Origin: Methanothermococcus sp. Ax23
GTDB taxonomy: Archaea; AGJL01; Methanococci; Methanococcales; Methanococcaceae
Assembly: GCF_049075655.1 (NCBI RefSeq)
Contig: NZ_CP157522.1
Location: 544,001-608,000, forward strand
DNA: 64,000 nt
Direction of reading: 5' to 3'
This document shows positions 1 through 64,000 of the stretch, piece after piece. The position numbers and the translations under genes were made by a program. Each line of letters begins with the position of its first letter. Position 1 is the first letter of the stretch. The notes beneath the pieces were generated by a model. It had not been told where the DNA came from, ran no database searches, and saw only the letters and a program-made list of their open reading frames with translations.

Positions 1-1
1 A

Positions 2-1708
2 TATGCCGTAAAATCTGAGGATACCTATGATGCAGAAGAGGATAACCCAATAACATTAAAAATTGTGGATAGCGTAAAGGCCGGGGAATTTTCAGATGTT
101 GAAATTAAAAATGGAGAGTGCATAGAAATAGCCACCGGAGCTCCTATTCCAAAAGGGGCAAATGCTGTTGTTATGGTGGAATATACTGAAAAAGAAAATG
201 GTATGGTAAAAATATATAAACCTGTTTCGCCCCACGAAAATATTCAATACTGTGGTAGCGATATAATGGCAGGGGAGCTCATCTTAAGAAAAAATACTAT
301 TCTTTCACCAAGGGATATAGGGGCATTATCTGCAATCGGAAGGGATAAAATAAAAGTTAAAAAGAAAATTAATATAGGATTAATATCAACAGGAAACGAA
401 CTAATAAACCCTGATGAATCTCCAAAACCTTACAAAATTTATGATGTAAATACATACACCCTTGCATCTTCAATATTGGAAAAAGGGTGGAATTTTAAAT
501 TCTATGGAATTGTTAAGGATAATAAAAAAGACTTAATGGAATCCATAAAAAATGCAATTGATGACGACAACGATATTGTAATATTAAGCGGTGGAACATC
601 AGCAGGAGTTGGAGATTTAACTGCAAATGTAATAGAAGAACTTGGGGGACGTGTTCTTATCCATGGGATAAAGATAAAACCGGGAAAACCAACAATCATA
701 GGAACCATAAAACATAAATCAACTTCTGGAAATAAAGAAAAACTAATTGTAGGTCTTCCAGGGTATCCAACATCATGCCTAACAATTTTTGATGTGCTCT
801 TTAATGAAAAGGGAAAAACTATAACTGGCCATTTCCCAATTAGATATATGTCCGCAAAGGGAAGGACAGAATACTTACCTGTATCAATTATTAAAGGAAA
901 TGAGGGATATGTGGTTTATCCAATTACAAAGGGGAGTGGTGCTATCACGTCCTTAACCTATGCGGATGGATATGTTGTTATAGATGAAAATAAAGAAATA
1001 CTGGAAGATGAAAATGTAGAGGTTCATTTATTTGGAAATATATTATTTGGGTTAAATATAATAGGTAGTCATTGTGTGGGCATAGATGAGATACTTAGAA
1101 AAGGAAACATTTTTGCAAAAACAATAAATGTTGGCTCTCTTGGTGGATTGATGGCCATTAAAAGAGGGGAAGCAGATATTGCAGGTATTCACTTACTTGC
1201 AGATAATGGGGAGTATAATATACCTTTTATCAAAAAGTATAGGGTTAAAAACGCCGTTCTTGTAAGGGGATATATTAGAAGGCAAGGTTTTATGTTTAAA
1301 AAGGAGCTCGGTATAAATACAATAGATGACATTGTGAAAAATATTAAAAAATACAAATTCATAAACAGGAACAAAGGAGCAGGGACGAGGATTCTATTTG
1401 ATAAATTTTTAAAGGAAAATAAGATTAATAAAAACGATATAAATGGCTACGAAATTGAGGCAAAAACTCACTCTGCTGTTGGTGCATCTGTTGCCATGGG
1501 GAAAGTGGATATTGGTGTGGGAATTGAAACAATAGCTGAAAAATATGAGCTCGGGTTTATACCCATTGGTGATGAATATTATGATTTTCTCATTAAGTCA
1601 GATAAATTAGAAGATGAGGATGTAATGAAGTTTATTGAAACCCTTAAAAAAGTCGAATTGCCATTTAAAAAACCTGAAAATTGTGGAGAGATTATATTTA
1701 AGTGCTAA
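2..1708 (+). CDS. moeA: Molybdopterin molybdenumtransferase MoeA fused to a periplasmic-binding (PBP) domain; 5'-partial
   Basis: Frame is open from base 2 (YAVKSED...). MoeA motifs [31 protein letters not shown]; C-terminal PBP domain ([16 protein letters not shown]). Confidence 0.9.
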
Positions 1709-1832
1709 TATTGCATACCTGCCCAATATTTGTAATATATCAATGAAATAATGAAGATAAATGGAAATATTTATATGCTGGAAAATATAAAACAAAATTT
1801 AAGATTATATATAACAATGTTGGTGGTATGTT

Positions 1833-2438
1833 GTGGAAGAAACCGGCAAAAATACTGAACTAATAGAAAGATTAGCAAAAGAATTACATAACATTTGGAT
1901 TGAAAAATTAAAACACATCTTGGCAGGGGATGAACCACTTGATGATGAAATAGTTAAAAAATTGGAAAATCACATAACAACATGGGATGACCTTGATGAA
2001 GAATCAAAAGAAAAAAATAGATTGGAAGCTTCAAATTTATTAAAAATAGTAGGGGATAATGAATATAAAAAAATATTTGTATATGGGACATTAAGACGAG
2101 GATGCGGCAATTATTACGCATTTTTGGATAGGTCAGACGTTAAGTTTTGCGGCGTGGAAAAAAAACATGGATATGCATTATATAGTAATAATATAGTGGC
2201 ATACATGGTTAAAACCGGCAACAAAGAAGATTACGTCGTTGGTGAAGTGTATCTAGTTCCCGATAAAATCTACAAAAAAATTAGCCAGATGAACACAGGT
2301 GCAAATTACAAAGAAGTCTATGAAGATGGAGAAATTTTTTGGACCTATGAAAAACCACTTCCAAACGCTGTAAAAATTGAAAGTGGAGATTACCTCAAAT
2401 ACAATAAGCAGTTTCTGGAATACAATATATTAAGTTAA
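1833..2438 (+). CDS. RyR-like domain fused to a gamma-glutamylcyclotransferase (AIG2/GGACT-like) domain
   Basis: N-terminal LAKELHNIW...WDDLDEESKEKNR resembles a RyR repeat; C-terminal IFVYGTLRRG and VVGEVY are the GGCT-like signature; GGTGG RBS upstream. Confidence 0.7.
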   Translation: MEETGKNTELIERLAKELHNIWIEKLKHILAGDEPLDDEIVKKLENHITTWDDLDEESKEKNRLEASNLLKIVGDNEYKKIFVYGTLRRGCGNYYAFLDRSDVKFCGVEKKHGYALYSNNIVAYMVKTGNKEDYVVGEVYLVPDKIYKKISQMNTGANYKEVYEDGEIFWTYEKPLPNAVKIESGDYLKYNKQFLEYNILS

Positions 2439-2439
2439 A

Positions 2440-3027
2440 TTATAACCTTAAAATATCTTTTAAATCCATTCCTCTCATTATCTTGTTTCTTATATCTGAC
2501 TCTTTCTTTTTTATACTCTTTACATTTTCAATTATTTCATTTATTTTACATCTTTCAATTACTGCAACACCGTTGCAATCTCCAACAATAATATCTCCCG
2601 GATTTATGAGCTCCCCTCCACACACAATGGGGACATTAATTTCTCCCATATCCAGCGGTTTTCCAGCATTTGGAACATTGTATTTTGAAAATACTGGAAA
2701 TTTTAAGTTATTTATCTCTTCAACATCCCTTACACTTCCATCAATTACAACAGCTATTACTCCTTTTAGCTTTGCATTCAAAGTGGCTAATCCGCCCCAT
2801 ATGGCAGTTTTTTCCCCTTCTGCATCAATCACTATTATTTTATTTCTTCCATAGCTTATTGCCTTCACAGCGGTTCCCCAGTCATTTGAAGTGGTTTTTA
2901 CAGTAATTGCCTCTCCAAAAATAATTCTTTGATTTTGATTTATCGGTTTAATGTCCTTTAACACCTTTGCACCAGCATCATATAGGTTTGGGACCGACAC
3001 TTCTTTTAAAAATCTCATAAGCATCAT
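2440..3027 (-). CDS. RraA family protein
   Basis: AIWGGL, VIDGSVRD and INPGDIIVGDCNGV motifs. Confidence 0.85.
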   Translation of the reverse strand: MMLMRFLKEVSVPNLYDAGAKVLKDIKPINQNQRIIFGEAITVKTTSNDWGTAVKAISYGRNKIIVIDAEGEKTAIWGGLATLNAKLKGVIAVVIDGSVRDVEEINNLKFPVFSKYNVPNAGKPLDMGEINVPIVCGGELINPGDIIVGDCNGVAVIERCKINEIIENVKSIKKKESDIRNKIMRGMDLKDILRL

Positions 3028-3085
3028 TTGCAGTTTTTATTAAAAAAATAATTATAATAGTTTTTATATGTGTTATAATTACAAT

Positions 3086-4159
3086 TTATTTATTTTTTCT
3101 TTTTTTCTTCAATTCCACAAGTTTTTTAACTGCATCCATATTTACATCTTCCTCAACTTCGATATATCCATTATCATATGCTCTTTCAATGAATCCATTT
3201 CCCCATTTGTTTCTTACTAAAACTGTTGAGTACCCCTCAGGAGTTCCCACATTTCCTACGGATATATCGGATGTAATACCTGTGAAATCACCGCATACTT
3301 TGCATCCCTCTCTCATGGCATACTCCACATCTTTCAATTTAAATTCAATGGAGTTTCCATTCATAAGTTTAATTATTAATTTACCTTTCTCTATATCCAT
3401 TTTTTGAACTTCCCATGGATTTATATTGTTTTCTTCCAATATTGTCATCATTTTATCATAATCGTAAGTTTCAAAACAGAAAAGACCTATTTTTAACCTT
3501 ATAGCATCTTTAAATGGCTTTAAAAGGTCATTGTCTGATGCCATTATCTGATAAACTGCATTCATTACACATGGAGTTCCAACAACTGCTATTCTCTTTA
3601 ATTTTTTAACCATTACTGCCTCTTTAAGAGCTCTGAGTATTGGAACATTCCAGTTATATCTGCTTCCTGATGATTTTAGAACTTCCTCTTTTGATGTAGC
3701 CAAATAGGACTCTGGTTCCATTGTCCATTTATCCTCCATCATTACAAGAGCTCCGTCAATAAGACCTTCGTCAAAGGCATTTGCTAAAATTGCGGTTACC
3801 ACTCCACCGTTCTGGGAGCCTTTTATTTCAATTTTTGACTTTGCCTTTAATTTTTTCAATGTTTTACCAATTCCCTTTTCAATTGAAGGAATAAGAGGTT
3901 TTTCTGTTCTCGGACAGGCATCATAACAGGCTCCGCAGGGAACATCGTAAAGGGTAACTTTACAGAACTCAGCAGAAACAGGATATTCTATTTCTTCCAC
4001 AGGTGCTATGATGCAGGCACATTCATCACATACAAATTTTACAGGGCTATCCTCTTTAAAGTATATATTATCCACGGGACAAACTGCAACACATGCACCA
4101 CATCCAGAACATATATTCTTATCCCATACTTCCTCTTTTAAATTTAGATATGATTTCAT
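3086..4159 (-). CDS. FrhB/FdhB-family F420-binding Fe-S subunit, probably part of glutamate synthase
   Basis: CSGCGACVAVCP, QNGGVVT, VGTPC, IGLFCFE, GCKVCGDF and DISVG motifs; lies at the end of the glt cluster. Confidence 0.85.
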   Translation of the reverse strand: MKSYLNLKEEVWDKNICSGCGACVAVCPVDNIYFKEDSPVKFVCDECACIIAPVEEIEYPVSAEFCKVTLYDVPCGACYDACPRTEKPLIPSIEKGIGKTLKKLKAKSKIEIKGSQNGGVVTAILANAFDEGLIDGALVMMEDKWTMEPESYLATSKEEVLKSSGSRYNWNVPILRALKEAVMVKKLKRIAVVGTPCVMNAVYQIMASDNDLLKPFKDAIRLKIGLFCFETYDYDKMMTILEENNINPWEVQKMDIEKGKLIIKLMNGNSIEFKLKDVEYAMREGCKVCGDFTGITSDISVGNVGTPEGYSTVLVRNKWGNGFIERAYDNGYIEVEEDVNMDAVKKLVELKKKRKNK

Positions 4160-4277
4160 GATTCCACCGTTTTTTATTTCTTATTTCATATTTCTTACGT
4201 CCTTCTTGTTATTCCTTTCGCCTATTTTATTTTTATTTTTACTTTTACTTTTTTCTATTTTCGCCATATTTCTCTTT

Positions 4278-5069
4278 TTATCTCAAATCAGGAGTGTATA
4301 GTTTTCCAAATGGTCTTTTTGATATTGGAGCTATTTTAGTATATTCTGAATTTATCAATTTATTTTTTAATTCATCACTTAAACCAAATTCTTTGCAGAA
4401 TTCCTCTATATATGGAGTAATTCTTTTCCTGTCCTCTTCTGTAAATTCTTTAATATCAGCAGCCACTCCAAGCTGTGATTCATCGACTTTTCCCCTAATA
4501 TATATGCTCCCGCCGTGAATACCTGTTCCAATCATTTTTCCGCCAATTTTACCCAAATCATTTCCTTCATTGTCAATATTTAATACAACTATAACTCCTC
4601 CTGCCATATACTCTCCTAAAAAGTCCTTAGCAGTTCCTCCAATAACCAATACAGGGAATTTATCCTTATATTCTTTCATGTGAATACCGCTTCTATATCC
4701 TACGTCATCTCTTACAAATACCTTCCCTCCTCTCATTGAATGCCCTGTCACATCTCCTCCACTTCCATGGACAACAATTTTACCATCATCCATGGTGTTT
4801 CCAGGTGCATGGTCGGTATTTCCATGAACTATAATTATAGGACCGTTCATGAACATTCCAAGGTCTCCACCGGGAACTCCATATATTTCAATAACTAAAT
4901 CCTTTTTTTGAATTCCATTTCCTATAAATCTTTGACCTAAGACATTTTTTAAAATAATTTTTTTTACATTAGGGTTTTCATTTAGTATTTCATGGATTTT
5001 TTCGTTTAATTCCCTATATTCAAGGTCTTTTGCATCTAATACCACTTCCATATTTTCGACCTTTTCCAT
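4278..5069 (-). CDS. Glutamate synthase GXGXG (domain 3) subunit
   Basis: Repeated glycine-rich beta-helix motifs (GMFMNG, GHSMRGG, GEYMAGG, GIHGG). Confidence 0.85.
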   Translation of the reverse strand: MEKVENMEVVLDAKDLEYRELNEKIHEILNENPNVKKIILKNVLGQRFIGNGIQKKDLVIEIYGVPGGDLGMFMNGPIIIVHGNTDHAPGNTMDDGKIVVHGSGGDVTGHSMRGGKVFVRDDVGYRSGIHMKEYKDKFPVLVIGGTAKDFLGEYMAGGVIVVLNIDNEGNDLGKIGGKMIGTGIHGGSIYIRGKVDESQLGVAADIKEFTEEDRKRITPYIEEFCKEFGLSDELKNKLINSEYTKIAPISKRPFGKLYTPDLR

Positions 5070-5129
5070 TTTTTCACCTTTATAACTCTAAACTAAACTA
5101 AATATAAAATCTAAATGATAATATACATT

Positions 5130-6662
5130 TTACAATCCTGCATGTTTAATTCCTAATGCTTTTAACTCCACTTCGCTTAATCCTATTCCTCTCAATCTAT
5201 CTCTGTTTCCTCTCAAACTTTCAATGGAGTTAATTCCTGCGGCACCAAGCAATTCCTTAATTTCAAGAGTCCATGCTTTTATAAGGTTTGCAACTCTTTC
5301 AGCACCTTCTTCAACATCTAATCTATTTACGAGCTCAGGTTTTTGAGTTGCTATACCCCAAGCACACTGTCCTGTATAGCATCTACCACATACTCTACAT
5401 CCCATTGCCACCATTACTGCTGTTCCAACATAAACGGCGTCTGCACCAAGTGCTATTGATTTAAATACATCGGCGGAGTTTCTAATTCCTCCACTTGCTA
5501 TAATACTTATTTCGTTTCTTACACCTTCTTCTCTTAATCTCTCATCAACTGCTGCAATAGCCATTTCAATAGGTATTCCTACATTATCCCTAAATACCTT
5601 AGGAGCAGCTCCGGTTCCTCCTTTGAATCCATCGATTACAACTGCATCGGCATCGGATGTTGCTATACCATTTGCAATAGCTGCAACATTATGGACCGCA
5701 GCAATCTTAACAAATATTGGAACCTTCCATCTTGTAGCTTCTTTTAAACTTCTTACAAGCTGTGCTAAATCTTCAATTGAGTAAATATCATGGTGCGGAG
5801 CTGGGGAAATAGCATCACTACCTTCTGGAATCATCCTTGTCATTGAAACCTCAGCAGATACTTTTTCTCCTGGAAGGTGTCCTCCAATTCCAGGTTTTGC
5901 TCCCTGACCAATTTTTATCTCAATTGCTGCCCCTTTTGAAAGATACTCTTCATTAACTCCAAATCTACCACTTGCTATCTGTGTAATGATATTGTCTGCA
6001 TAAGGATAAAGGGTTCTATGTAATCCACCTTCTCCTGTTCCCATGAATGTTCCACATTCTTTAACTGCCCTTGCCATTGCCTGATGGGCATTTAATGATA
6101 GAGCTCCGTATGACATGTGAGCTATCATAATTGGTGTTTCCAACTTTAAGTTTGGAGCAACTTTGGTTTTTAATTTTGCTTTTTTAATTTTTTTGCCGTC
6201 AATTTCTTCTTCAACAAAATCGAATTCTAATTTTTTAGGTTTCTTACCTATGTATGTCCTTAACTCCATAGGTTCTCTTAATGGGTCGATGGATGGATTT
6301 GTAACCTGGCAAGCATCTAAAACGATTTTATCGTAGTAAATAGGATATTCTTTTGCATTTGCCATACCACTTAATAATATACAGCCTGTTCTGGACTGGT
6401 TTATTATATCTTCCCTTGCTTCCTTTGTCCATAATGGGTGTTCTCTCCAACATATTGGGTTTTCATGAATTGTTATTGCATCCCTAGGACACATTGAGAC
6501 ACATCTTTGACATGCACCGCATCTATTTGAGTATGTTATAATTCTGTCTCTTTCTCTTCTATAAACGCCCCATGAACATTCTTTTACACATCTTTCGCAC
6601 AACATACATCTATCGGGATTAACTTCAACTCTGTATTTTGGTGGAACTGTTGAAGGTATCAT
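5130..6662 (-). CDS. Glutamate synthase FMN-binding subunit with N-terminal 2x[4Fe-4S]
   Basis: MSYGALS, TGEGG, QIASGRFG, EIKIGQGAKPGIGGHLPG, ISPAPHHDIYSIEDL and CRVCGRCYTGQC motifs. Confidence 0.93.
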   Translation of the reverse strand: MIPSTVPPKYRVEVNPDRCMLCERCVKECSWGVYRRERDRIITYSNRCGACQRCVSMCPRDAITIHENPICWREHPLWTKEAREDIINQSRTGCILLSGMANAKEYPIYYDKIVLDACQVTNPSIDPLREPMELRTYIGKKPKKLEFDFVEEEIDGKKIKKAKLKTKVAPNLKLETPIMIAHMSYGALSLNAHQAMARAVKECGTFMGTGEGGLHRTLYPYADNIITQIASGRFGVNEEYLSKGAAIEIKIGQGAKPGIGGHLPGEKVSAEVSMTRMIPEGSDAISPAPHHDIYSIEDLAQLVRSLKEATRWKVPIFVKIAAVHNVAAIANGIATSDADAVVIDGFKGGTGAAPKVFRDNVGIPIEMAIAAVDERLREEGVRNEISIIASGGIRNSADVFKSIALGADAVYVGTAVMVAMGCRVCGRCYTGQCAWGIATQKPELVNRLDVEEGAERVANLIKAWTLEIKELLGAAGINSIESLRGNRDRLRGIGLSEVELKALGIKHAGL

Positions 6663-6702
6663 GATTTCACTCCTTTTTTATTTTTATTCGTTATCTTATA
6701 GA

Positions 6703-6837
6703 GCTCACAAGTGAGCGTAGAATATAAAATTGCTTCGCAATTTTAATTTCGGAGCGAAGCGGAGAGTTATAAAAATCACTTCGTGATTTTTATTTAATCG
6801 AAATCAGAGATTTCGATGCTAAAACTCCAAGAGTTTT
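6703..6837. repeat. Cluster of short palindromic units with mostly 3-nt loops
   Basis: TAAAATTGC-TTC-GCAATTTTA, ATAAAAATCAC-TTC-GTGATTTTTAT, ATCGAAATC-AGA-GATTTCGAT, AAAACTC-CAA-GAGTTTT, with a GGAGCGAAGCGGAGAG linker. Confidence 0.85.
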
Positions 6838-6913
6838 CCGAATATCCAATACCAAATATCCAATTTTTAACCATTAATAAAAAATAATTTAATTTTAATT
6901 TAATTAATTTTAT

Positions 6914-7999
6914 TTATTTTTCAACCCTTGCTATTACCGGCATTCCTGCATCAGGCATCCATACTTTATCCAATTCAGGACATATTTTTCTTATGGCTGC
7001 CTCTTCACTAGATACAAATGTTAAATCGTCTTTTTCAGCAGCAATAAGTGGTCTAAGTTTTATCCTATCTGTTAAGCCCACCATGGCATTTTCCTTTTCA
7101 ACATCTCCATTCATGAACATCATTCCTTCATGGGTACCCACGATTATTCCAAATGGACCGTTTAATGTTGCACCGCCGTATGTCATCCTAATTGCTTCAT
7201 GGATTTTTCTTTCCTCTTCTGGCATGTTGTCTATTTCTTTCCAGAATCTTGGAGCTACGGCACTCAATGCATACTCAACAGGTAGTTTGTGTTTTCTTAT
7301 CAATAAATCAAATATATATGCTACAACCTCTGTATCTGTTAGCATTCTGCATTTGTATCCAAAACTTTCAACATATCTTTTATTTGTTCCATAGCTTGTA
7401 ATTTCTCCATTATGAACAACTGACCAATTCAATAGGTTAAATGGGTGAGCTCCTCCCCACCATCCTCTTGTGTTTGTTGGGTATCTCGCATGCGATAACC
7501 ACATATATCCTTTATATTCATCTAATTTGTAAAATTCTGCTACTTCCATTGGCCATCCTGATGCCTTAAATACCCCTAAGTTCTTACCGCTTGAAAATAC
7601 AAATGCCCCGTCTATTTTATCGTTAATTTCCATAACAATTTTTACCATTGTGTCTTCTTCAACATCCTTGTATTTTTCATCAAAATCATAGAAGAATCTC
7701 CATGGTATATGTTCTTTTTCTAAGATTCCTTCTTTTGTTGGAATCTCCTCGTCTTTAAGCACGTATCCATATTTTTCCAGTGTGTTTTTTACTTTTTCTC
7801 TTATTCTGTCGTAATCTGGTGCGTTATCCAAAAAAACATGTATAGCATAGCTGTCTTTGAACTTTGGATATATTCCATATCCTACATAGCCTGAACCTTG
7901 TCCATTTCCTCTTTCTTTTAGGCTGTCCAGTGCTATGGCTATCTTATCTCCACTTATTAATCTTTTTTTTCTGCTCATAAAACCGATAATTCCGCACAT
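6914..7999 (-). CDS. Glutamate synthase class II glutamine amidotransferase subunit
   Basis: Starts MCG (Ntn catalytic Cys2) at ATG 7999 after a GGAGG RBS; SHARYPT, AHPF, HNGEI and TDTE motifs. Confidence 0.92.
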
Positions 8000-8162
8000 G
8001 GTAATCCTCCATTTGTGAGTTATACTAATATAAAAAAAGTCATTTATATAGCTTATCAAATAATCATATTAAAAAATTTTAAAAATTTGAATAGATATAT
8101 GATGTTATCATTTTTATATATTTTACCGTTATCAGTATATATTACTAACACATAATGAACAA

Positions 8163-8780
8163 TTACTCTCCCAATTCAACAGTTCCTACTCTGAATAAAG
8201 CTTTTATTGGAATACCCTCTATTTCTTTTATTCCACTTTTATCTATTATTACAACAGCTTTTTTTGGATTCCCTATATTTTTTAAATATTTTATAGTTTC
8301 TTTCATAGTATTTCCCGATGTCATTACATCATCCACAATTACAACATCTTTACCTTCAATACTTGGATAATTATGTCCTATAAATCCTGTGCTATTATCT
8401 TTACTGTGAAGATGCTTTTTAGGAATATATATTGAGAAATTTTTATCCATTTCTTCAGATATCAACGTTGCCAATGGAACCCCTCCTGTGGAAATGCCCA
8501 CAATTGCATCAAATTCCACATCTTTCAACATATCGCACATTATTAACGCTATATTTTTTAATCTTTTTGATGAAATCTTAATATTGTCCCATTCTACGAA
8601 TATATCTATGTTTTTACCTTTTTCTTCAATCTGCTTTTCCGGTTCTTTTAAAAGTTTTTCACCATTTAACACCAAATAAAGTGCAGTATCTACGGATATA
8701 TTCAATTCTTCTGCAATATCTGCGGTTGTAAATCCTACATCCCTCAATTTAAGTGCCTTTATTATGAGGTCTTTTTTCAT
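8163..8780 (-). CDS. HTH plus phosphoribosyltransferase-like protein (PyrE-like/GfcR family)
   Basis: N-terminal HTH ([12 protein letters not shown]) and PRPP loop [11 protein letters not shown]. Confidence 0.8.
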
Positions 8781-8901
8781 AACATCACCAATAATTCTTT
8801 TAATCCTATATACATTATATGTTATTATTTATTTAATTTTGTATTATTTCATCATATTCAATATATTCAATATTAAATTATTATTTTTAATTCATTTACC
8901 G

Positions 8902-8966
8902 AAAGTTTTATATATTGACTACTATCTATATATTCAAAACATTCAAAAAATTTTGAACAAAATGAA
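8902..8966 (+). promoter_or_regulatory. BRE/TATA plus inverted-repeat operator upstream of the GbsR-like gene
   Basis: AAAGTTTTATATA followed by nested TTCA..TTCA / TGAA..TGAA inverted repeat (8933-8966), consistent with autorepression. Confidence 0.55.
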
Positions 8967-8999
8967 CAATATATATTACCATATAGATGCGGTGAGCTC

Positions 9000-9464
9000 A
9001 TGGATGAAGTAAAAAAAACGATAATAGAGTTATTTTCTGAAATTGCAAAAATTCACGGGCTAAGTAAATCAGTTGGAGAGGTTTATGCAGTGGTATTCCT
9101 ATCAGATAAACCGCTCTGCATAGCTGATATAATGGAAGAACTGGGAATGAGTAAGGGAAATGTAAGTATGAATCTGAACAAGCTTGAAAAAATTGGGTTT
9201 ATCAAAAAGGTGTGGATTAAAGGGGAAAGAAAAAACTATTACGAATCAGTAGATGGATTTTCTTCCTTCAAAGATATAGCAAAGAAGAAATATGACGTCA
9301 TATCAAAAGCCTGCGATAAATTGGAAGAATTAAAAGAAAAATCTGATGAGAATGAAAGAGAGCTCATATCTAAAAAACTCAAACACATCAAAAAAATGAG
9401 GGATGTACCAAAGAAAATATTGGAAGTGCTTGAAAATATTGATAGCGACGATAACAATGATTAA
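9000..9464 (+). CDS. GbsR/MarR-family transcriptional regulator
   Basis: [11 protein letters not shown], winged helix [17 protein letters not shown]. Confidence 0.85.
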
Positions 9465-9488
9465 TTATAAGATTTTTGGTGGTAATGC

Positions 9489-10637
9489 ATGATTGAAAAG
9501 ATTTTAGGAAGAATTGCCCGCTTTTCAGAAAAGAAGCCGTTTTTAATGGTGGCAATTATTATAACACTTACAATATTTGCGGGACTGGAGGCAACAAATG
9601 TAAAATCCCAAACAGCCTTTGAAAAAATGCTTCCTCAGGACGACCCCATCATAAAAACGCTGTATGAGGTAAGGGACAATTTTGGAGGGACTGATATAAT
9701 TACAATTTGTATAAAATTGAAACCCTCCGATAGTCCAGATAAAGTGAATGACATACGAGACCCTCGAGTTCTGAGTTATGTAAAATTTTTAGAAGAGGAT
9801 TTAAATGGAATTGATGGAATTACAAAGATAAATTCGCCTGCGGATGTAATATTTCAAAAAAATGATGGAAAGGTTCCTAATGATATAGATACTGTAAAAG
9901 AAATATGTGAATCACTTACCGATGAAGAAAAAAGCAGGATTTTCAATTCCGAATATTCCATGGTAATTATTAATGCATATACAGATACAGGAGGAGACCA
10001 GAAAAAGCTTCTTAGATTAATGGATGATGTAAATGAAAGAATTAAGGATTCGCCAACACCTCCTGGGGTAGAAGTAGTATGCACAGGAACCCCCCCTATG
10101 AGAGACTTATTGAACACCCTCATGAAGGAAAGTCAGGTATTTACAACAACGGTTGGTGGAATTGGAATATTGTTTATATTATATCTGTATTTCAGAAAAC
10201 CTTTATCCACAGTTATGCCTCTAATTCCCGTATTGGTTGCAGTTGTATGGACTGGTGGAGCTATGGGAGTACTTGGAATTCCTGTGGATATGGCAACAGC
10301 AGGTATGGGTTCTTTACTTCTTGGTATGGGGATAGACTATGGAATTCACCTAATGCACCGGTATGAGGAAGAGAGGAAAAAGAAAATACCCAGTGATAAA
10401 GCAGTAGAAACCGCAGTTGTGAGCACAGGAACAGCAGTAATCGTCACAACAGCTACAACAGTAGTTGGTTTTCTTGCACTTGTGTTTGCCCCACTTCCTA
10501 TGATGGCTAACTTAGGTAAAGTATGTGCATTGGGTATCTTCTTCTGTATGGTTTCTGTGATTACATTACTTCCAGCAATGCTCATAATTGAAGAGAGATA
10601 TATTTTGCCATTAATTGGGAAGAATAGGGAAAAATAG
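9489..10637 (+). CDS. RND/MMPL-family (HAE3-like) membrane transporter, single module
   Basis: N-terminal TM, extracytoplasmic domain, further TMs, GMGIDYGIH motif. Confidence 0.85.
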   Translation: MIEKILGRIARFSEKKPFLMVAIIITLTIFAGLEATNVKSQTAFEKMLPQDDPIIKTLYEVRDNFGGTDIITICIKLKPSDSPDKVNDIRDPRVLSYVKFLEEDLNGIDGITKINSPADVIFQKNDGKVPNDIDTVKEICESLTDEEKSRIFNSEYSMVIINAYTDTGGDQKKLLRLMDDVNERIKDSPTPPGVEVVCTGTPPMRDLLNTLMKESQVFTTTVGGIGILFILYLYFRKPLSTVMPLIPVLVAVVWTGGAMGVLGIPVDMATAGMGSLLLGMGIDYGIHLMHRYEEERKKKIPSDKAVETAVVSTGTAVIVTTATTVVGFLALVFAPLPMMANLGKVCALGIFFCMVSVITLLPAMLIIEERYILPLIGKNREK

Positions 10638-10714
10638 TGAAAAAAGATAAATTAAAAGAGATATGGAGAAATAAAAAAATAAAAAATAGAAAAAATTAAA
10701 AATAAGGTGATATT

Positions 10715-12310
10715 ATGGATTTATTAAATAAAACTTCTTTAACGCTCAGATTAAAAAAGTATATGAGCGTAATTGCGTTTTCATCAATAATATTTTTATT
10801 GATATCAAGTGCCCATGCATTACAGGTTAATGAACCGCAGTATGAACCTTTAAAAATCCATCCCGGAGATGACGTGGATTTATGGTTTAAGATAACTAAT
10901 GATGATTACAATAAAGAAGTAAAAGATATAAAAATAACAATTACGCCACATTACCCATTTGAAATAAAGCAGGTAAATCCTACAAAAGGGGTTGCAACAT
11001 TATCTCACCTAAACTCTGGTGAAAGTGATACGACATATTTTAAACTCCATGTAAATGAGGATGCACCATCGAGGAATTATAGAATTGATGTAAAAGTATC
11101 GTATGATGAAGTTGAACATAAAAATGGAGAAGATATAATCACACACCATGAATGGACAAAAATATACTACCTTCCAATATATGGAACGGCAAATTTCGAG
11201 ATAAATACAAAAAATAATATCTCATTAACACCGGCAAAAACAAAAATTGTTCCTATCACTCTATACAACAAAGGAACGGGAACTGCAAAGCAGTGTACCC
11301 TTACAATAGGTGGAAATAATTACATATCGCCAATAGATACCACAAAATTCTATGTTGGGAGAGTTAAAGCAAATGACGGAAAAACTATAAATTTAAAATT
11401 ATATACAAACGAAAAAACACCAGAAGGCTCTTATTTAATTCCCGCCACAATATCATGGGTGAATGAAGACGGAGCTCAGAAGACTGAAAATATAAACATC
11501 GGTCTCTTAGTTCAAGGGGATGTTTTATTGGGAATATCCAATGTAATTACAACTCCAAAAGAGATTAAACCGGGAAATACCTATGTAAGAATAGATACCA
11601 CCATTACAAACAACGGACACGGTGAGGCAAAGGATATAAATGTCCATCTTAAAACTGAATATCCATTTAAAGATAGTTGGAGTAATGCAAACTATAAAGA
11701 TATTGGAACACTATCAGGCGGCGAAAGTAAGGATGTTTCCTTTACTATCGACATTGACAAAAACGCACCACCTAAGCATTATAAGATTCCAGTAGAAATA
11801 GAGTATTTGGATATTTTCAATAAAAAGCACAACATTACAAAAACAATCGACATATACATTAAACCAAAACCAATAATTGAGATTATTCCGGAAGAATATA
11901 CTGTAAAGGCAGGAACTGAAAATACTGTATTAATCCATGTCAAAAACACAGGAAATGAGAAAGCAGAAAATGTAAAGATAACTGCAATTAAAAACTCAGC
12001 TCAGCCCTTTGATTATCCAACAAAAAGCGATACCGTAGGGACTTTAAAACCTGGGGAAAATGGAACTGGGGCAATTGTTATCGATGTGGATAAAAATGCA
12101 GTTGCTAAGGATTACATTATTACAGTTGAAATAAGGGCAGTTGGGGATAGAGAGGAAGGGGATGACAATGTATATATCACCCAAAAATCCATAAAAGTTA
12201 AGGTTGAAAATAACTCCATAAGTTATTTACCTATTGAAATTGGATTGATAGTTATTCTTGTGGTTGTTGGATTATACTATTATAAGAGAAAAAATAAGAA
12301 TGAACAATAA
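10715..12310 (+). CDS. COG1361 S-layer-domain protein
   Basis: Signal peptide, repeated Ig-like N-x-G-x3-A-x-N/D-I/V units, C-terminal TM with basic tail. Confidence 0.8.
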   Translation: MDLLNKTSLTLRLKKYMSVIAFSSIIFLLISSAHALQVNEPQYEPLKIHPGDDVDLWFKITNDDYNKEVKDIKITITPHYPFEIKQVNPTKGVATLSHLNSGESDTTYFKLHVNEDAPSRNYRIDVKVSYDEVEHKNGEDIITHHEWTKIYYLPIYGTANFEINTKNNISLTPAKTKIVPITLYNKGTGTAKQCTLTIGGNNYISPIDTTKFYVGRVKANDGKTINLKLYTNEKTPEGSYLIPATISWVNEDGAQKTENINIGLLVQGDVLLGISNVITTPKEIKPGNTYVRIDTTITNNGHGEAKDINVHLKTEYPFKDSWSNANYKDIGTLSGGESKDVSFTIDIDKNAPPKHYKIPVEIEYLDIFNKKHNITKTIDIYIKPKPIIEIIPEEYTVKAGTENTVLIHVKNTGNEKAENVKITAIKNSAQPFDYPTKSDTVGTLKPGENGTGAIVIDVDKNAVAKDYIITVEIRAVGDREEGDDNVYITQKSIKVKVENNSISYLPIEIGLIVILVVVGLYYYKRKNKNEQ

Positions 12311-12459
12311 AAAGAATAAATGGCAAAAGGTAAAAAATAAAACTATCTTTTATTTTTTTTATTTTATTTTTCATAAAAACATAACTTTTTTAAACTCCTT
12401 TTAATTATTTCTATTAAATTTATAATTATTTTATTATTTATAATGATAATGGTGAAAGG

Positions 12460-13344
12460 ATGAATCCCTACGATATAATGAAGGCATCACAAATATCCTG
12501 CTGTTTAGAAGTTAGCAGTTTTAAACCTGGAAATGTTCATAGAAACAGAGAATACGATGATATAAAATACCACCATTTCCTGAGCTCAGGCATAGCATTT
12601 GGAAATATAATATACGAAGCATCTCAGGATAACAAGGATATTGGAAAATACATAAAGTTGGCAGTAATCGAGTCAAAAAAATGGTCTCCAACTAATGCAA
12701 ACTTAGGTATAATTATGTTGCATATGCCTATTGGTATGAGCTCAGGGAAAATCGATGAATTTGATGAAAATGAATTGAAAAAGGAAATAATATCCACAGC
12801 AAAAAACACCACTGTAAATGATGCAGTAAATGTTTATGAAGCTATTGAAATAGCAATGCCGAATATAACTCCCCCAAAAGAAGGTCCCGACGCTCAAAAA
12901 AATGATGCAAAACAGGAATTAATAGAAAAAAATTTAACGCTATACGATGTTTTTAAAATATCTTCCACATGGGATAGCATTTCAAAGGAATGGGCAGAAG
13001 GATTTAATATATCCTTTAAAGGATACAAACTATTAAATGAATATTATGAGGAATACAACAACATAAATTTGGCAACAACAAAAACATTTTTAAGTATTTT
13101 ATCAGAGCATCCAGATACCTTAATAGCAAGAAAAAAGGATTTGGATACTTCAAAAATGGTTTCAGAAATGGCAAAAGATATACTGGATAACGGCTTTAAA
13201 AAAGAAGATATTGAAGAGTTTGATAAATTCCTATCAAAAGAAGGAAATAAATTAAATCCCGGAACAACTGCGGATTTAGTGGCATCTTCATTGATGATAT
13301 TTTTATTGGATAGGATAGATAAAAAAGATACTGTGTTATGCTGA
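12460..13344 (+). CDS. Triphosphoribosyl-dephospho-CoA synthase (CitG-like)
   Basis: [29 protein letters not shown] and NPGTTADL motifs. Confidence 0.85.
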
Positions 13345-13665
13345 CCTACTCCAACGACTAAAGTCGTTGGGTTCTTTTAGTAGGGTCTAACCCTACATGG
13401 GTGGCCAAGCCCACTACCCCTATCTCCGTTTAGGAGATTCAGGGCTACGCTATACACTTCTAACCACTACCAGCGGTAGAGTTTTCGATAACCCTACCCA
13501 TAATTACTTGGACTGGTAGCGTTACTTACTATTAATCTTCTCATATTTATAGTTTACTACTTACTATCTGATATAATGTCCGCCTCTCATCCAATCTCGT
13601 AAGAGATTTTACAAAACTATGTTTTGTATAACGATTAAAATCGTTGGCTTTCTCGGCGGTTTATC
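13341..13665 (-). mobile_element. Non-autonomous IS200/IS605 mini-element (PATE) carrying a TnpB-type omegaRNA
   Basis: Minus strand: target TTAC, left-end guide AAAG plus hairpin; right-end guide GAAC, hairpin CCAACGACTTTAGTCGTTGG, terminal TCAG; no ORF. Confidence 0.85.
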
Positions 13666-13670
13666 GTAAA

Positions 13671-14000
13671 TTATTTCTCTATTTTTAGATTAAAATCTCC
13701 AAATATTCTTTTTATATTTGAAAAATGACGATCTTTTGTAATTAGTTGCATATTCCTATTTATACACATCGATGCTATTAAAATATCAATCGCAGGAATT
13801 GGTTTTCCAATTTTTAATAATTCATTTGAAAGTTTAATGCTTAATTTAAAATCATCATCAGTGGGATATAATACAATCATATCAAGCAATAATGCTTTTG
13901 GGAATTCTATTACATTAAAAATTGTAGTATAACCATTTAACTTTTCTTTGTTTTTATAGGCATCTATAAGTTTGTTTGTGTCGTATATGTTCTCTTCCAT
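13671..14000 (-). CDS. vapC: VapC PIN-domain toxin
   Basis: IYDTN, IEF, IPAIDILIA and ITKDRHF PIN acidic motifs; overlaps the upstream antitoxin. Confidence 0.85.
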   Translation of the reverse strand: MEENIYDTNKLIDAYKNKEKLNGYTTIFNVIEFPKALLLDMIVLYPTDDDFKLSIKLSNELLKIGKPIPAIDILIASMCINRNMQLITKDRHFSNIKRIFGDFNLKIEK

Positions 14001-14242
14001 TCTTTCTCCCTCATTTTCTCATAATGCCCCTCATACTTATCAATATCAATATTTTCGATATCTCTTTTGAAATCATCTCCAAGTTCTTTAAGCAAATCTT
14101 TTGTGGAGTATTCTGATTTACTTTCGATTTTATTTAAATACTCAATTATGGCTTTTCTTGCAACTTCACTCCATTTTATTTCTTTATGTTTTTTCATTTT
14201 TGAATATATCTCATCAGGTAGTGAAAGCGTTATATTTGACAT
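13964..14242 (-). CDS. RHH-type antitoxin (VapB-like)
   Basis: MSNITLSLPDE...WSEVARKAI ribbon-helix-helix pattern; directly upstream of the PIN gene. Confidence 0.8.
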   Translation of the reverse strand: MSNITLSLPDEIYSKMKKHKEIKWSEVARKAIIEYLNKIESKSEYSTKDLLKELGDDFKRDIENIDIDKYEGHYEKMREKEWKRTYTTQTNL

Positions 14243-14261
14243 ATTATCACCAATGTATAAT

Positions 14262-14297
14262 TATGTGGATGCACATATTTATGTGTTTCTTTATGTG
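14262..14297. promoter_or_regulatory. Probable toxin-antitoxin operator
   Basis: TATGTG-GATG-CACATA inverted repeat plus two further TATGTG copies over the vapBC promoter. Confidence 0.55.
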
Positions 14298-14394
14298 AGC
14301 TCATCAATATTTATTTTCACCATCATAGTAAATTATATATGCAATCCATTTTAATTATTTTTAAATTAATATGATTTAATATAACGGTGATTAA

Positions 14395-16122
14395 ATGAGC
14401 GAAGACAAGTATGAAAAAGTAATGGATTTGGCTAAAAGAAGAGGTTATTTATGGAGCTCCTTTGAAATATATGGTGGTATAGCAGGTTTTGTAGATTATG
14501 CACCACTTGGAACAATATTGAAAAACAATATAATTGACACATGGAGAAAGCACTATATTATAAACGAAGAATTTTACGAGATAGACAGCCCAACTATTAC
14601 ACCATACGAGGTTTTAAAAGCATCTGGGCATGTTGATAACTTCACAGACCCAATGGTAGAATGTAAAGAATGTTTGGAATCATTCAGAGCAGACCATATT
14701 ATTGAGGAAAATATCGACATAGACACTGAAGGAAAAACACTTGAAGAATTAAATGAGCTCATAAAAAAACACGACATAAGATGCCCAAAATGTGGTAGCG
14801 AATTTGGAGATGTTAAAAAATACAATTTGATGTTTTTGACTTCAATAGGTCCGGGAGGAAAGAGAACAGGATACATGAGACCAGAGACAGCTCAGGGAAT
14901 ATTCATACAGTTTAGAAGATTGGCAAGTTTTTTCAGAAACAAACTTCCTTTTGGAGTGGCACAAATTGGTAAATCATACAGAAACGAAATTTCCCCAAGA
15001 CAGGGGGTTATCAGATTAAGGGAATTTACACAGGCTGAGGCAGAATTTTTCGTTCATCCTAAAATAAAGAACCATAAGAGATTTAAAGATGTGGAAAATG
15101 ACATAATACCACTTCTTCCAGCAGATAGACAAATGGATGAAACACTGAGCTCAGAGGAAAAAGTAGTAAATATGACATTAAAGGATGCTGTGGAAAAAGG
15201 AATAATAAGGCATGAAACCATTGCATACTTTGTGGCGATTACAAAGAGATTTTTAATGGATATTGGTATCGATATAAACAGATTGAGATTTAGACAGCAC
15301 CTTCCAGATGAAATGGCACATTATGCAATTGATTGCTGGGATGCGGAAATTTACACAGATAGATTTGGATGGATTGAGTGCGTAGGTATTGCAGACAGGA
15401 CAGACTACGATTTAAAGGCACACATGAACCACAGCGGTGTAGATTTAAGGGTTTTTGTAGAATACGATGAACCAAAAGAAATTGAAACCTACGATATTGA
15501 ATTAAACTATAAGGTTGTTGGAAAGGTATTTAAAAAAGATATGAAGCTCGTTGAAAATACATTAAATAACATGGACGATAGTGAAATAGGAAAAATGGTA
15601 AAAGAGCTAAATGAAAATGGAAAATATATTTTAACAATCGAAGATAAGGAGTTTGAGATACTAAACGACTATTTAAAAATAAATAAAACTAAAAAGAAAA
15701 TCTCCGGAGAAAAAGTATTGCCACATGTAATTGAACCGTCCCATGGTATCGACAGAATTACATACTGCCTTTTAGAGCATGCCTACAATGAGGAAGAGGA
15801 TAGAACATATTTAAAGTTAAAACCAGAAGTAGCTCCTGTAAAAGTTGGAGTATTCCCATTAGTCAATAAACAGGGTATGCCAGAAATTGCCATGGAAATA
15901 AAGGATAAATTAAGAAAAAACGGAATAATTGCCGAATATGATGACAGCGGAGCAATTGGAAGAAGATATATGAGAATGGATGAAGTTGGAACTCCGTTCT
16001 GCATTACTGTTGATGGCCAGACATTGGAGGATGGAACCATTACAATAAGACACAGGGATACAAGAGAGCAAATTAGAATTAAAATTGATGAAGTTGTAGA
16101 TTACATCAAAAGAAATATTTAA
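14395..16122 (+). CDS. glyS: Glycine--tRNA ligase
   Basis: RPETAQG, YRNEISPR, IEPSHGIDR and anticodon domain GRRYMRMDEVGTP. Confidence 0.97.
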   Translation: MSEDKYEKVMDLAKRRGYLWSSFEIYGGIAGFVDYAPLGTILKNNIIDTWRKHYIINEEFYEIDSPTITPYEVLKASGHVDNFTDPMVECKECLESFRADHIIEENIDIDTEGKTLEELNELIKKHDIRCPKCGSEFGDVKKYNLMFLTSIGPGGKRTGYMRPETAQGIFIQFRRLASFFRNKLPFGVAQIGKSYRNEISPRQGVIRLREFTQAEAEFFVHPKIKNHKRFKDVENDIIPLLPADRQMDETLSSEEKVVNMTLKDAVEKGIIRHETIAYFVAITKRFLMDIGIDINRLRFRQHLPDEMAHYAIDCWDAEIYTDRFGWIECVGIADRTDYDLKAHMNHSGVDLRVFVEYDEPKEIETYDIELNYKVVGKVFKKDMKLVENTLNNMDDSEIGKMVKELNENGKYILTIEDKEFEILNDYLKINKTKKKISGEKVLPHVIEPSHGIDRITYCLLEHAYNEEEDRTYLKLKPEVAPVKVGVFPLVNKQGMPEIAMEIKDKLRKNGIIAEYDDSGAIGRRYMRMDEVGTPFCITVDGQTLEDGTITIRHRDTREQIRIKIDEVVDYIKRNI

Positions 16123-16142
16123 CATATTCCGCAAGAAATCAG

Positions 16143-16450
16143 ATAAAATCACTCCGTGATTTTATTACTGTCCTTCGCTACTCGACGAAATCCTATGGAT
16201 TTCGTGAGTTCGACAAAAACCAAAGGTTTTTGTGAATCGACAAATTTCTTTGAAATTTGTCTCGATCAGCAAATCTTTGATTTGCTTCGATCGCTCAGAC
16301 ATCCCCGTCCGTCATACAAATCCTTCGGATTCGGATGAAAATCTTACGATTTTCATTACTCAAACCTTCAGTTCGATTGTAAAATCACCTGCGCGGAGCG
16401 AAGGTGAGCTACAAATTCCGAAGGATTTGTTCAGTCTCCTCGCTATCACT
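16143..16450. repeat. Tandem array of ~8-10 short palindromic units (about 26-29 bp period in the core)
   Basis: ATAAAATCAC-TCC-GTGATTTTAT, ACGAAATCC-TAT-GGATTTCGT, ACAAAAACC-AAA-GGTTTTTGT, GACAAATTTC-TTT-GAAATTTGTC, AGCAAATC-TTT-GATTTGCT and others. Confidence 0.9.
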
Positions 16451-16547
16451 CGAAGATAAGAACAGGGCAATTCACCAATTAGCATAAAACCATGCAATAT
16501 AAAAAAAGTATTTTAAATAGCTTGTTACATTTAAACAACTTATCTAC

Positions 16548-17708
16548 TTAAATGAAACTTAATTTATTTTGATAATCTTCTAAATTTTTTAATGCTGAAT
16601 GGACGATACTGCTGGACTCATTATTTAATTTCATACCATATCTTGTAGATTTTGCCAAAACCTCCAGATGCATCTGTTCCAAGACCTCATTAATATCATA
16701 TCTATTCATTGAATATTCTAATGTTCTAAGGGTATTCAATATATTTTCTCTGATGATATACTCGGGCGTCTTTAATTTAGAGTTAAATTTGCATGCATCA
16801 ATAACTCCTGCGGCTATGGTGATGGCAAAATAATGTGTCATGATTGCAGTGGGTGACGATACATTAGATGATGCCATGTTACCCATATTTTCAGGCAAAT
16901 TATTCTTAATTTGTTCTAAAAATTTCCCAAAGTGTTGGGTATTTATTGGAACCTCCCCATATTCTTCAATTACATTCTTAAACGCCTTAATAGTATCCAA
17001 TATGGCCTCGTTAGATACTCCCCCAGGAAGTTTAAATCTTTCATTTAATTTGTATGCATCAATAATTCCTGCAATCATGATAGCAGTAAAATGACTGTTT
17101 ATATCTGCAACAGAGGATGAAACATCAGCAGGAACCACATAAGCTTTTTTATTGGCACTTTCCGCCAGTTCAACACATTTTTTTATCTGCTCATCAGTAG
17201 CATAATTTGTTCCATCTGTTGAAGTTCCGCTTATCACATAATGGCTATGCTGTGGAGTTCCAGGAACCGCAGCAGGATGCATTGAAGATATACCCACATC
17301 CTTTCTTTTTGTTCTGAGCTCTACTTCAAGTGCAGCATATAAAACAGCGGGGGATATTGTGCATGTATTTGCTATAATGGCATTTTCAGGGAGGTGGGGA
17401 ATTATATTTTTTGCTATTTCAATAGTTTTTTTTCCAAATGGTGTGAAAAATATGGCTATCTCCCCATGCCTTGCAGCTTCGATATCGTCTGAAACCACCT
17501 TAACCCCGGATTCTTCAACTTTTTTCCACATTTCCTCAGTTAGTATATTTTTGTTAGGTTCTGCAAGTACAACATCATGTCCTGCTTCTGCAAACTCCAT
17601 GGCAATTCTACTTCCGCCATAAGGTGCCTCCCCACCATAATTTTCAGGTAAATTTAATTGATTTACATACAGGTTTTGGTTTCCTGCACCATATACTGAA
17701 ATTTTCAT
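16548..17708 (-). CDS. Hmd paralog (HmdII/III-like) with divergent, duplicated C-terminal domain
   Basis: MKISVYGAGNQNLY, PYGG, FTPFG, NTCT and HPAAVPGTP motifs; ATG 17708 after GGTGG RBS. Confidence 0.85.
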   Translation of the reverse strand: MKISVYGAGNQNLYVNQLNLPENYGGEAPYGGSRIAMEFAEAGHDVVLAEPNKNILTEEMWKKVEESGVKVVSDDIEAARHGEIAIFFTPFGKKTIEIAKNIIPHLPENAIIANTCTISPAVLYAALEVELRTKRKDVGISSMHPAAVPGTPQHSHYVISGTSTDGTNYATDEQIKKCVELAESANKKAYVVPADVSSSVADINSHFTAIMIAGIIDAYKLNERFKLPGGVSNEAILDTIKAFKNVIEEYGEVPINTQHFGKFLEQIKNNLPENMGNMASSNVSSPTAIMTHYFAITIAAGVIDACKFNSKLKTPEYIIRENILNTLRTLEYSMNRYDINEVLEQMHLEVLAKSTRYGMKLNNESSSIVHSALKNLEDYQNKLSFI

Positions 17709-17727
17709 GCATCCACCCATTTTAATT

Positions 17728-18039
17728 TCAATATGCATGCTCAAGGTCGATGTTAAGGATGTCTTTAACTTCGTTGAGTTTTTCGAGAAGCGCATTTCCT
17801 TTATTAGTTAGGATAAACCTACCATCTCTATCTTTTTCAACAAAATCATGTCGTTCGAGAAAATCCATGTATCTCTTAAATACCTTCCAATCTAAGTTTG
17901 CATAATACATTATTCTTGTTTTTTTACATCCTCCCATATTGATAGCATTTAGAATGCCAAATATTATCTCCATTTTATCCCTTCTATTTCCATTTAAACC
18001 ATAAATTGGCATGGAATAAAACATTTGAACTCTTTTCAT
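17728..18039 (-). CDS. Winged helix-turn-helix protein (HTH_45-like)
   Basis: RRDKMEIIFGIL...KKTRIMYYANL...YMDFL...LTNKG pattern. Confidence 0.8.
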   Translation of the reverse strand: MKRVQMFYSMPIYGLNGNRRDKMEIIFGILNAINMGGCKKTRIMYYANLDWKVFKRYMDFLERHDFVEKDRDGRFILTNKGNALLEKLNEVKDILNIDLEHAY

Positions 18040-18283
18040 ATTTGCCCCTCCAATTACCACATGCTATGGATATAGTTTCCGACCTTTATTATGTATCTAT
18101 TTATGTAGGTATTAAGCCTATGTTATGTATACATGTTTATGCAGGTAATTAAAATAACATGAAAAAAAGACATGGTGGTATATCGCAGGTTTATAACCCT
18201 ACAAAATTAATTATATACTTTATGATATATATTCTTAACTATTAACCATTTTGGTTAAGTTTTTAAAAAAGGATAAATAAATA

Positions 18284-18487
18284 TTATTTGCTCATTTTTT
18301 TAATTAAAATGGCATTGGTTGGACATCTTCCAGCGCATAGTTTGCAGTTATGACAGTGTTTTGTATCATATACATAGTATTTTCCATTTTTATCGACTTT
18401 CCAAATTCGCGGTGCTTTTGCACAGACATCATAACATTTTCCGCATCCTATGCATTTTTCCCTATCTACGATTATTTCTACAACCAT
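18284..18487 (-). CDS. 2x[4Fe-4S] ferredoxin
   Basis: CIGCGKCYDVC and CHNCKLCAGRCP; divergent from the Lrp gene. Confidence 0.9.
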   Translation of the reverse strand: MVVEIIVDREKCIGCGKCYDVCAKAPRIWKVDKNGKYYVYDTKHCHNCKLCAGRCPTNAILIKKMSK

Positions 18488-18548
18488 TTTTTTACCTTTT
18501 ATTTTTTTAAGAATAACATATTAGTGATAAAATAAAAAATTATATATT

Positions 18549-18582
18549 ATACGATATATCAATACATATACGAAAATCGGAG
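18549..18582. promoter_or_regulatory. Ptr2-like binding sites
   Basis: TACGATATATC and TACGAAAATCGGA resemble the Ptr2 palindrome core ACGAnnnTCGT, between ferredoxin and the Lrp gene. Confidence 0.55.
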
Positions 18583-18589
18583 GGATAAT

Positions 18590-19012
18590 ATGGACACTAA
18601 AGATATGAAGATATTGAACATATTAATGAAAGATGGTAGGAAACCCTACACTGAGATTGCCAAAGAGCTGGGAACTAGTGAGAGCTCCATTAGAAAGCGA
18701 GTTAGAAAGATGGAAGATGAAGGCATTATCAAAGGATATAAGGTGGAAGTGGAACCCTCTAAAATTGGATATAATGTTGTCGCTTTAACAGGTTTTGACA
18801 CCAACCCCGAGGATTTTTTAACTGTTGCAAATAAGTTATGCGAATTTGACGAGGTTAAAAAGGTATGGACCTCAACAGGTGACCATATGATAATGACTGA
18901 AATCTGGGCAAGGGATGGTAGGGAACTATCCGAGATTTTATTTAACAAAGTCGGTAAAATCGAAGGTATAAAGAAAGTATGTCCCGCCATTATATTGGAA
19001 CAACTGAAATAA
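18590..19012 (+). CDS. ptr2: Lrp/AsnC-family regulator (Ptr2/LrpA-like)
   Basis: [27 protein letters not shown] and STGDHMIM; divergent ferredoxin arrangement as known for Ptr2. Confidence 0.8.
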
Positions 19013-19021
19013 ATTAATAAA

Positions 19022-19465
19022 CTAAATTTCGGCCATTTTATCATGAACTTCAATTCTCTGTTCTTTAAACCATTTTCCATACCCTTTTACATCCATATTT
19101 TTAATATGCATAACTAACCATCCAATAATAAAGTTTAGTGCCTCTCTAAACTCTTTATCTTCGCCCTTCTCAATCTGTGGAGCTAAGGTATTTACAACAT
19201 GCCTTACAAAAAACCCGTGTATTTTTTTATGTTTTTCTAATTCTTCTTCTGGATAACCGTATCTCTCCATAACCTCTTCTTCATGTTTAAAGTGTTTATC
19301 AGCATAAGATACTACCTTTTCCATCAATAATTTTTTTGCTTCGTCTCTTTTACCACCCCTTAATAGATTATATATGTTATTTATTGTTTTAACAAGGAAT
19401 TTATGTTCCTCGTCAAAAGCAGCAATACCGGATTCTAAATCTTTTGACCATTTTATTATTTCCAT
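19022..19465 (-). CDS. Bacteriohemerythrin
   Basis: W..DLESGI..FDEEH, HFKHEE, HKKIH and WLVMHI..MD motifs. Confidence 0.9.
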
Positions 19466-19595
19466 AAAACCACTCCATAAATAGAACAAGCATTTACCAT
19501 ATCTCAAAATATATTCAATTATAAACATATGTAAATATATAAGTGCATAACATACTTATGTGCCCCACTTAAAAAAATAAACGACAAATGTATAA

Positions 19596-20024
19596 TTATT
19601 CAAAGTATCTTTCTAATATTCCTTTTAACATTTTTGCATGTCTTGCTTCATCTCTGCTTGATTCATCAAAGAAGTCATGTGCAGGGTCAATGTCCAATTC
19701 TTTTGCCTTTGTTGCAGCAGCTTTTTTCTCTTTGTTTGCCATGCATTCTCCTTTTAACATCATTTCAATGTTCTCTTTTAAGTTGTCTGAAATTACCCCG
19801 TTCATCTCAGCAAAGTGTGCTGCGTGTTCAGCTTCTTCAAATGCTATTCTTTTTAAAACTTCTGCAACTTCTGGGAGACCTTCTCTCTGAGCCTGTCTTG
19901 CCATTGCCAAATACATTCCAACTTCTGCACATTCTCCTTTAAAGTTTGCTTCAACTTCTTTTTCTAAGTCTGTTCCTTTTGTTGTTCCTATTTTGTGTTC
20001 GTTTATTAATTCTACATCTACCAT
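19596..20024 (-). CDS. Rubrerythrin-like ferritin-fold protein without rubredoxin domain
   Basis: GECAE, EEAEHA, GECMA and DEARH diiron motifs. Confidence 0.88.
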
Positions 20025-20233
20025 GTTATCACCTTTTTTATTTGTATATAATAATTATAATTTTTAATATATATTTTTAATCGTATGGATTTCATATATT
20101 TTTCAGCAATATGGTATGAAATTCGTATTTACATAAATTTAAGAAATTGATGTATAAAAGAGAAATTATTTAGAGAAGGCGAGAAGTTATTCCATCTGAG
20201 TGAAACGAGGAAGTTATAAATCCTGAAAGGGAT

Positions 20234-21460
20234 TTATTCCATTTCTTTTATTCTTACTGCCAATCTCTTACCCATGTTGTAACATTTTTCCAATTCATCC
20301 TCTGTTGGAACATAGTACAATTCGTATTCATCCAATACATTGAATCCGCATGCTTCCAATTCTTTTGCAATCTTTTCAACTGCTCCTCCTTCTCCACCCA
20401 TTGAACCGAATGCAAGAGCAAGTCTTTTCAATCCTGTTCTGTTGAATTTTAAACCTTTTAAGTAGTATATCAAGTCTCCAATTGATGGGAATGGCTCATC
20501 ATATATTGTAGGTATTCCAAAGAGAACAGCTTTACTGTCAAGAATATCCTTAACAATTTCACTTCTTTCATCATGGTGGAGGAAATACATTGCAACATCT
20601 ACACCTTCGCTCATGAGACCTTCTGCAAATGCATGTGCCATTTTCTGTGTTGAGTAGTGCATTGTGTCATAAACGATTGTAGCTTTGTTTTTACATTTTC
20701 CTGTTGCAAAGTTCTGGTATGCTCCAATTACTTTCATTGGGTCTGTCCAAATTTGCCCGTGTGATGGTGCAATCATTTTTATTTTTTCCAATAATCCGAG
20801 CTCGATAACTTCATTGAATTTCTTCAATACAAGTTTTGATAATGGTGTAATTAAGTTTGCATAGAACTTCTGGTTTGCATCCATCAATATATTTTCTGGA
20901 ATTTCGTAGTCGTATCTCTGTGGGAAGCACAAGTGCTGACCAAATGCGTCGTTTGAGAATAAGATTCCTTCTTCTGCATAGAATGTGAACATACTGTCTG
21001 GCCAGTGCAATAATGGTGCTTCAAGGAATACCAATGTTTTCCCACCAATGTCTAATTTCTCCAATGATTTAACAACTTTAAACGGAGCTCCTTTCAAGGA
21101 TGGGAAGTGTTTTACTAATCCTTCAACTGCTACCTCAGTACAGTATATAGGAGCTTCTGGGAATTTTTTGTGGATTTCAGGTAGAGCTCCTGAGTGGTCT
21201 TTCTCAACGTGGTTTTGGACGATTATGTCTATTTTAAACTCTCTCCCTTCTTTTTCACATGCATCTTTTATTCTACCCCACATTTGAGCGGATGTTCCTG
21301 GGTATGTGTTGTCTATCAATACAGTTTTATCCTCCCCAAATATCAAGTATGCGTTGTATGTTGTTCCCTTTAATGTATATCCATGGTACATTCTAATGTC
21401 CCAGTCCATTACTCCTACCCAATATACTCCATCTGCTATTTTAAAAGCATCTGCTTTCAT
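20234..21460 (-). CDS. fprA: Flavodiiron protein (F420H2 oxidase)
   Basis: [25 protein letters not shown] and flavodoxin domain YDTMHYST. Confidence 0.93.
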
Positions 21461-21718
21461 TCTATCACCCTTTTGATTTACAAATATATTGTTTTTTTGA
21501 TGGTATATATATTTATCCATATTACGATATAATATAGTGCATTATTGAATATATTAATTTAACCGTGCGTATTTCGCCTAATTATCTGTATAGTATACGA
21601 ATTTCGAACAATCCCATATAATAATATAATTATTAAAAATAACTTTATTAAGTAAAATAAAAAATAAAAATAGTAAATTAACACTGCAATATGTTGCAGG
21701 ATTATATCTATAACCAAT

Positions 21719-22411
21719 TTAAGGTTTGAAATCAATGCCCTCTTTTCTACAAACACTTTTGCACTCAAAACATCGAACGCACTCCTTTTGGTTAATATTT
21801 TTAGTTAGCTTTATCTGCATTGGGCATTTTCTTTCGCACAACTTACATTTTACACAGTTATCATTTAGTTTTAATTTAAACAGAGATTTTATTGAAAGTA
21901 TCGATAATAATGCCCCAACGGGACAGAAGTATTTACAAAAAGCCCTAGGGATAAAAAATGAAACTATTGCAAATGCCACCAATACTGCCAATGAAATCAT
22001 ATTTCCAGATATTCCCTCCATTTCTGGCAAATAAACATTATATGGACTTAATCGAATATATGCAAGTATTACAAATAAAAATAATACGATATATTTTAAA
22101 TATATCAATTTATTGTGAATATTCTCTGGGAGCTCCGGAAGTTTTTTTAACTTAAACCATTTAACCCTCAGCATATAGCTGAGCTCGAATAGAAATCCCC
22201 ACGGGCACCACCAGCTACAAAATACCCTTCCAAAAATCAGTGTTAAGACAAGCACTACTATGGATATAACCATATAATTTTTTCCAATAGTTCCCGTAGT
22301 AATGAATGTATTTGCAATTCCTATAAATATTAAAAAGAAACTGCCTGATAGGATGAATTTTATAAAAAACGCTGTTTGAGATATTTTTCTTAATATTTGG
22401 AGCTTATCCAT
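21719..22411 (-). CDS. Membrane polyferredoxin (NapH/NosR-like 4Fe-4S binding protein)
   Basis: GRVFCSWWCPWG, RAFCKYFCPVG and two CxxCxxCxxxC motifs. Confidence 0.85.
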   Translation of the reverse strand: MDKLQILRKISQTAFFIKFILSGSFFLIFIGIANTFITTGTIGKNYMVISIVVLVLTLIFGRVFCSWWCPWGFLFELSYMLRVKWFKLKKLPELPENIHNKLIYLKYIVLFLFVILAYIRLSPYNVYLPEMEGISGNMISLAVLVAFAIVSFFIPRAFCKYFCPVGALLSILSIKSLFKLKLNDNCVKCKLCERKCPMQIKLTKNINQKECVRCFECKSVCRKEGIDFKP

Positions 22412-22466
22412 GGTTTCACCAAAAATATATTTAAAATGTTAAAGGAATTTATTATAAAAAAATTTA

Positions 22467-23264
22467 TTATAGGGAGCTCTGCCCAAAAATTCCACATCTT
22501 CCGCAAAACTTATTTTTGCATTTATACGGCAAAAGTGCTTTTTTTACGGCATCTAATGCAATATAACCTGCTTCGTGAAGCATGGTGTCTTCCAGTTCCT
22601 TATCATATTCCATACTTCCCAAACATGGATAGTTGTGGTGAGCATTTGCTATCTCGTCCTTTAATTCGTTTATGATTTTTCCCTTAATCCTTTTGGATAT
22701 ATAGTGGGTTTCACCACATGGTGCCGATATAATCACCTTAACATCGTCTATTTTATGCCCATCTGATGATTTAATTTCAACCTGTGGAAATCCTATTTTA
22801 AAGTAATTTATAAACTCATTTAAGACCTTTCTCTTATGCCTCTTTTTTAAAGCACAGAATGGCTTTGGATTTTCAAAGTCCATTCCATTTTTTTCGCACA
22901 TTTCCTTTAAGCTGTTCCTCATGGCAATTGATAAATCAGATGGTGTTTCTGATGGCACTATTAATAACTTATAGTTTTTTTCTGCCAAAATGTTTGGGAG
23001 CTCATACAGTAAATCTTCATGAAGTTGAGCAATCGCCACATCACCCTCCGGGAGCTCAGGTATGTAATCGGAAGCATCCTCTATAAATTCATCCTCATCA
23101 ACGGCGTCCAAAACTACCGCCTTTACATCATCTTTATAAGTCCAATCCCCTCGACAGTTATAACAATCTTCACAGATTCTACAAAAATCTGGCTCATTCA
23201 GTAGGTTTTTATAAAATTTCTCCATTCTCTGGTTTCCTTTATGATATATAAATGTAGCTTTCAT
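22467..23264 (-). CDS. DUF166-family protein
   Basis: CxxCxxCxxC N-terminus, PKPFCAL, SAPCG, HHNYPCLGSM and LHEAG. Confidence 0.75.
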   Translation of the reverse strand: MKATFIYHKGNQRMEKFYKNLLNEPDFCRICEDCYNCRGDWTYKDDVKAVVLDAVDEDEFIEDASDYIPELPEGDVAIAQLHEDLLYELPNILAEKNYKLLIVPSETPSDLSIAMRNSLKEMCEKNGMDFENPKPFCALKKRHKRKVLNEFINYFKIGFPQVEIKSSDGHKIDDVKVIISAPCGETHYISKRIKGKIINELKDEIANAHHNYPCLGSMEYDKELEDTMLHEAGYIALDAVKKALLPYKCKNKFCGRCGIFGQSSL

Positions 23265-23458
23265 AATATCACCTAATAGTGAGTGAGCTACAAAATCCGT
23301 AGGATTTAGCTCAAATCACTTTAAAAAAGTTTATTTCTATATATTTTAATTGGTATTCAATACATAAAAACATTTTTGACTATTGCTTTAAAAAATAGGA
23401 CATAATTTTTATTAAAAAATTTATAATTTTTATTATTTTTATTTTCATTAAATTTTTA

Positions 23459-23896
23459 TTATTTTAAACTATTGGCGAGCTCATTTACCTTGCTCTCAAT
23501 CTCATCTCTTACCTTCCTATAAAATTCAATGTCTTTATCTGCTGGGTCTTCAATATTCCAGGCAATGTGTTTTTTAGCTGGAATCGGAGTGAGCGAAGCG
23601 AACGGAGAGCTACAAAAATCACTTTGTGATTTTTGTTCAACAAAAGGGCAGGCTCCTAAACATCCCATAGTAACTACAATATCGAAGTTCCCCACTTCTT
23701 TAACCACTTCATCTATTGTCTGCGGTTTTTCTTTAATTTTTAAGTTTTTCTCACTCATCACTTTAAAAACCATCTCATCAATATTTTCAGTTTTTTCCAC
23801 TCCTGCACTGTATGCATCAAGTCCGAATTTTCTTCCAAATGCCTCAGCCATGACGCTTCTTCTTTTGTTGTGTATGCAAACAAATAAAATTTTCAT
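23459..23896 (-). CDS. arsC: Arsenate reductase/LMW-PTP family protein with in-frame repeat insertion
   Basis: P-loop CIHNKRRS, TMGC..ACP and W.IEDP motifs. Confidence 0.8.
   Translation of the reverse strand: MKILFVCIHNKRRSVMAEAFGRKFGLDAYSAGVEKTENIDEMVFKVMSEKNLKIKEKPQTIDEVVKEVGNFDIVVTMGCLGACPFVEQKSQSDFCSSPFASLTPIPAKKHIAWNIEDPADKDIEFYRKVRDEIESKVNELANSLK
23585..23641. repeat. Palindromic repeat unit inserted in frame in arsC (57 bp)
   Basis: GAGCGAAGCG..GGAGAGCT followed by ACAAAAATCAC-TTT-GTGATTTTTGT, nearly the same as 6752-6793. Confidence 0.85.
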
Positions 23897-23918
23897 ATTA
23901 TCACAAACTTCTTATTTA

Positions 23919-24509
23919 TTATTTAACTGGCTCTATTTTAAAATAGCAGGCGTCTGCCCCCTGTGCCATGCACCTTATTTCATCCACCACCACAGTTTTA
24001 TTTAGTATGCATTCGTAGGCACCAGCAAGGACTCCTGCATCAAAATAACATATGGGTTCATTGGATTCCAAACCATCGCACAATGCACAGTCATTTACTT
24101 TTATAATAATAGGATTTTTACTTTCAATTTTCAATACTCCCAAGTTATTTTTTCTGAAAAATTTTTTCAATTCCATATAATTTTTTGGATTAATATGCCG
24201 TCCAAACTCATATCCAATATCGTATAATGTAATCTCAGAGTTTAACTCTTTAATTTTTTTCATCATAATCATAATCATAAGTCGGAATATTTCCAATGGA
24301 ACATATTCTTTAATATTTCTATTTGTATATTTGCTTTCAATAAATGTGTATTTTTCTTTGTCGTATCCCTTTTTTAAATGCTCAACAGATTCCTTTATGA
24401 GCTCATCATCATTTGAAAGATAAATACCTCCCTTTGTCGCGTCATCATCATTCTTCCCCAATATTGTAAGGAAGTCCTCCATATTTTTTGTTTTTAACTC
24501 CATTTTCAT
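23919..24509 (-). CDS. V4R domain protein
   Basis: DCALC...PICYFDAG...EIRCMAQGADACYF. Confidence 0.85.
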   Translation of the reverse strand: MKMELKTKNMEDFLTILGKNDDDATKGGIYLSNDDELIKESVEHLKKGYDKEKYTFIESKYTNRNIKEYVPLEIFRLMIMIMMKKIKELNSEITLYDIGYEFGRHINPKNYMELKKFFRKNNLGVLKIESKNPIIIKVNDCALCDGLESNEPICYFDAGVLAGAYECILNKTVVVDEIRCMAQGADACYFKIEPVK

Positions 24510-24660
24510 GTTATCTCTTCAAATACTTTTTTATATATTTATATTTATTACATATAACTTACATATAATGATAATGGTGCGAATAACGGTAAAATACACT
24601 AAAAAAGAGACGAAAAACGGAAGAATGAAGAGTTAATGAATTAAAAGAAAATAATATTAT

Positions 24661-25416
24661 TTATAATCTGTAAAATTCCTTTGCATTTTTATAGGTGGAG
24701 CTCACTATTTTATCATCTTCAACTCCAATTTTTTTCATGCATAATTTTGTTCTAGGCAAGGCATAAACGTCTGCCTTTAAACTTCCCAAATCACTGCTTA
24801 GGATGAATTTTTTATTATAATTTTTTATTATTTCTGATGCTTCCATAGGGCTTATTTTCATAGGTTGTTGCACTGTTAAACCAATATAAACATCCCTATC
24901 TATTAAATCCACAGTATCCTTATTGATGTGGTCAATCATTACCAAATTATCCTTTATTTTCACTTCATCCAAAATTTTTAAAATTTCGAGTAATGCCTCT
25001 TTCTTATTCTTTTCAGGAGTATGGACGATTATGGGCATGTTGTAATCCTTTGCTAAATACAACTGCTCTTTTAAAAGTTTCTTCTCATCATCGGTTAAAT
25101 AATGTAATCCAGTTTCCCCAATAGCTACAACATTTTCATTGTCTAAAAACTCTGGAAGTTTTTTTATAAGGAGCTCCCAATTTTTAGGGTATCCCATAGG
25201 GTGAGCTCCCACTGCAACCTTAACATCAACTCCTACCATTTTCCCTCTTTTAGTCTCTAAGTTAATCAACCTATCCCAATGGTCTAAACAAACTTCTGGA
25301 ACGCTCATTTTATATGGGTCATGGGCACATGTGATTATTGTTTCAATTCCACATAATGCCATTTTCTCCAAATCTTCAAAACTTCTTACATCCAAATGAG
25401 TATGGGCATCTATCAT
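24661..25416 (-). CDS. TatD-family metallohydrolase
   Basis: IDAHTH, GAHP, AIGETG, VHTP, IDH and SSD motifs. Confidence 0.88.
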   Translation of the reverse strand: MIDAHTHLDVRSFEDLEKMALCGIETIITCAHDPYKMSVPEVCLDHWDRLINLETKRGKMVGVDVKVAVGAHPMGYPKNWELLIKKLPEFLDNENVVAIGETGLHYLTDDEKKLLKEQLYLAKDYNMPIIVHTPEKNKKEALLEILKILDEVKIKDNLVMIDHINKDTVDLIDRDVYIGLTVQQPMKISPMEASEIIKNYNKKFILSSDLGSLKADVYALPRTKLCMKKIGVEDDKIVSSTYKNAKEFYRL

Positions 25417-25537
25417 AAAACCACCTTAAATAATTTAAATATGATTAAATATGATTTTTTAAAATAAAAACTTAATGAATATAATTTAATAATTAATAAA
25501 ATTTATAAAAAACATATAAAAAACTAAAAAAAATAAA

Positions 25538-25885
25538 TTATTTTGTTAAATAATAGTAAAATTTCTCATCATCTGCAAGGCAGTGGATTGTTGCCTGCCT
25601 AATTCCAAAGTTTGTTCCTACCTTTTTTACAAACATCTTTTCTATATCGATAGTTTCTTTTAAAATTTCTACAATATCCCCCTCGGTGTTTATGTTTATT
25701 GTTGGTTTCTCATTGTAGTATATTATATATTTTTCATACAAGAGCTCCGCACCCTCCATCTGAACCTTTGAAAAATCATTTAATAGTTCATTGTTATATT
25801 GCTCGATTGAGCATAATTTGGCAATTATTGATAGTTTCATTTTATTCGATATTATTTTTACCACATTTTCTTTTAAATGTTCCAT
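25538..25885 (-). CDS. Hypothetical protein
   Basis: 115-aa ORF with GGTGA RBS, last gene of the sulfur-relay run. Confidence 0.7.
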   Translation of the reverse strand: MEHLKENVVKIISNKMKLSIIAKLCSIEQYNNELLNDFSKVQMEGAELLYEKYIIYYNEKPTININTEGDIVEILKETIDIEKMFVKKVGTNFGIRQATIHCLADDEKFYYYLTK

Positions 25886-25893
25886 TATTTCAC

Positions 25894-26256
25894 CTAAAAA
25901 GTAATCACATCTTCATATTCGTTTAAAATATCTTTTAATTTTTTGTAGCTCACTAACTCAACACCATCCAATATGTCGTCAGCATTTAATTCCCTATCCT
26001 TTAAACACTCCTCGATGCAGTATATTTTGCATCCAAAAGCACTTAAATTATTTATTACATCCACAATTGAAGGCATTCTCAATTCCTCTGGTTTTTGCCC
26101 AGATTTAGCATTATAAACCCCGTCATGAATTAAAATGACATCAGATTTTTCAATAATTCCACTGGCAATTTGGGACAGTGCAAACATCATGCCGGCGAAG
26201 GAATCTTCACTTCCATAAGGTGGCTTTAATATTATCGTAATAAGTGATTTAACCAT
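25894..26256 (-). CDS. DsrE/DsrF (TusC-like) protein
   Basis: PPYGSE and DGVY motifs. Confidence 0.8.
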   Translation of the reverse strand: MVKSLITIILKPPYGSEDSFAGMMFALSQIASGIIEKSDVILIHDGVYNAKSGQKPEELRMPSIVDVINNLSAFGCKIYCIEECLKDRELNADDILDGVELVSYKKLKDILNEYEDVITF

Positions 26257-26260
26257 TATT

Positions 26261-26617
26261 TCACCTTGTAAGCGTAATTACTCTATCACTATCTGCTATA
26301 TACTTTGAAAGGTCATTAGTTAAGCTTCCAATTTTACATCCTTCAATAACATCTTCTTCATAAATTCCTCTTGCATTTGCACATGTGCTACATGCCGCCA
26401 CATTCATGCCTTTGTCCATTAAATCTTTAATCATGTTTCCAAGGTTTGGGAATCTCTTTGGAGCTTGTTCATCTATTATTGCAGTGATTCCCTCACCATA
26501 GAAAAACATATTTACCTTATGTCCTTTCTTTAATGCGGATTCTGCCAGTTTTACGGCAAAATTACCATCCATATTCATCATGGCACCAGATTTTAAAATA
26601 ATAGTTAAAGTTTTCAT
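26261..26617 (-). CDS. DsrE (TusD-like) sulfurtransferase
   Basis: FFYGEG and ACSTCANARG with the conserved Cys. Confidence 0.82.
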   Translation of the reverse strand: MKTLTIILKSGAMMNMDGNFAVKLAESALKKGHKVNMFFYGEGITAIIDEQAPKRFPNLGNMIKDLMDKGMNVAACSTCANARGIYEEDVIEGCKIGSLTNDLSKYIADSDRVITLTR

Positions 26618-26626
26618 AAACCCACC

Positions 26627-26914
26627 TTAAAGAGTAATCACTTGGTTGTATTTTTCCATAATCAAATCCACCGCTGTATCATAGTCAATAAGTTTTGTTT
26701 CTTCGATATTTTCAAACCCTCTTGCATGTGCGTCATCCTGCATTGCATATATTTTATAACCGAGCTCCCTAAGTTTGTTCCTCATGCTTGAAGTTGTGGC
26801 ATAATATATCCCATCTTCTGCAAGAAGAACTCCGTCGTTGCCATCTTTTAATTTTTCCATTACTTCAATGGCATTACACTCAAAAGGAGATTTTAAAAGA
26901 ATAAATAGCGTCAT
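26627..26914 (-). CDS. DsrH/TusB-like protein
   Basis: KSPF, LLAEDGIY, DAHARG and IDY motifs. Confidence 0.82.
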   Translation of the reverse strand: MTLFILLKSPFECNAIEVMEKLKDGNDGVLLAEDGIYYATTSSMRNKLRELGYKIYAMQDDAHARGFENIEETKLIDYDTAVDLIMEKYNQVITL

Positions 26915-26918
26915 TAAA

Positions 26919-27335
26919 TCACCCTATGAAAAGCTGAACTTTTGCATCCATTGCAAGGTCTATAAATTTTGTAGCCCCGACTATTTCCACTCCATCAATT
27001 AAATCCTCTTCTTTTACTCCCATTATACTCATGGATGTGCTACATGCGTAAAGCTTAGCACCTAAATCAATAGCCTGCTGTCGAGATTCCTCAAATCCAC
27101 CAATATTCTGCTTTTTCATTTTCTTTTCCATCATCTTTACTCCCAAACTTCCAAATAATCTATATATTCCCGGAAGTTTAGGCTTAGCATTCTTCTTTAA
27201 TATTTCAAGTCCAAAAAATGTAAAGAATATATGCACCTCCATCCCCATGGACGCACCTATGGTTCCAAGAATAAATGCCATCATAGCTTTATCAAAAGTG
27301 CCTTCTGAAACCACAAGTGCCATCTTATCAGCCAT
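26919..27335 (-). CDS. DsrE2/YrkE-like sulfur carrier
   Basis: IFFTFFGL, YACSTSM and VGATKF...LFI motifs. Confidence 0.85.
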   Translation of the reverse strand: MADKMALVVSEGTFDKAMMAFILGTIGASMGMEVHIFFTFFGLEILKKNAKPKLPGIYRLFGSLGVKMMEKKMKKQNIGGFEESRQQAIDLGAKLYACSTSMSIMGVKEEDLIDGVEIVGATKFIDLAMDAKVQLFIG

Positions 27336-27397
27336 AATATCACCAAATAATAGATAAAAAAATAAAATAAAAAATAATAGTAATAGACATTAAGACA

Positions 27398-27616
27398 TTA
27401 TTTTTTCTTAATTTTGAATGTCAAAACCCCATTTTCTTCGGTCATTTCAAGTAATTCATTTCCTGTTCTATTGCACCATGCTGGAACATCTTCTTTTGCT
27501 CCAACATCATCAGCTATGAGCTCTAAAATCTCCCCTTCTTTTAACTCCTTCATTTTCTTAGCGAGCTCTACAATAGGCATAGGGCATTGTAGTCCTCTCG
27601 CATCCAATGTAGCCAT
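27398..27616 (-). CDS. tusA: TusA-family sulfurtransferase
   Basis: LDARGLQCPMP motif. Confidence 0.9.
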   Translation of the reverse strand: MATLDARGLQCPMPIVELAKKMKELKEGEILELIADDVGAKEDVPAWCNRTGNELLEMTEENGVLTFKIKKK

Positions 27617-27652
27617 ATTTACACCTTTCAATATTTAATTAATTAAAGATAA

Positions 27653-27844
27653 TTAAAATTTAACCTTTACAGCCCCTGTTGGACATACATCTTCACAAAC
27701 TCCGCAACCTGTGCATTCATCTTCATGAGCTACAACAACTTTTTCTCCATCTACTTCAAAAACTTCCATAGGGCAGTTTTTTTCACATTCTCCACATTCT
27801 TTTGCTCCTTTACATATATCGTAGTTAATTGTTACGCTTGCCAT
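27653..27844 (-). CDS. 2x[4Fe-4S] ferredoxin
   Basis: CKGAKECGECEKNCP and CTGCGVCEDVCP. Confidence 0.9.
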   Translation of the reverse strand: MASVTINYDICKGAKECGECEKNCPMEVFEVDGEKVVVAHEDECTGCGVCEDVCPTGAVKVKF

Positions 27845-27921
27845 TTTAATCACCACCATATTTAAGTTATTATTATTTTATTTATTTACTTCATTTATTT
27901 TTTATTTTATTATATTTTAAG

Positions 27922-28275
27922 TTATTCGTTAATTTTAATCGGTTCTTCTGGACCGCCTATTTTTGAAGGATGTGGTGCTTTAATTACAAAGAATTCAAGA
28001 ACATCGCATGTTAAATTTTGAGCAATCATCTTTGTATTGAACGGCAAATGAATTATTGTTCCAGCAGGATATACTTTTGGCTCTTGGCCTTCCAAAGTTA
28101 ATGTCATCTCTCCCTTTACAACTATTAAATGAACCTTTGAGTTTGTAAAGTGCTTAGGTGTGCCTTCTCCTTTTGGAAATATCATATGAATAATTTGAAC
28201 TTCGTCGGTATTAACTATTTTTTCCACAACCTTTGAATCAGATTCAGTTGTAAAATTATATACTGTTTCTATCAT
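27922..28275 (-). CDS. Cupin-domain protein
   Basis: PKGEGTPKHFTNS and VIKAP, typical of hcp-adjacent cupins. Confidence 0.8.
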   Translation of the reverse strand: MIETVYNFTTESDSKVVEKIVNTDEVQIIHMIFPKGEGTPKHFTNSKVHLIVVKGEMTLTLEGQEPKVYPAGTIIHLPFNTKMIAQNLTCDVLEFFVIKAPHPSKIGGPEEPIKINE

Positions 28276-28352
28276 AATATCACCTTAAAAAAATAAAAGA
28301 TAGTTGGTAGTTAATTATTTACTAGCTAATTACTTATTTCTCATTTTCGCAA

Positions 28353-30074
28353 TTATTTGTTTATCAATCTTTCAATGTCTTCTTCCACTGTTGAGATTAC
28401 TCCTATTCCAAAGTTATCCACAAGAACCTTTGCAACATTTGGTGATAAGAATGCTGGCAATGTAGGTCCAAGAACTATGTTCTTTACACCTAAGTAAAGC
28501 AATGCAAGCAATACAGCAACAGCTTTCTGTTCATACCATGCTACATTGTATGCTATTGGCAAGTCGTTTATGTCTTCCAATTCGAATACTTCTTTTAATT
28601 TAAGAGCAATTACTGCCAGTGAATAACAGTCGTTGCACTGTCCAGCGTCTAATACTCTTGGTATTCCGCCAATGTCTCCTAAATCCAATTTAATGTATCT
28701 GTATTTTGCACATCCTGCTGTAAGGATTACTGTGTCTTTTGGCAATGCCTTAGCAAATTCTGTGTAATACTCCCTGCTTTTATGTCTTCCATCACATCCA
28801 GCCATTACAACGAATTTTCTTATAGCTCCTGACTTCACAGCTTCAACAACTTTATCAGCTAACGCCAATACTTGGTTGTGTGCAAAACCACCTACGATTT
28901 TACCTGTTTCAAGCTGTTTTGGTGGAGCACATTTTTTAGCATGCTCGATTACTTCTGAGAAGTCCTTATTTCCATTTTCATCTTCTGGGATTCTTTTAAG
29001 TCCTGGGAATGCAACGCATCCTGTTGTATATACTCTGTCCTTGTAGCTGTCTTTTGGTGGAACAAGACAGTTTGTTGTCATTACAATAGGTCCATTGAAT
29101 GCTTCAAATTCTGTTACCTGTGTTGCCCATGAACCTCCGTAGTTTCCTACGAAGTGGTCGTATTTTTTAAATGCTGGGTAGTAATGAGCTGGCAACATTT
29201 CGCTGTGTGTATATACATCTACACCAGTTCCTTTTGTTTGCTCTAAGAGCTGCTCTAAATCTTTCAAATCGTGCCCACTTATTAATATACCAGGATTGTT
29301 TCTAACCCCGATATCTACCTCAGTTATTTCAGGGTGCCCGTAGGTTTCAGTGTTTGCTTTATCCAATAAAGCCATTGTATCTACTGCATACTTACCAGTT
29401 TCAAGTGCAAGAGCTGTTAAGTCATCAGCTGATAAGCTGTCATCCATTGTAGCAACAAGTGCCTTTTTTATGAATTTATGGACATTTTCATCAGTGTATC
29501 CCAATACCATAGCATGATGCATGTATGCCCCTATACCTTTAATTCCATAGGTTATTAATTCCCTTAAAGACCTTACATCTTCATTTTCTGTTGCTTGGAT
29601 GGACACTTCTTTTGAGTTTGCCTTTGCAATTATATCGTCGTCATTTTCTGGCATCCATGTTGCATAATCAGGGAGCTCATCACAACATCCTGAACATGTG
29701 CATTCTGACTTTAATTTTTCTCTAAGTTCTAAACCTTTTTTAATTTTCTTTATTATGTCTTCATCGTCGAAATTCACATTTGTAACTGTTGTGAAAAGTG
29801 CATCTACAATATATTTATCTATTTCTTCGCTGGATTTTCCAGTTTTTTCACTTACATATGCCAAACCTTTTACTGTATATATTAAAAGGTCTTGAAGATT
29901 TGCCACATTGTCCTTTTTGCCACATACCCCCATTGTTGTGCATCCAGTGTTCCTTGCAGTTTCCTGGCACTGGTAGCAGAACATTTTTGTTGGTCTTGTA
30001 TTGTTTGATTCCATAGTTTTACCCTCCAATATTTTATCTACAATTGATTTTATTTTATTTTGTATATTATTCAT
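28353..30074 (-). CDS. hcp: Hybrid cluster protein (hydroxylamine/NO reductase)
   Basis: MFCYQCQET...GCT..GVCGK, SGHDL, HSEM, TTNC, GCDG, GQCND and WYEQKA. Confidence 0.97.
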
Positions 30075-30201
30075 ATTTTCACCTATGCAGTTAATATTTA
30101 TTTCTTTTAATATATATAATCATTATTGTTAAAAAATCGTTAATTTTTAATATAATTATTATTATTTTTATTACTATTTTTATGATAAAGTATTATTATA
30201 T

Positions 30202-30912
30202 TTAGTTTAGTAATTTACCATCAATTGATACAACACGTTTGTTTATTTCGCAGTCGATTCCATCAAGTGCCTTCTTCACTAAATTATACATTGCTGAACA
30301 GCAGGGAACGCTCATAATTACAACATCTACTTTCTTTATGCCGTTTAATTTGACTATTGCCCTTATTTTTTCGGCATATCCTGAAATATCATCCAATTTT
30401 GGGCATCCAATCGCCACAACTTTTCCCTTTAAGAATTTTTTGTGGAAATTTGCGTATGCGAATGGAACACAGTCCGCCACTATTGCCAATTCAGCATTTT
30501 TGAAGTAGGGTGCCATCGGATTTAGAAGGTGAAGCTGAACAGGCCAGTTTATTAGTTCTGAGCTCAGTTCAATATCATCATCTTCATGCCCAACATCTGC
30601 CTCTCTATTAAAGGTTCTTGCTACTGAGCTCGGACATGAATGACCTGCATGACTGCCACATCCACCTTTCTTTTCACCCTCATTTATCTCAACTTCTTCT
30701 TTTATTATATTCAAGGCATCAACAGGACATACATCCAAACAGGAGCCCACTCCATCGCAGTAGATTTCTTTATCCTTATTCACCTTTACCTTCCCCGTTT
30801 CCTCGTCAGGAATTAGGATATTTTCCTCGCAGGCATCAATACATAGCCCGCATTTCTCATATCCTATACATTTGTCCTGGATTACCTCAACTTTATATTT
30901 GGTTATTTTCAT
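30202..30912 (-). CDS. Fe-S cluster protein (hcp-associated)
   Basis: Ferredoxin N-terminus; NWPVQLHL, ADC, GCPKLD and VPCC motifs. Confidence 0.85.
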   Translation of the reverse strand: MKITKYKVEVIQDKCIGYEKCGLCIDACEENILIPDEETGKVKVNKDKEIYCDGVGSCLDVCPVDALNIIKEEVEINEGEKKGGCGSHAGHSCPSSVARTFNREADVGHEDDDIELSSELINWPVQLHLLNPMAPYFKNAELAIVADCVPFAYANFHKKFLKGKVVAIGCPKLDDISGYAEKIRAIVKLNGIKKVDVVIMSVPCCSAMYNLVKKALDGIDCEINKRVVSIDGKLLN

Positions 30913-30983
30913 AATATCACATTGCATAAATTTTATTTTTTAAATTTCACAATATTAAAGGTGTATTTAATAGTATAAAAAGA

Positions 30984-31007
30984 TTTTTGACTGTTTTATG
31001 TCAAAAA
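30984..31007. promoter_or_regulatory. Palindromic operator abutting the hcp-operon promoter
   Basis: TTTTTGAC-N8-GTCAAAAA immediately upstream of a minus-strand TTTTATA box. Confidence 0.6.
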
Positions 31008-31208
31008 AAGCTATAAAAATTGTTCTTTTTCATTCATGATTTGATATAATTGTTATGAAAAAAATTTAAAAATTTAATATTGTTTAAAAAATTAGATAAA
31101 TATAACGAAATAACCTTAAAAAGTTATTTAAAATAGAAATACGACAGCATGCTTAGTTTATACTATTTTCCGGACATATGTCTCCTTTACACATTTGATT
31201 TAAAATCG

Positions 31209-31490
31209 TTAATTTGGAAATCTCAGAGCTCCGTATCGGCATGCACTTAGACACAGTGAGCATCCTTTTACACAGTTGGATTTATTTTTTACTACGACTT
31301 TGCCATTTTCAATATCATAAACCCCGTTCCTGCAAAATTTATAACATAATGTGCAGCTTTTACACTTATCGTAATCGATTGTAGGCCCCCATACTTCATT
31401 CAATGATTTATCATTTCCTTCTATTTCTTTTTCTCCATTTTTATTTTCCCTATTTTTCCTTTTAAATATATTCATTATTTTTGAAAACAT
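31209..31490 (-). CDS. 2x[4Fe-4S] ferredoxin with N-terminal extension
   Basis: CKSCTLCYKFC and CVKGCSLCLSAC. Confidence 0.85.
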   Translation of the reverse strand: MFSKIMNIFKRKNRENKNGEKEIEGNDKSLNEVWGPTIDYDKCKSCTLCYKFCRNGVYDIENGKVVVKNKSNCVKGCSLCLSACRYGALRFPN

Positions 31491-31507
31491 AATACTCCCC
31501 TAATAAT

Positions 31508-31915
31508 TTAAAAAATAACTACTTTATCATATATTTTTCCATCTATTTTATCCACCTTATCATAAAATTTGGAAACATCTTTTGAATTGCCCTCTACAAT
31601 AAAAATCTCTACTTTTTTATTTTTTCCGCAGGATGTGGTAATATACGACTGGTTTATTGATTTTACTATGTCGTTATGTTCAAAGTATGCCTTACTCATT
31701 TCTTCCATTGCCTTTTTTGTTGGAGTATATACAACGATAATAATGCCACTAACATTACCATCTTTATTCAACTGATTGCTTTCTAAAACATGCTTTCTTG
31801 TGGCATCCCTTATGAGCTCACTTCTACTTGAATATCCCTTCTTTTCTACAACTTCATCTATCTCCTTTAAGAGAAACTTTGGGAAGGATAAACTAATTCT
31901 TTCAACATTTACCAT
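31508..31915 (-). CDS. NikR-like RHH regulator
   Basis: ERISLSFP...GYSSRSELIRDA plus ACT-like C-terminus. Confidence 0.85.
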   Translation of the reverse strand: MVNVERISLSFPKFLLKEIDEVVEKKGYSSRSELIRDATRKHVLESNQLNKDGNVSGIIIVVYTPTKKAMEEMSKAYFEHNDIVKSINQSYITTSCGKNKKVEIFIVEGNSKDVSKFYDKVDKIDGKIYDKVVIF

Positions 31916-31919
31916 GGTG

Positions 31920-32774
31920 CTATCCCCTCATATTTTTTATATACTCTGGTGTGGTATCCTGCGGGACGCCATAATGAAACTCCCTTGAAGCTTCAAAAAT
32001 TTTTATACATCTATCTCCAAATCTCTCAACATCTTTTAAAAACATTCCAAATTGAACATAATAGTTTATATCCTCTGATTTACATCCCCTATCTGAAATA
32101 TTTTTCATAATTTCATCTAATTTTTTATGCAAGTTTTCCTCTAATTCATATATTTTAAAACTTATTTTTTTATTTTTTACCACATCCATGGCAATTATAA
32201 ACATTTCTTTGATAATAGCAAATATTTCATCAACATTGTCGGATAAATAATCCTTTACCTCTAATCCATTTGTAATCTCTTCGGCAATATTTGATATATA
32301 ATCTCCGCATCTTTCAATATTTGAAGCAATTAACGATAAAAGCATTGCCTGTTCCATTGGCAAATACTTTAAACTGTCCATTTTAATTGATAGGTGAATT
32401 TCTTCTTCCATTTTATTTAATGTATAATCCTGAAAAATTATGCTCTTTGCATCCTCTAAATTGTGAGTTTTTAACGCATTAAATGCTTTATCCAAATTAT
32501 ATAATACATTATTTCCCATCTTTTCAAACATTTCAATGATATTATTCAATGGCTTGTCAATGTCTTGATATACGCCAAGTTCAGACAACTTATCCATATT
32601 AACAACATAAGGATGCATTACAACCCTTTTTTCTATCAAAGGCTTTAAAAGTTTTGCAACATACCTTCTACTTATATTAAGTTTTTGGGCTATCTCATCC
32701 TGAGTCTCTGGTTCATCTTCAATTATAATCTTGATAATTGCCGCCAATGTGGCTTCTTTTCCCCTTAGCATCAT
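31920..32774 (-). CDS. HTH plus PhoU-domain regulator
   Basis: TQDEIAQKLNISRRYV HTH; PhoU motifs IERCGD and VERFGD. Confidence 0.85.
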   Translation of the reverse strand: MMLRGKEATLAAIIKIIIEDEPETQDEIAQKLNISRRYVAKLLKPLIEKRVVMHPYVVNMDKLSELGVYQDIDKPLNNIIEMFEKMGNNVLYNLDKAFNALKTHNLEDAKSIIFQDYTLNKMEEEIHLSIKMDSLKYLPMEQAMLLSLIASNIERCGDYISNIAEEITNGLEVKDYLSDNVDEIFAIIKEMFIIAMDVVKNKKISFKIYELEENLHKKLDEIMKNISDRGCKSEDINYYVQFGMFLKDVERFGDRCIKIFEASREFHYGVPQDTTPEYIKNMRG

Positions 32775-32989
32775 ACCACAGATTTTTATTTTAATTTTTA
32801 ATCAATTTTTTAAATTAATTTTATAAATATATTGGATTTATTATATTTAGATTTGTATGATATATACTTCATATAACCACCTTTTTTGATATTAAATATT
32901 ACTTAGGTATTCAAATAATATATTTTTAAGTAATCAAATAAAAAGTTTATTAACAGAAATGTTTATATGTGAGTTAATCATATTGTTTA

Positions 32990-33247
32990 ATGTCCAGCTC
33001 TCATCAACTTCAACTTAAACTTTAAACGCTCCATTGACATCTGCATGGAATATTTTTTTAAGCAACTCCCGAGCTGTTCCCTTATAGAACAGTAGGGAGG
33101 ATGGACTGTCCCATAATAATACGGGAGCGGGTGTCGATGATAAAGGTATTCAAAATATATCGGATATAATTACATGAAACTTATGGTATATTTTAAATAT
33201 CTTTTGAGATACCTTATTATTCAGTTCAATATACATCCATAAAACCA
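32990..33247 (+). ncRNA. Standalone TnpB omegaRNA-like RNA with tnpB-antisense 5' leader (putative)
   Basis: TATA box TTTATATG at 32962; scaffold shares motifs and predicted pseudoknot with the RNA downstream of tnpB (41740-41915). Confidence 0.65.
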
Positions 33248-33256
33248 ATACAATAA

Positions 33257-34027
33257 TTATTGGTGGTTATATGATTTAAGCACTTCATCTTTTAGTTTAT
33301 CAACTATTTGTTTTTTATATTCTAAAAATTCCACAGTATTTCTCTTCCTAGGTCTATCTAAACTAATATCCACAATATCCTTTACTTTTCCCGGTCTTGC
33401 AGTCATTATAATTACTCTATCTGATAAATAAACTGCTTCTTCAACACTGTGAGTTATAAAAACTACGGTTTTTTTATCTTTTTCCCATATCTTTAAAAGT
33501 TCATTTTGCAATATTGTTCTTGTTTGGGTATCCAGAGCTCCGAAAGGTTCGTCCATCAGCACAATTTTTGGGTCATTTGCAAGGGTTCTTGCAATTGCCA
33601 CCCTCTGTTGCATTCCTCCACTGAGCTCATATGGGTACGCATCTTCAAAACCTTCCAAACCTATCATTTTTATAAACTTTCTTGCTACTTCATCCCTTTC
33701 TGCCTTTGGAACTCCTTTTATTTCCAAGCCGAAACCCACATTTTCCAAAACAGTTCTCCAAGGTAGCAAGGTATATTGCTGAAACACCATGCCCCGTTCT
33801 GCGTCGGGTTTTTCGATTTTTCTTCCTTCAATAAGTATCTCTCCAGAAGTGGGTTTTTCAAGCCCTGCAATCATCCTCAATATTGTGGATTTTCCGCACC
33901 CACTTGGTCCCACAATAGATAAAAATTCGTTGTTTCTAACTTCAAAATTTACATTATCTACTGCTAAAACTTCCTTTTTCTCCGTGATAAATTTCTTAAC
34001 AACATTTTTAATTTCCAATATCGCCAT
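33257..34027 (-). CDS. ABC transporter ATPase (nitrate/sulfonate type)
   Basis: GPSGCGKST, LSGGMQQR and MDEPFGALD. Confidence 0.93.
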   Translation of the reverse strand: MAILEIKNVVKKFITEKKEVLAVDNVNFEVRNNEFLSIVGPSGCGKSTILRMIAGLEKPTSGEILIEGRKIEKPDAERGMVFQQYTLLPWRTVLENVGFGLEIKGVPKAERDEVARKFIKMIGLEGFEDAYPYELSGGMQQRVAIARTLANDPKIVLMDEPFGALDTQTRTILQNELLKIWEKDKKTVVFITHSVEEAVYLSDRVIIMTARPGKVKDIVDISLDRPRKRNTVEFLEYKKQIVDKLKDEVLKSYNHQ

Positions 34028-34094
34028 AAAAACACCAATTAGCATTTTTTAATGCAGCAAATAAAATATATAAAATAAATATAAATTATAAACT

Positions 34095-34859
34095 TTATTT
34101 CATCATAGTTTTCCATTTGAAGTATCTATTTTCAATATATCTTAGCCCTCTGTCAAGGGTTAATCCTATCAATCCTATTATTACCATAGATGCCACAACG
34201 ATATCCATTTTACTAAGTGAATAGGCATACATAATTAAATATCCTAAACCAGCATCACTTCCTGGAAGCATCTCAGCCGCCACAACACACATCCAAGCTA
34301 TACCTGCCCCTACTCTCAATCCAGTTAAAATCCCCGGTGAAGATGCAGGAATAATAACTTTTAAAAGTATATCCTTTTCCTTAGCTCCTAATGTTTGAGC
34401 AGATTCTACAAGTATCTTTGGAACGCTTTTTACACCGGCAATTGTGTTTAGCAATATTGGAAAGAACGCACCGATGAATATAATAAACAGCATGGAAGTT
34501 TCCCCTATTCCAAACCATGCAAGAGCAAGTGGAACCCATGCAAGTGGTGGTATTGGTCGCAGGAGCTCCACAAATGTATCAAATAAATCATGAATTATTG
34601 AAAAATATCCCATCAATATACCAAGTGGCACAGCTATAATTCCTGCCACTAAAAAACCAGATAAAACTCGCTTAATACTAACAATCGTGTTATCCACAAG
34701 ATTTATCCCTGTTCCTAATATGGGGTTTTGGGGGTGCATTAAAACATTGATAACATCTTCCAATCTCGGCAATATAACAGGATTATTTAACCATATAGCC
34801 ACCCCTTCCCATAAAACAAGACCAAATATAGGTAAAACTAAATTTTTTATAAGTTTCAT
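34095..34859 (-). CDS. ABC transporter permease (nitrate/sulfonate type)
   Basis: LRPIPPLAW, EAA-like loop ESAQTLGA, VVAAEM. Confidence 0.92.
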   Translation of the reverse strand: MKLIKNLVLPIFGLVLWEGVAIWLNNPVILPRLEDVINVLMHPQNPILGTGINLVDNTIVSIKRVLSGFLVAGIIAVPLGILMGYFSIIHDLFDTFVELLRPIPPLAWVPLALAWFGIGETSMLFIIFIGAFFPILLNTIAGVKSVPKILVESAQTLGAKEKDILLKVIIPASSPGILTGLRVGAGIAWMCVVAAEMLPGSDAGLGYLIMYAYSLSKMDIVVASMVIIGLIGLTLDRGLRYIENRYFKWKTMMK

Positions 34860-35062
34860 AAGCTACCTCCCATCTTTTGATTTAAAATTTAAAAATCGAA
34901 GCTTTGCTTCGTAGCGAAATATTATTTTACCAACATGTTAATTTCCTTGAAATCCTATTTATGATTTTATTTGATATTTATCTTATAATAAATATTATTT
35001 AAAAATATTTATTAAAATATTAAATAATTATAAATAATTATAAATAATTAAAAATAATAAAA

Positions 35063-35626
35063 TTAGTTGGTGCCCCCGCATAAGGCAATAACAAATCTTG
35101 ATTCTGCTTTATCAAGTTCCTTTAATGAATTTCCTTCTATAATATAACTGTTATTGTATTTTTCAATTGTTGCATTCCTACTTCCTTTTATAATCTTAAT
35201 AACCATAGTTTTATTGCTATTTTTTACCTTGTAGATTTCTTCAGTATTATTAAATACACTTTTATCGGCAAGTATGTGGGGATAATATTGATTAAAGAAT
35301 TTTAATTTCATTATTAAATCGGTGGTTGCTACTCCTCCTTCATTATTTGGTAGAGATTCATTGTATTCAAAATATATTATTTTATGAGCAAGGTAATAAT
35401 TTCGTATATCAGTATCATTTGTGTTTATTAATTGTGTAGATAATGCTTCGCCTACTGTCGCCCTTAGTGGCACTTTAATGCTGTTATTTTCAAAATTCAT
35501 GAAAATATAGTCATTATAATAATTACTGTTGCCATAATTATTATTACCTGAGCTCTGTTTATCAACGCATAGACATAAACTGCTCATTAAAATTATGGAA
35601 CAGATTAGCAGTATGAGTTTTTTCAT
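35063..35626 (-). CDS. Hypothetical secreted/lipoprotein
   Basis: Basic N-terminus, hydrophobic stretch, LCLC lipobox-like motif. Confidence 0.7.
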   Translation of the reverse strand: MKKLILLICSIILMSSLCLCVDKQSSGNNNYGNSNYYNDYIFMNFENNSIKVPLRATVGEALSTQLINTNDTDIRNYYLAHKIIYFEYNESLPNNEGGVATTDLIMKLKFFNQYYPHILADKSVFNNTEEIYKVKNSNKTMVIKIIKGSRNATIEKYNNSYIIEGNSLKELDKAESRFVIALCGGTN

Positions 35627-35650
35627 AGTATCTACCTATTTTATTTTTAT

Positions 35651-36814
35651 TTATTTAGCCAATAACTCATCGACTATTTTTTCAAATGTTTCATCATCTA
35701 TATGAGCTCCTTCTTCCCTGGTCTCCTTTACCTTTTTAACAATTTTCCACAATTTATCCTTGGAAACTTCAATTCCCATCTCTTTTAGTTTAGACTCCAC
35801 AGCCTTGCATCCTGAATGCTTTCCAAGAACAATTTCTCTTTTTTGACCGATTTTTTCAGGAAGAAACGGCTCATAAGTTAGTGGATTTTCAAGCACTGCA
35901 TCAACATGAATACCGCTTTCATGATAAAATACTCTGTCCCCCACTATTGGTTTATTTACAGGAACTGTTATTTTGGAGTATTCTTCTACCATTTTAGAGA
36001 GCTCCTTTATCACTGATATATTCAAGTCCATTTCAACATCATATAAAACAGTCAATGCCATGATGAGCTCCTCCAATGGTGCATTTCCTGCCCTCTCACC
36101 TATTCCATTTACTGTGGTAGATACTGCCTTTGCACCACCCATAAGCCCATAAATTGAGTTTATTACTGCAAAACCAAAGTCATTGTGGCAATGAACTCCA
36201 ATATGTGCCTTTTTTAAATTTTTGCTTAATTCTGAACATATATAATTTATAGACTGGGGTGTGCCTGCACCTGTTGTATCTGCAATATGGACTCTATCTG
36301 CCCCATGCTCTTCTGCATTCTTGTGAATTCTTATTAAATCTTCAATAGGGGTTCTTGTGGCATCTTCTGCTGAAAATGCTACAAAAAGACCATGGTCTTT
36401 TGCATATTCCACTGCCCTCATCCCCATTTCCTCAACTTCTTCAATGGATTTACGAAGTTTATATTTTAAATGAAGGGGTGAAGTTGCTATAAAAGTGATT
36501 ATCCCATCTACATCACAGGCTATTGCCTTATCAATGTCCTCTTTTAGAGCTCTCGATAGTGCCAATATTTCTGCATTCAGTCCTTCATTGGCTATCTCCT
36601 TTACAATCTCTCTTTCCTTTCTTGATACCGCAGGAAATCCTGCTTCAATTTGTTTAATGCCCAGTTCATCCAGTTTTCTCGCAATGTTTAATTTCTGCTC
36701 CTTTGTAAAACAAACACCAGGTGTTTGTTCTCCATCTCTCAATGTTGTATCATAGATATAGGCATCTTTTAGGTTTAATTTTGGATTATATTGGCATACT
36801 GCTTTCCATTCCAT
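35651..36814 (-). CDS. aksA: Homocitrate synthase (coenzyme B pathway)
   Basis: DTTLRDGEQ, HCHND, GERAGNA and HESGIH; no LeuA regulatory domain. Confidence 0.85.
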   Translation of the reverse strand: MEWKAVCQYNPKLNLKDAYIYDTTLRDGEQTPGVCFTKEQKLNIARKLDELGIKQIEAGFPAVSRKEREIVKEIANEGLNAEILALSRALKEDIDKAIACDVDGIITFIATSPLHLKYKLRKSIEEVEEMGMRAVEYAKDHGLFVAFSAEDATRTPIEDLIRIHKNAEEHGADRVHIADTTGAGTPQSINYICSELSKNLKKAHIGVHCHNDFGFAVINSIYGLMGGAKAVSTTVNGIGERAGNAPLEELIMALTVLYDVEMDLNISVIKELSKMVEEYSKITVPVNKPIVGDRVFYHESGIHVDAVLENPLTYEPFLPEKIGQKREIVLGKHSGCKAVESKLKEMGIEVSKDKLWKIVKKVKETREEGAHIDDETFEKIVDELLAK

Positions 36815-36886
36815 CTTTTCACCAAAAGTATCACTAATATAAAAAAAATATTAAAAAATATTAAATATTAGTTATAAATAAGAATT

Positions 36887-38392
36887 TCATTTTTTCACTT
36901 CTAATATATATACTGTATCCTTAGCTTTGAGTTTTTTGAGAACATCCTCATTTTTAACAATTTTACCTACGATATTTGTCCCCTCAAATGTCTCACCAGT
37001 GGGTCCATACTTATCATTTGAACTTAATCTTGTGCCGATATATCCCTTGTATCTTTTAACCATGTTAGTTACCCCAATGTATCCACCTTCCAGAGTTCCA
37101 GTTGGAGTATTCTCTGGCAATAGTCCTTTTGCATACTCGTCATTTCTTTCAAACATTGCCATATCGCCAGTTTTGAAATAAACATTCAATGTCCCTATAC
37201 TTTTTGTCGTGAGTCCGGTGGTTTTTCTAAAATACCATGCTGTATTTGGGGCTTTGTCATCATATATTTCAACATATAATAACTTATCGGGAGATATTCC
37301 TTTGGTAACTACTTCTTTTGATTTCAAAACATCCATGGTGTATTCCGGACTTTGTTCTATTACTATGGCATCTTCGTTAGTGTCTCCTTCCATTGTGTGA
37401 TTAATTCCGTGCTTTTTAAATAATTCGGATGCTTCTTTTTGGGTTTTTCCTATGGCATTTAACCGTTCTGGTTTTGACACCACAGATATAATCCCCTCGT
37501 CTGAAAAATCCACGAGCTCCATACCTTTGGTTATTCTACCCACTACGGTGTGGGATAATGAAGATGCCCGGTTCTCTTTATAAATATATACCTTACCAAC
37601 TCCGTCCCCCGTATTTCTAACGGTAATTGAACCTCTTTTTCTATCTTCAAGATTTTCTTCATCAATGCTAAGAGTCTGCAATCTACAATCTGCAATAAAT
37701 GTATTTGTGCCCTCTGTGGCTTCAAAATATCCATCTTCCATTAATGCAAGTGCATGCTCCACAGTCTTTGAAGGTCCTTCAAATTCTGCCTCACAATATG
37801 TCCATATTTCCCATCCATCTTCTAGTTCAGTATTTAGGTCTGTTGTTGTCAAATAATCTATTTTTTCTTTTGATTCCCTTATTGGTTCAATGGATATTAT
37901 AGAATCCTCAGGCGTTAATTCAGACAATACTCTTTTCCCACCAATTAATATACCTATTTTTGGACTTTCGATGCCATAAATCTCCTGAGTATCTTTTTTA
38001 ACAAATACAAGGTGTCCCTCAGTCTTATCAAATCCAGAAATGCTTAATACAACATCCCATTTTTTGAATTTTTCAGGTTTGTTGCTCATTTTCAAGTCAA
38101 TTGTTATATTTCCAAATGATACATCAGAAACACTTCTCCATCTTACATTTTTACCTTTGAATTTCTCATAATTATTATTCCAGAAATCCACAGTGCCGGA
38201 GCTCTCGGTGATTCCAATAATCATGGAACCTTTTGTAGTGGTTATCTTATATTTTTTTGATTCTTTTTCCACTTCTTTTTTTATTCCTTTTATAATTACT
38301 ATATTTGCCCCCATCTTGTATGGTTCTCCTGCTATAACCTCTTTAAGAAACTTTCCAGATTTCTTGGTGTTATTAACCAATACCTCAGCCAT
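36887..38392 (-). CDS. Methanogenesis marker protein 3
   Basis: Cyclophilin-like domains, [19 protein letters not shown] and YGPTGE. Confidence 0.88.
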
Positions 38393-38605
38393 TTTTTATC
38401 AACTCCAATAATATCAACCAGAATATATTTATATGAGCAATTAAATATAATTAAAACTTACTATTTAATAGTAGATTAATATAAGTTATAAAAATATTAT
38501 AAAATTATTCCATAATTTTTATTTTATCAATATTTAACAATTATTTAACATAATATGTAATATATATTTTTTTATAATTATCTTACAACATTTATAAGGG
38601 ATAGT

Positions 38606-39028
38606 ATGGAAATGGAAAAATTAAATGAACAGAAAGAAGAAGCTGTAAAAAAAGAAAAAACCGAAAAAAGGCTGACTTCCAGAGCTAAAAAAATGCTTAG
38701 AGCTCAGTCCCACACAATAACACCAGTGGTGTGGGTTGGAAAAGAAGGCGTAGATAAAGTAATAATGGAAGTTAAGCGACAGATAAAAGACAGAGGGCTT
38801 ATAAAAGTCAAAATTAGAAAAAGTGCATTAGAAAATAGCGATAGAAAAGAAATTGCAGAAAAAATAGCCACTGAAACAAACTCTGAAATAGTAAGTTTGG
38901 TAGGAAATGTAATTACATTATTTAAGCCAAGAGAAGGCTGGAAGAGATACACCACTAAAAAACCTAAAAAAGAGAGATATATAGAAGAATTCGAAAAGTT
39001 CAGAGCAGGTCGAAAGCTTAAAAAATAA
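38606..39028 (+). CDS. YhbY/CRM RNA-binding protein
   Basis: LRAQSH..PVVWVGKEG and LIKVK. Confidence 0.88.
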   Translation: MEMEKLNEQKEEAVKKEKTEKRLTSRAKKMLRAQSHTITPVVWVGKEGVDKVIMEVKRQIKDRGLIKVKIRKSALENSDRKEIAEKIATETNSEIVSLVGNVITLFKPREGWKRYTTKKPKKERYIEEFEKFRAGRKLKK

Positions 39029-39301
39029 AAATAGTTAAGTTATAAGGACACCAATAGAAAATAATATATATAGGTTTGTAAAATTATAATAAAGATTGCC
39101 CGGTTATGGATTTTGAAAATTTGGCATAGATTAAAAACCAATAATTAAACCTATTAAAATTTTTTGAAGTTAAGAATTTTATCTTTTATAATATATTAAC
39201 CTATAATATGTAAAAGAGATAATATATCGTAAAAAGTATAAAAATAAATAAAATCGATAAATAATTAATAAAAAATAAAAATAAAAAAATGAGGTGCTTA
39301 A

Positions 39302-39748
39302 ATGACAACAGTATATGATGTTCCCCCAACAAAATTAATTGAAAAATTAGCAGAGAAGTTAAAAGAAATGAATATCGAAGAACCATCATGGACAGCATTT
39401 GTTAAAACAGGAGCTCACAAAGAAAGACAGCCAGACAATGACGACTGGTGGTATGTAAGATGCGCTTCCGTTCTCAGAAAAATATATACAAACGGACCAG
39501 TAGGTGTTGAAAAATTAAGAAGTGCATATGGTGGAAGGAAAAACAGAGGACACAAACCAGAGAAATTTGTAAAAGGTAGTGGAAATGTTGTAAGAACAGC
39601 ATTGCAGGCATTGGAAAAATTGGAGCTCGTTAAAAGAACAAAAGAAGGTAGAGTAATTACACCAAAAGGTCAGTCATTGGTGGATAATACCGCAAAAGAA
39701 GTTAAAGATGAAATAATTAGTGAAATTCCAGCATTATCAAAATACTAA
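39302..39748 (+). CDS. rps19e: 30S ribosomal protein S19e
   Basis: VKTGAHKERQP..DWWYVR and GSGNVVR. Confidence 0.97.
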   Translation: MTTVYDVPPTKLIEKLAEKLKEMNIEEPSWTAFVKTGAHKERQPDNDDWWYVRCASVLRKIYTNGPVGVEKLRSAYGGRKNRGHKPEKFVKGSGNVVRTALQALEKLELVKRTKEGRVITPKGQSLVDNTAKEVKDEIISEIPALSKY

Positions 39749-39785
39749 TTACCTAAACCTATTTATAGCACTGCTGAGGGAAATT

Positions 39786-40130
39786 ATGGACCCAGAAGAA
39801 ATAAAAAGAAGAAAACTGCTGGAAATGCAGCAAGCTGCTGCTGCCAATGCCGGTGTTGATGAACAGGCACTTCAACAGCAACAGCAGTATGAGCTCCAAA
39901 AAAGAAAAATACTTAAACAAATTTTATCTGAACCTGCAAGGGCGAGATTATCAAGAATTAGGATGGTGAAACCTGAATTCGCCGAACAGGTTGAACTTCA
40001 ACTTATTCAGCTCGCCCAGATGGGGAGATTACAAATTCCTGTTTCCGATGAGCAGTTAAAACTGCTTTTGGATAAAATATATGAAATGGGCAAATCTAAA
40101 AAGAAAGATATTAAATTTGTTAGAAAATAA
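39786..40130 (+). CDS. PDCD5/TFAR19-like DNA-binding protein
   Basis: ILSEPARARLSRI..VKP and VELQLIQLAQMG; conserved position after rps19e. Confidence 0.92.
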   Translation: MDPEEIKRRKLLEMQQAAAANAGVDEQALQQQQQYELQKRKILKQILSEPARARLSRIRMVKPEFAEQVELQLIQLAQMGRLQIPVSDEQLKLLLDKIYEMGKSKKKDIKFVRK

Positions 40131-40150
40131 ATGGTTAATAAGGTTTTGAT

Positions 40151-40747
40151 ATGGAAAAAGTTCATGTTCTATTTAGCGGTGGGAAAGACAGCTCATTATC
40201 TGCCATACTTTTAAAAAAACTTGGCTATGAACTTGAACTTATAACTATAAATTTTGGCATCCTTGATTCTTACAGGCATGCCCAAGAAACCGCAAAAATA
40301 TTGGGTCTCCCACATAGCGTAGAGTTTTTAGATGGAGAAATACTTGAAAAATCCGTGGATATTATCTTAAAAGATGGATTTCCATCTAATGGAATCCAAT
40401 ATATTCATAAAACCGTTATCGAAATCCTATCCGATAAATATAAACTTATTGCAGATGGAACAAGAAGGGACGACAGAGTTCCGAAATTATCTCATTCAGA
40501 AATTCAAAGCATTGAAATGAGAAAGAAAATTCAATACATAACTCCATTGATGGGATTCGGTCATAAAACCATTAGGTCTCTTGTGGATAACTACTTCGTC
40601 ATCTCTGAAAAAGAAAGTGAGGATTTATTAAAATCCGATTATGAAACTGAGATTAGAGAACTAATAAAACTAAGAGGGGAAAATCCATTAGATTATTTCC
40701 CAAAACACATTCAATCAAGAGTTATAGGTCTTAAAGAAAAAATTTAA
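40151..40747 (+). CDS. PP-loop ATPase
   Basis: LFSGGKDS, DGTRRDD and SDYE motifs. Confidence 0.85.
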   Translation: MEKVHVLFSGGKDSSLSAILLKKLGYELELITINFGILDSYRHAQETAKILGLPHSVEFLDGEILEKSVDIILKDGFPSNGIQYIHKTVIEILSDKYKLIADGTRRDDRVPKLSHSEIQSIEMRKKIQYITPLMGFGHKTIRSLVDNYFVISEKESEDLLKSDYETEIRELIKLRGENPLDYFPKHIQSRVIGLKEKI

Positions 40748-40768
40748 AAAAACAACGAGGTGTATATG

Positions 40769-40924
40769 ATGTCATCAATTAAACCACATGCTAAAAAATT
40801 AAGACTTGCTAAGGCTTTAAAACAGAACAGAAGAGTTCCATTATTTGCAGTTGCAAAAACAAAAGGTAAAGTAAGAACACACCCAAAAATGAGAAATTGG
40901 AGAAGAAACACACTTAAAAAATAA
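40769..40924 (+). CDS. rpl39e: 50S ribosomal protein L39e (not in the ORF track)
   Basis: Hand translation [51 protein letters not shown]; GAGGTG RBS. Confidence 0.95.
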
Positions 40925-40968
40925 ATAAAATAAATAAACTGTATATTTATAAATAATAAAATACTTTT

Positions 40969-41715
40969 TTAATTAATATTAACTATTTTACCATCTTTAA
41001 ACATTCCAACACTTTTTTGAGAATTTTCAGAGGTGCAGAATATTAAATCTTTATGATATCCTAAATTTTTCAAATTATTTGCAGAACTCCCATTAAATAT
41101 TAATGATTTCCAATCTGACTTAACCAGATTTAAAGCAGGGGTGAGCTCTTCACTATATATTTTATCGTCCATATTCTTTAAAACATATTTTGCAATCAAT
41201 CCAGCACCAATATAATCTTCAATGGCAAAACTACCTTTTCTATGGCATGGTATAATTAATATATCTTTTTCATTTTCTTTTGCTATTTTGTATGCTGCAT
41301 CTGCAACATATTTTGCATTTGTTATGGAACCTATCAATATGTTATCGGAGAGAATGCTTTTCAAAACTCTTGTCCCATTTGTAGTTGTCAATATGATACT
41401 TTTTCCATCAGTTGTTTGAGATATTATATTATCTCCATTTAGTTTTATTTCTAACGGCGAATTTCCAAAATCAAAATCTTCAATTTTCTTCCCGTTTCTC
41501 TCCCCTACCTTAATAAAATCTTTAAATGATTGTGCTTCAACATCTTCAATACTATCAGTTATATATATCTCATCGCACAATTCCAATAATGTTGTAATTG
41601 TCGTAGAAGCCCTAAGAACATCCACGACAATCACGCAGAAATCTTTAAAATCATAGGGCAAATTATGTTGTAATTGATGAGCTCCGTAAAAGTTATGAGA
41701 TATATGCACATTCAT
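40969..41715 (-). CDS. comB: 2-phosphosulfolactate phosphatase
   Basis: VDVLRASTT, GER.G, GNSP, TTTNGT and IEDYIGAG. Confidence 0.9.
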   Translation of the reverse strand: MNVHISHNFYGAHQLQHNLPYDFKDFCVIVVDVLRASTTITTLLELCDEIYITDSIEDVEAQSFKDFIKVGERNGKKIEDFDFGNSPLEIKLNGDNIISQTTDGKSIILTTTNGTRVLKSILSDNILIGSITNAKYVADAAYKIAKENEKDILIIPCHRKGSFAIEDYIGAGLIAKYVLKNMDDKIYSEELTPALNLVKSDWKSLIFNGSSANNLKNLGYHKDLIFCTSENSQKSVGMFKDGKIVNIN

Positions 41716-41739
41716 AATATCACCAAAATTATTAAGTTA

Positions 41740-41915
41740 GGTCATGCAATTGGTTTCAAATGTTTCAAAGTATATCATTTGATAATTAAACTAACCAATT
41801 GTTTTATAAGTTTCATCGTTGGTTTCGTTGCCGTCCCCAACTCGACTTAATAGATGTGACCCGCACCCTCCTATCCCTCCGTCTCTATTAAAGAGAGTTT
41901 GGGAATTGCTTACGA
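41740..41915 (-). ncRNA. TnpB omegaRNA scaffold
   Basis: GC-rich structured block downstream of tnpB (GGGATAGGAGGGTGCGGGTCACATC); loop GGTCA can pair with terminal TGACC. Confidence 0.65.
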
Positions 41916-41969
41916 AGTAAGAGAGCTACGAAAACCGCAGGTTTTTGTTTAATCGCTTACTAAATCTTA

Positions 41970-43160
41970 CTAAATATATACTTTTACAGGATGAGTTGGT
42001 AATTTACACAAATCTATCCCTTTAAAAGCATTATCAACCACTTTTCTCATAATATTGTAAGCACCATTAACATCAGCATTTACAACCCATCCTTTTAATG
42101 TTTTAAACAATCCTCTACAAAACCTCTTACCTGCGTATTCTTTCTTTTTGCCTATTTCTTCATTATCAAAGAATGAACATTTAGATGTGTAGCTTTCCTC
42201 TATTAGTACCACTTTAATACCAACCTCTTCTGCCTTATAAACAATTTTATCAATTAATGTCTTAAATGGTATTAAAGTGAAAGTTTGATTATTTTTCTTA
42301 CCTAAACTTACTTCCTGCTTCCAATCATCATTGTATCCAATGATGATTTTAGAAACTTTATTCTTAACGCAGTAATTAACTACAAATCTACTTGCCTTAT
42401 GTATCCAATCACTGACTTTAAAGTTTCTCTTGGTTATCACCTTTTTTAGTTTCTTACCTGATTTTATACCTTGTTTATCGTAAATAGATTTTAGGTTGGA
42501 AACAATTTTATTGAAAAACTGGTTAATAGATTTAATCCCTTTCCCATTGTCTTTAATGATAATCGGTTTATCACCAAAATTATTTGTCATTGTAATAATG
42601 TTTTTCATTCCTAAGTCGATGGATATTATTTTGTTATCATTTAGTTCCATAATTATAGGTTCTTTCTCGTAAATAATTTCTATTTTATAACCTCCTAATG
42701 TTGGTATTAATCTGACTTCCCTGATGTTAGTATCGTCGTTTAATCGTGTATCTACTGTTAAATTTATTTTCTTTGGAAATCTTAATTTTCCATCTTTTAT
42801 TTTACATTGTTGGTTTGTGAAAACCAACATAAAAATACCATCTTTTGGTTTAAAGGACGGTGGTTTTGGTTTTGCTTTAAACTTATTTGAATTGTTCCTG
42901 TATTTTTTTAAAGCTTTGAAATATGATTTCCAATTTCTACTGACTATTTTTAGTATCTGCTGTGCTGATTGTGTTGGTAGTTCTTTGTAGTTCTCACTGT
43001 CTTTTAGTAGTTTATTCAGGTCATTATATAATAGTAATTTATTTTCTTTTAGATGTTGTTTTATTAAGTATGTTGCTTGGTTGTATAGATTCTTTGATAT
43101 ATGGGAGTAATAGTTTAAGGTTGGATTTAGTGGAATATAGATTATTTCAGTTCTTTTCAT
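41970..43160 (-). CDS. tnpB: RNA-guided endonuclease TnpB (rearranged RuvC-II type)
   Basis: SIDLG (RuvC-I), IIIGYN at the canonical E position, EESYTSK, NADVNGAYNI (RuvC-III). Confidence 0.93.
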   Translation of the reverse strand: MKRTEIIYIPLNPTLNYYSHISKNLYNQATYLIKQHLKENKLLLYNDLNKLLKDSENYKELPTQSAQQILKIVSRNWKSYFKALKKYRNNSNKFKAKPKPPSFKPKDGIFMLVFTNQQCKIKDGKLRFPKKINLTVDTRLNDDTNIREVRLIPTLGGYKIEIIYEKEPIIMELNDNKIISIDLGMKNIITMTNNFGDKPIIIKDNGKGIKSINQFFNKIVSNLKSIYDKQGIKSGKKLKKVITKRNFKVSDWIHKASRFVVNYCVKNKVSKIIIGYNDDWKQEVSLGKKNNQTFTLIPFKTLIDKIVYKAEEVGIKVVLIEESYTSKCSFFDNEEIGKKKEYAGKRFCRGLFKTLKGWVVNADVNGAYNIMRKVVDNAFKGIDLCKLPTHPVKVYI

Positions 43161-43302
43161 TATATCAAATCTCCAATTTTATTATATAGTAGGATGGTTT
43201 AAATGATATATTATTATTTGACAATATTTGAAACATATGGTTTAAAAGTGTGGATGATATAATGTATATTTAATTTTATAAAAAAACATTATGTGGTAAA
43301 TT

Positions 43303-43959
43303 ATGATATTGGATGGATTGACTAGATTTAGTGGAATTTTTGAATTATTGGGAATTGTTTTTGTAATATTTATTTTCTTGGGATTATTGGTATTATTAAC
43401 TGCAATAGTTCTAAGCTATTTTCTTGTAAAGAAGGATAGGTTAATATTCCCTAGACTATTTTTATATATTATGGATAATTTCTACTCCATACTTTTAAAA
43501 ATATTCCTTTTAGTTGGAACGGAGGATACATTCTACAAAATTGGATTAGATTTCTACAATAAATACTACTACGACAAATTTAATGAAGCCAAAAATAAGG
43601 TTTTAATACTACCCCATTGTTTAAGGGATTTAAAATGTCCTGCAAAGTTGGGAGCCAATGGAATCCAATGTATATTTTGTGGTAAATGTCCCTTGGGCGA
43701 TATAATAAAAACTGCAAAAGAAAATAACTACGATGTATATATAGTTCCAGGCTCAACATTTTTAAAAAGGATATTAAAGGAAAAAAGACCTGATGGAGTA
43801 TTTGGAGTGGCTTGTTATAGCGATTCATTCCATGGTATGAACTACCTTTCGAGAAAAGGCATTGCAACACAAAGTCAGCCCTTATTAAAGGATGGCTGCA
43901 TATGCACATCTGTGGATGTTGAAGAATTATTGGAGCGATTGAGAGATAATAAAAAATAA
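43303..43959 (+). CDS. DUF116 family protein
   Basis: LPHCLR..KCPA, C..CGKC, VPGST and GVAC motifs. Confidence 0.88.
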   Translation: MILDGLTRFSGIFELLGIVFVIFIFLGLLVLLTAIVLSYFLVKKDRLIFPRLFLYIMDNFYSILLKIFLLVGTEDTFYKIGLDFYNKYYYDKFNEAKNKVLILPHCLRDLKCPAKLGANGIQCIFCGKCPLGDIIKTAKENNYDVYIVPGSTFLKRILKEKRPDGVFGVACYSDSFHGMNYLSRKGIATQSQPLLKDGCICTSVDVEELLERLRDNKK

Positions 43960-44120
43960 AATAAAACCTTTGTTTTGCTACTCACTTACGAAGTAGTGAA
44001 AACTAAAAAAATTAAAAACATATAAAAATATTAAATACCATTCTACATATATGTGCTTCTTATATCTATATTTAAAATAACAATAATTATTACAAATTTA
44101 ATTTATTGAATTTTTATTAA

Positions 44121-45143
<1,023 letters not shown>

Positions 45144-45225
45144 TCAAAAAAATAATTAATTTTTTAAGATATTTATTTTTTAATATTATTTTTTTTAAAT
45201 ATAAATATAAATTATTCTGGTTATT

Positions 45226-45678
45226 TTAGTTTCCCTGAGCTCTATCTAAAACAATATCAACAACCCTATCATCCGCACCCATAGGTTCTCTGTAAATTAT
45301 CTCCACATCTTCTGGGAGCTCTATTTTTTCAGTGTCGTGGTGATGATGATGGTGATGATGGTGGTGTTCGCATCCCTCCCCGTGTTCATGGTGATGTTCT
45401 GTTTCATCGTCCCCTTCATAGATTCCTAAAATTTTTGGAATATCTCTTTTTGTATGGTTTCCATGAGCCAAGAAAACAGGAACAACGATGATTTTTTTAG
45501 CACCTTTTTCAACAGCACTATTAATTGCCTGAGGTATTGTTGGTTCATTAAATTCCATCATGCCAACTTCTATAATAGGATATATGTTTTTTTCCCTTAT
45601 TTTTTCAGCAATCTCAGAAACTATTTCTTTTGAATATGGCAATCTACTTCCATGGCCTACTAAAACTAATGCTTCCAT
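45226..45678 (-). CDS. cfbA: Sirohydrochlorin nickel/cobalt chelatase (CbiXS)
   Basis: GHGSR, FLAHGNH and His-rich loop. Confidence 0.9.
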   Translation of the reverse strand: MEALVLVGHGSRLPYSKEIVSEIAEKIREKNIYPIIEVGMMEFNEPTIPQAINSAVEKGAKKIIVVPVFLAHGNHTKRDIPKILGIYEGDDETEHHHEHGEGCEHHHHHHHHHHDTEKIELPEDVEIIYREPMGADDRVVDIVLDRAQGN

Positions 45679-45753
45679 ATTATACCTCACTTTTATTTTG
45701 TAATACTTTTGTTATTGTTCTTCATAAACATATATATAGTTTTCGAATTTGAA

Positions 45754-46800
45754 GAGGTTGTCGAAAAATATTAAATTATCAATAACATATAATACATGTT
45801 ATGAAGGGGAATATAAAAAAGAAAATAGAAAAGAAAAAGACCAATCCTAAGACAAAAGGATACTGGAGAATATACGACCTTAGATATAAGAAATACGACC
45901 TAAGAACTACTTATACGTTGATTTTATCCATTACAAACATGCTGAATCGTCCTTCTACCGAAGGACGAAAGGTTGATAGGGTATCTGCCCTACCCTATAA
46001 TGAATATGTGGTAGTTCTAATATTAAAACATATCTACAAACTAAGTTTAAGGGATTTAGAGACACTCTCAAATACATTACATAACAAACATATTGACCAT
46101 TCCACATACGGTAAAGCATTTAAACGGATGGATAATGAGTTTCTATCCAATTTACTCACTTTTACATATACGATTATAGATAATCTACTAACTCAGCCCT
46201 CCAACAAACTATATATGGCAGACTCAACAGGAGTTTCCATAAATAGGTTATACTATGAGTGCATTCACGGAGGGAAACGTACTAAACGATTGGTGCATGA
46301 TAAATTGCATGTTCTAGCATCATACTATCCAGAACAAGGATATATTCCAATAATCTCCGCCCGTTGGGGCGGAGGTTATAGTTCCGATAGTGCCAACCTA
46401 TTGGAAATGGTTAAACAGATTGATTTTTTAGATAATGAATATCTACTGGCTGATGGAGGATATGATTGCTGTGAATTGTTTGAATATTTACTACAACACA
46501 ATATCACTCCAATAGTTAAAACAAAAGAATTCAAGTGGAAGTATCATATTAGCAAAGTTAGAAAAACCATTAAGAGCATGTTTAACAAGGATTGGTATCG
46601 CCTTCGGGGGATAGTAGAATTCATATTTGGAGGGCTGGAGACTAAAAACAGGTTAATATTAGATGACAGGTTGGCGGATAGCAGAGATGTAAAAGCACTA
46701 TTGCTACTGCGATAGTGCATAACGTATTAACACTAATGAGAGTATTAGTATTAACATATGATACTGAATAAAATTACAAATTCAATTATTCGACAACCTC
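45754..46800 (+). mobile_element. IS5-family insertion sequence, 1047 bp
   Basis: TIR GAGGTTGTCGAA(A/T)AAT (15/16); 9-bp TSD GAATTTGAA at 45745-45753 and 46801-46809. Confidence 0.93.
45801..46715 (+). CDS. DDE transposase (IS5-like), probably frameshifted near the C-terminus
   Basis: ADSTG, ADGGYD and R..VE..FG triad; AIVHN tail continues in the -1 frame to 46771. Confidence 0.85.
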   Translation: MKGNIKKKIEKKKTNPKTKGYWRIYDLRYKKYDLRTTYTLILSITNMLNRPSTEGRKVDRVSALPYNEYVVVLILKHIYKLSLRDLETLSNTLHNKHIDHSTYGKAFKRMDNEFLSNLLTFTYTIIDNLLTQPSNKLYMADSTGVSINRLYYECIHGGKRTKRLVHDKLHVLASYYPEQGYIPIISARWGGGYSSDSANLLEMVKQIDFLDNEYLLADGGYDCCELFEYLLQHNITPIVKTKEFKWKYHISKVRKTIKSMFNKDWYRLRGIVEFIFGGLETKNRLILDDRLADSRDVKALLLLR

Positions 46801-46867
46801 GAATTTGAATACTTATTAATAATATAACATTAAAGATAACTATAGAAACAAATATGGAGAATATTAG

Positions 46868-47108
46868 GTCAGCTACCAACGACTAAAGTCGTTGGCTTGC
46901 CCTTCCAACTCCCTCAATAATAAGGGCGGAGGACATTAGGCTGGCTGACGGACAGCCCTGTATTATTTACCAATAAAGCCCTTCCAACCGTATCCACTCT
47001 ACCGAGCTTCGTGCCTTAGGGCTTATTACAATTTATAGTTTATACAACATATAAATTTTTCGGCATTCCTCCAACGGCTAAAACCGTTGGCTTCCTGCCG
47101 AAGGAATC
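46868..47108 (-). mobile_element. Non-autonomous IS200/IS605 mini-element (PATE) carrying a TnpB-type omegaRNA
   Basis: Minus strand: target TCAC, left guide GAAG plus hairpin CCAACGGTTTTAGCCGTTGG; right guide CAAG, hairpin CCAACGACTTTAGTCGTTGG, terminal TGAC. Confidence 0.88.
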
Positions 47109-47132
47109 GTGAAATTATTATTGGGTGAAATT

Positions 47133-48257
47133 GTGGCAGTATCTTCCTTAACGGTAATACTTTTATTTGCACTAATCTGGACAATATTATATATATTATA
47201 CAATAAAAAACCAAATAATGACAATGTTGGGTTAAAAACATATTATGGAATATTTGGAATATTAAGAACCCCCTGGGGTCTGAAAACCATAGAAACACTG
47301 GGGAAATATAAAGTATGGCAGAAAATATCCATTTTATTAATTCCAATCTGCATAATTGTGAGTATTCTTACTTTTTACATGCTTATAAATTCTACGATTC
47401 AATTATTTAACGGAACTGTGCCAAAAGAAAGCTCAAAACCTGTTATATTTTTATTCGGAAATATGATACCATGGATTCCCGGAATTATAGCTCTTATAAT
47501 TGGAATTACATTTCATGAGATGGCACACGGTATTGTAGCACGGTCATTTAACTTGAATATAAAAAGCACAGGATTACTTCTTGCTTTGGGTATTCCTCTT
47601 GGTGCATTTGTTGAAATAGGGGATGAATTCAAAAACGCCAGTAAAAAAGTAAGGGGTGCTGTGGCATCAGCAGGACCAATAGCAAATATAATAATATTTT
47701 TTATGGTGCTTTTTATAACTCCCTATTTCTATGGGATTTCTACTCCATTAACCATTACAAATGTATTAGAAGATTATCCAGCTAGTGGAATACTTATGAA
47801 AGGGGATGTAATATATTCAATTGGCAAAAGAAGGATAAATTCATTGTCTGACTTCTACGATGCTGTGAAGGACATGAAACCAAATGAAAAAATAGCAGTA
47901 AGTGTTTTAAGGGATGGTCAATTGAAAACTGTGGAATTAATAACCTCAAATGATGGAAAAATAGGCATAAATGCAGAACCTTCAAAAAATTTGTTGTTTA
48001 TACTTCAAACGCTATATTGGACTAGCATGTTAAATTTAATGCTTGGATTCTTTAATCTATTACCTGCGTTGCCCTTGGATGGTTTTCATGTGTGGAATGC
48101 ACTCCCTGAGCTCATCCGAGATATAAAAAGAAACAGCAAAATAACCGAAAAGATTTCAAAATACCTGGAATACATAATAAATGAAAAAAATTTATCATCT
48201 ATAAGTTTAATGGTTTGGATGATTATATTTGCCTCCATGGCATATTCATTTGTATAA
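47133..48257 (+). CDS. Site-2 (M50) membrane metalloprotease with PDZ domain
   Basis: HEMAH, AGP and NLLPALPLDG; GTG 47133 follows GGTGA (47109 is an alternative start). Confidence 0.9.
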   Translation: MAVSSLTVILLFALIWTILYILYNKKPNNDNVGLKTYYGIFGILRTPWGLKTIETLGKYKVWQKISILLIPICIIVSILTFYMLINSTIQLFNGTVPKESSKPVIFLFGNMIPWIPGIIALIIGITFHEMAHGIVARSFNLNIKSTGLLLALGIPLGAFVEIGDEFKNASKKVRGAVASAGPIANIIIFFMVLFITPYFYGISTPLTITNVLEDYPASGILMKGDVIYSIGKRRINSLSDFYDAVKDMKPNEKIAVSVLRDGQLKTVELITSNDGKIGINAEPSKNLLFILQTLYWTSMLNLMLGFFNLLPALPLDGFHVWNALPELIRDIKRNSKITEKISKYLEYIINEKNLSSISLMVWMIIFASMAYSFV

Positions 48258-48307
48258 TTTTTTTATTTTATTTTATTTTTTTATTTAATTTTAAAGGCTG
48301 GTGAATT

Positions 48308-49165
48308 ATGATAACAATAGTGTGTGCAGAAGGCGGTTCAACGATATATTCATTAAAAAATGCCATAGAGAATTTAGGGGAAAAGTGTGAAATCCTACTA
48401 TTATCAGACAATAATTTAATGGTAGAAAGGAAGTTTAATATTGATACCGATTTAATCCATTCAAGATGTGGTATTGGGGATTATTTAGATAGATTAACCC
48501 TTTTTTCATGGCAGGTATTAAATGTTTTGGAATCAGAAGAACATAAATTCATCAACCCCCTTAAAACAATCTACAATTCGTCGGATAAATTCAAAACCAT
48601 TAAAATACTTTCAAAAAACAACATAAACACACCAAAAACGGCACTTGTAAGAGACTATGAAGATGCCAAAAGATTTATGGAAAAATATAATTTAAATTAT
48701 CCCATAATATTAAAAAATTCTTTCTCAAAATGTGGATTAAGTGTAAAAATGGCAAAATCTGACGAAGAATTAAAAAAATATACGGAAAATGCAATATGGG
48801 AAGGAACTATTGTCCAAGAATATGTTGATTTTGGGGAAAATGGAATATATAAAGACATTCGGGTTCTTGTGGTGGATGGGGAAGTAATTGGCGGATATAG
48901 AAGAGTTAGTAAAAATTTCATAACTAACTTACATCTTGGAAATGGCATCGAGCCATTAAAACTAAATGACGAAATTGAAGAGCTCGCATTAAAATGTGCG
49001 GAATCCATGAACGGATATATTATGGGTGTGGATATATTACCTTCAAAAAATGGATACTATGTAATTGAAACAAATACTGCACCAGGGACAAAAGGTTTCA
49101 GAGCTCTGGGTATAAATGCAGATGAAGAAATTGCAAAATGTTTAATAAATTATAAAAAGAGATAA
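48308..49165 (+). CDS. cofF: RimK-like ATP-grasp ligase, probably F420:alpha-L-glutamate ligase
   Basis: SDKFKT, VQEYV, DIRVLVV, GVDI and IETNTAPG; the HSRCGIG motif recalls methanococcal CofF. Confidence 0.7.
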   Translation: MITIVCAEGGSTIYSLKNAIENLGEKCEILLLSDNNLMVERKFNIDTDLIHSRCGIGDYLDRLTLFSWQVLNVLESEEHKFINPLKTIYNSSDKFKTIKILSKNNINTPKTALVRDYEDAKRFMEKYNLNYPIILKNSFSKCGLSVKMAKSDEELKKYTENAIWEGTIVQEYVDFGENGIYKDIRVLVVDGEVIGGYRRVSKNFITNLHLGNGIEPLKLNDEIEELALKCAESMNGYIMGVDILPSKNGYYVIETNTAPGTKGFRALGINADEEIAKCLINYKKR

Positions 49166-49227
49166 AACTAAAAGTTAAATAGATATTAAACGATAATATC
49201 CGTAATATCCGTAATTTGGGGGAAATT

Positions 49228-49956
49228 ATGATTGAAAATCTTATTTATAGTTTTATTTTTGTAATCGTGGCATTGGCTCTCTCTTTCAAAGAAAAATTGG
49301 GAACAGAAAAGGAAATACTCTTTGTTTCCATTTTGGCACTTATTCAGTTGTTTATTTTAGGGTATATACTTATCCATATTTTTACTTTGGGGATGGCTTT
49401 TGCATATTTGCTAATGTTAATAATGATTTTTGTTGCATCATATATCGTAAATAAGGAGGTTAAACTATCCAATAAAAAGAAGTTATTTTCCTGCTTATTT
49501 CTAACATATCTAACAACTGCAATTGTTTCCTTGTTGATTTTAATATTTTCAAATATCGTCCCATACGAACCTAGATATGTAATTCCACTTATGGGGATGG
49601 TAATAGGAAATTCAATGAACACTGTTCATTTAACATTGAATAAAATCATAGACATTATTAAATCAAATAGAAATGAATTATGGGGATACCTATCATTAGG
49701 TGCAACAGAGTTTCAGGCATTAAAGCCATTTATGAAAAACGCCATTAATTCAGCAATTATTCCCCAAATGAACAGAACAAAATCTGTGGGAATTATATTT
49801 ATTCCCGGAGCTATGACAGGTATGATTCTAAGCGGAGCTGACCCCATTTATGCCGCAGAGATTCAAATAGTAATCATGTGGATGATACTAAGCGGTGCGG
49901 TGATTTCCGGGCTACTGATATGTTATCTTATATATAAAGAGCTCGTTAAGGTGTAG
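49228..49956 (+). CDS. UPF0014/FetB-family permease
   Basis: [19 protein letters not shown] and [15 protein letters not shown]. Confidence 0.88.
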
Positions 49957-49986
49957 AAATTAATAAATTATCTTTTTTTGTTTTTA

Positions 49987-51684
49987 TTATTCAATTTCCA
50001 TTTCAAACCCAACAACAGGATGTTCCAAATCAAAGTTTAATATAACTTCCGGGTGGAGCTCACCAAAATACCCTATTGCTTTTTCAGTATCTGCATTTAT
50101 TATCCTTGCACATCTTCCCCCTATAAATGATGGATGGTCGTAGTTTTCCAATTTATAATTTATATCCATCTCTCTTAAAAGACCTTCTGCATAGCTTTTC
50201 AACTCATTGAAGTTTGCATTTGGATGAATTATAGCAAATGCTACCTTTCCTACATTTTTACATTTTGTATATGAGCTCTCATCAGTTTCATCGATTACAA
50301 CACAGTCCCCCACTTCAAATATTTTCTGTGGGAGCTCATTGTGTTTATTAATATACAATGTTTCCAACAGCAAAGGTAGTATTGACGGTCTAACAACCCT
50401 GTGCTCTATTGATGCAGGTTTTAAAACTTCAACATATTCTTTATCATCTACATCAATCTTCATTTTTTTGAAAAGCACATCCTGATTTGATAATGTTAAA
50501 TTCATTACCTCAAAAAATCCAAATCCTACCATAACATCTCTTATAAAATCAAATTTCTTTTCCAGCGGATGTTTTTCCCCAATTGTGGCAACATTTGGGA
50601 ATTTCCCAGTGAATTTATCGTATCCATAATGTATTGCTACTTCCTCTGTGAAATCGACTTTATGGAGTATATCGACTCTATATGCTGGGATTTGGACAAT
50701 TATATTATTTTTTTCATAATTATATTCTGCATCCATTCTCGCCTTTCTTAAAGATGTTATTATTTCCCCAGGATTTAAATTTAATCCGAGTCTTTTATTT
50801 ATAAATTCTGGTGAGAGCTCTTCTACTTTTGGCGTTAAGTCTGGATAAATTATTGTATCCTTTTTATTTTTATTATTGCTATTAACCAACTTCACAGAAT
50901 ATATTGTTCCGCCCCTATCTGCAAATGCACTTACCAATATATTTAAGGTATTTTCTACCGCATTTTTATCCGTTCCTGTGATATCGATTAATAAATTTCT
51001 TGTTTCCGTTGTTACTTTTGTTAGATTCCCGTTTATTATCGGAGGCATTGAAAGAACATTTCCATCTTTATCAAGTATTATAGGATACCTGCCATCAGCA
51101 ATTAAATGAGCGTATTTTATACCTTTTTCATGTTTTTGAAGGATTTCTTCGGGCGTCATTTCTACATCATATCCCAAAGGTTCAAATTTCAATTCATCCC
51201 CTTTTATTTCCTTATAATAAAATGGGGGAGCTACTTTATCAAAGTCATGAATACCAATTGCTATCTTTTTTCTATCTCGTCCAATAGTCCAATGGAGCTT
51301 CTCTTGAAGATTTATTATACTTTCCAAAACCAAATCATCGACAATAACATTTTTTACAATTGCAAAGGCACAATATGGTCTAAGTCTCACATCTTCAACA
51401 AAAACTTCAACATCTGATTCATAAACATCATACTTTGGCATTCCTTTATCTATACCCATAAATCCCCTAAATCCTCTTGCAAGCCCTTCAACACTTAAAT
51501 AATCTGGTCTATCAGGGTTTATTGAAAACTGGATGATTTTTTCTTTTTTATCCTCTTTAATTTCTTCAAATATTTCTTCAACTTCAACCCCCATCATTGG
51601 GAATTTATCTTCAATAGTCTTATCGGATAAACTCACATTAACAAGATTTTCAAGGTCTCTTTTATTAACATTGATTGTTGGCAT
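49987..51684 (-). CDS. pheT: Phenylalanine--tRNA ligase beta subunit
   Basis: MPTIN, PDRPD, QEKLH, PPIING, YRVDILH..D..EE and GELHP. Confidence 0.96.
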   Translation of the reverse strand: MPTINVNKRDLENLVNVSLSDKTIEDKFPMMGVEVEEIFEEIKEDKKEKIIQFSINPDRPDYLSVEGLARGFRGFMGIDKGMPKYDVYESDVEVFVEDVRLRPYCAFAIVKNVIVDDLVLESIINLQEKLHWTIGRDRKKIAIGIHDFDKVAPPFYYKEIKGDELKFEPLGYDVEMTPEEILQKHEKGIKYAHLIADGRYPIILDKDGNVLSMPPIINGNLTKVTTETRNLLIDITGTDKNAVENTLNILVSAFADRGGTIYSVKLVNSNNKNKKDTIIYPDLTPKVEELSPEFINKRLGLNLNPGEIITSLRKARMDAEYNYEKNNIIVQIPAYRVDILHKVDFTEEVAIHYGYDKFTGKFPNVATIGEKHPLEKKFDFIRDVMVGFGFFEVMNLTLSNQDVLFKKMKIDVDDKEYVEVLKPASIEHRVVRPSILPLLLETLYINKHNELPQKIFEVGDCVVIDETDESSYTKCKNVGKVAFAIIHPNANFNELKSYAEGLLREMDINYKLENYDHPSFIGGRCARIINADTEKAIGYFGELHPEVILNFDLEHPVVGFEMEIE

Positions 51685-51822
51685 GTTTTCACCTTTTTTC
51701 TTTTTATGGGTGAAAACATTAGAAACCATGGGTTTCTTTTATGTTTTCACCATCTTTCTTTTTTTGGGGAAAATATATAAAATCCTGAAAGGATTTTAAG
51801 TATGTTTTTTCACCTTTTTTTC
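51682..51822 (-). promoter_or_regulatory. Repeated RBS/anti-RBS leader of pheT
   Basis: Three GGTGAAAA(AA)CAT copies alternate with two complementary copies and two palindromic caps. Confidence 0.6.
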
Positions 51823-51995
51823 TTTATCTTTTTTTATTTTTTTCTTTTTTCCGTCCCAACTATTGTAAAATAATAATATTAAATTAATTAAATTATACCA
51901 ATACCAAATTTTAAATTATATAAAATAACTTAAATGATATTATAATAGTATTAAAAATAACATAAATAGAAATAATATTTATATTTAGTGATAAT

Positions 51996-53417
51996 ATGAA
52001 AATCTACAACACATTAACAAAAAAGAAGGAAGAGTTTAATCCAATAGATGGGCATGAAGTTAAAATGTATGTTTGCGGACCTACGGTTTATGATTATGCC
52101 CATTTAGGTCATGGCAGAACCTATGTGGCATTTGATACTATTAGGCGATACCTTGAACATAAAAATTATATCGTCAAATTAATCATAAATTTCACAGATA
52201 TAGACGATAAAATTATAAATCGTGCAAATGAAAAAAGAATAACACCAAAAGAGCTCGCAGATAAATTCATAAAATCATTTTTGGAGGATATGGAAAAACT
52301 GAATATCAAACCAGCAGAGCTCTATCCCAGAGTTTCAGAACATGTGGATGACATAATAAAATTCATAGAAACACTTATAGAAAAGGGATATGCCTATGTG
52401 GCTGATGATGGGGTTTATTTTGATGTAAAAAAATTTGGAGACTATGGAAAACTGAGCAATATCAATTTAGATGAAATGATAGCGGGGCATAGGGTGGAAA
52501 AGAACCTAAAAAAGAAAAATCCAGAAGATTTTGCACTATGGAAGTTCGCCAAACCTAATGAACCAAAATGGGACAGTCCATGGGGTGAAGGGCGACCTGC
52601 ATGGCATATAGAATGTTCTGCAATGGGGATAAAATATTTAGGGGAACAGTTCGACATCCACGGCGGAGGAAACGATTTAATATTTCCGCACCACGAAAAT
52701 GAAATTGCTCAGAGTGAAGTTTATACAGGCAGAAGTCCTTGGGTAAAATACTGGATGCATACGGGATTTGTGATGGTAGATAGGGAAAAAATGAGCAAAA
52801 GTCTCGGAAATTTCATTACACTTAAAGATTTAATTGATAAGTATGATTCTGAGGTCATTAGGCTGTTCCTACTGCAAAGACACTATCGTTCCCCACTTGA
52901 TTACTCAGAAGAAGGATTACTTGATGCAAAAACCAATTTAGAAAAATTATACAACACCTTAAAAAATGTTGATGCAACTATTAGGAGCTCACATATAAAA
53001 CATAACTTGGATGACATTGATATAAAAACTTATGAAACCATTAGGAATGCTTGGATAAACTTTTATAACGCCATGGACGATGATTTCAATACACCAGAGG
53101 CACTTAAATATGTTTTCGAAGTTTCGAATGTCATAAATAGATATGTAAATACATCAAACAATCCAAACAAAAGTGTATTGACAAAGGCACTTGACTTCTT
53201 TAAAATGGTTGGAGAGATATTTGGAATCTTCAATAAGTTTGATAGCAAAGATAACGAAGGAATAGAAGAGGATTTAATAAATATTTTAATAAATATCCGT
53301 GCAAAGTTGAAAAAGGAAAAAAATTACAATTTGGCTGATGAAATAAGGGACGAATTAAAAAATATAGGTATTCAGCTGGAAGACAGCCCTAAGGGAACGA
53401 TTTGGAAAAAATTGTAG
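51996..53417 (+). CDS. cysS: Cysteine--tRNA ligase
   Basis: YVCGPTVY, HLGH, WHIEC, FPHHENE and KMSKS. Confidence 0.97.
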   Translation: MKIYNTLTKKKEEFNPIDGHEVKMYVCGPTVYDYAHLGHGRTYVAFDTIRRYLEHKNYIVKLIINFTDIDDKIINRANEKRITPKELADKFIKSFLEDMEKLNIKPAELYPRVSEHVDDIIKFIETLIEKGYAYVADDGVYFDVKKFGDYGKLSNINLDEMIAGHRVEKNLKKKNPEDFALWKFAKPNEPKWDSPWGEGRPAWHIECSAMGIKYLGEQFDIHGGGNDLIFPHHENEIAQSEVYTGRSPWVKYWMHTGFVMVDREKMSKSLGNFITLKDLIDKYDSEVIRLFLLQRHYRSPLDYSEEGLLDAKTNLEKLYNTLKNVDATIRSSHIKHNLDDIDIKTYETIRNAWINFYNAMDDDFNTPEALKYVFEVSNVINRYVNTSNNPNKSVLTKALDFFKMVGEIFGIFNKFDSKDNEGIEEDLINILINIRAKLKKEKNYNLADEIRDELKNIGIQLEDSPKGTIWKKL

Positions 53418-53457
53418 ATTATAATTATATAGATATAGGAACATATACGGGGATAAT

Positions 53458-54054
53458 TTGAGTAGCTACAAAACTATTGCAAAAGTGGGGAGCTCTAAAA
53501 AAGTGTTTAAAAATTCGGTATTTATTGGATACGCATCACCTGTAAAAAATGAAGAAGAAGCAAAAGACTTTATAAATAAGATAAAAAACCACCATAGCGA
53601 CGCAAATCACAATGTATATGCCTATATTGTAGATAATCATTTAAAATATGATGACGACGGTGAACCTAGTGGAAGTGCTGGAAAACCTATAATGAATATT
53701 TTAGAGCTCACCCACTTAAAGAACATTGTTGTAGTTGTGTCTAGATACTTTGGAGGTATAAAATTAGGATACGGCGGACTTGTGAGGGCATACAGCGATA
53801 CTGCAAAGGAAGCAGTGGAAAATGCAAAAATTATTGAAGTATTTGAAAAGGAGTGCTTCAAAGTAGAGCTCCCCTATAATTTATTAAGTATCGTAAAAAA
53901 GATAGTAATAGAAGAAAATGGAGAGGTTGTTAAGGAAGATTACGCAGATACCGTTGTTTTTACCATTGCAGTGAGAAAGGGGACTGCTGAGAAGGTTATA
54001 AAAAAATTAATTGACCATACCAAAGGGAATATAAAAATAAAAAATAATAAATAA
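53458..54054 (+). CDS. YigZ/IMPACT family protein
   Basis: ANHNVYAY, DDGEPSGSAG and RYFGGIKLG. Confidence 0.92.
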   Translation: MSSYKTIAKVGSSKKVFKNSVFIGYASPVKNEEEAKDFINKIKNHHSDANHNVYAYIVDNHLKYDDDGEPSGSAGKPIMNILELTHLKNIVVVVSRYFGGIKLGYGGLVRAYSDTAKEAVENAKIIEVFEKECFKVELPYNLLSIVKKIVIEENGEVVKEDYADTVVFTIAVRKGTAEKVIKKLIDHTKGNIKIKNNK

Positions 54055-54132
54055 AAATAAAAAAACAAAAATAAAACTTAACTAAAAAATAAAAAAATAA
54101 TGAAAGAAAAAGAATGAAAAGAAGATGATAAT

Positions 54133-56016
54133 ATGAAAAAATATTTTTTATTATTTTTATTATTGATAATACCGGTGAGTGTTGCAGATGTTTCAATTGT
54201 AGCACCAGCAGTTGCTGAAACAGATTATGGATATGTAGGAGCTCCTGTAAATATAGATGTGAAAGTATCAAAAGGAAACGGACATATATTTATGGACACT
54301 ATGCCTATGACACAGCTTGATATGCAGGGCTCGGCAAGAATAGCCGCAAAGGTAGCCTTTGATATATGTGGAAAAAATCAGAAGGATTATGATATATACT
54401 ATGTTGTTAGGTCTGATGTTCCAGTAATTGGAGGTCCATCAGCAGGAGCCACATTATGTGTAGCTACAATAGCATCGTTGAACAATTGGAGCATAAATAA
54501 AAATGTCATGATGACTGGAATGATTAACCCCGATGGAAGTATAGGTCCAGTGGGAGGAATATTAGAAAAGATGAAAGCCGCAAAATCCATGAATGTAGAT
54601 TATTTTTTAATTCCTTCCGGAGAAAGATATGTTAAGGCAGATTTAAATGAAGCTGACAATAATACGGTAGATGCAGTAGAATACGGTAAAAGTTTAGGGA
54701 TAAAAGTTATAGAGGTTAAAAGCATATACGATGCAGTTTATTACTTTACAAACCATAAAATCATAGAAAGAAATTACGAACCAAATCCCATAATTAAAAA
54801 CATCTACGATAATAAGATGGAAAATTTATCCAATAAGGTCTTAAAACAAACTAAAAACAATTACAATTATGTAGAAAATAGGCTAAATTATGAATACAAA
54901 TACAACACTCGAATAAACTACGATTTAAAGAAAGAGTTAGATACCAAATTAAAAACTTCAAAAACTAATATGGAATTAGCAAACAGCCTTTATATAAATA
55001 AATCATATTATGCCGCAACTTCAAAGGCTTTTGGAGCATTGATAACACTTGAAAGTATCAACACAACATTAAATTACATCGACAGCGATGATGGAAAGGA
55101 CTACCTAAAAAAATATCTTTTAAGCGTTCAGAATGAATTGGACAATGAGAAAATATTAATAAATAATAAAAATTTATCAAAAAATAACATAGAATACATT
55201 ATCGCATCTAAAAGTAGAATCTATGAATCAGAGGAGCTCATCGATAATGCATGGAAAGAATACTATAATAACAAACCACTATCTGCAATAGAATATGGGG
55301 CTTATGCAAAATTAAGGGGAAAAAGTGCCATTTGGTGGCTAAATTTAAATGATAATAATAATTATAATAAAAATGGCAATAAAAATATCGAAAATGAATT
55401 AATAAACGAATCTGATTTAAAATATCTTGCTCAGGAATATCTCGATAATTCAGAGATTGTTGTGCTATATTCTTCGATGGTATTGCCAACAGCTTTAACA
55501 AATGATGCTATGAAAAATTTAGATGATGCAAAAAAGTATTACAATCAAAAGGAATATTTGCTGTCAATTTCAAAAAGTATTGATGCCTATGTATATGCCA
55601 CAACTTCACTTAACTATATGGAAGATACCGATTATTTAAAAAAACTGGCAGAAAAAAAGATAAATTTAGCAGAAAATTATGATGATGGATGTATTCCAGT
55701 ATCTGCACTGGGGTATTACGAATATGCCAATACATTTAACGATAAAATGTCAAAAATATTATATTACAAATACAGCATAGCTTATGCTCAAATGAATATC
55801 GATGTATTGAATGAATTGAATGGCAACATTTCAAAAGTTGTAGAATACGACGAGAGCTCTACATTTACAGAAGACAGTCCTATAAATAATAATATTGAAA
55901 CGAGCACAAACGCCAAATACAATATAACATTAAATATGGCATTTTTAGCTTTGGGATTATCCTGTGGAGTGTTTGCAGGATATCTTTTAGGTAGAAGGAA
56001 CAGGGATGACGAATAA
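54133..56016 (+). CDS. Secreted, membrane-anchored S16 (Lon-C) serine protease
   Basis: Signal peptide, GGPSAG, MTGMINPDG and GGILEK; C-terminal TM. Confidence 0.88.
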   Translation: MKKYFLLFLLLIIPVSVADVSIVAPAVAETDYGYVGAPVNIDVKVSKGNGHIFMDTMPMTQLDMQGSARIAAKVAFDICGKNQKDYDIYYVVRSDVPVIGGPSAGATLCVATIASLNNWSINKNVMMTGMINPDGSIGPVGGILEKMKAAKSMNVDYFLIPSGERYVKADLNEADNNTVDAVEYGKSLGIKVIEVKSIYDAVYYFTNHKIIERNYEPNPIIKNIYDNKMENLSNKVLKQTKNNYNYVENRLNYEYKYNTRINYDLKKELDTKLKTSKTNMELANSLYINKSYYAATSKAFGALITLESINTTLNYIDSDDGKDYLKKYLLSVQNELDNEKILINNKNLSKNNIEYIIASKSRIYESEELIDNAWKEYYNNKPLSAIEYGAYAKLRGKSAIWWLNLNDNNNYNKNGNKNIENELINESDLKYLAQEYLDNSEIVVLYSSMVLPTALTNDAMKNLDDAKKYYNQKEYLLSISKSIDAYVYATTSLNYMEDTDYLKKLAEKKINLAENYDDGCIPVSALGYYEYANTFNDKMSKILYYKYSIAYAQMNIDVLNELNGNISKVVEYDESSTFTEDSPINNNIETSTNAKYNITLNMAFLALGLSCGVFAGYLLGRRNRDDE

Positions 56017-56105
56017 ACAAAAAAGTAATATCAATAAATAATGAATAATAAATAATAAAAGCAATACTGGATAAATATAATATAAAAGGTAAATAATGTG
56101 ATACT

Positions 56106-56882
56106 ATGGAAAAACCGATTATTTGCAGAATAAAAGAGATAATAGAGGAAAGTCCTACTGTAAAAACATTTATACTTGATAAATATTTTGATTTCAAAGC
56201 AGGTCAGTTTGCCATGGTGTGGATTCCAGAGGTAAATGAAAAACCACTTGGATTGTTAAAAACCAAAAATTCCATAAGCTTTGGCGTGGCAAAAGTTGGA
56301 GAATTCACCGAAAAAATGCACAGTTTAAAAGAAGGGGATTTAATCGGTGTAAGGGGACCTTATGGAACATCCTTTGAACCATTAGGGGACAAAGTCCTTG
56401 CAGTTGCAGGGGGAATTGGAAGCGTTCCAATATTAAGTGCTGTGGAGGAATTTTTAAAAAAGGGCATATCCATTACTACAATACTTGGGGGAAGAACAAA
56501 AGATGAATTATTATATTTGGATAGATTTCAAAAATGCGGAAAACTTCATCCATGCACAGATGATGGAAGTTTTGGATATAATGGATTTACAACGGATAAG
56601 ATGGAAGAAATACTAAAAAATGAAAAATTCGATTTAATAATTACCTGCGGACCTGAAATAATGATGAAAAAAGTTGTAGATATTGCAAATAAATACAATA
56701 TTCCTGTTCAGGTTTCATTGGAACGGTATATGAAGTGCGGTATTGGAATCTGCGGACAGTGTGCTGTTGATGATGAAGGACTCTGTGTCTGTAAGGATGG
56801 TCCAGTATTCTGGGGAGATAAATTAAAATACATATCCGAGTTTGGAAAGTATAAAAGGGATGCCAGCGGTAAGATTGTTTAA
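56106..56882 (+). CDS. pyrK: Dihydroorotate dehydrogenase electron transfer subunit
   Basis: GQF, RGPYG, GGIG, CGP and MKCGIGICGQC...VCKDGPVF. Confidence 0.9.
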   Translation: MEKPIICRIKEIIEESPTVKTFILDKYFDFKAGQFAMVWIPEVNEKPLGLLKTKNSISFGVAKVGEFTEKMHSLKEGDLIGVRGPYGTSFEPLGDKVLAVAGGIGSVPILSAVEEFLKKGISITTILGGRTKDELLYLDRFQKCGKLHPCTDDGSFGYNGFTTDKMEEILKNEKFDLIITCGPEIMMKKVVDIANKYNIPVQVSLERYMKCGIGICGQCAVDDEGLCVCKDGPVFWGDKLKYISEFGKYKRDASGKIV

Positions 56883-56899
56883 AATATAAGGGTGATATT

Positions 56900-57385
56900 A
56901 TCATTATCGGAGCTCAGGTATCAAAAAACTTCGTAAATACAAAAGATGACATACAAATACAGCAATGTGGAATTGATTTAAGAGTTGGAAAAATATTCAA
57001 ATTGAAAGGAAATGGAACACTTGATTATACCAATGAAAAAAGGGAGCTCCCCAATTACATTGAAATATTCGACTCTGAAAAGGACGAAAAAATTGAATTG
57101 GATGTTGGCATATATACAGTTCAAATAGCAGACAGGGTAAAAATCCCAAATAATACAGCAGGTTTTGCCTATCCAAGAAGTAGCCTACTAAGGATGGGAT
57201 GCACCATTTACACCGCAGTTCATGACCCAGGATATGAAGGTTATCCTACCTATTTAATGCATGTTTTGAACCCAATTACCATTTATAAAGATGCGAGAAT
57301 TGCTCAAATCGTTTATATTGAATGCAATGAAGTAAATGGAGAATATGAAGGAATATACAACGAAAAAAATAAAAATAAGGAATAA
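56900..57385 (+). CDS. dut: Trimeric dUTPase (archaeal type), apparent ATC start
   Basis: In-frame (M)IIGAQ...QQCGIDLRV upstream of 57002; PRSSLLR, HDPGYEG and RIAQ motifs. Confidence 0.8.
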   Translation: MIIGAQVSKNFVNTKDDIQIQQCGIDLRVGKIFKLKGNGTLDYTNEKRELPNYIEIFDSEKDEKIELDVGIYTVQIADRVKIPNNTAGFAYPRSSLLRMGCTIYTAVHDPGYEGYPTYLMHVLNPITIYKDARIAQIVYIECNEVNGEYEGIYNEKNKNKE

Positions 57386-57441
57386 TAAATAAAAAATAAA
57401 TAAAAAAGGAAATTAAAAATAATGGCTAAAAAAATAAAAAA

Positions 57442-58701
57442 TTAATAACTGTCAAACCTGCTAATTTCTGTTATTTCTCCAACTAAATTTTTATTCATCA
57501 ACTCTTTTGCCTTTTCTATGTCATAGTTGCCCAATAAATACATCATTTTAACCAGTGCAACTTCTGGAAGCATATCTTCACATCCGATTACTCCCAATTT
57601 TTGGAGCTCCCTTCCGTTTGAATAGACATTCATATTTATTCTTCCGTTTATGGTTTGGGTAGCCATTGCCACTAAAACGCCGTTATCTGTTGCATATTTT
57701 ATATTTTCGAATATTGTTTCAGGAGTGTGTCCCAATCCTGTTCCTTCAATCACAATTCCCTTGTATCCATTATCCACATAGTAGTTTATGATATTTCCAT
57801 CGATTCCCGGATATATTTTTATTAAAGCTACTTTTTCTTCTAAATTGGTGTTAATAGCTATGTTTTTTCCTTCGCTTTTCTTTATATCTCTTAAATATTC
57901 AATCTCCTTTGTGAATGGATTTATTTTTGCAACAGGGATATTATTTATCGATTTAAAGGCATCTCTTCTTGATGAATGGGACTTCCTAACCTTCACCCCT
58001 TCATGCAGATAGCAGAATGTATCCCCACTTTCCCCATGCATAACAACATAAACTCCCTTAATTGGTTGAGTGGATGCAATTACAGCACTTATAAGGTTCA
58101 ATGCCGCATCTGATGAAGGTCTATCGCTACTTCGCTGAGCTCCCACGAGAACTATTGGAACATCTGCATCAATCATAAAGGATAAGGCACTTGCTGTGTA
58201 GTGCATGGTGTCTGTTCCATGAGCTATTACAATTCCATCTGCACCGTTTTCAATTTCCTTCTTAATCTCTTCTGCAATCATCTTCCAATAGGTTGGTGTC
58301 ATATTTTCGCTTAATATGTTTAAAACAGCCTTACTATTTATATTTGCAATATCCAACAATTCAGGAACTGCCCTTATTAAATCGTCAGCTGTGAAAGCTG
58401 GATGAACGGCACCTGTGTTATAATCCACCCTTGAAGCTACTGTTCCACCAGTTGATAGAATTGATATGTTTTTTAAATCCTCTTTTTTCTCAATTTCCAA
58501 TGGTGGAAGTTTGTATGTTGGTTTTTCCCCTTTGTTTATTAATTCTATTGATTTAATTTTATTCTTTGAAATGCCTATGTTGTATCCATTTTTCATTTTA
58601 ATTACTATGATATTTTCATCCAAAGACGGCATTATAGTTCCAGTATAGTCCGTATTTTCCGTTTTTATAGTTATTAAATCTCCAATATTATAATCATCCA
58701 T
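57442..58701 (-). CDS. gatD: Glu-tRNA(Gln) amidotransferase subunit D
   Basis: [17 protein letters not shown] and [12 protein letters not shown]. Confidence 0.96.
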
Positions 58702-58841
58702 GATTTCACCGATAAAAATTGAAACTAAAAAATATAAAAAATAGATATAAAAAAATAAATTAATTTGGTTTTTTAATTGTTATTTAATTAATTATTTATC
58801 ATTTAATTATTATTAAATTATTACCTATTGTTTATAATATT

Positions 58842-59894
58842 TTACAAATATTTCTTAACATAGAGCTCAGCATTTAAAACACTTGCACCAGCCGCTCCCC
58901 TGATGGTGTTGTGTTCAAGAGCTGTATATTTAACTGTAAATATTGGGTCTTTTCTAATTCTTCCAACGCTTATAGACATACCATTACCTGCATCCCTGTC
59001 CAATCTTGGCTGAGGTCTGTCGAGCTCATCTCTAATAACAATAGGCTTCGCATAAGTTGGAAGGTCGTATTCTTTTAATGGGTCGAATTTATCCATGACT
59101 TCTTTAATTTCTTCTGGTTCTGCCTCTTCCTTAGTTTTAACAAATATGCTTTCTGTATGGCCATCAATTACAGGAACCCTATTGCATGAAACTCCGATTT
59201 TAAAATCTGCGTCTATAAATTTGCAGTTTTCTTTATCCATGGCTCCCAATAGCTTTAAACTTTCAGTTTGCATTTTCTCTTCTTCGCTTCCAATGTATGG
59301 GATTAAGTTATCAAGTATTGCCATGGATGGAACTCCGTTGTATCCTGCCCCACTGATTGCCTGCATTGTAGTAATATTTACCAAATCAAGCCCAAATTTA
59401 TCCATTATTGGCTTCAATGTAATCACTGCCCCTATTGTAGAACAGTTAGGGTTTGTAATTATCGCACCATCCCAGTTTCTGTTTTCCCTCTGAACCTCAA
59501 TCATTTCAAAATGTTCAGGATTTACCTCAGGAATAATAAGTGGAACATCATTTTCCATTCTCATAGCTGACGCGTTTGAGAAAACCAGTTTTCCAGCTTT
59601 TGCAAATTCTGGTTCCAATTTTTTTGCCAAATCTGATGGAAGTGCTGAAAATACAATATCTACATCTTCAAATGCCTCGTGGTTTGCATCTGTTGGAACT
59701 ACAATTTTGTTTGCCAATTCTTCTGGAATTGGTTCTGATTGATACCAATAACAGGCGTCAGCGTATTTTTTTCCCGCACTTCTCTGTGATGCGGCCAAAA
59801 CTTCCAAATCAAATATAGGATGGTTTTCAAGCATCTGGATAAATCTTTGCCCAACATTACCTGTTGCTCCTAAAATACCTACTTTTATATTCAT
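58842..59894 (-). CDS. asd: Aspartate-semialdehyde dehydrogenase
   Basis: [21 protein letters not shown] and HNTIRGAAG. Confidence 0.96.
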
Positions 59895-60061
59895 TTTTTT
59901 CACCAAAATTACTTATAAAATTAGAACATTAAACATATAATTATGATTATATTATAATGTACTTTATTATATATATTTTAGTCAATGATGATTATTGAAT
60001 TTAATAAGTTAGGATTTAAACATGCGGATAAATAATAAAATGGAAATTTACTGGTGTTAAA

Positions 60062-61246
60062 ATGGATAACAGTGATAAAGTAGTGATTACAGCGGATGAA
60101 TTAAAAAAAATGATTAGAAACAATGAAGAGGACAAAATAGATGAAATAGATATAGTAACCACTGCAACATGCGGAATAATGTCTGGAACCATGGCGGTTT
60201 TCCATATTCCAATTGCAGACAGTGGAACATTTAGAAAGGCGGAAAAGATTTATTTAAACGGCATAGAAGGTTATGTGGGACCATGTCCAAATGAATATTT
60301 GGGTAGTGTGGATGCAGTAGTCTATGGGACAAATTATACTGGTGAATATGGTGGAGGATTTTTATTTAAAGATTTAGTATCTGGAAAAGAGATTGAAGCT
60401 GTTGTGGAAAGTGGGGGAAAAACGTATGAGAAAACATTATCATTGGAGGACATTCCAACAGCAAAAATGATTGGAACTAGAATGGCATTTAAAAACTATG
60501 TGGCAATTACGAATTTAAGTGATGAGTCTGTAAAAACCATATTCCATAGAAGAAGGTTAAAAAAAGGAGAGGCATCATTTTCTGGATGTGGTGAAATAAA
60601 TCCACTTCAAAATATGAAATGTGATGAAAAGGAATTATTTGGAAAAAAAATTCTATTAAACGGTGCAGAAGGACTTATACTAGGATATGGAACAAGACAT
60701 TCTCAAAATAAACCAAATATAATGATATCTGCTGATATGCACGATATGGATGCCTATTATTTAGGTGGATTTATCACTTCTGGTGGTGTAGAGGTATTCA
60801 ATACTATAGCTGTTCCCATTGAAGTAAATGAAAAAAACAAGGAGTATTTAAAAACACTTGATGAAAACATCGAGCTCCCACTAACAAATATAATCGGTAG
60901 AGTTCCCGTGGGAACTGGAAAATATTCAGAAGTATGGAAAGATGCAGAATTGAGGCCAAAAGTTGATATATATAGGTGCAGAAACTGCGATACATGTATT
61001 GCAGAGGAATTATGCCCTACAAAAGCCATAAAAAGAATTGAACATTTAGGTGGTAGGCGTCTTCCAAATGAAAACTGCTTTGGATGTGGGGTCTGTGTAG
61101 AGGCATGCCCTTATGGAATATACCAAATGAAGAGAAACAGTATATTGGATATCCCCATTACATGCAGACAGTCAGATAGGGAGCGAGCTCTGAAACTTGC
61201 TAAGGATTTGAAAAGAAGAATAGAAAAAGGAGAATTTAAATTATAA
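60062..61246 (+). CDS. Methanogenesis marker 16 metalloprotein (DUF39 plus ferredoxin)
   Basis: DIVTTATCGIMSGT, GPCPNE, SFSGCG, two CxxCxxC motifs, CRQSDR. Confidence 0.85.
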   Translation: MDNSDKVVITADELKKMIRNNEEDKIDEIDIVTTATCGIMSGTMAVFHIPIADSGTFRKAEKIYLNGIEGYVGPCPNEYLGSVDAVVYGTNYTGEYGGGFLFKDLVSGKEIEAVVESGGKTYEKTLSLEDIPTAKMIGTRMAFKNYVAITNLSDESVKTIFHRRRLKKGEASFSGCGEINPLQNMKCDEKELFGKKILLNGAEGLILGYGTRHSQNKPNIMISADMHDMDAYYLGGFITSGGVEVFNTIAVPIEVNEKNKEYLKTLDENIELPLTNIIGRVPVGTGKYSEVWKDAELRPKVDIYRCRNCDTCIAEELCPTKAIKRIEHLGGRRLPNENCFGCGVCVEACPYGIYQMKRNSILDIPITCRQSDRERALKLAKDLKRRIEKGEFKL

Positions 61247-61301
61247 CCTGCTTAATATTCCATCCATAATTCCCATCTTATATATTTATTTTTAATTGTT
61301 A

Positions 61302-61410
61302 TCGAAGCAAATTTTCAAGTTGCTGTCTCACGAAAACGAAGGTTTTCGTCGAGATTCACAAAAATATTGGTTTTTGTCGAACTTATAAAAACCTAAGGAG
61401 TTTTGTCAAG
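61302..61410. repeat. Degenerate palindromic-unit cluster
   Basis: ACGAAAAC-GAAG-GTTTTCGT and ACAAAAA..TTTTTGT units match, in reverse complement, units at 16181-16238. Confidence 0.7.
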
Positions 61411-61604
61411 TTTTTTATATTCCTTATTTTTAATATTATTTATTTATAATAATATGATATCTTCGTATATTTAGGTATTAACATATTACTAAATTATTTA
61501 ATATCTGTAATAACGATTTAAAATAGCAATTCTTAAATATAATATCATTAAAAATAATAGTAGTGGTATAATCAATAATAATCAAATGAAAAATCGGTGG
61601 TAAA

Positions 61605-62438
61605 ATGGTTGTAAAAATAGGCATTATTAAATGTGGAAATATTGGGATGTCTCCGGTAATTGATTTAGCATTGGATGAGAGGGCGGATAGAAAAGATATC
61701 GATGTTAGAGTTATTGGAAGTGGGGCAAAGATGGGTCCTGAACAGGTGGAGGAAGTAACTACAAAAATGGTTGAGGAAATAAAACCCGATTTTATAATAT
61801 ATATCGGACCAAACCCAGCAGCACCAGGCCCAAAAAAAGCAAGAGAAATTTTAAGTACATGTGATATTCCATCAGTTATCATTGGTGATGCACCTGGTTT
61901 AAAAGCAAAAGATGAGATTGCCGAACAAGGACTTGGATATATCATTATAAAATGCGACCCAATGATTGGTGCAAGAAGGCAATTTTTAGACCCTGTTGAA
62001 ATGGCTATGTTCAATGCAGATGTTTTAAGAGTGTTGGCTGGAACAGGTGCATTAAGGGTTGTTCAAAATGCAATTGACGCCATGATTGATGCAGTTAAAG
62101 AAGGAAAAGAAATTGAATTACCAAAAATAGTCATAAATGAAACAAAAGCAGTAGAGGCTATGGAATTTACAAATCCAAACGCAAAAGCAAAAGCGATGGC
62201 AGCATTTGTCATGGCTGAAAAGGTTGGAGATGTGGATGTTAAAGGATGCTTCATGACAAAAGAGATGGAAAAATACATCCCAATTGTAGCCTCTGCTCAT
62301 GAAATGATAAGATATGCGGCTAAATTAGTAGATGAAGCAAGAGAATTAGAAAAAGCTATGGATGCTGTGAGCAGAAAACCGCATGCAGCAGATGGAAAAA
62401 TATTAAGTAAAACAAAATTAATGGAAAAACCAGAATAA
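61605..62438 (+). CDS. mtd: F420-dependent methylene-H4MPT dehydrogenase
   Basis: KCGNIG, LDERADR, GSGAKM, PMIGARR and VASAHE. Confidence 0.96.
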   Translation: MVVKIGIIKCGNIGMSPVIDLALDERADRKDIDVRVIGSGAKMGPEQVEEVTTKMVEEIKPDFIIYIGPNPAAPGPKKAREILSTCDIPSVIIGDAPGLKAKDEIAEQGLGYIIIKCDPMIGARRQFLDPVEMAMFNADVLRVLAGTGALRVVQNAIDAMIDAVKEGKEIELPKIVINETKAVEAMEFTNPNAKAKAMAAFVMAEKVGDVDVKGCFMTKEMEKYIPIVASAHEMIRYAAKLVDEARELEKAMDAVSRKPHAADGKILSKTKLMEKPE

Positions 62439-62504
62439 AGTAAATTTTATTATTTAATTATATTTTATTTTTATTTATTGTTGTTTTTGTATTTTATTAT
62501 TTTT

Positions 62505-63725
62505 TTAATCGGATTTTTTTAAAATATTCATAAATTCGTCAATGGCTTCCTTTACTGTGTTTTTATCTGTTTTAATTACATTGATATAATTGTTTCCAAG
62601 GGCATTATAGGTTCCTGTGCCAATATCTTTAACAATAACTGCATTAATACCATTGTCCATTAAAAATTCCGTAATTTTTATGCCTCTTTTCTTATCCAAA
62701 TCTTTTGCAGGGTTTTCTTTTACTTCAATATCTTTTATATTATATTCATAAGAATCAACACTTGCAATTACAAAATATTTTGCAAGAGAAAATTTATCTG
62801 CTATCGCCGAGCTCATCACATCATTATCATTTATTACATTAATTGGAACTGCCACTTTGATATATCTTTTTTTGATGGGGTCAATATGGACAGTTATATC
62901 GGATATGTTTTTTATATTTTCTTTTATTTTATCTACAACATCTTCTGAAATCTTATGGGCAGATTTAAAGGATAAATTTTCATCCACTTCAATGTGCATA
63001 TCGCAGAATATAAATGGTCCAGATTTTCTAGCTTTTAAATGGTGAGCTCCTTCAACCCCATTTACACTTAATGTTATATTCTTTATTTGCTCAACTGTTT
63101 CTTCATCGCAAAAATCCATCAGCATATAAATATCCTTTTTAATCATTTTCAATCCCAAACCAATTACAATTAGGCTTATTATTCCCCCGACAATTGGTTC
63201 CAGAATGTAGTATCCAAAATAAGAGCCCACTACTGCAAACAATACTGCAATTGTGGTGTAGAAATCCACCAATGAGTGAGCTCCCTCCCCAACCATTGCA
63301 TCAGAACCTATTTCCTTTCCAACCTTTGCCTTATATTTATAAAGATAGTATGTAACTGCAAGGGAAACCAATACTGCAAAAATTACTGCAAAATGGTGGT
63401 GTATTGGTGTAGGATTGCCAAATTTTTCAATAGATTGTCGTAGTGTTTCAATACCAGTTATAAAAATGATAAATGATACTGCAAAGGATGCAAGGGTTTC
63501 TGCTCTGCTGTATCCGTATGGAAATTTAGCATTTGGCTCTTTTTGAGCAAGTTTTAATCCAAAATACACTGCAATAGGTCCCAATACATCAGATAATGAG
63601 TGTAGAGCATCAGCTACAAGAGCCACACTTCCGGAAATATATCCAATAATGCCCTTCAATACTGCAATAAATAATGTCAATATGGCACTAATTACCATGA
63701 CCTTTTTTCCTTTTTCAATATTCAT
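62505..63725 (-). CDS. Cation diffusion facilitator fused to a NifB/NifX-like domain
   Basis: ADALHSLSD, FPYG and VHIDP; C-terminal KVAVP...ENP...IG.G domain. Confidence 0.88.
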   Translation of the reverse strand: MNIEKGKKVMVISAILTLFIAVLKGIIGYISGSVALVADALHSLSDVLGPIAVYFGLKLAQKEPNAKFPYGYSRAETLASFAVSFIIFITGIETLRQSIEKFGNPTPIHHHFAVIFAVLVSLAVTYYLYKYKAKVGKEIGSDAMVGEGAHSLVDFYTTIAVLFAVVGSYFGYYILEPIVGGIISLIVIGLGLKMIKKDIYMLMDFCDEETVEQIKNITLSVNGVEGAHHLKARKSGPFIFCDMHIEVDENLSFKSAHKISEDVVDKIKENIKNISDITVHIDPIKKRYIKVAVPINVINDNDVMSSAIADKFSLAKYFVIASVDSYEYNIKDIEVKENPAKDLDKKRGIKITEFLMDNGINAVIVKDIGTGTYNALGNNYINVIKTDKNTVKEAIDEFMNILKKSD

Positions 63726-63868
63726 CTTTTCACTATTAAAAAATTTAATACCAAATATTAAATAATATACTTTTAATCTAATTATGTTATATATTTGATT
63801 GCATCTTATTTCTACTTTATTTTATTTATTCCACCATTATATAATTATAATTATTACGGGTGATTAAT

Positions 63869-64000
63869 TTGATTTTAAGCATAGACATTGGTTCAACCAC
63901 AACAAAAATGGTGTTAATGGACGATAAAAATAACATAGAAAATTATATGGTAAAAAATATAGGCGTGGTTATTGAAGAGGGAGATATTCTAAATATAGTT
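63869..64000 (+). CDS. BadF/BcrA-type ASKHA ATPase (acyl-CoA dehydratase activase-like); 3'-partial
   Basis: TTG start after GGTGA; MILSIDIGSTTTKMVL. Confidence 0.75.
   Translation, partial: MILSIDIGSTTTKMVLMDDKNNIENYMVKNIGVVIEEGDILNIV

Follow-up and report, generated by a model that had tools for sequence, protein, structure and literature searches.

A 345-bp orphan omegaRNA element with two flipped tnpB fragments ahead of its scaffold in a Methanococcales genome

The window analysed here, a stretch of 64,000 nucleotides, comes from an archaeal genome of 1.67 Mb with about 31% G+C. At 33 kb of the window, a 482-bp gap lies between a PhoU-like gene (31920 to 32774, minus strand) and a gene for an ABC ATPase (33257 to 34045, minus strand); neither strand of 32775 to 33256 contains an open reading frame of 50 or more amino acids, and hence coding capacity is absent. 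The gap holds a non-autonomous element of 345 bp that runs from 32871 (ATATAACC...) to 33215 (...GAGATACCTT), these limits being the limits of identity between copies, and that is built of a left end (LE), two inverted pieces of a tnpB gene, and an omegaRNA-type scaffold, in this order. The LE (32871 to 32990, plus strand) has homologues elsewhere, starts where the identity between the two genomic copies and contigs from a DNA run starts, and includes two TATA-like boxes. The upper one (32946 to 32953) is conserved in the family, as seen when aligned with relatives; the lower one (32962 to 32969), 16 nt downstream, is the box on which the sequence-only reading had built its promoter, and the motif AGAAATG/TTTATATG is indeed present at 32955 to 32969, although in two variants the lower box reads TTTATATA. 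Next come fragment II' (32991 to 33014, minus strand), the reverse complement of VEVDESWT codons from the region of the relocated RuvC-II glutamate of the cognate TnpB; fragment III' (33017 to 33056, minus strand), the reverse complement of KIFHADVNGAFKV codons from the RuvC-III region; and the scaffold (33056 to 33215, plus strand), which scores 149 bits with covariance model R1. The right flank (33216 to 33262, unstranded) occupies the guide position; its roughly 47 nt are a relic of an IS5-like transposase gene, and 33216 to 33233 agree in 18/18 bases, in antisense, with three IS5-like transposase genes elsewhere. Farther along the window lies a resident tnpB (P0001; 41970 to 43160, minus strand) that codes for 396 amino acids and is the closest in-genome relative of the orphan's lost partner (31 to 35% identity), followed by its cis-encoded scaffold (41737 to 41925, minus strand) of a family, R2, that is distinct from R1 and has five more orphan copies in the genome. 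Rfam, applied at gathering thresholds, recognized no RNA family in the whole window and gave sub-threshold noise alone at 32800 to 33300, and the window has no tRNAs.

The scaffold comprises a 5' stem-loop, a small hairpin, a closing stem (GGGUGUC/GAUACCU), and a long terminal hairpin. The closing stem has an internal loop, GAUGA...UGAGA, that is kept across the R1 family and resembles a kink-turn, an assignment that is our own reading of the motif. For five sequences including homologues from other genera, RNAalifold independently predicted 50 pairs, of which 14 show compensatory changes. A search of 40 Methanococcales genomes with R1, the covariance model of the 33-kb scaffold, yielded 12 matches in 7 genomes, and 3 of the 12 (L015, L023, and L017) lie at the 3' end of a tnpB, where frames of 503 to 506 amino acids run into the scaffold. 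Among 13 members (the 12 genome matches and the metagenome contig L161), 90.9% of the cells were paired, compared to 40 to 54% with the partners slid, and 21/50 pairs had changed on both sides, with 0/500 shuffles as high, in an alignment that was fitted to the model, which favours pairing. The structure is under selection across these 13 members. As far as comparative analysis goes, the scaffold is truly a structured, omegaRNA-type RNA, for which TnpB binding and guiding are predicted, and the earlier view of a standalone scaffold with its own promoter-like boxes upstream is borne out. Its 3' boundary is sharp: the two genomic copies, A (the one in the window) and B, are identical as far as 33215, beyond which they are unrelated, and all members end in ...ACCT(T).

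Two further statements about the RNA fared less well. The proposed likeness to the RNA that follows the 41.9-kb tnpB holds for the layout but not for the family, R1 scoring that RNA at 16.9 bits (E 0.28) and the R2 model failing to recover the 33-kb scaffold at E ≤ 1e-4. The "covarying" pairing of a loop with the 3' end (GGACTG/CAGTTC) has to be given up: CAGTTC (33222 to 33227) belongs to the flank, outside a unit that ends at 33215, and copy B, with its other flank, has GGACA instead. We also considered a lock of the scaffold by piece 2 (fragment III'), in which the minimum free energy fold pairs 33032 to 33044 with 33127 to 33139 (13 bp), and rejected it as a conserved structure; the pairing is lost in L024, an orphan of another genus, and a variant from sequencing run X1 changes 33036 and 33133 without compensation. 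Compared to the known omegaRNA (reRNA) of TnpB, the family shares the position at the 3' end of tnpB in three relatives, the covariation, and the sharp end with a variable flank behind it. However, the known RNA is cut from the tnpB mRNA, with 5' processing by TnpB (PMC10278001), whereas the 33-kb scaffold has a promoter of its own.

The leader of 66 nt between LE and scaffold is the reverse complement of VEVDESWT (32991 to 33014) and KIFHADVNGAFKV (33017 to 33056) codons, and the sequence is as had been described. On the minus strand, both lie in a single frame with a stop between them (KKIFHADVNGAFKV*VEVDESWT), and on the plus strand the order is II', III', scaffold, each piece being flipped in place, in line with the inversion noted earlier. 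The TnpBs of full-length relatives read KLVEVDESY/F/WTSK and (L/K)(I/V)(F/L)HADVNGAFNIL, and the three proteins that are linked to a scaffold read ...GIKLVEVDES(Y/F/W)TSK... and ...(I/V)(F/L)HADVNGAFNILKVGLK.... Fragment II' agrees with the full-length relatives in 17 to 19 of 24 bases and, with each of them, in 7 of 8 residues; fragment III' is antisense to three full-length tnpB genes with 79 to 84% identity over 32 to 43 nt (E 1.7e-6 to 4.4e-5), and its antisense match was also found by tblastn (E 4.6e-4). Because the scaffold-linked TnpBs carry both motifs, both pieces are shown, by alignment, to derive from the scaffold's own cognate tnpB subfamily (about 500 amino acids), through homology and not by chance. 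In all four aligned TnpBs, a glycine replaces the canonical RuvC-II glutamate, and the ES(Y/W/F)TS strand has an E that never varies; this fits the published TnpB clades with a rearranged RuvC-II (PMC10691335) and makes "shifted RuvC-II" a reasonable label. For a cognate TnpB, phmmer found 0 matches among solved structures. Between segment 2 and the window's own tnpB, the count of 16/19, with the mismatches at third codon positions, was reproduced. We rejected the idea that the antisense pieces are native to the 5' untranslated region of full-length elements, in which case one deletion would explain all, since L027, L028, and L029 have no such self-complementarity.

Copy B (C1:344643-344989) agrees with copy A in 345/348 bases (99% identity) and has unrelated flanks. 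The metagenome contig L163 has a copy that is nearly identical, with a third left flank; L161 has a diverged one with promoter, both pieces, and scaffold, and a contig of run X1 has one that is about 10% diverged and ends at 32871 and 33214, so that the two genomic copies, L163, and the X1 contig have four different left flanks. Contigs of run X20 show the same element ends for both copies; they are probably DNA of a near-identical strain and add nothing on conservation. Both ends are homologous to those of full-length elements, the right end being the scaffold and the LE (32871 to 32960) having a counterpart in G003, a genome of the same genus (L029:216-304, E 1.3e-4), where the relative is IS607-like and runs from the LE through a serine-recombinase tnpA to tnpB; the LE of L024 matches as well (E 9e-11). 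From these comparisons, 32871 to 33215 is shown to be a discrete, to all appearances mobile unit. A relative of only 125 bp in G015, the genome that also holds L024, is reduced to 87 nt of LE plus the final 41 nt of the scaffold; the leader and most of the scaffold are therefore dispensable for mobility. As candidates for a transposase that might move the element in trans, the genome under study has two serine-recombinase homologues (C1:46730-47275 and C1:1511913-1512506) with only 36 to 38% identity to the tnpA of G003. No locus conserved in synteny across species was seen, and the left flanks of the copies gave no common motif, so that a target-adjacent motif is not derivable from them. In genome contigs, a 14-base core pattern returned at least 120 chance matches in bacteria and the junction pattern 2 chance bacterial matches; in metagenome contigs, the junction pattern occurred in 4 stretches, 2 of them chance matches in contigs of 61% G+C.

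The sequence-only reading had predicted an RNA that spans leader and scaffold, and contigs of 181 to 186 nt with 100% identity, from three runs of three studies of vent metatranscriptomes, agree with it to the extent that they join piece 2 to the scaffold. They span 33008/33014 to 33193/33200, that is, piece 2 and the scaffold through its long hairpin, and carry neither strand nor ends. Run X2 is certain to be an RNA library, and X1 and X3 are labelled "metatranscriptomic WGS." In X2 and X3, nothing covers 32700 to 33013 or 33201 to 33400, which leaves promoter and piece 1 on the one side, and the final 15 nt of the scaffold with the guide position on the other, uncovered; in X1, record 3, which is 100% identical, spans 33008 to 33193 only. 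At most, this hints weakly at a discrete RNA of about 190 nt, the ends of which contigs cannot show.

For the leader to dock on a tnpB mRNA or to silence it, as had been proposed, a tnpB encoding VEVDESWT or FHADVNGAF would be expected in the same genome, and a six-frame translation of this one contains none: HADVNGA does not occur elsewhere, and the other matches to ESWT or VEVDE are unrelated. The cognate TnpB subfamily (E ≤ 1e-40) is present in 3 of the 40 Methanococcales genomes (G026, G032, and G003) and was found neither in this genome (G000) nor in G015. With 17 resident tnpB-like places, the 66-nt leader is predicted to form duplexes of −23 to −36.5 kcal/mol, which lie within the genomic background (−29.4 ± 5.1 kcal/mol for 400 random windows of 1.1 kb), save for one perfect run of 14 nt at IEVDEAYTS codons of a tnpB at C1:1424430-1425692; at the other 16 places, the longest run is 6 to 8 nt. 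For this element in this genome, then, neither docking nor silencing is supported: the cognate partner is missing, and apart from the one 14-nt run the duplexes are at background. What stands of the proposed trans-acting guide RNA is a standalone scaffold with a truly antisense leader.

The question whether other orphans have antisense leaders was answered in the affirmative. By sequence, antisense tnpB pieces between LE and scaffold are present in at least three to four orphan lineages: that of the 33-kb element, L024, r93k, and the lineage of r791, r363k, and r232k. L024 carries 64 nt that are antisense to a full-length tnpB of G026 (90.6%, E 3e-19), 4 of the 6 differences being synonymous. 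In r93k, an orphan of the R2 family, 33 nt are antisense to codons 111 to 121 of the window's tnpB (84.8%, E 1.7e-5). The orphan r791 (C1:790860-791265) has an IS607-type LE with a TATA-like box, an antisense piece, and a scaffold; the piece (C1:790960-791130) is 171 nt long, antisense to an intact tnpB fragment of 57 codons (RuvC-II strand and zinc finger), begins at about the predicted start, and adjoins the scaffold. A version of it that is decayed by indels lies ahead of the scaffold in r363k and r232k. The RuvC-II/zinc-finger/RuvC-III end of tnpB is the source of four of the five pieces, and in three lineages the antisense piece lies within about 10 nt of the scaffold start. The complementarity to a target that is missing at 33 kb is found for r791: its leader is predicted to form a duplex of −102.6 kcal/mol with the window's tnpB, and 10 more resident tnpB genes give values of −115 to −136 kcal/mol, which makes 11 targets in all, against a background of −51.6 ± 9.4 kcal/mol (minimum, −75). 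The R1-family orphans L013, L022, L016, L021, and L019 carry a hairpin in the sense orientation instead, with KVSMSGDR codons and compensatory changes, and no tnpB fragment was seen in L018.

Conservation of the leader among variants gives a divided answer to the question whether relatives keep the antisense segments: L161 has both pieces, whereas the X1 variant has lost the "catalytic" codons and the frame. The latter differs by 12 substitutions and 1 insertion in the 66 nt of the leader, by 9 substitutions and 2 deletions in the 158 nt of the scaffold, and by 8 substitutions in the 120 nt of the LE, and thus its leader has changed about three times as much as its scaffold. Seven of its leader changes fall on third, four on first, and one on second codon positions; they include GAG to GTA and AGC to GGC in ES, which becomes VG, and GCA to ACA in HAD, which becomes HTD, besides the frameshift. 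L161 has 5 differences in the leader, 11 in the scaffold, and 2 in the promoter, and all 5 leader changes, three of them in consecutive codons, are at third positions of the antisense frame. However, the same phase applies to 6/13 changes outside the leader in L161 (Fisher test computed by hand, ~0.054) and to 9/17 in X1, and when the three variants are pooled, by our own counts, third positions make up 10/15 leader events compared to 12/25 in the same phase outside; codon phases were counted by hand, and for X1 record 1 the list on which the count is based has 29 of its 33 differences. On these counts, the third-position bias is not clearly specific to the leader, and the leader is conserved no better than the scaffold in related copies. 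Between the element and L024, 5/5 differences in FHADVNGAF are at third positions too, which can reflect descent from different tnpB alleles.

We consider it probable, at roughly 0.6, that the 33-kb element is a non-autonomous, PATE/MITE-like derivative of an IS607/IS1341-type element and that the flipped pieces are scars of its miniaturization. In our model, tnpA and tnpB would have been lost except for two tnpB pieces, of 24 and 40 nt, that lie between promoter and scaffold, each of them flipped. The flips may have arisen by template switching or filler synthesis during the repair of a gap or break, for which sequences near the scaffold would be the likeliest templates. The promoter in the LE presumably transcribes leader, scaffold, and some flank; the pieces would now evolve with little or no constraint, and the RNA would be usable only as an orphan guide for a compatible TnpB in trans, in a genome that has no cognate one. 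Inverted internal segments of a MITE have been ascribed to template switching during gap repair (PMC3814204), and recombinational repair puts TnpB elements back into empty sites after cleavage (10.1101/2023.03.14.532601; PMC10691335), which would offer ample chance for miniaturizing accidents. The missing target, the fast-changing leader of X1, and the decaying pieces of r363k and r232k fit this model. It explains poorly that there are two separate flips, that the pieces are placed flush, and that independent antisense cases are so many; their recurrence is more than expected for random scars. In agreement with the earlier remark that this is "not a simple deletion relic," a single deletion cannot give two flipped pieces in kept order; that takes several events or a minimum of three strand switches. 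Neither a parent allele nor microhomology at the junctions was identifiable in this AT-rich DNA, and the mechanism of miniaturization is itself part of the model.

Protein-less elements of this sort are known. Standalone mobilized omegaRNAs and PATE-like elements that encode an omegaRNA have been described (PMC10691335; 10.1101/2023.03.14.532601), and a review states the role of orphan omegaRNAs as unknown. Like these derivatives of IS200/IS605/IS607 elements, the 33-kb element encodes no protein, retains both ends and the scaffold, and has been mobilized, with TnpB and transposase to be supplied in trans; it differs by the flipped tnpB pieces between promoter and scaffold and by a genome that has no cognate TnpB. 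The closest parallel to the flips is Goblin, a MITE derived from the Ozma mariner, which also kept both ends and has an internal piece of its parent reversed (PMC3814204). However, Goblin stems from a eukaryotic cut-and-paste DDE transposon, whereas the 33-kb element has two separate flips, and flipped pieces recur in several archaeal lineages. Our literature searches yielded no description of a leader made of flipped tnpB fragments.

The flush placement and the recurrence are better accounted for if the antisense leader was selected, which we regard as unlikely overall but as the most serious alternative. Transcribed from the LE promoter, the leader would pair with conserved tnpB codons and tether the orphan scaffold to the mRNA from which TnpB is being made, mask an inhibitory region of that mRNA, or silence tnpB, the scaffold serving to stabilize the RNA. 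Consistent with such a role, antisense pieces occur in at least three to four lineages and mostly (4/5) stem from the same end of tnpB; here and in r791, the piece runs from about the predicted transcription start to the start of the scaffold; the predicted duplexes of r791 with 11 resident tnpB genes are far beyond background; third positions are favoured among the leader changes (5/5 in L161, 10/15 pooled over three variants); and RNA-library contigs join piece 2 and scaffold. Furthermore, part of a TnpB mRNA that adjoins the RuvC-II codons is reported to inhibit the ribonucleoprotein, perhaps by pairing with the omegaRNA (PMC10278001). On the other side, no resident tnpB has either motif, the cognate subfamily being found neither in this genome nor in that of L024; apart from the 14-nt run, the duplex energies stay at background; the third-position bias does not set the leader apart from control regions of the element; X1 has a shifted frame and "catalytic" codons that are altered at first and second positions; the pieces of r363k and r232k are decaying through indels; that of r93k stems from the poorly conserved N-terminal region; and five other orphans carry a sense piece.

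Two known systems bear on this alternative. In AmaTnpB, as in the proposed pairing, a stretch of tnpB mRNA at the RuvC-II codons interacts with the omegaRNA or its ribonucleoprotein (PMC10278001), but there the sense mRNA acts on its own ribonucleoprotein, whereas the 33-kb element has an antisense copy in a separate RNA and the interaction is hypothetical. The antisense small RNA of the IS200 family is likewise a transposon-borne RNA complementary to a transposon mRNA (PMC10278001); however, it is antisense in cis to its own tnpA, and the 33-kb piece is a displaced tnpB fragment on a guide scaffold with its target missing. The more general proposal, that orphan omegaRNA elements of Methanococcales repeatedly acquired and kept a leader pairing with the tnpB mRNA of their autonomous relatives, seems to us doubtful to the same degree. 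If it were true, the leader would hijack nascent TnpB, neutralize the inhibitory mRNA region, or throttle tnpB, which would make the RNA a parasite or regulator at the RNA level; the 33-kb copy would then have outlived its target, and r791 would still face 11 targets.

An improbable third reading is that the host took over the RNA as a small structured RNA, for example, in a kink-turn ribonucleoprotein free of TnpB, with the leader as baggage. It would explain why the RNA is found in RNA-library contigs even though the genome has no cognate tnpB, why the kink-turn-like GAUGA...UGAGA loop is kept in the family, and why the genome has kept two copies with 99% identity and a related strain still has the locus. 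However, the copies act as mobile DNA, with differing flanks and a patchy distribution (7/40 genomes), no locus is conserved in synteny across species, and the needs of full-length elements explain the conservation of the scaffold equally well. Least probable of all is that the two copies are guides in trans for the distant resident TnpB P0001 and widen its targets, copy A being directed to IS5-like genes by the 18/18 match in its flank: no other resident TnpB is as close to the cognate ones as P0001, the motifs of its own RNA follow in the same order, and standalone omegaRNAs that serve compatible effectors in trans have been reported (PMC10691335), but the identity of P0001 to the cognate TnpBs is only 31 to 35%, neither scaffold model recognizes the other family, and the left flanks of the copies share no motif.

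In sum, the element is an archaeal orphan omegaRNA with defined ends, an IS607-type parent family whose TnpB has the relocated RuvC-II glutamate, a covariance model, and indications that it is expressed in vent communities. Whichever reading holds, the docking model is directly testable through r791 and the resident tnpB genes. If the pieces are scars, they would record the miniaturization of a TnpB transposon by strand-switching repair and tie it to a life style of homing by repair. If they were selected, they would represent the first antisense layer on tnpB and a natural fusion of an antisense arm to a guide scaffold.

Antisense tnpB sequence also serves as the leader of a sister orphan, that is, of a guide-RNA scaffold lacking its own tnpB. 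In this orphan, r791 (C1:790860-791265 of the Ax23 genome; about 1267-1672 of locus L177), an IS607-type left end that contains a TATA-like box precedes 171 nt of antisense tnpB, which directly adjoin a scaffold of another family than that of copy A, the 345-bp protein-less element in the window. The leader is the antisense of an intact 57-codon tnpB fragment (RuvC-II strand and CxxC zinc finger) and is 80 to 85% complementary to at least 10 resident tnpB genes; the predicted leader/tnpB duplexes are far stronger than background. Besides r791, the genome has four protein-less copies of the scaffold family found behind the window's tnpB, r93k (C1:93805-94230), r232k (C1:232180-232640), r363k (C1:363255-363640) and one at C1:1578075-1578480, all of which terminate in ...GCATGACCT. 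r93k carries a 33-nt antisense piece from tnpB codons 111-121, and r363k and r232k have, in decayed form, the antisense tnpB piece also seen in r791. The left end of this family contains about 30 nt complementary to the terminal hairpin region of the scaffold.

Sense tnpB sequence is retained as well. Five orphans of copy A's scaffold family (L013:1467-1491, L022, L016, L021 and L019) keep, in sense orientation and immediately 5' of the scaffold, a hairpin from the KVSMSGDR codons of tnpB. Since a compensatory change among them (GTCTCC...GGAGAC to GTCCCC...GGGGAC) preserves the pairing, selection appears to act on the hairpin itself, which might be a 5' segment of the guide RNA, a processing site or a recombinase site.

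The mobility requirement of copy A's element family is defined by a minimal 125-bp element in another Methanococcales genome (G015 C84:11115-11239, locus L031), which consists of 87 nt of left end joined to the scaffold's final 41 nt. The right flank of copy A, at the guide position (33216-33262), derives from a transposase gene of the IS5-like type, of which it is a relic. The 18 bases at the start of this flank are identical in three intact IS5-like genes (C1:345406, 1173889 and 1325466), one of which lies about 430 bp past copy B, the second genomic copy; any aiming of a TnpB at these genes would depend on the motif adjoining the target.

The window's TnpB (41970-43160, minus strand) and the cognate subfamily, whose genes end in copy A's scaffold type, lack the CxxC...CxxC zinc finger, which is retained in the r791 fragment and in the orthologue from G013, another Methanococcales genome (75% identical to the window's TnpB); in all of them glycine occupies the canonical RuvC-II position. 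In the abundant tnpB family of the Ax23 genome (C1:1279017-1280323 and about eight sister genes), a two-hairpin module of about 47 nt breaks the frame after about residue 74, with a frame shift across it. The module resembles the one at 41953-41904 (minus strand), where the window's cis scaffold starts, and its first hairpin is repeated in frame further 3' in the same gene. Possible identities for the module are an inserted mini-element, an intron-like segment and a regulatory unit.

In the copy A scaffold, the closing stem (GGGUGUC/GAUACCU) together with a 3-nt bulge and G-A/A-G pairs in tandem (33129-33141 with 33206-33215) forms what we take to be a kink-turn-like element, and its GAUGA and UGAGA are kept throughout the family. 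Because of this likeness and conservation, an L7Ae-type protein may bind the archaeal guide scaffold.
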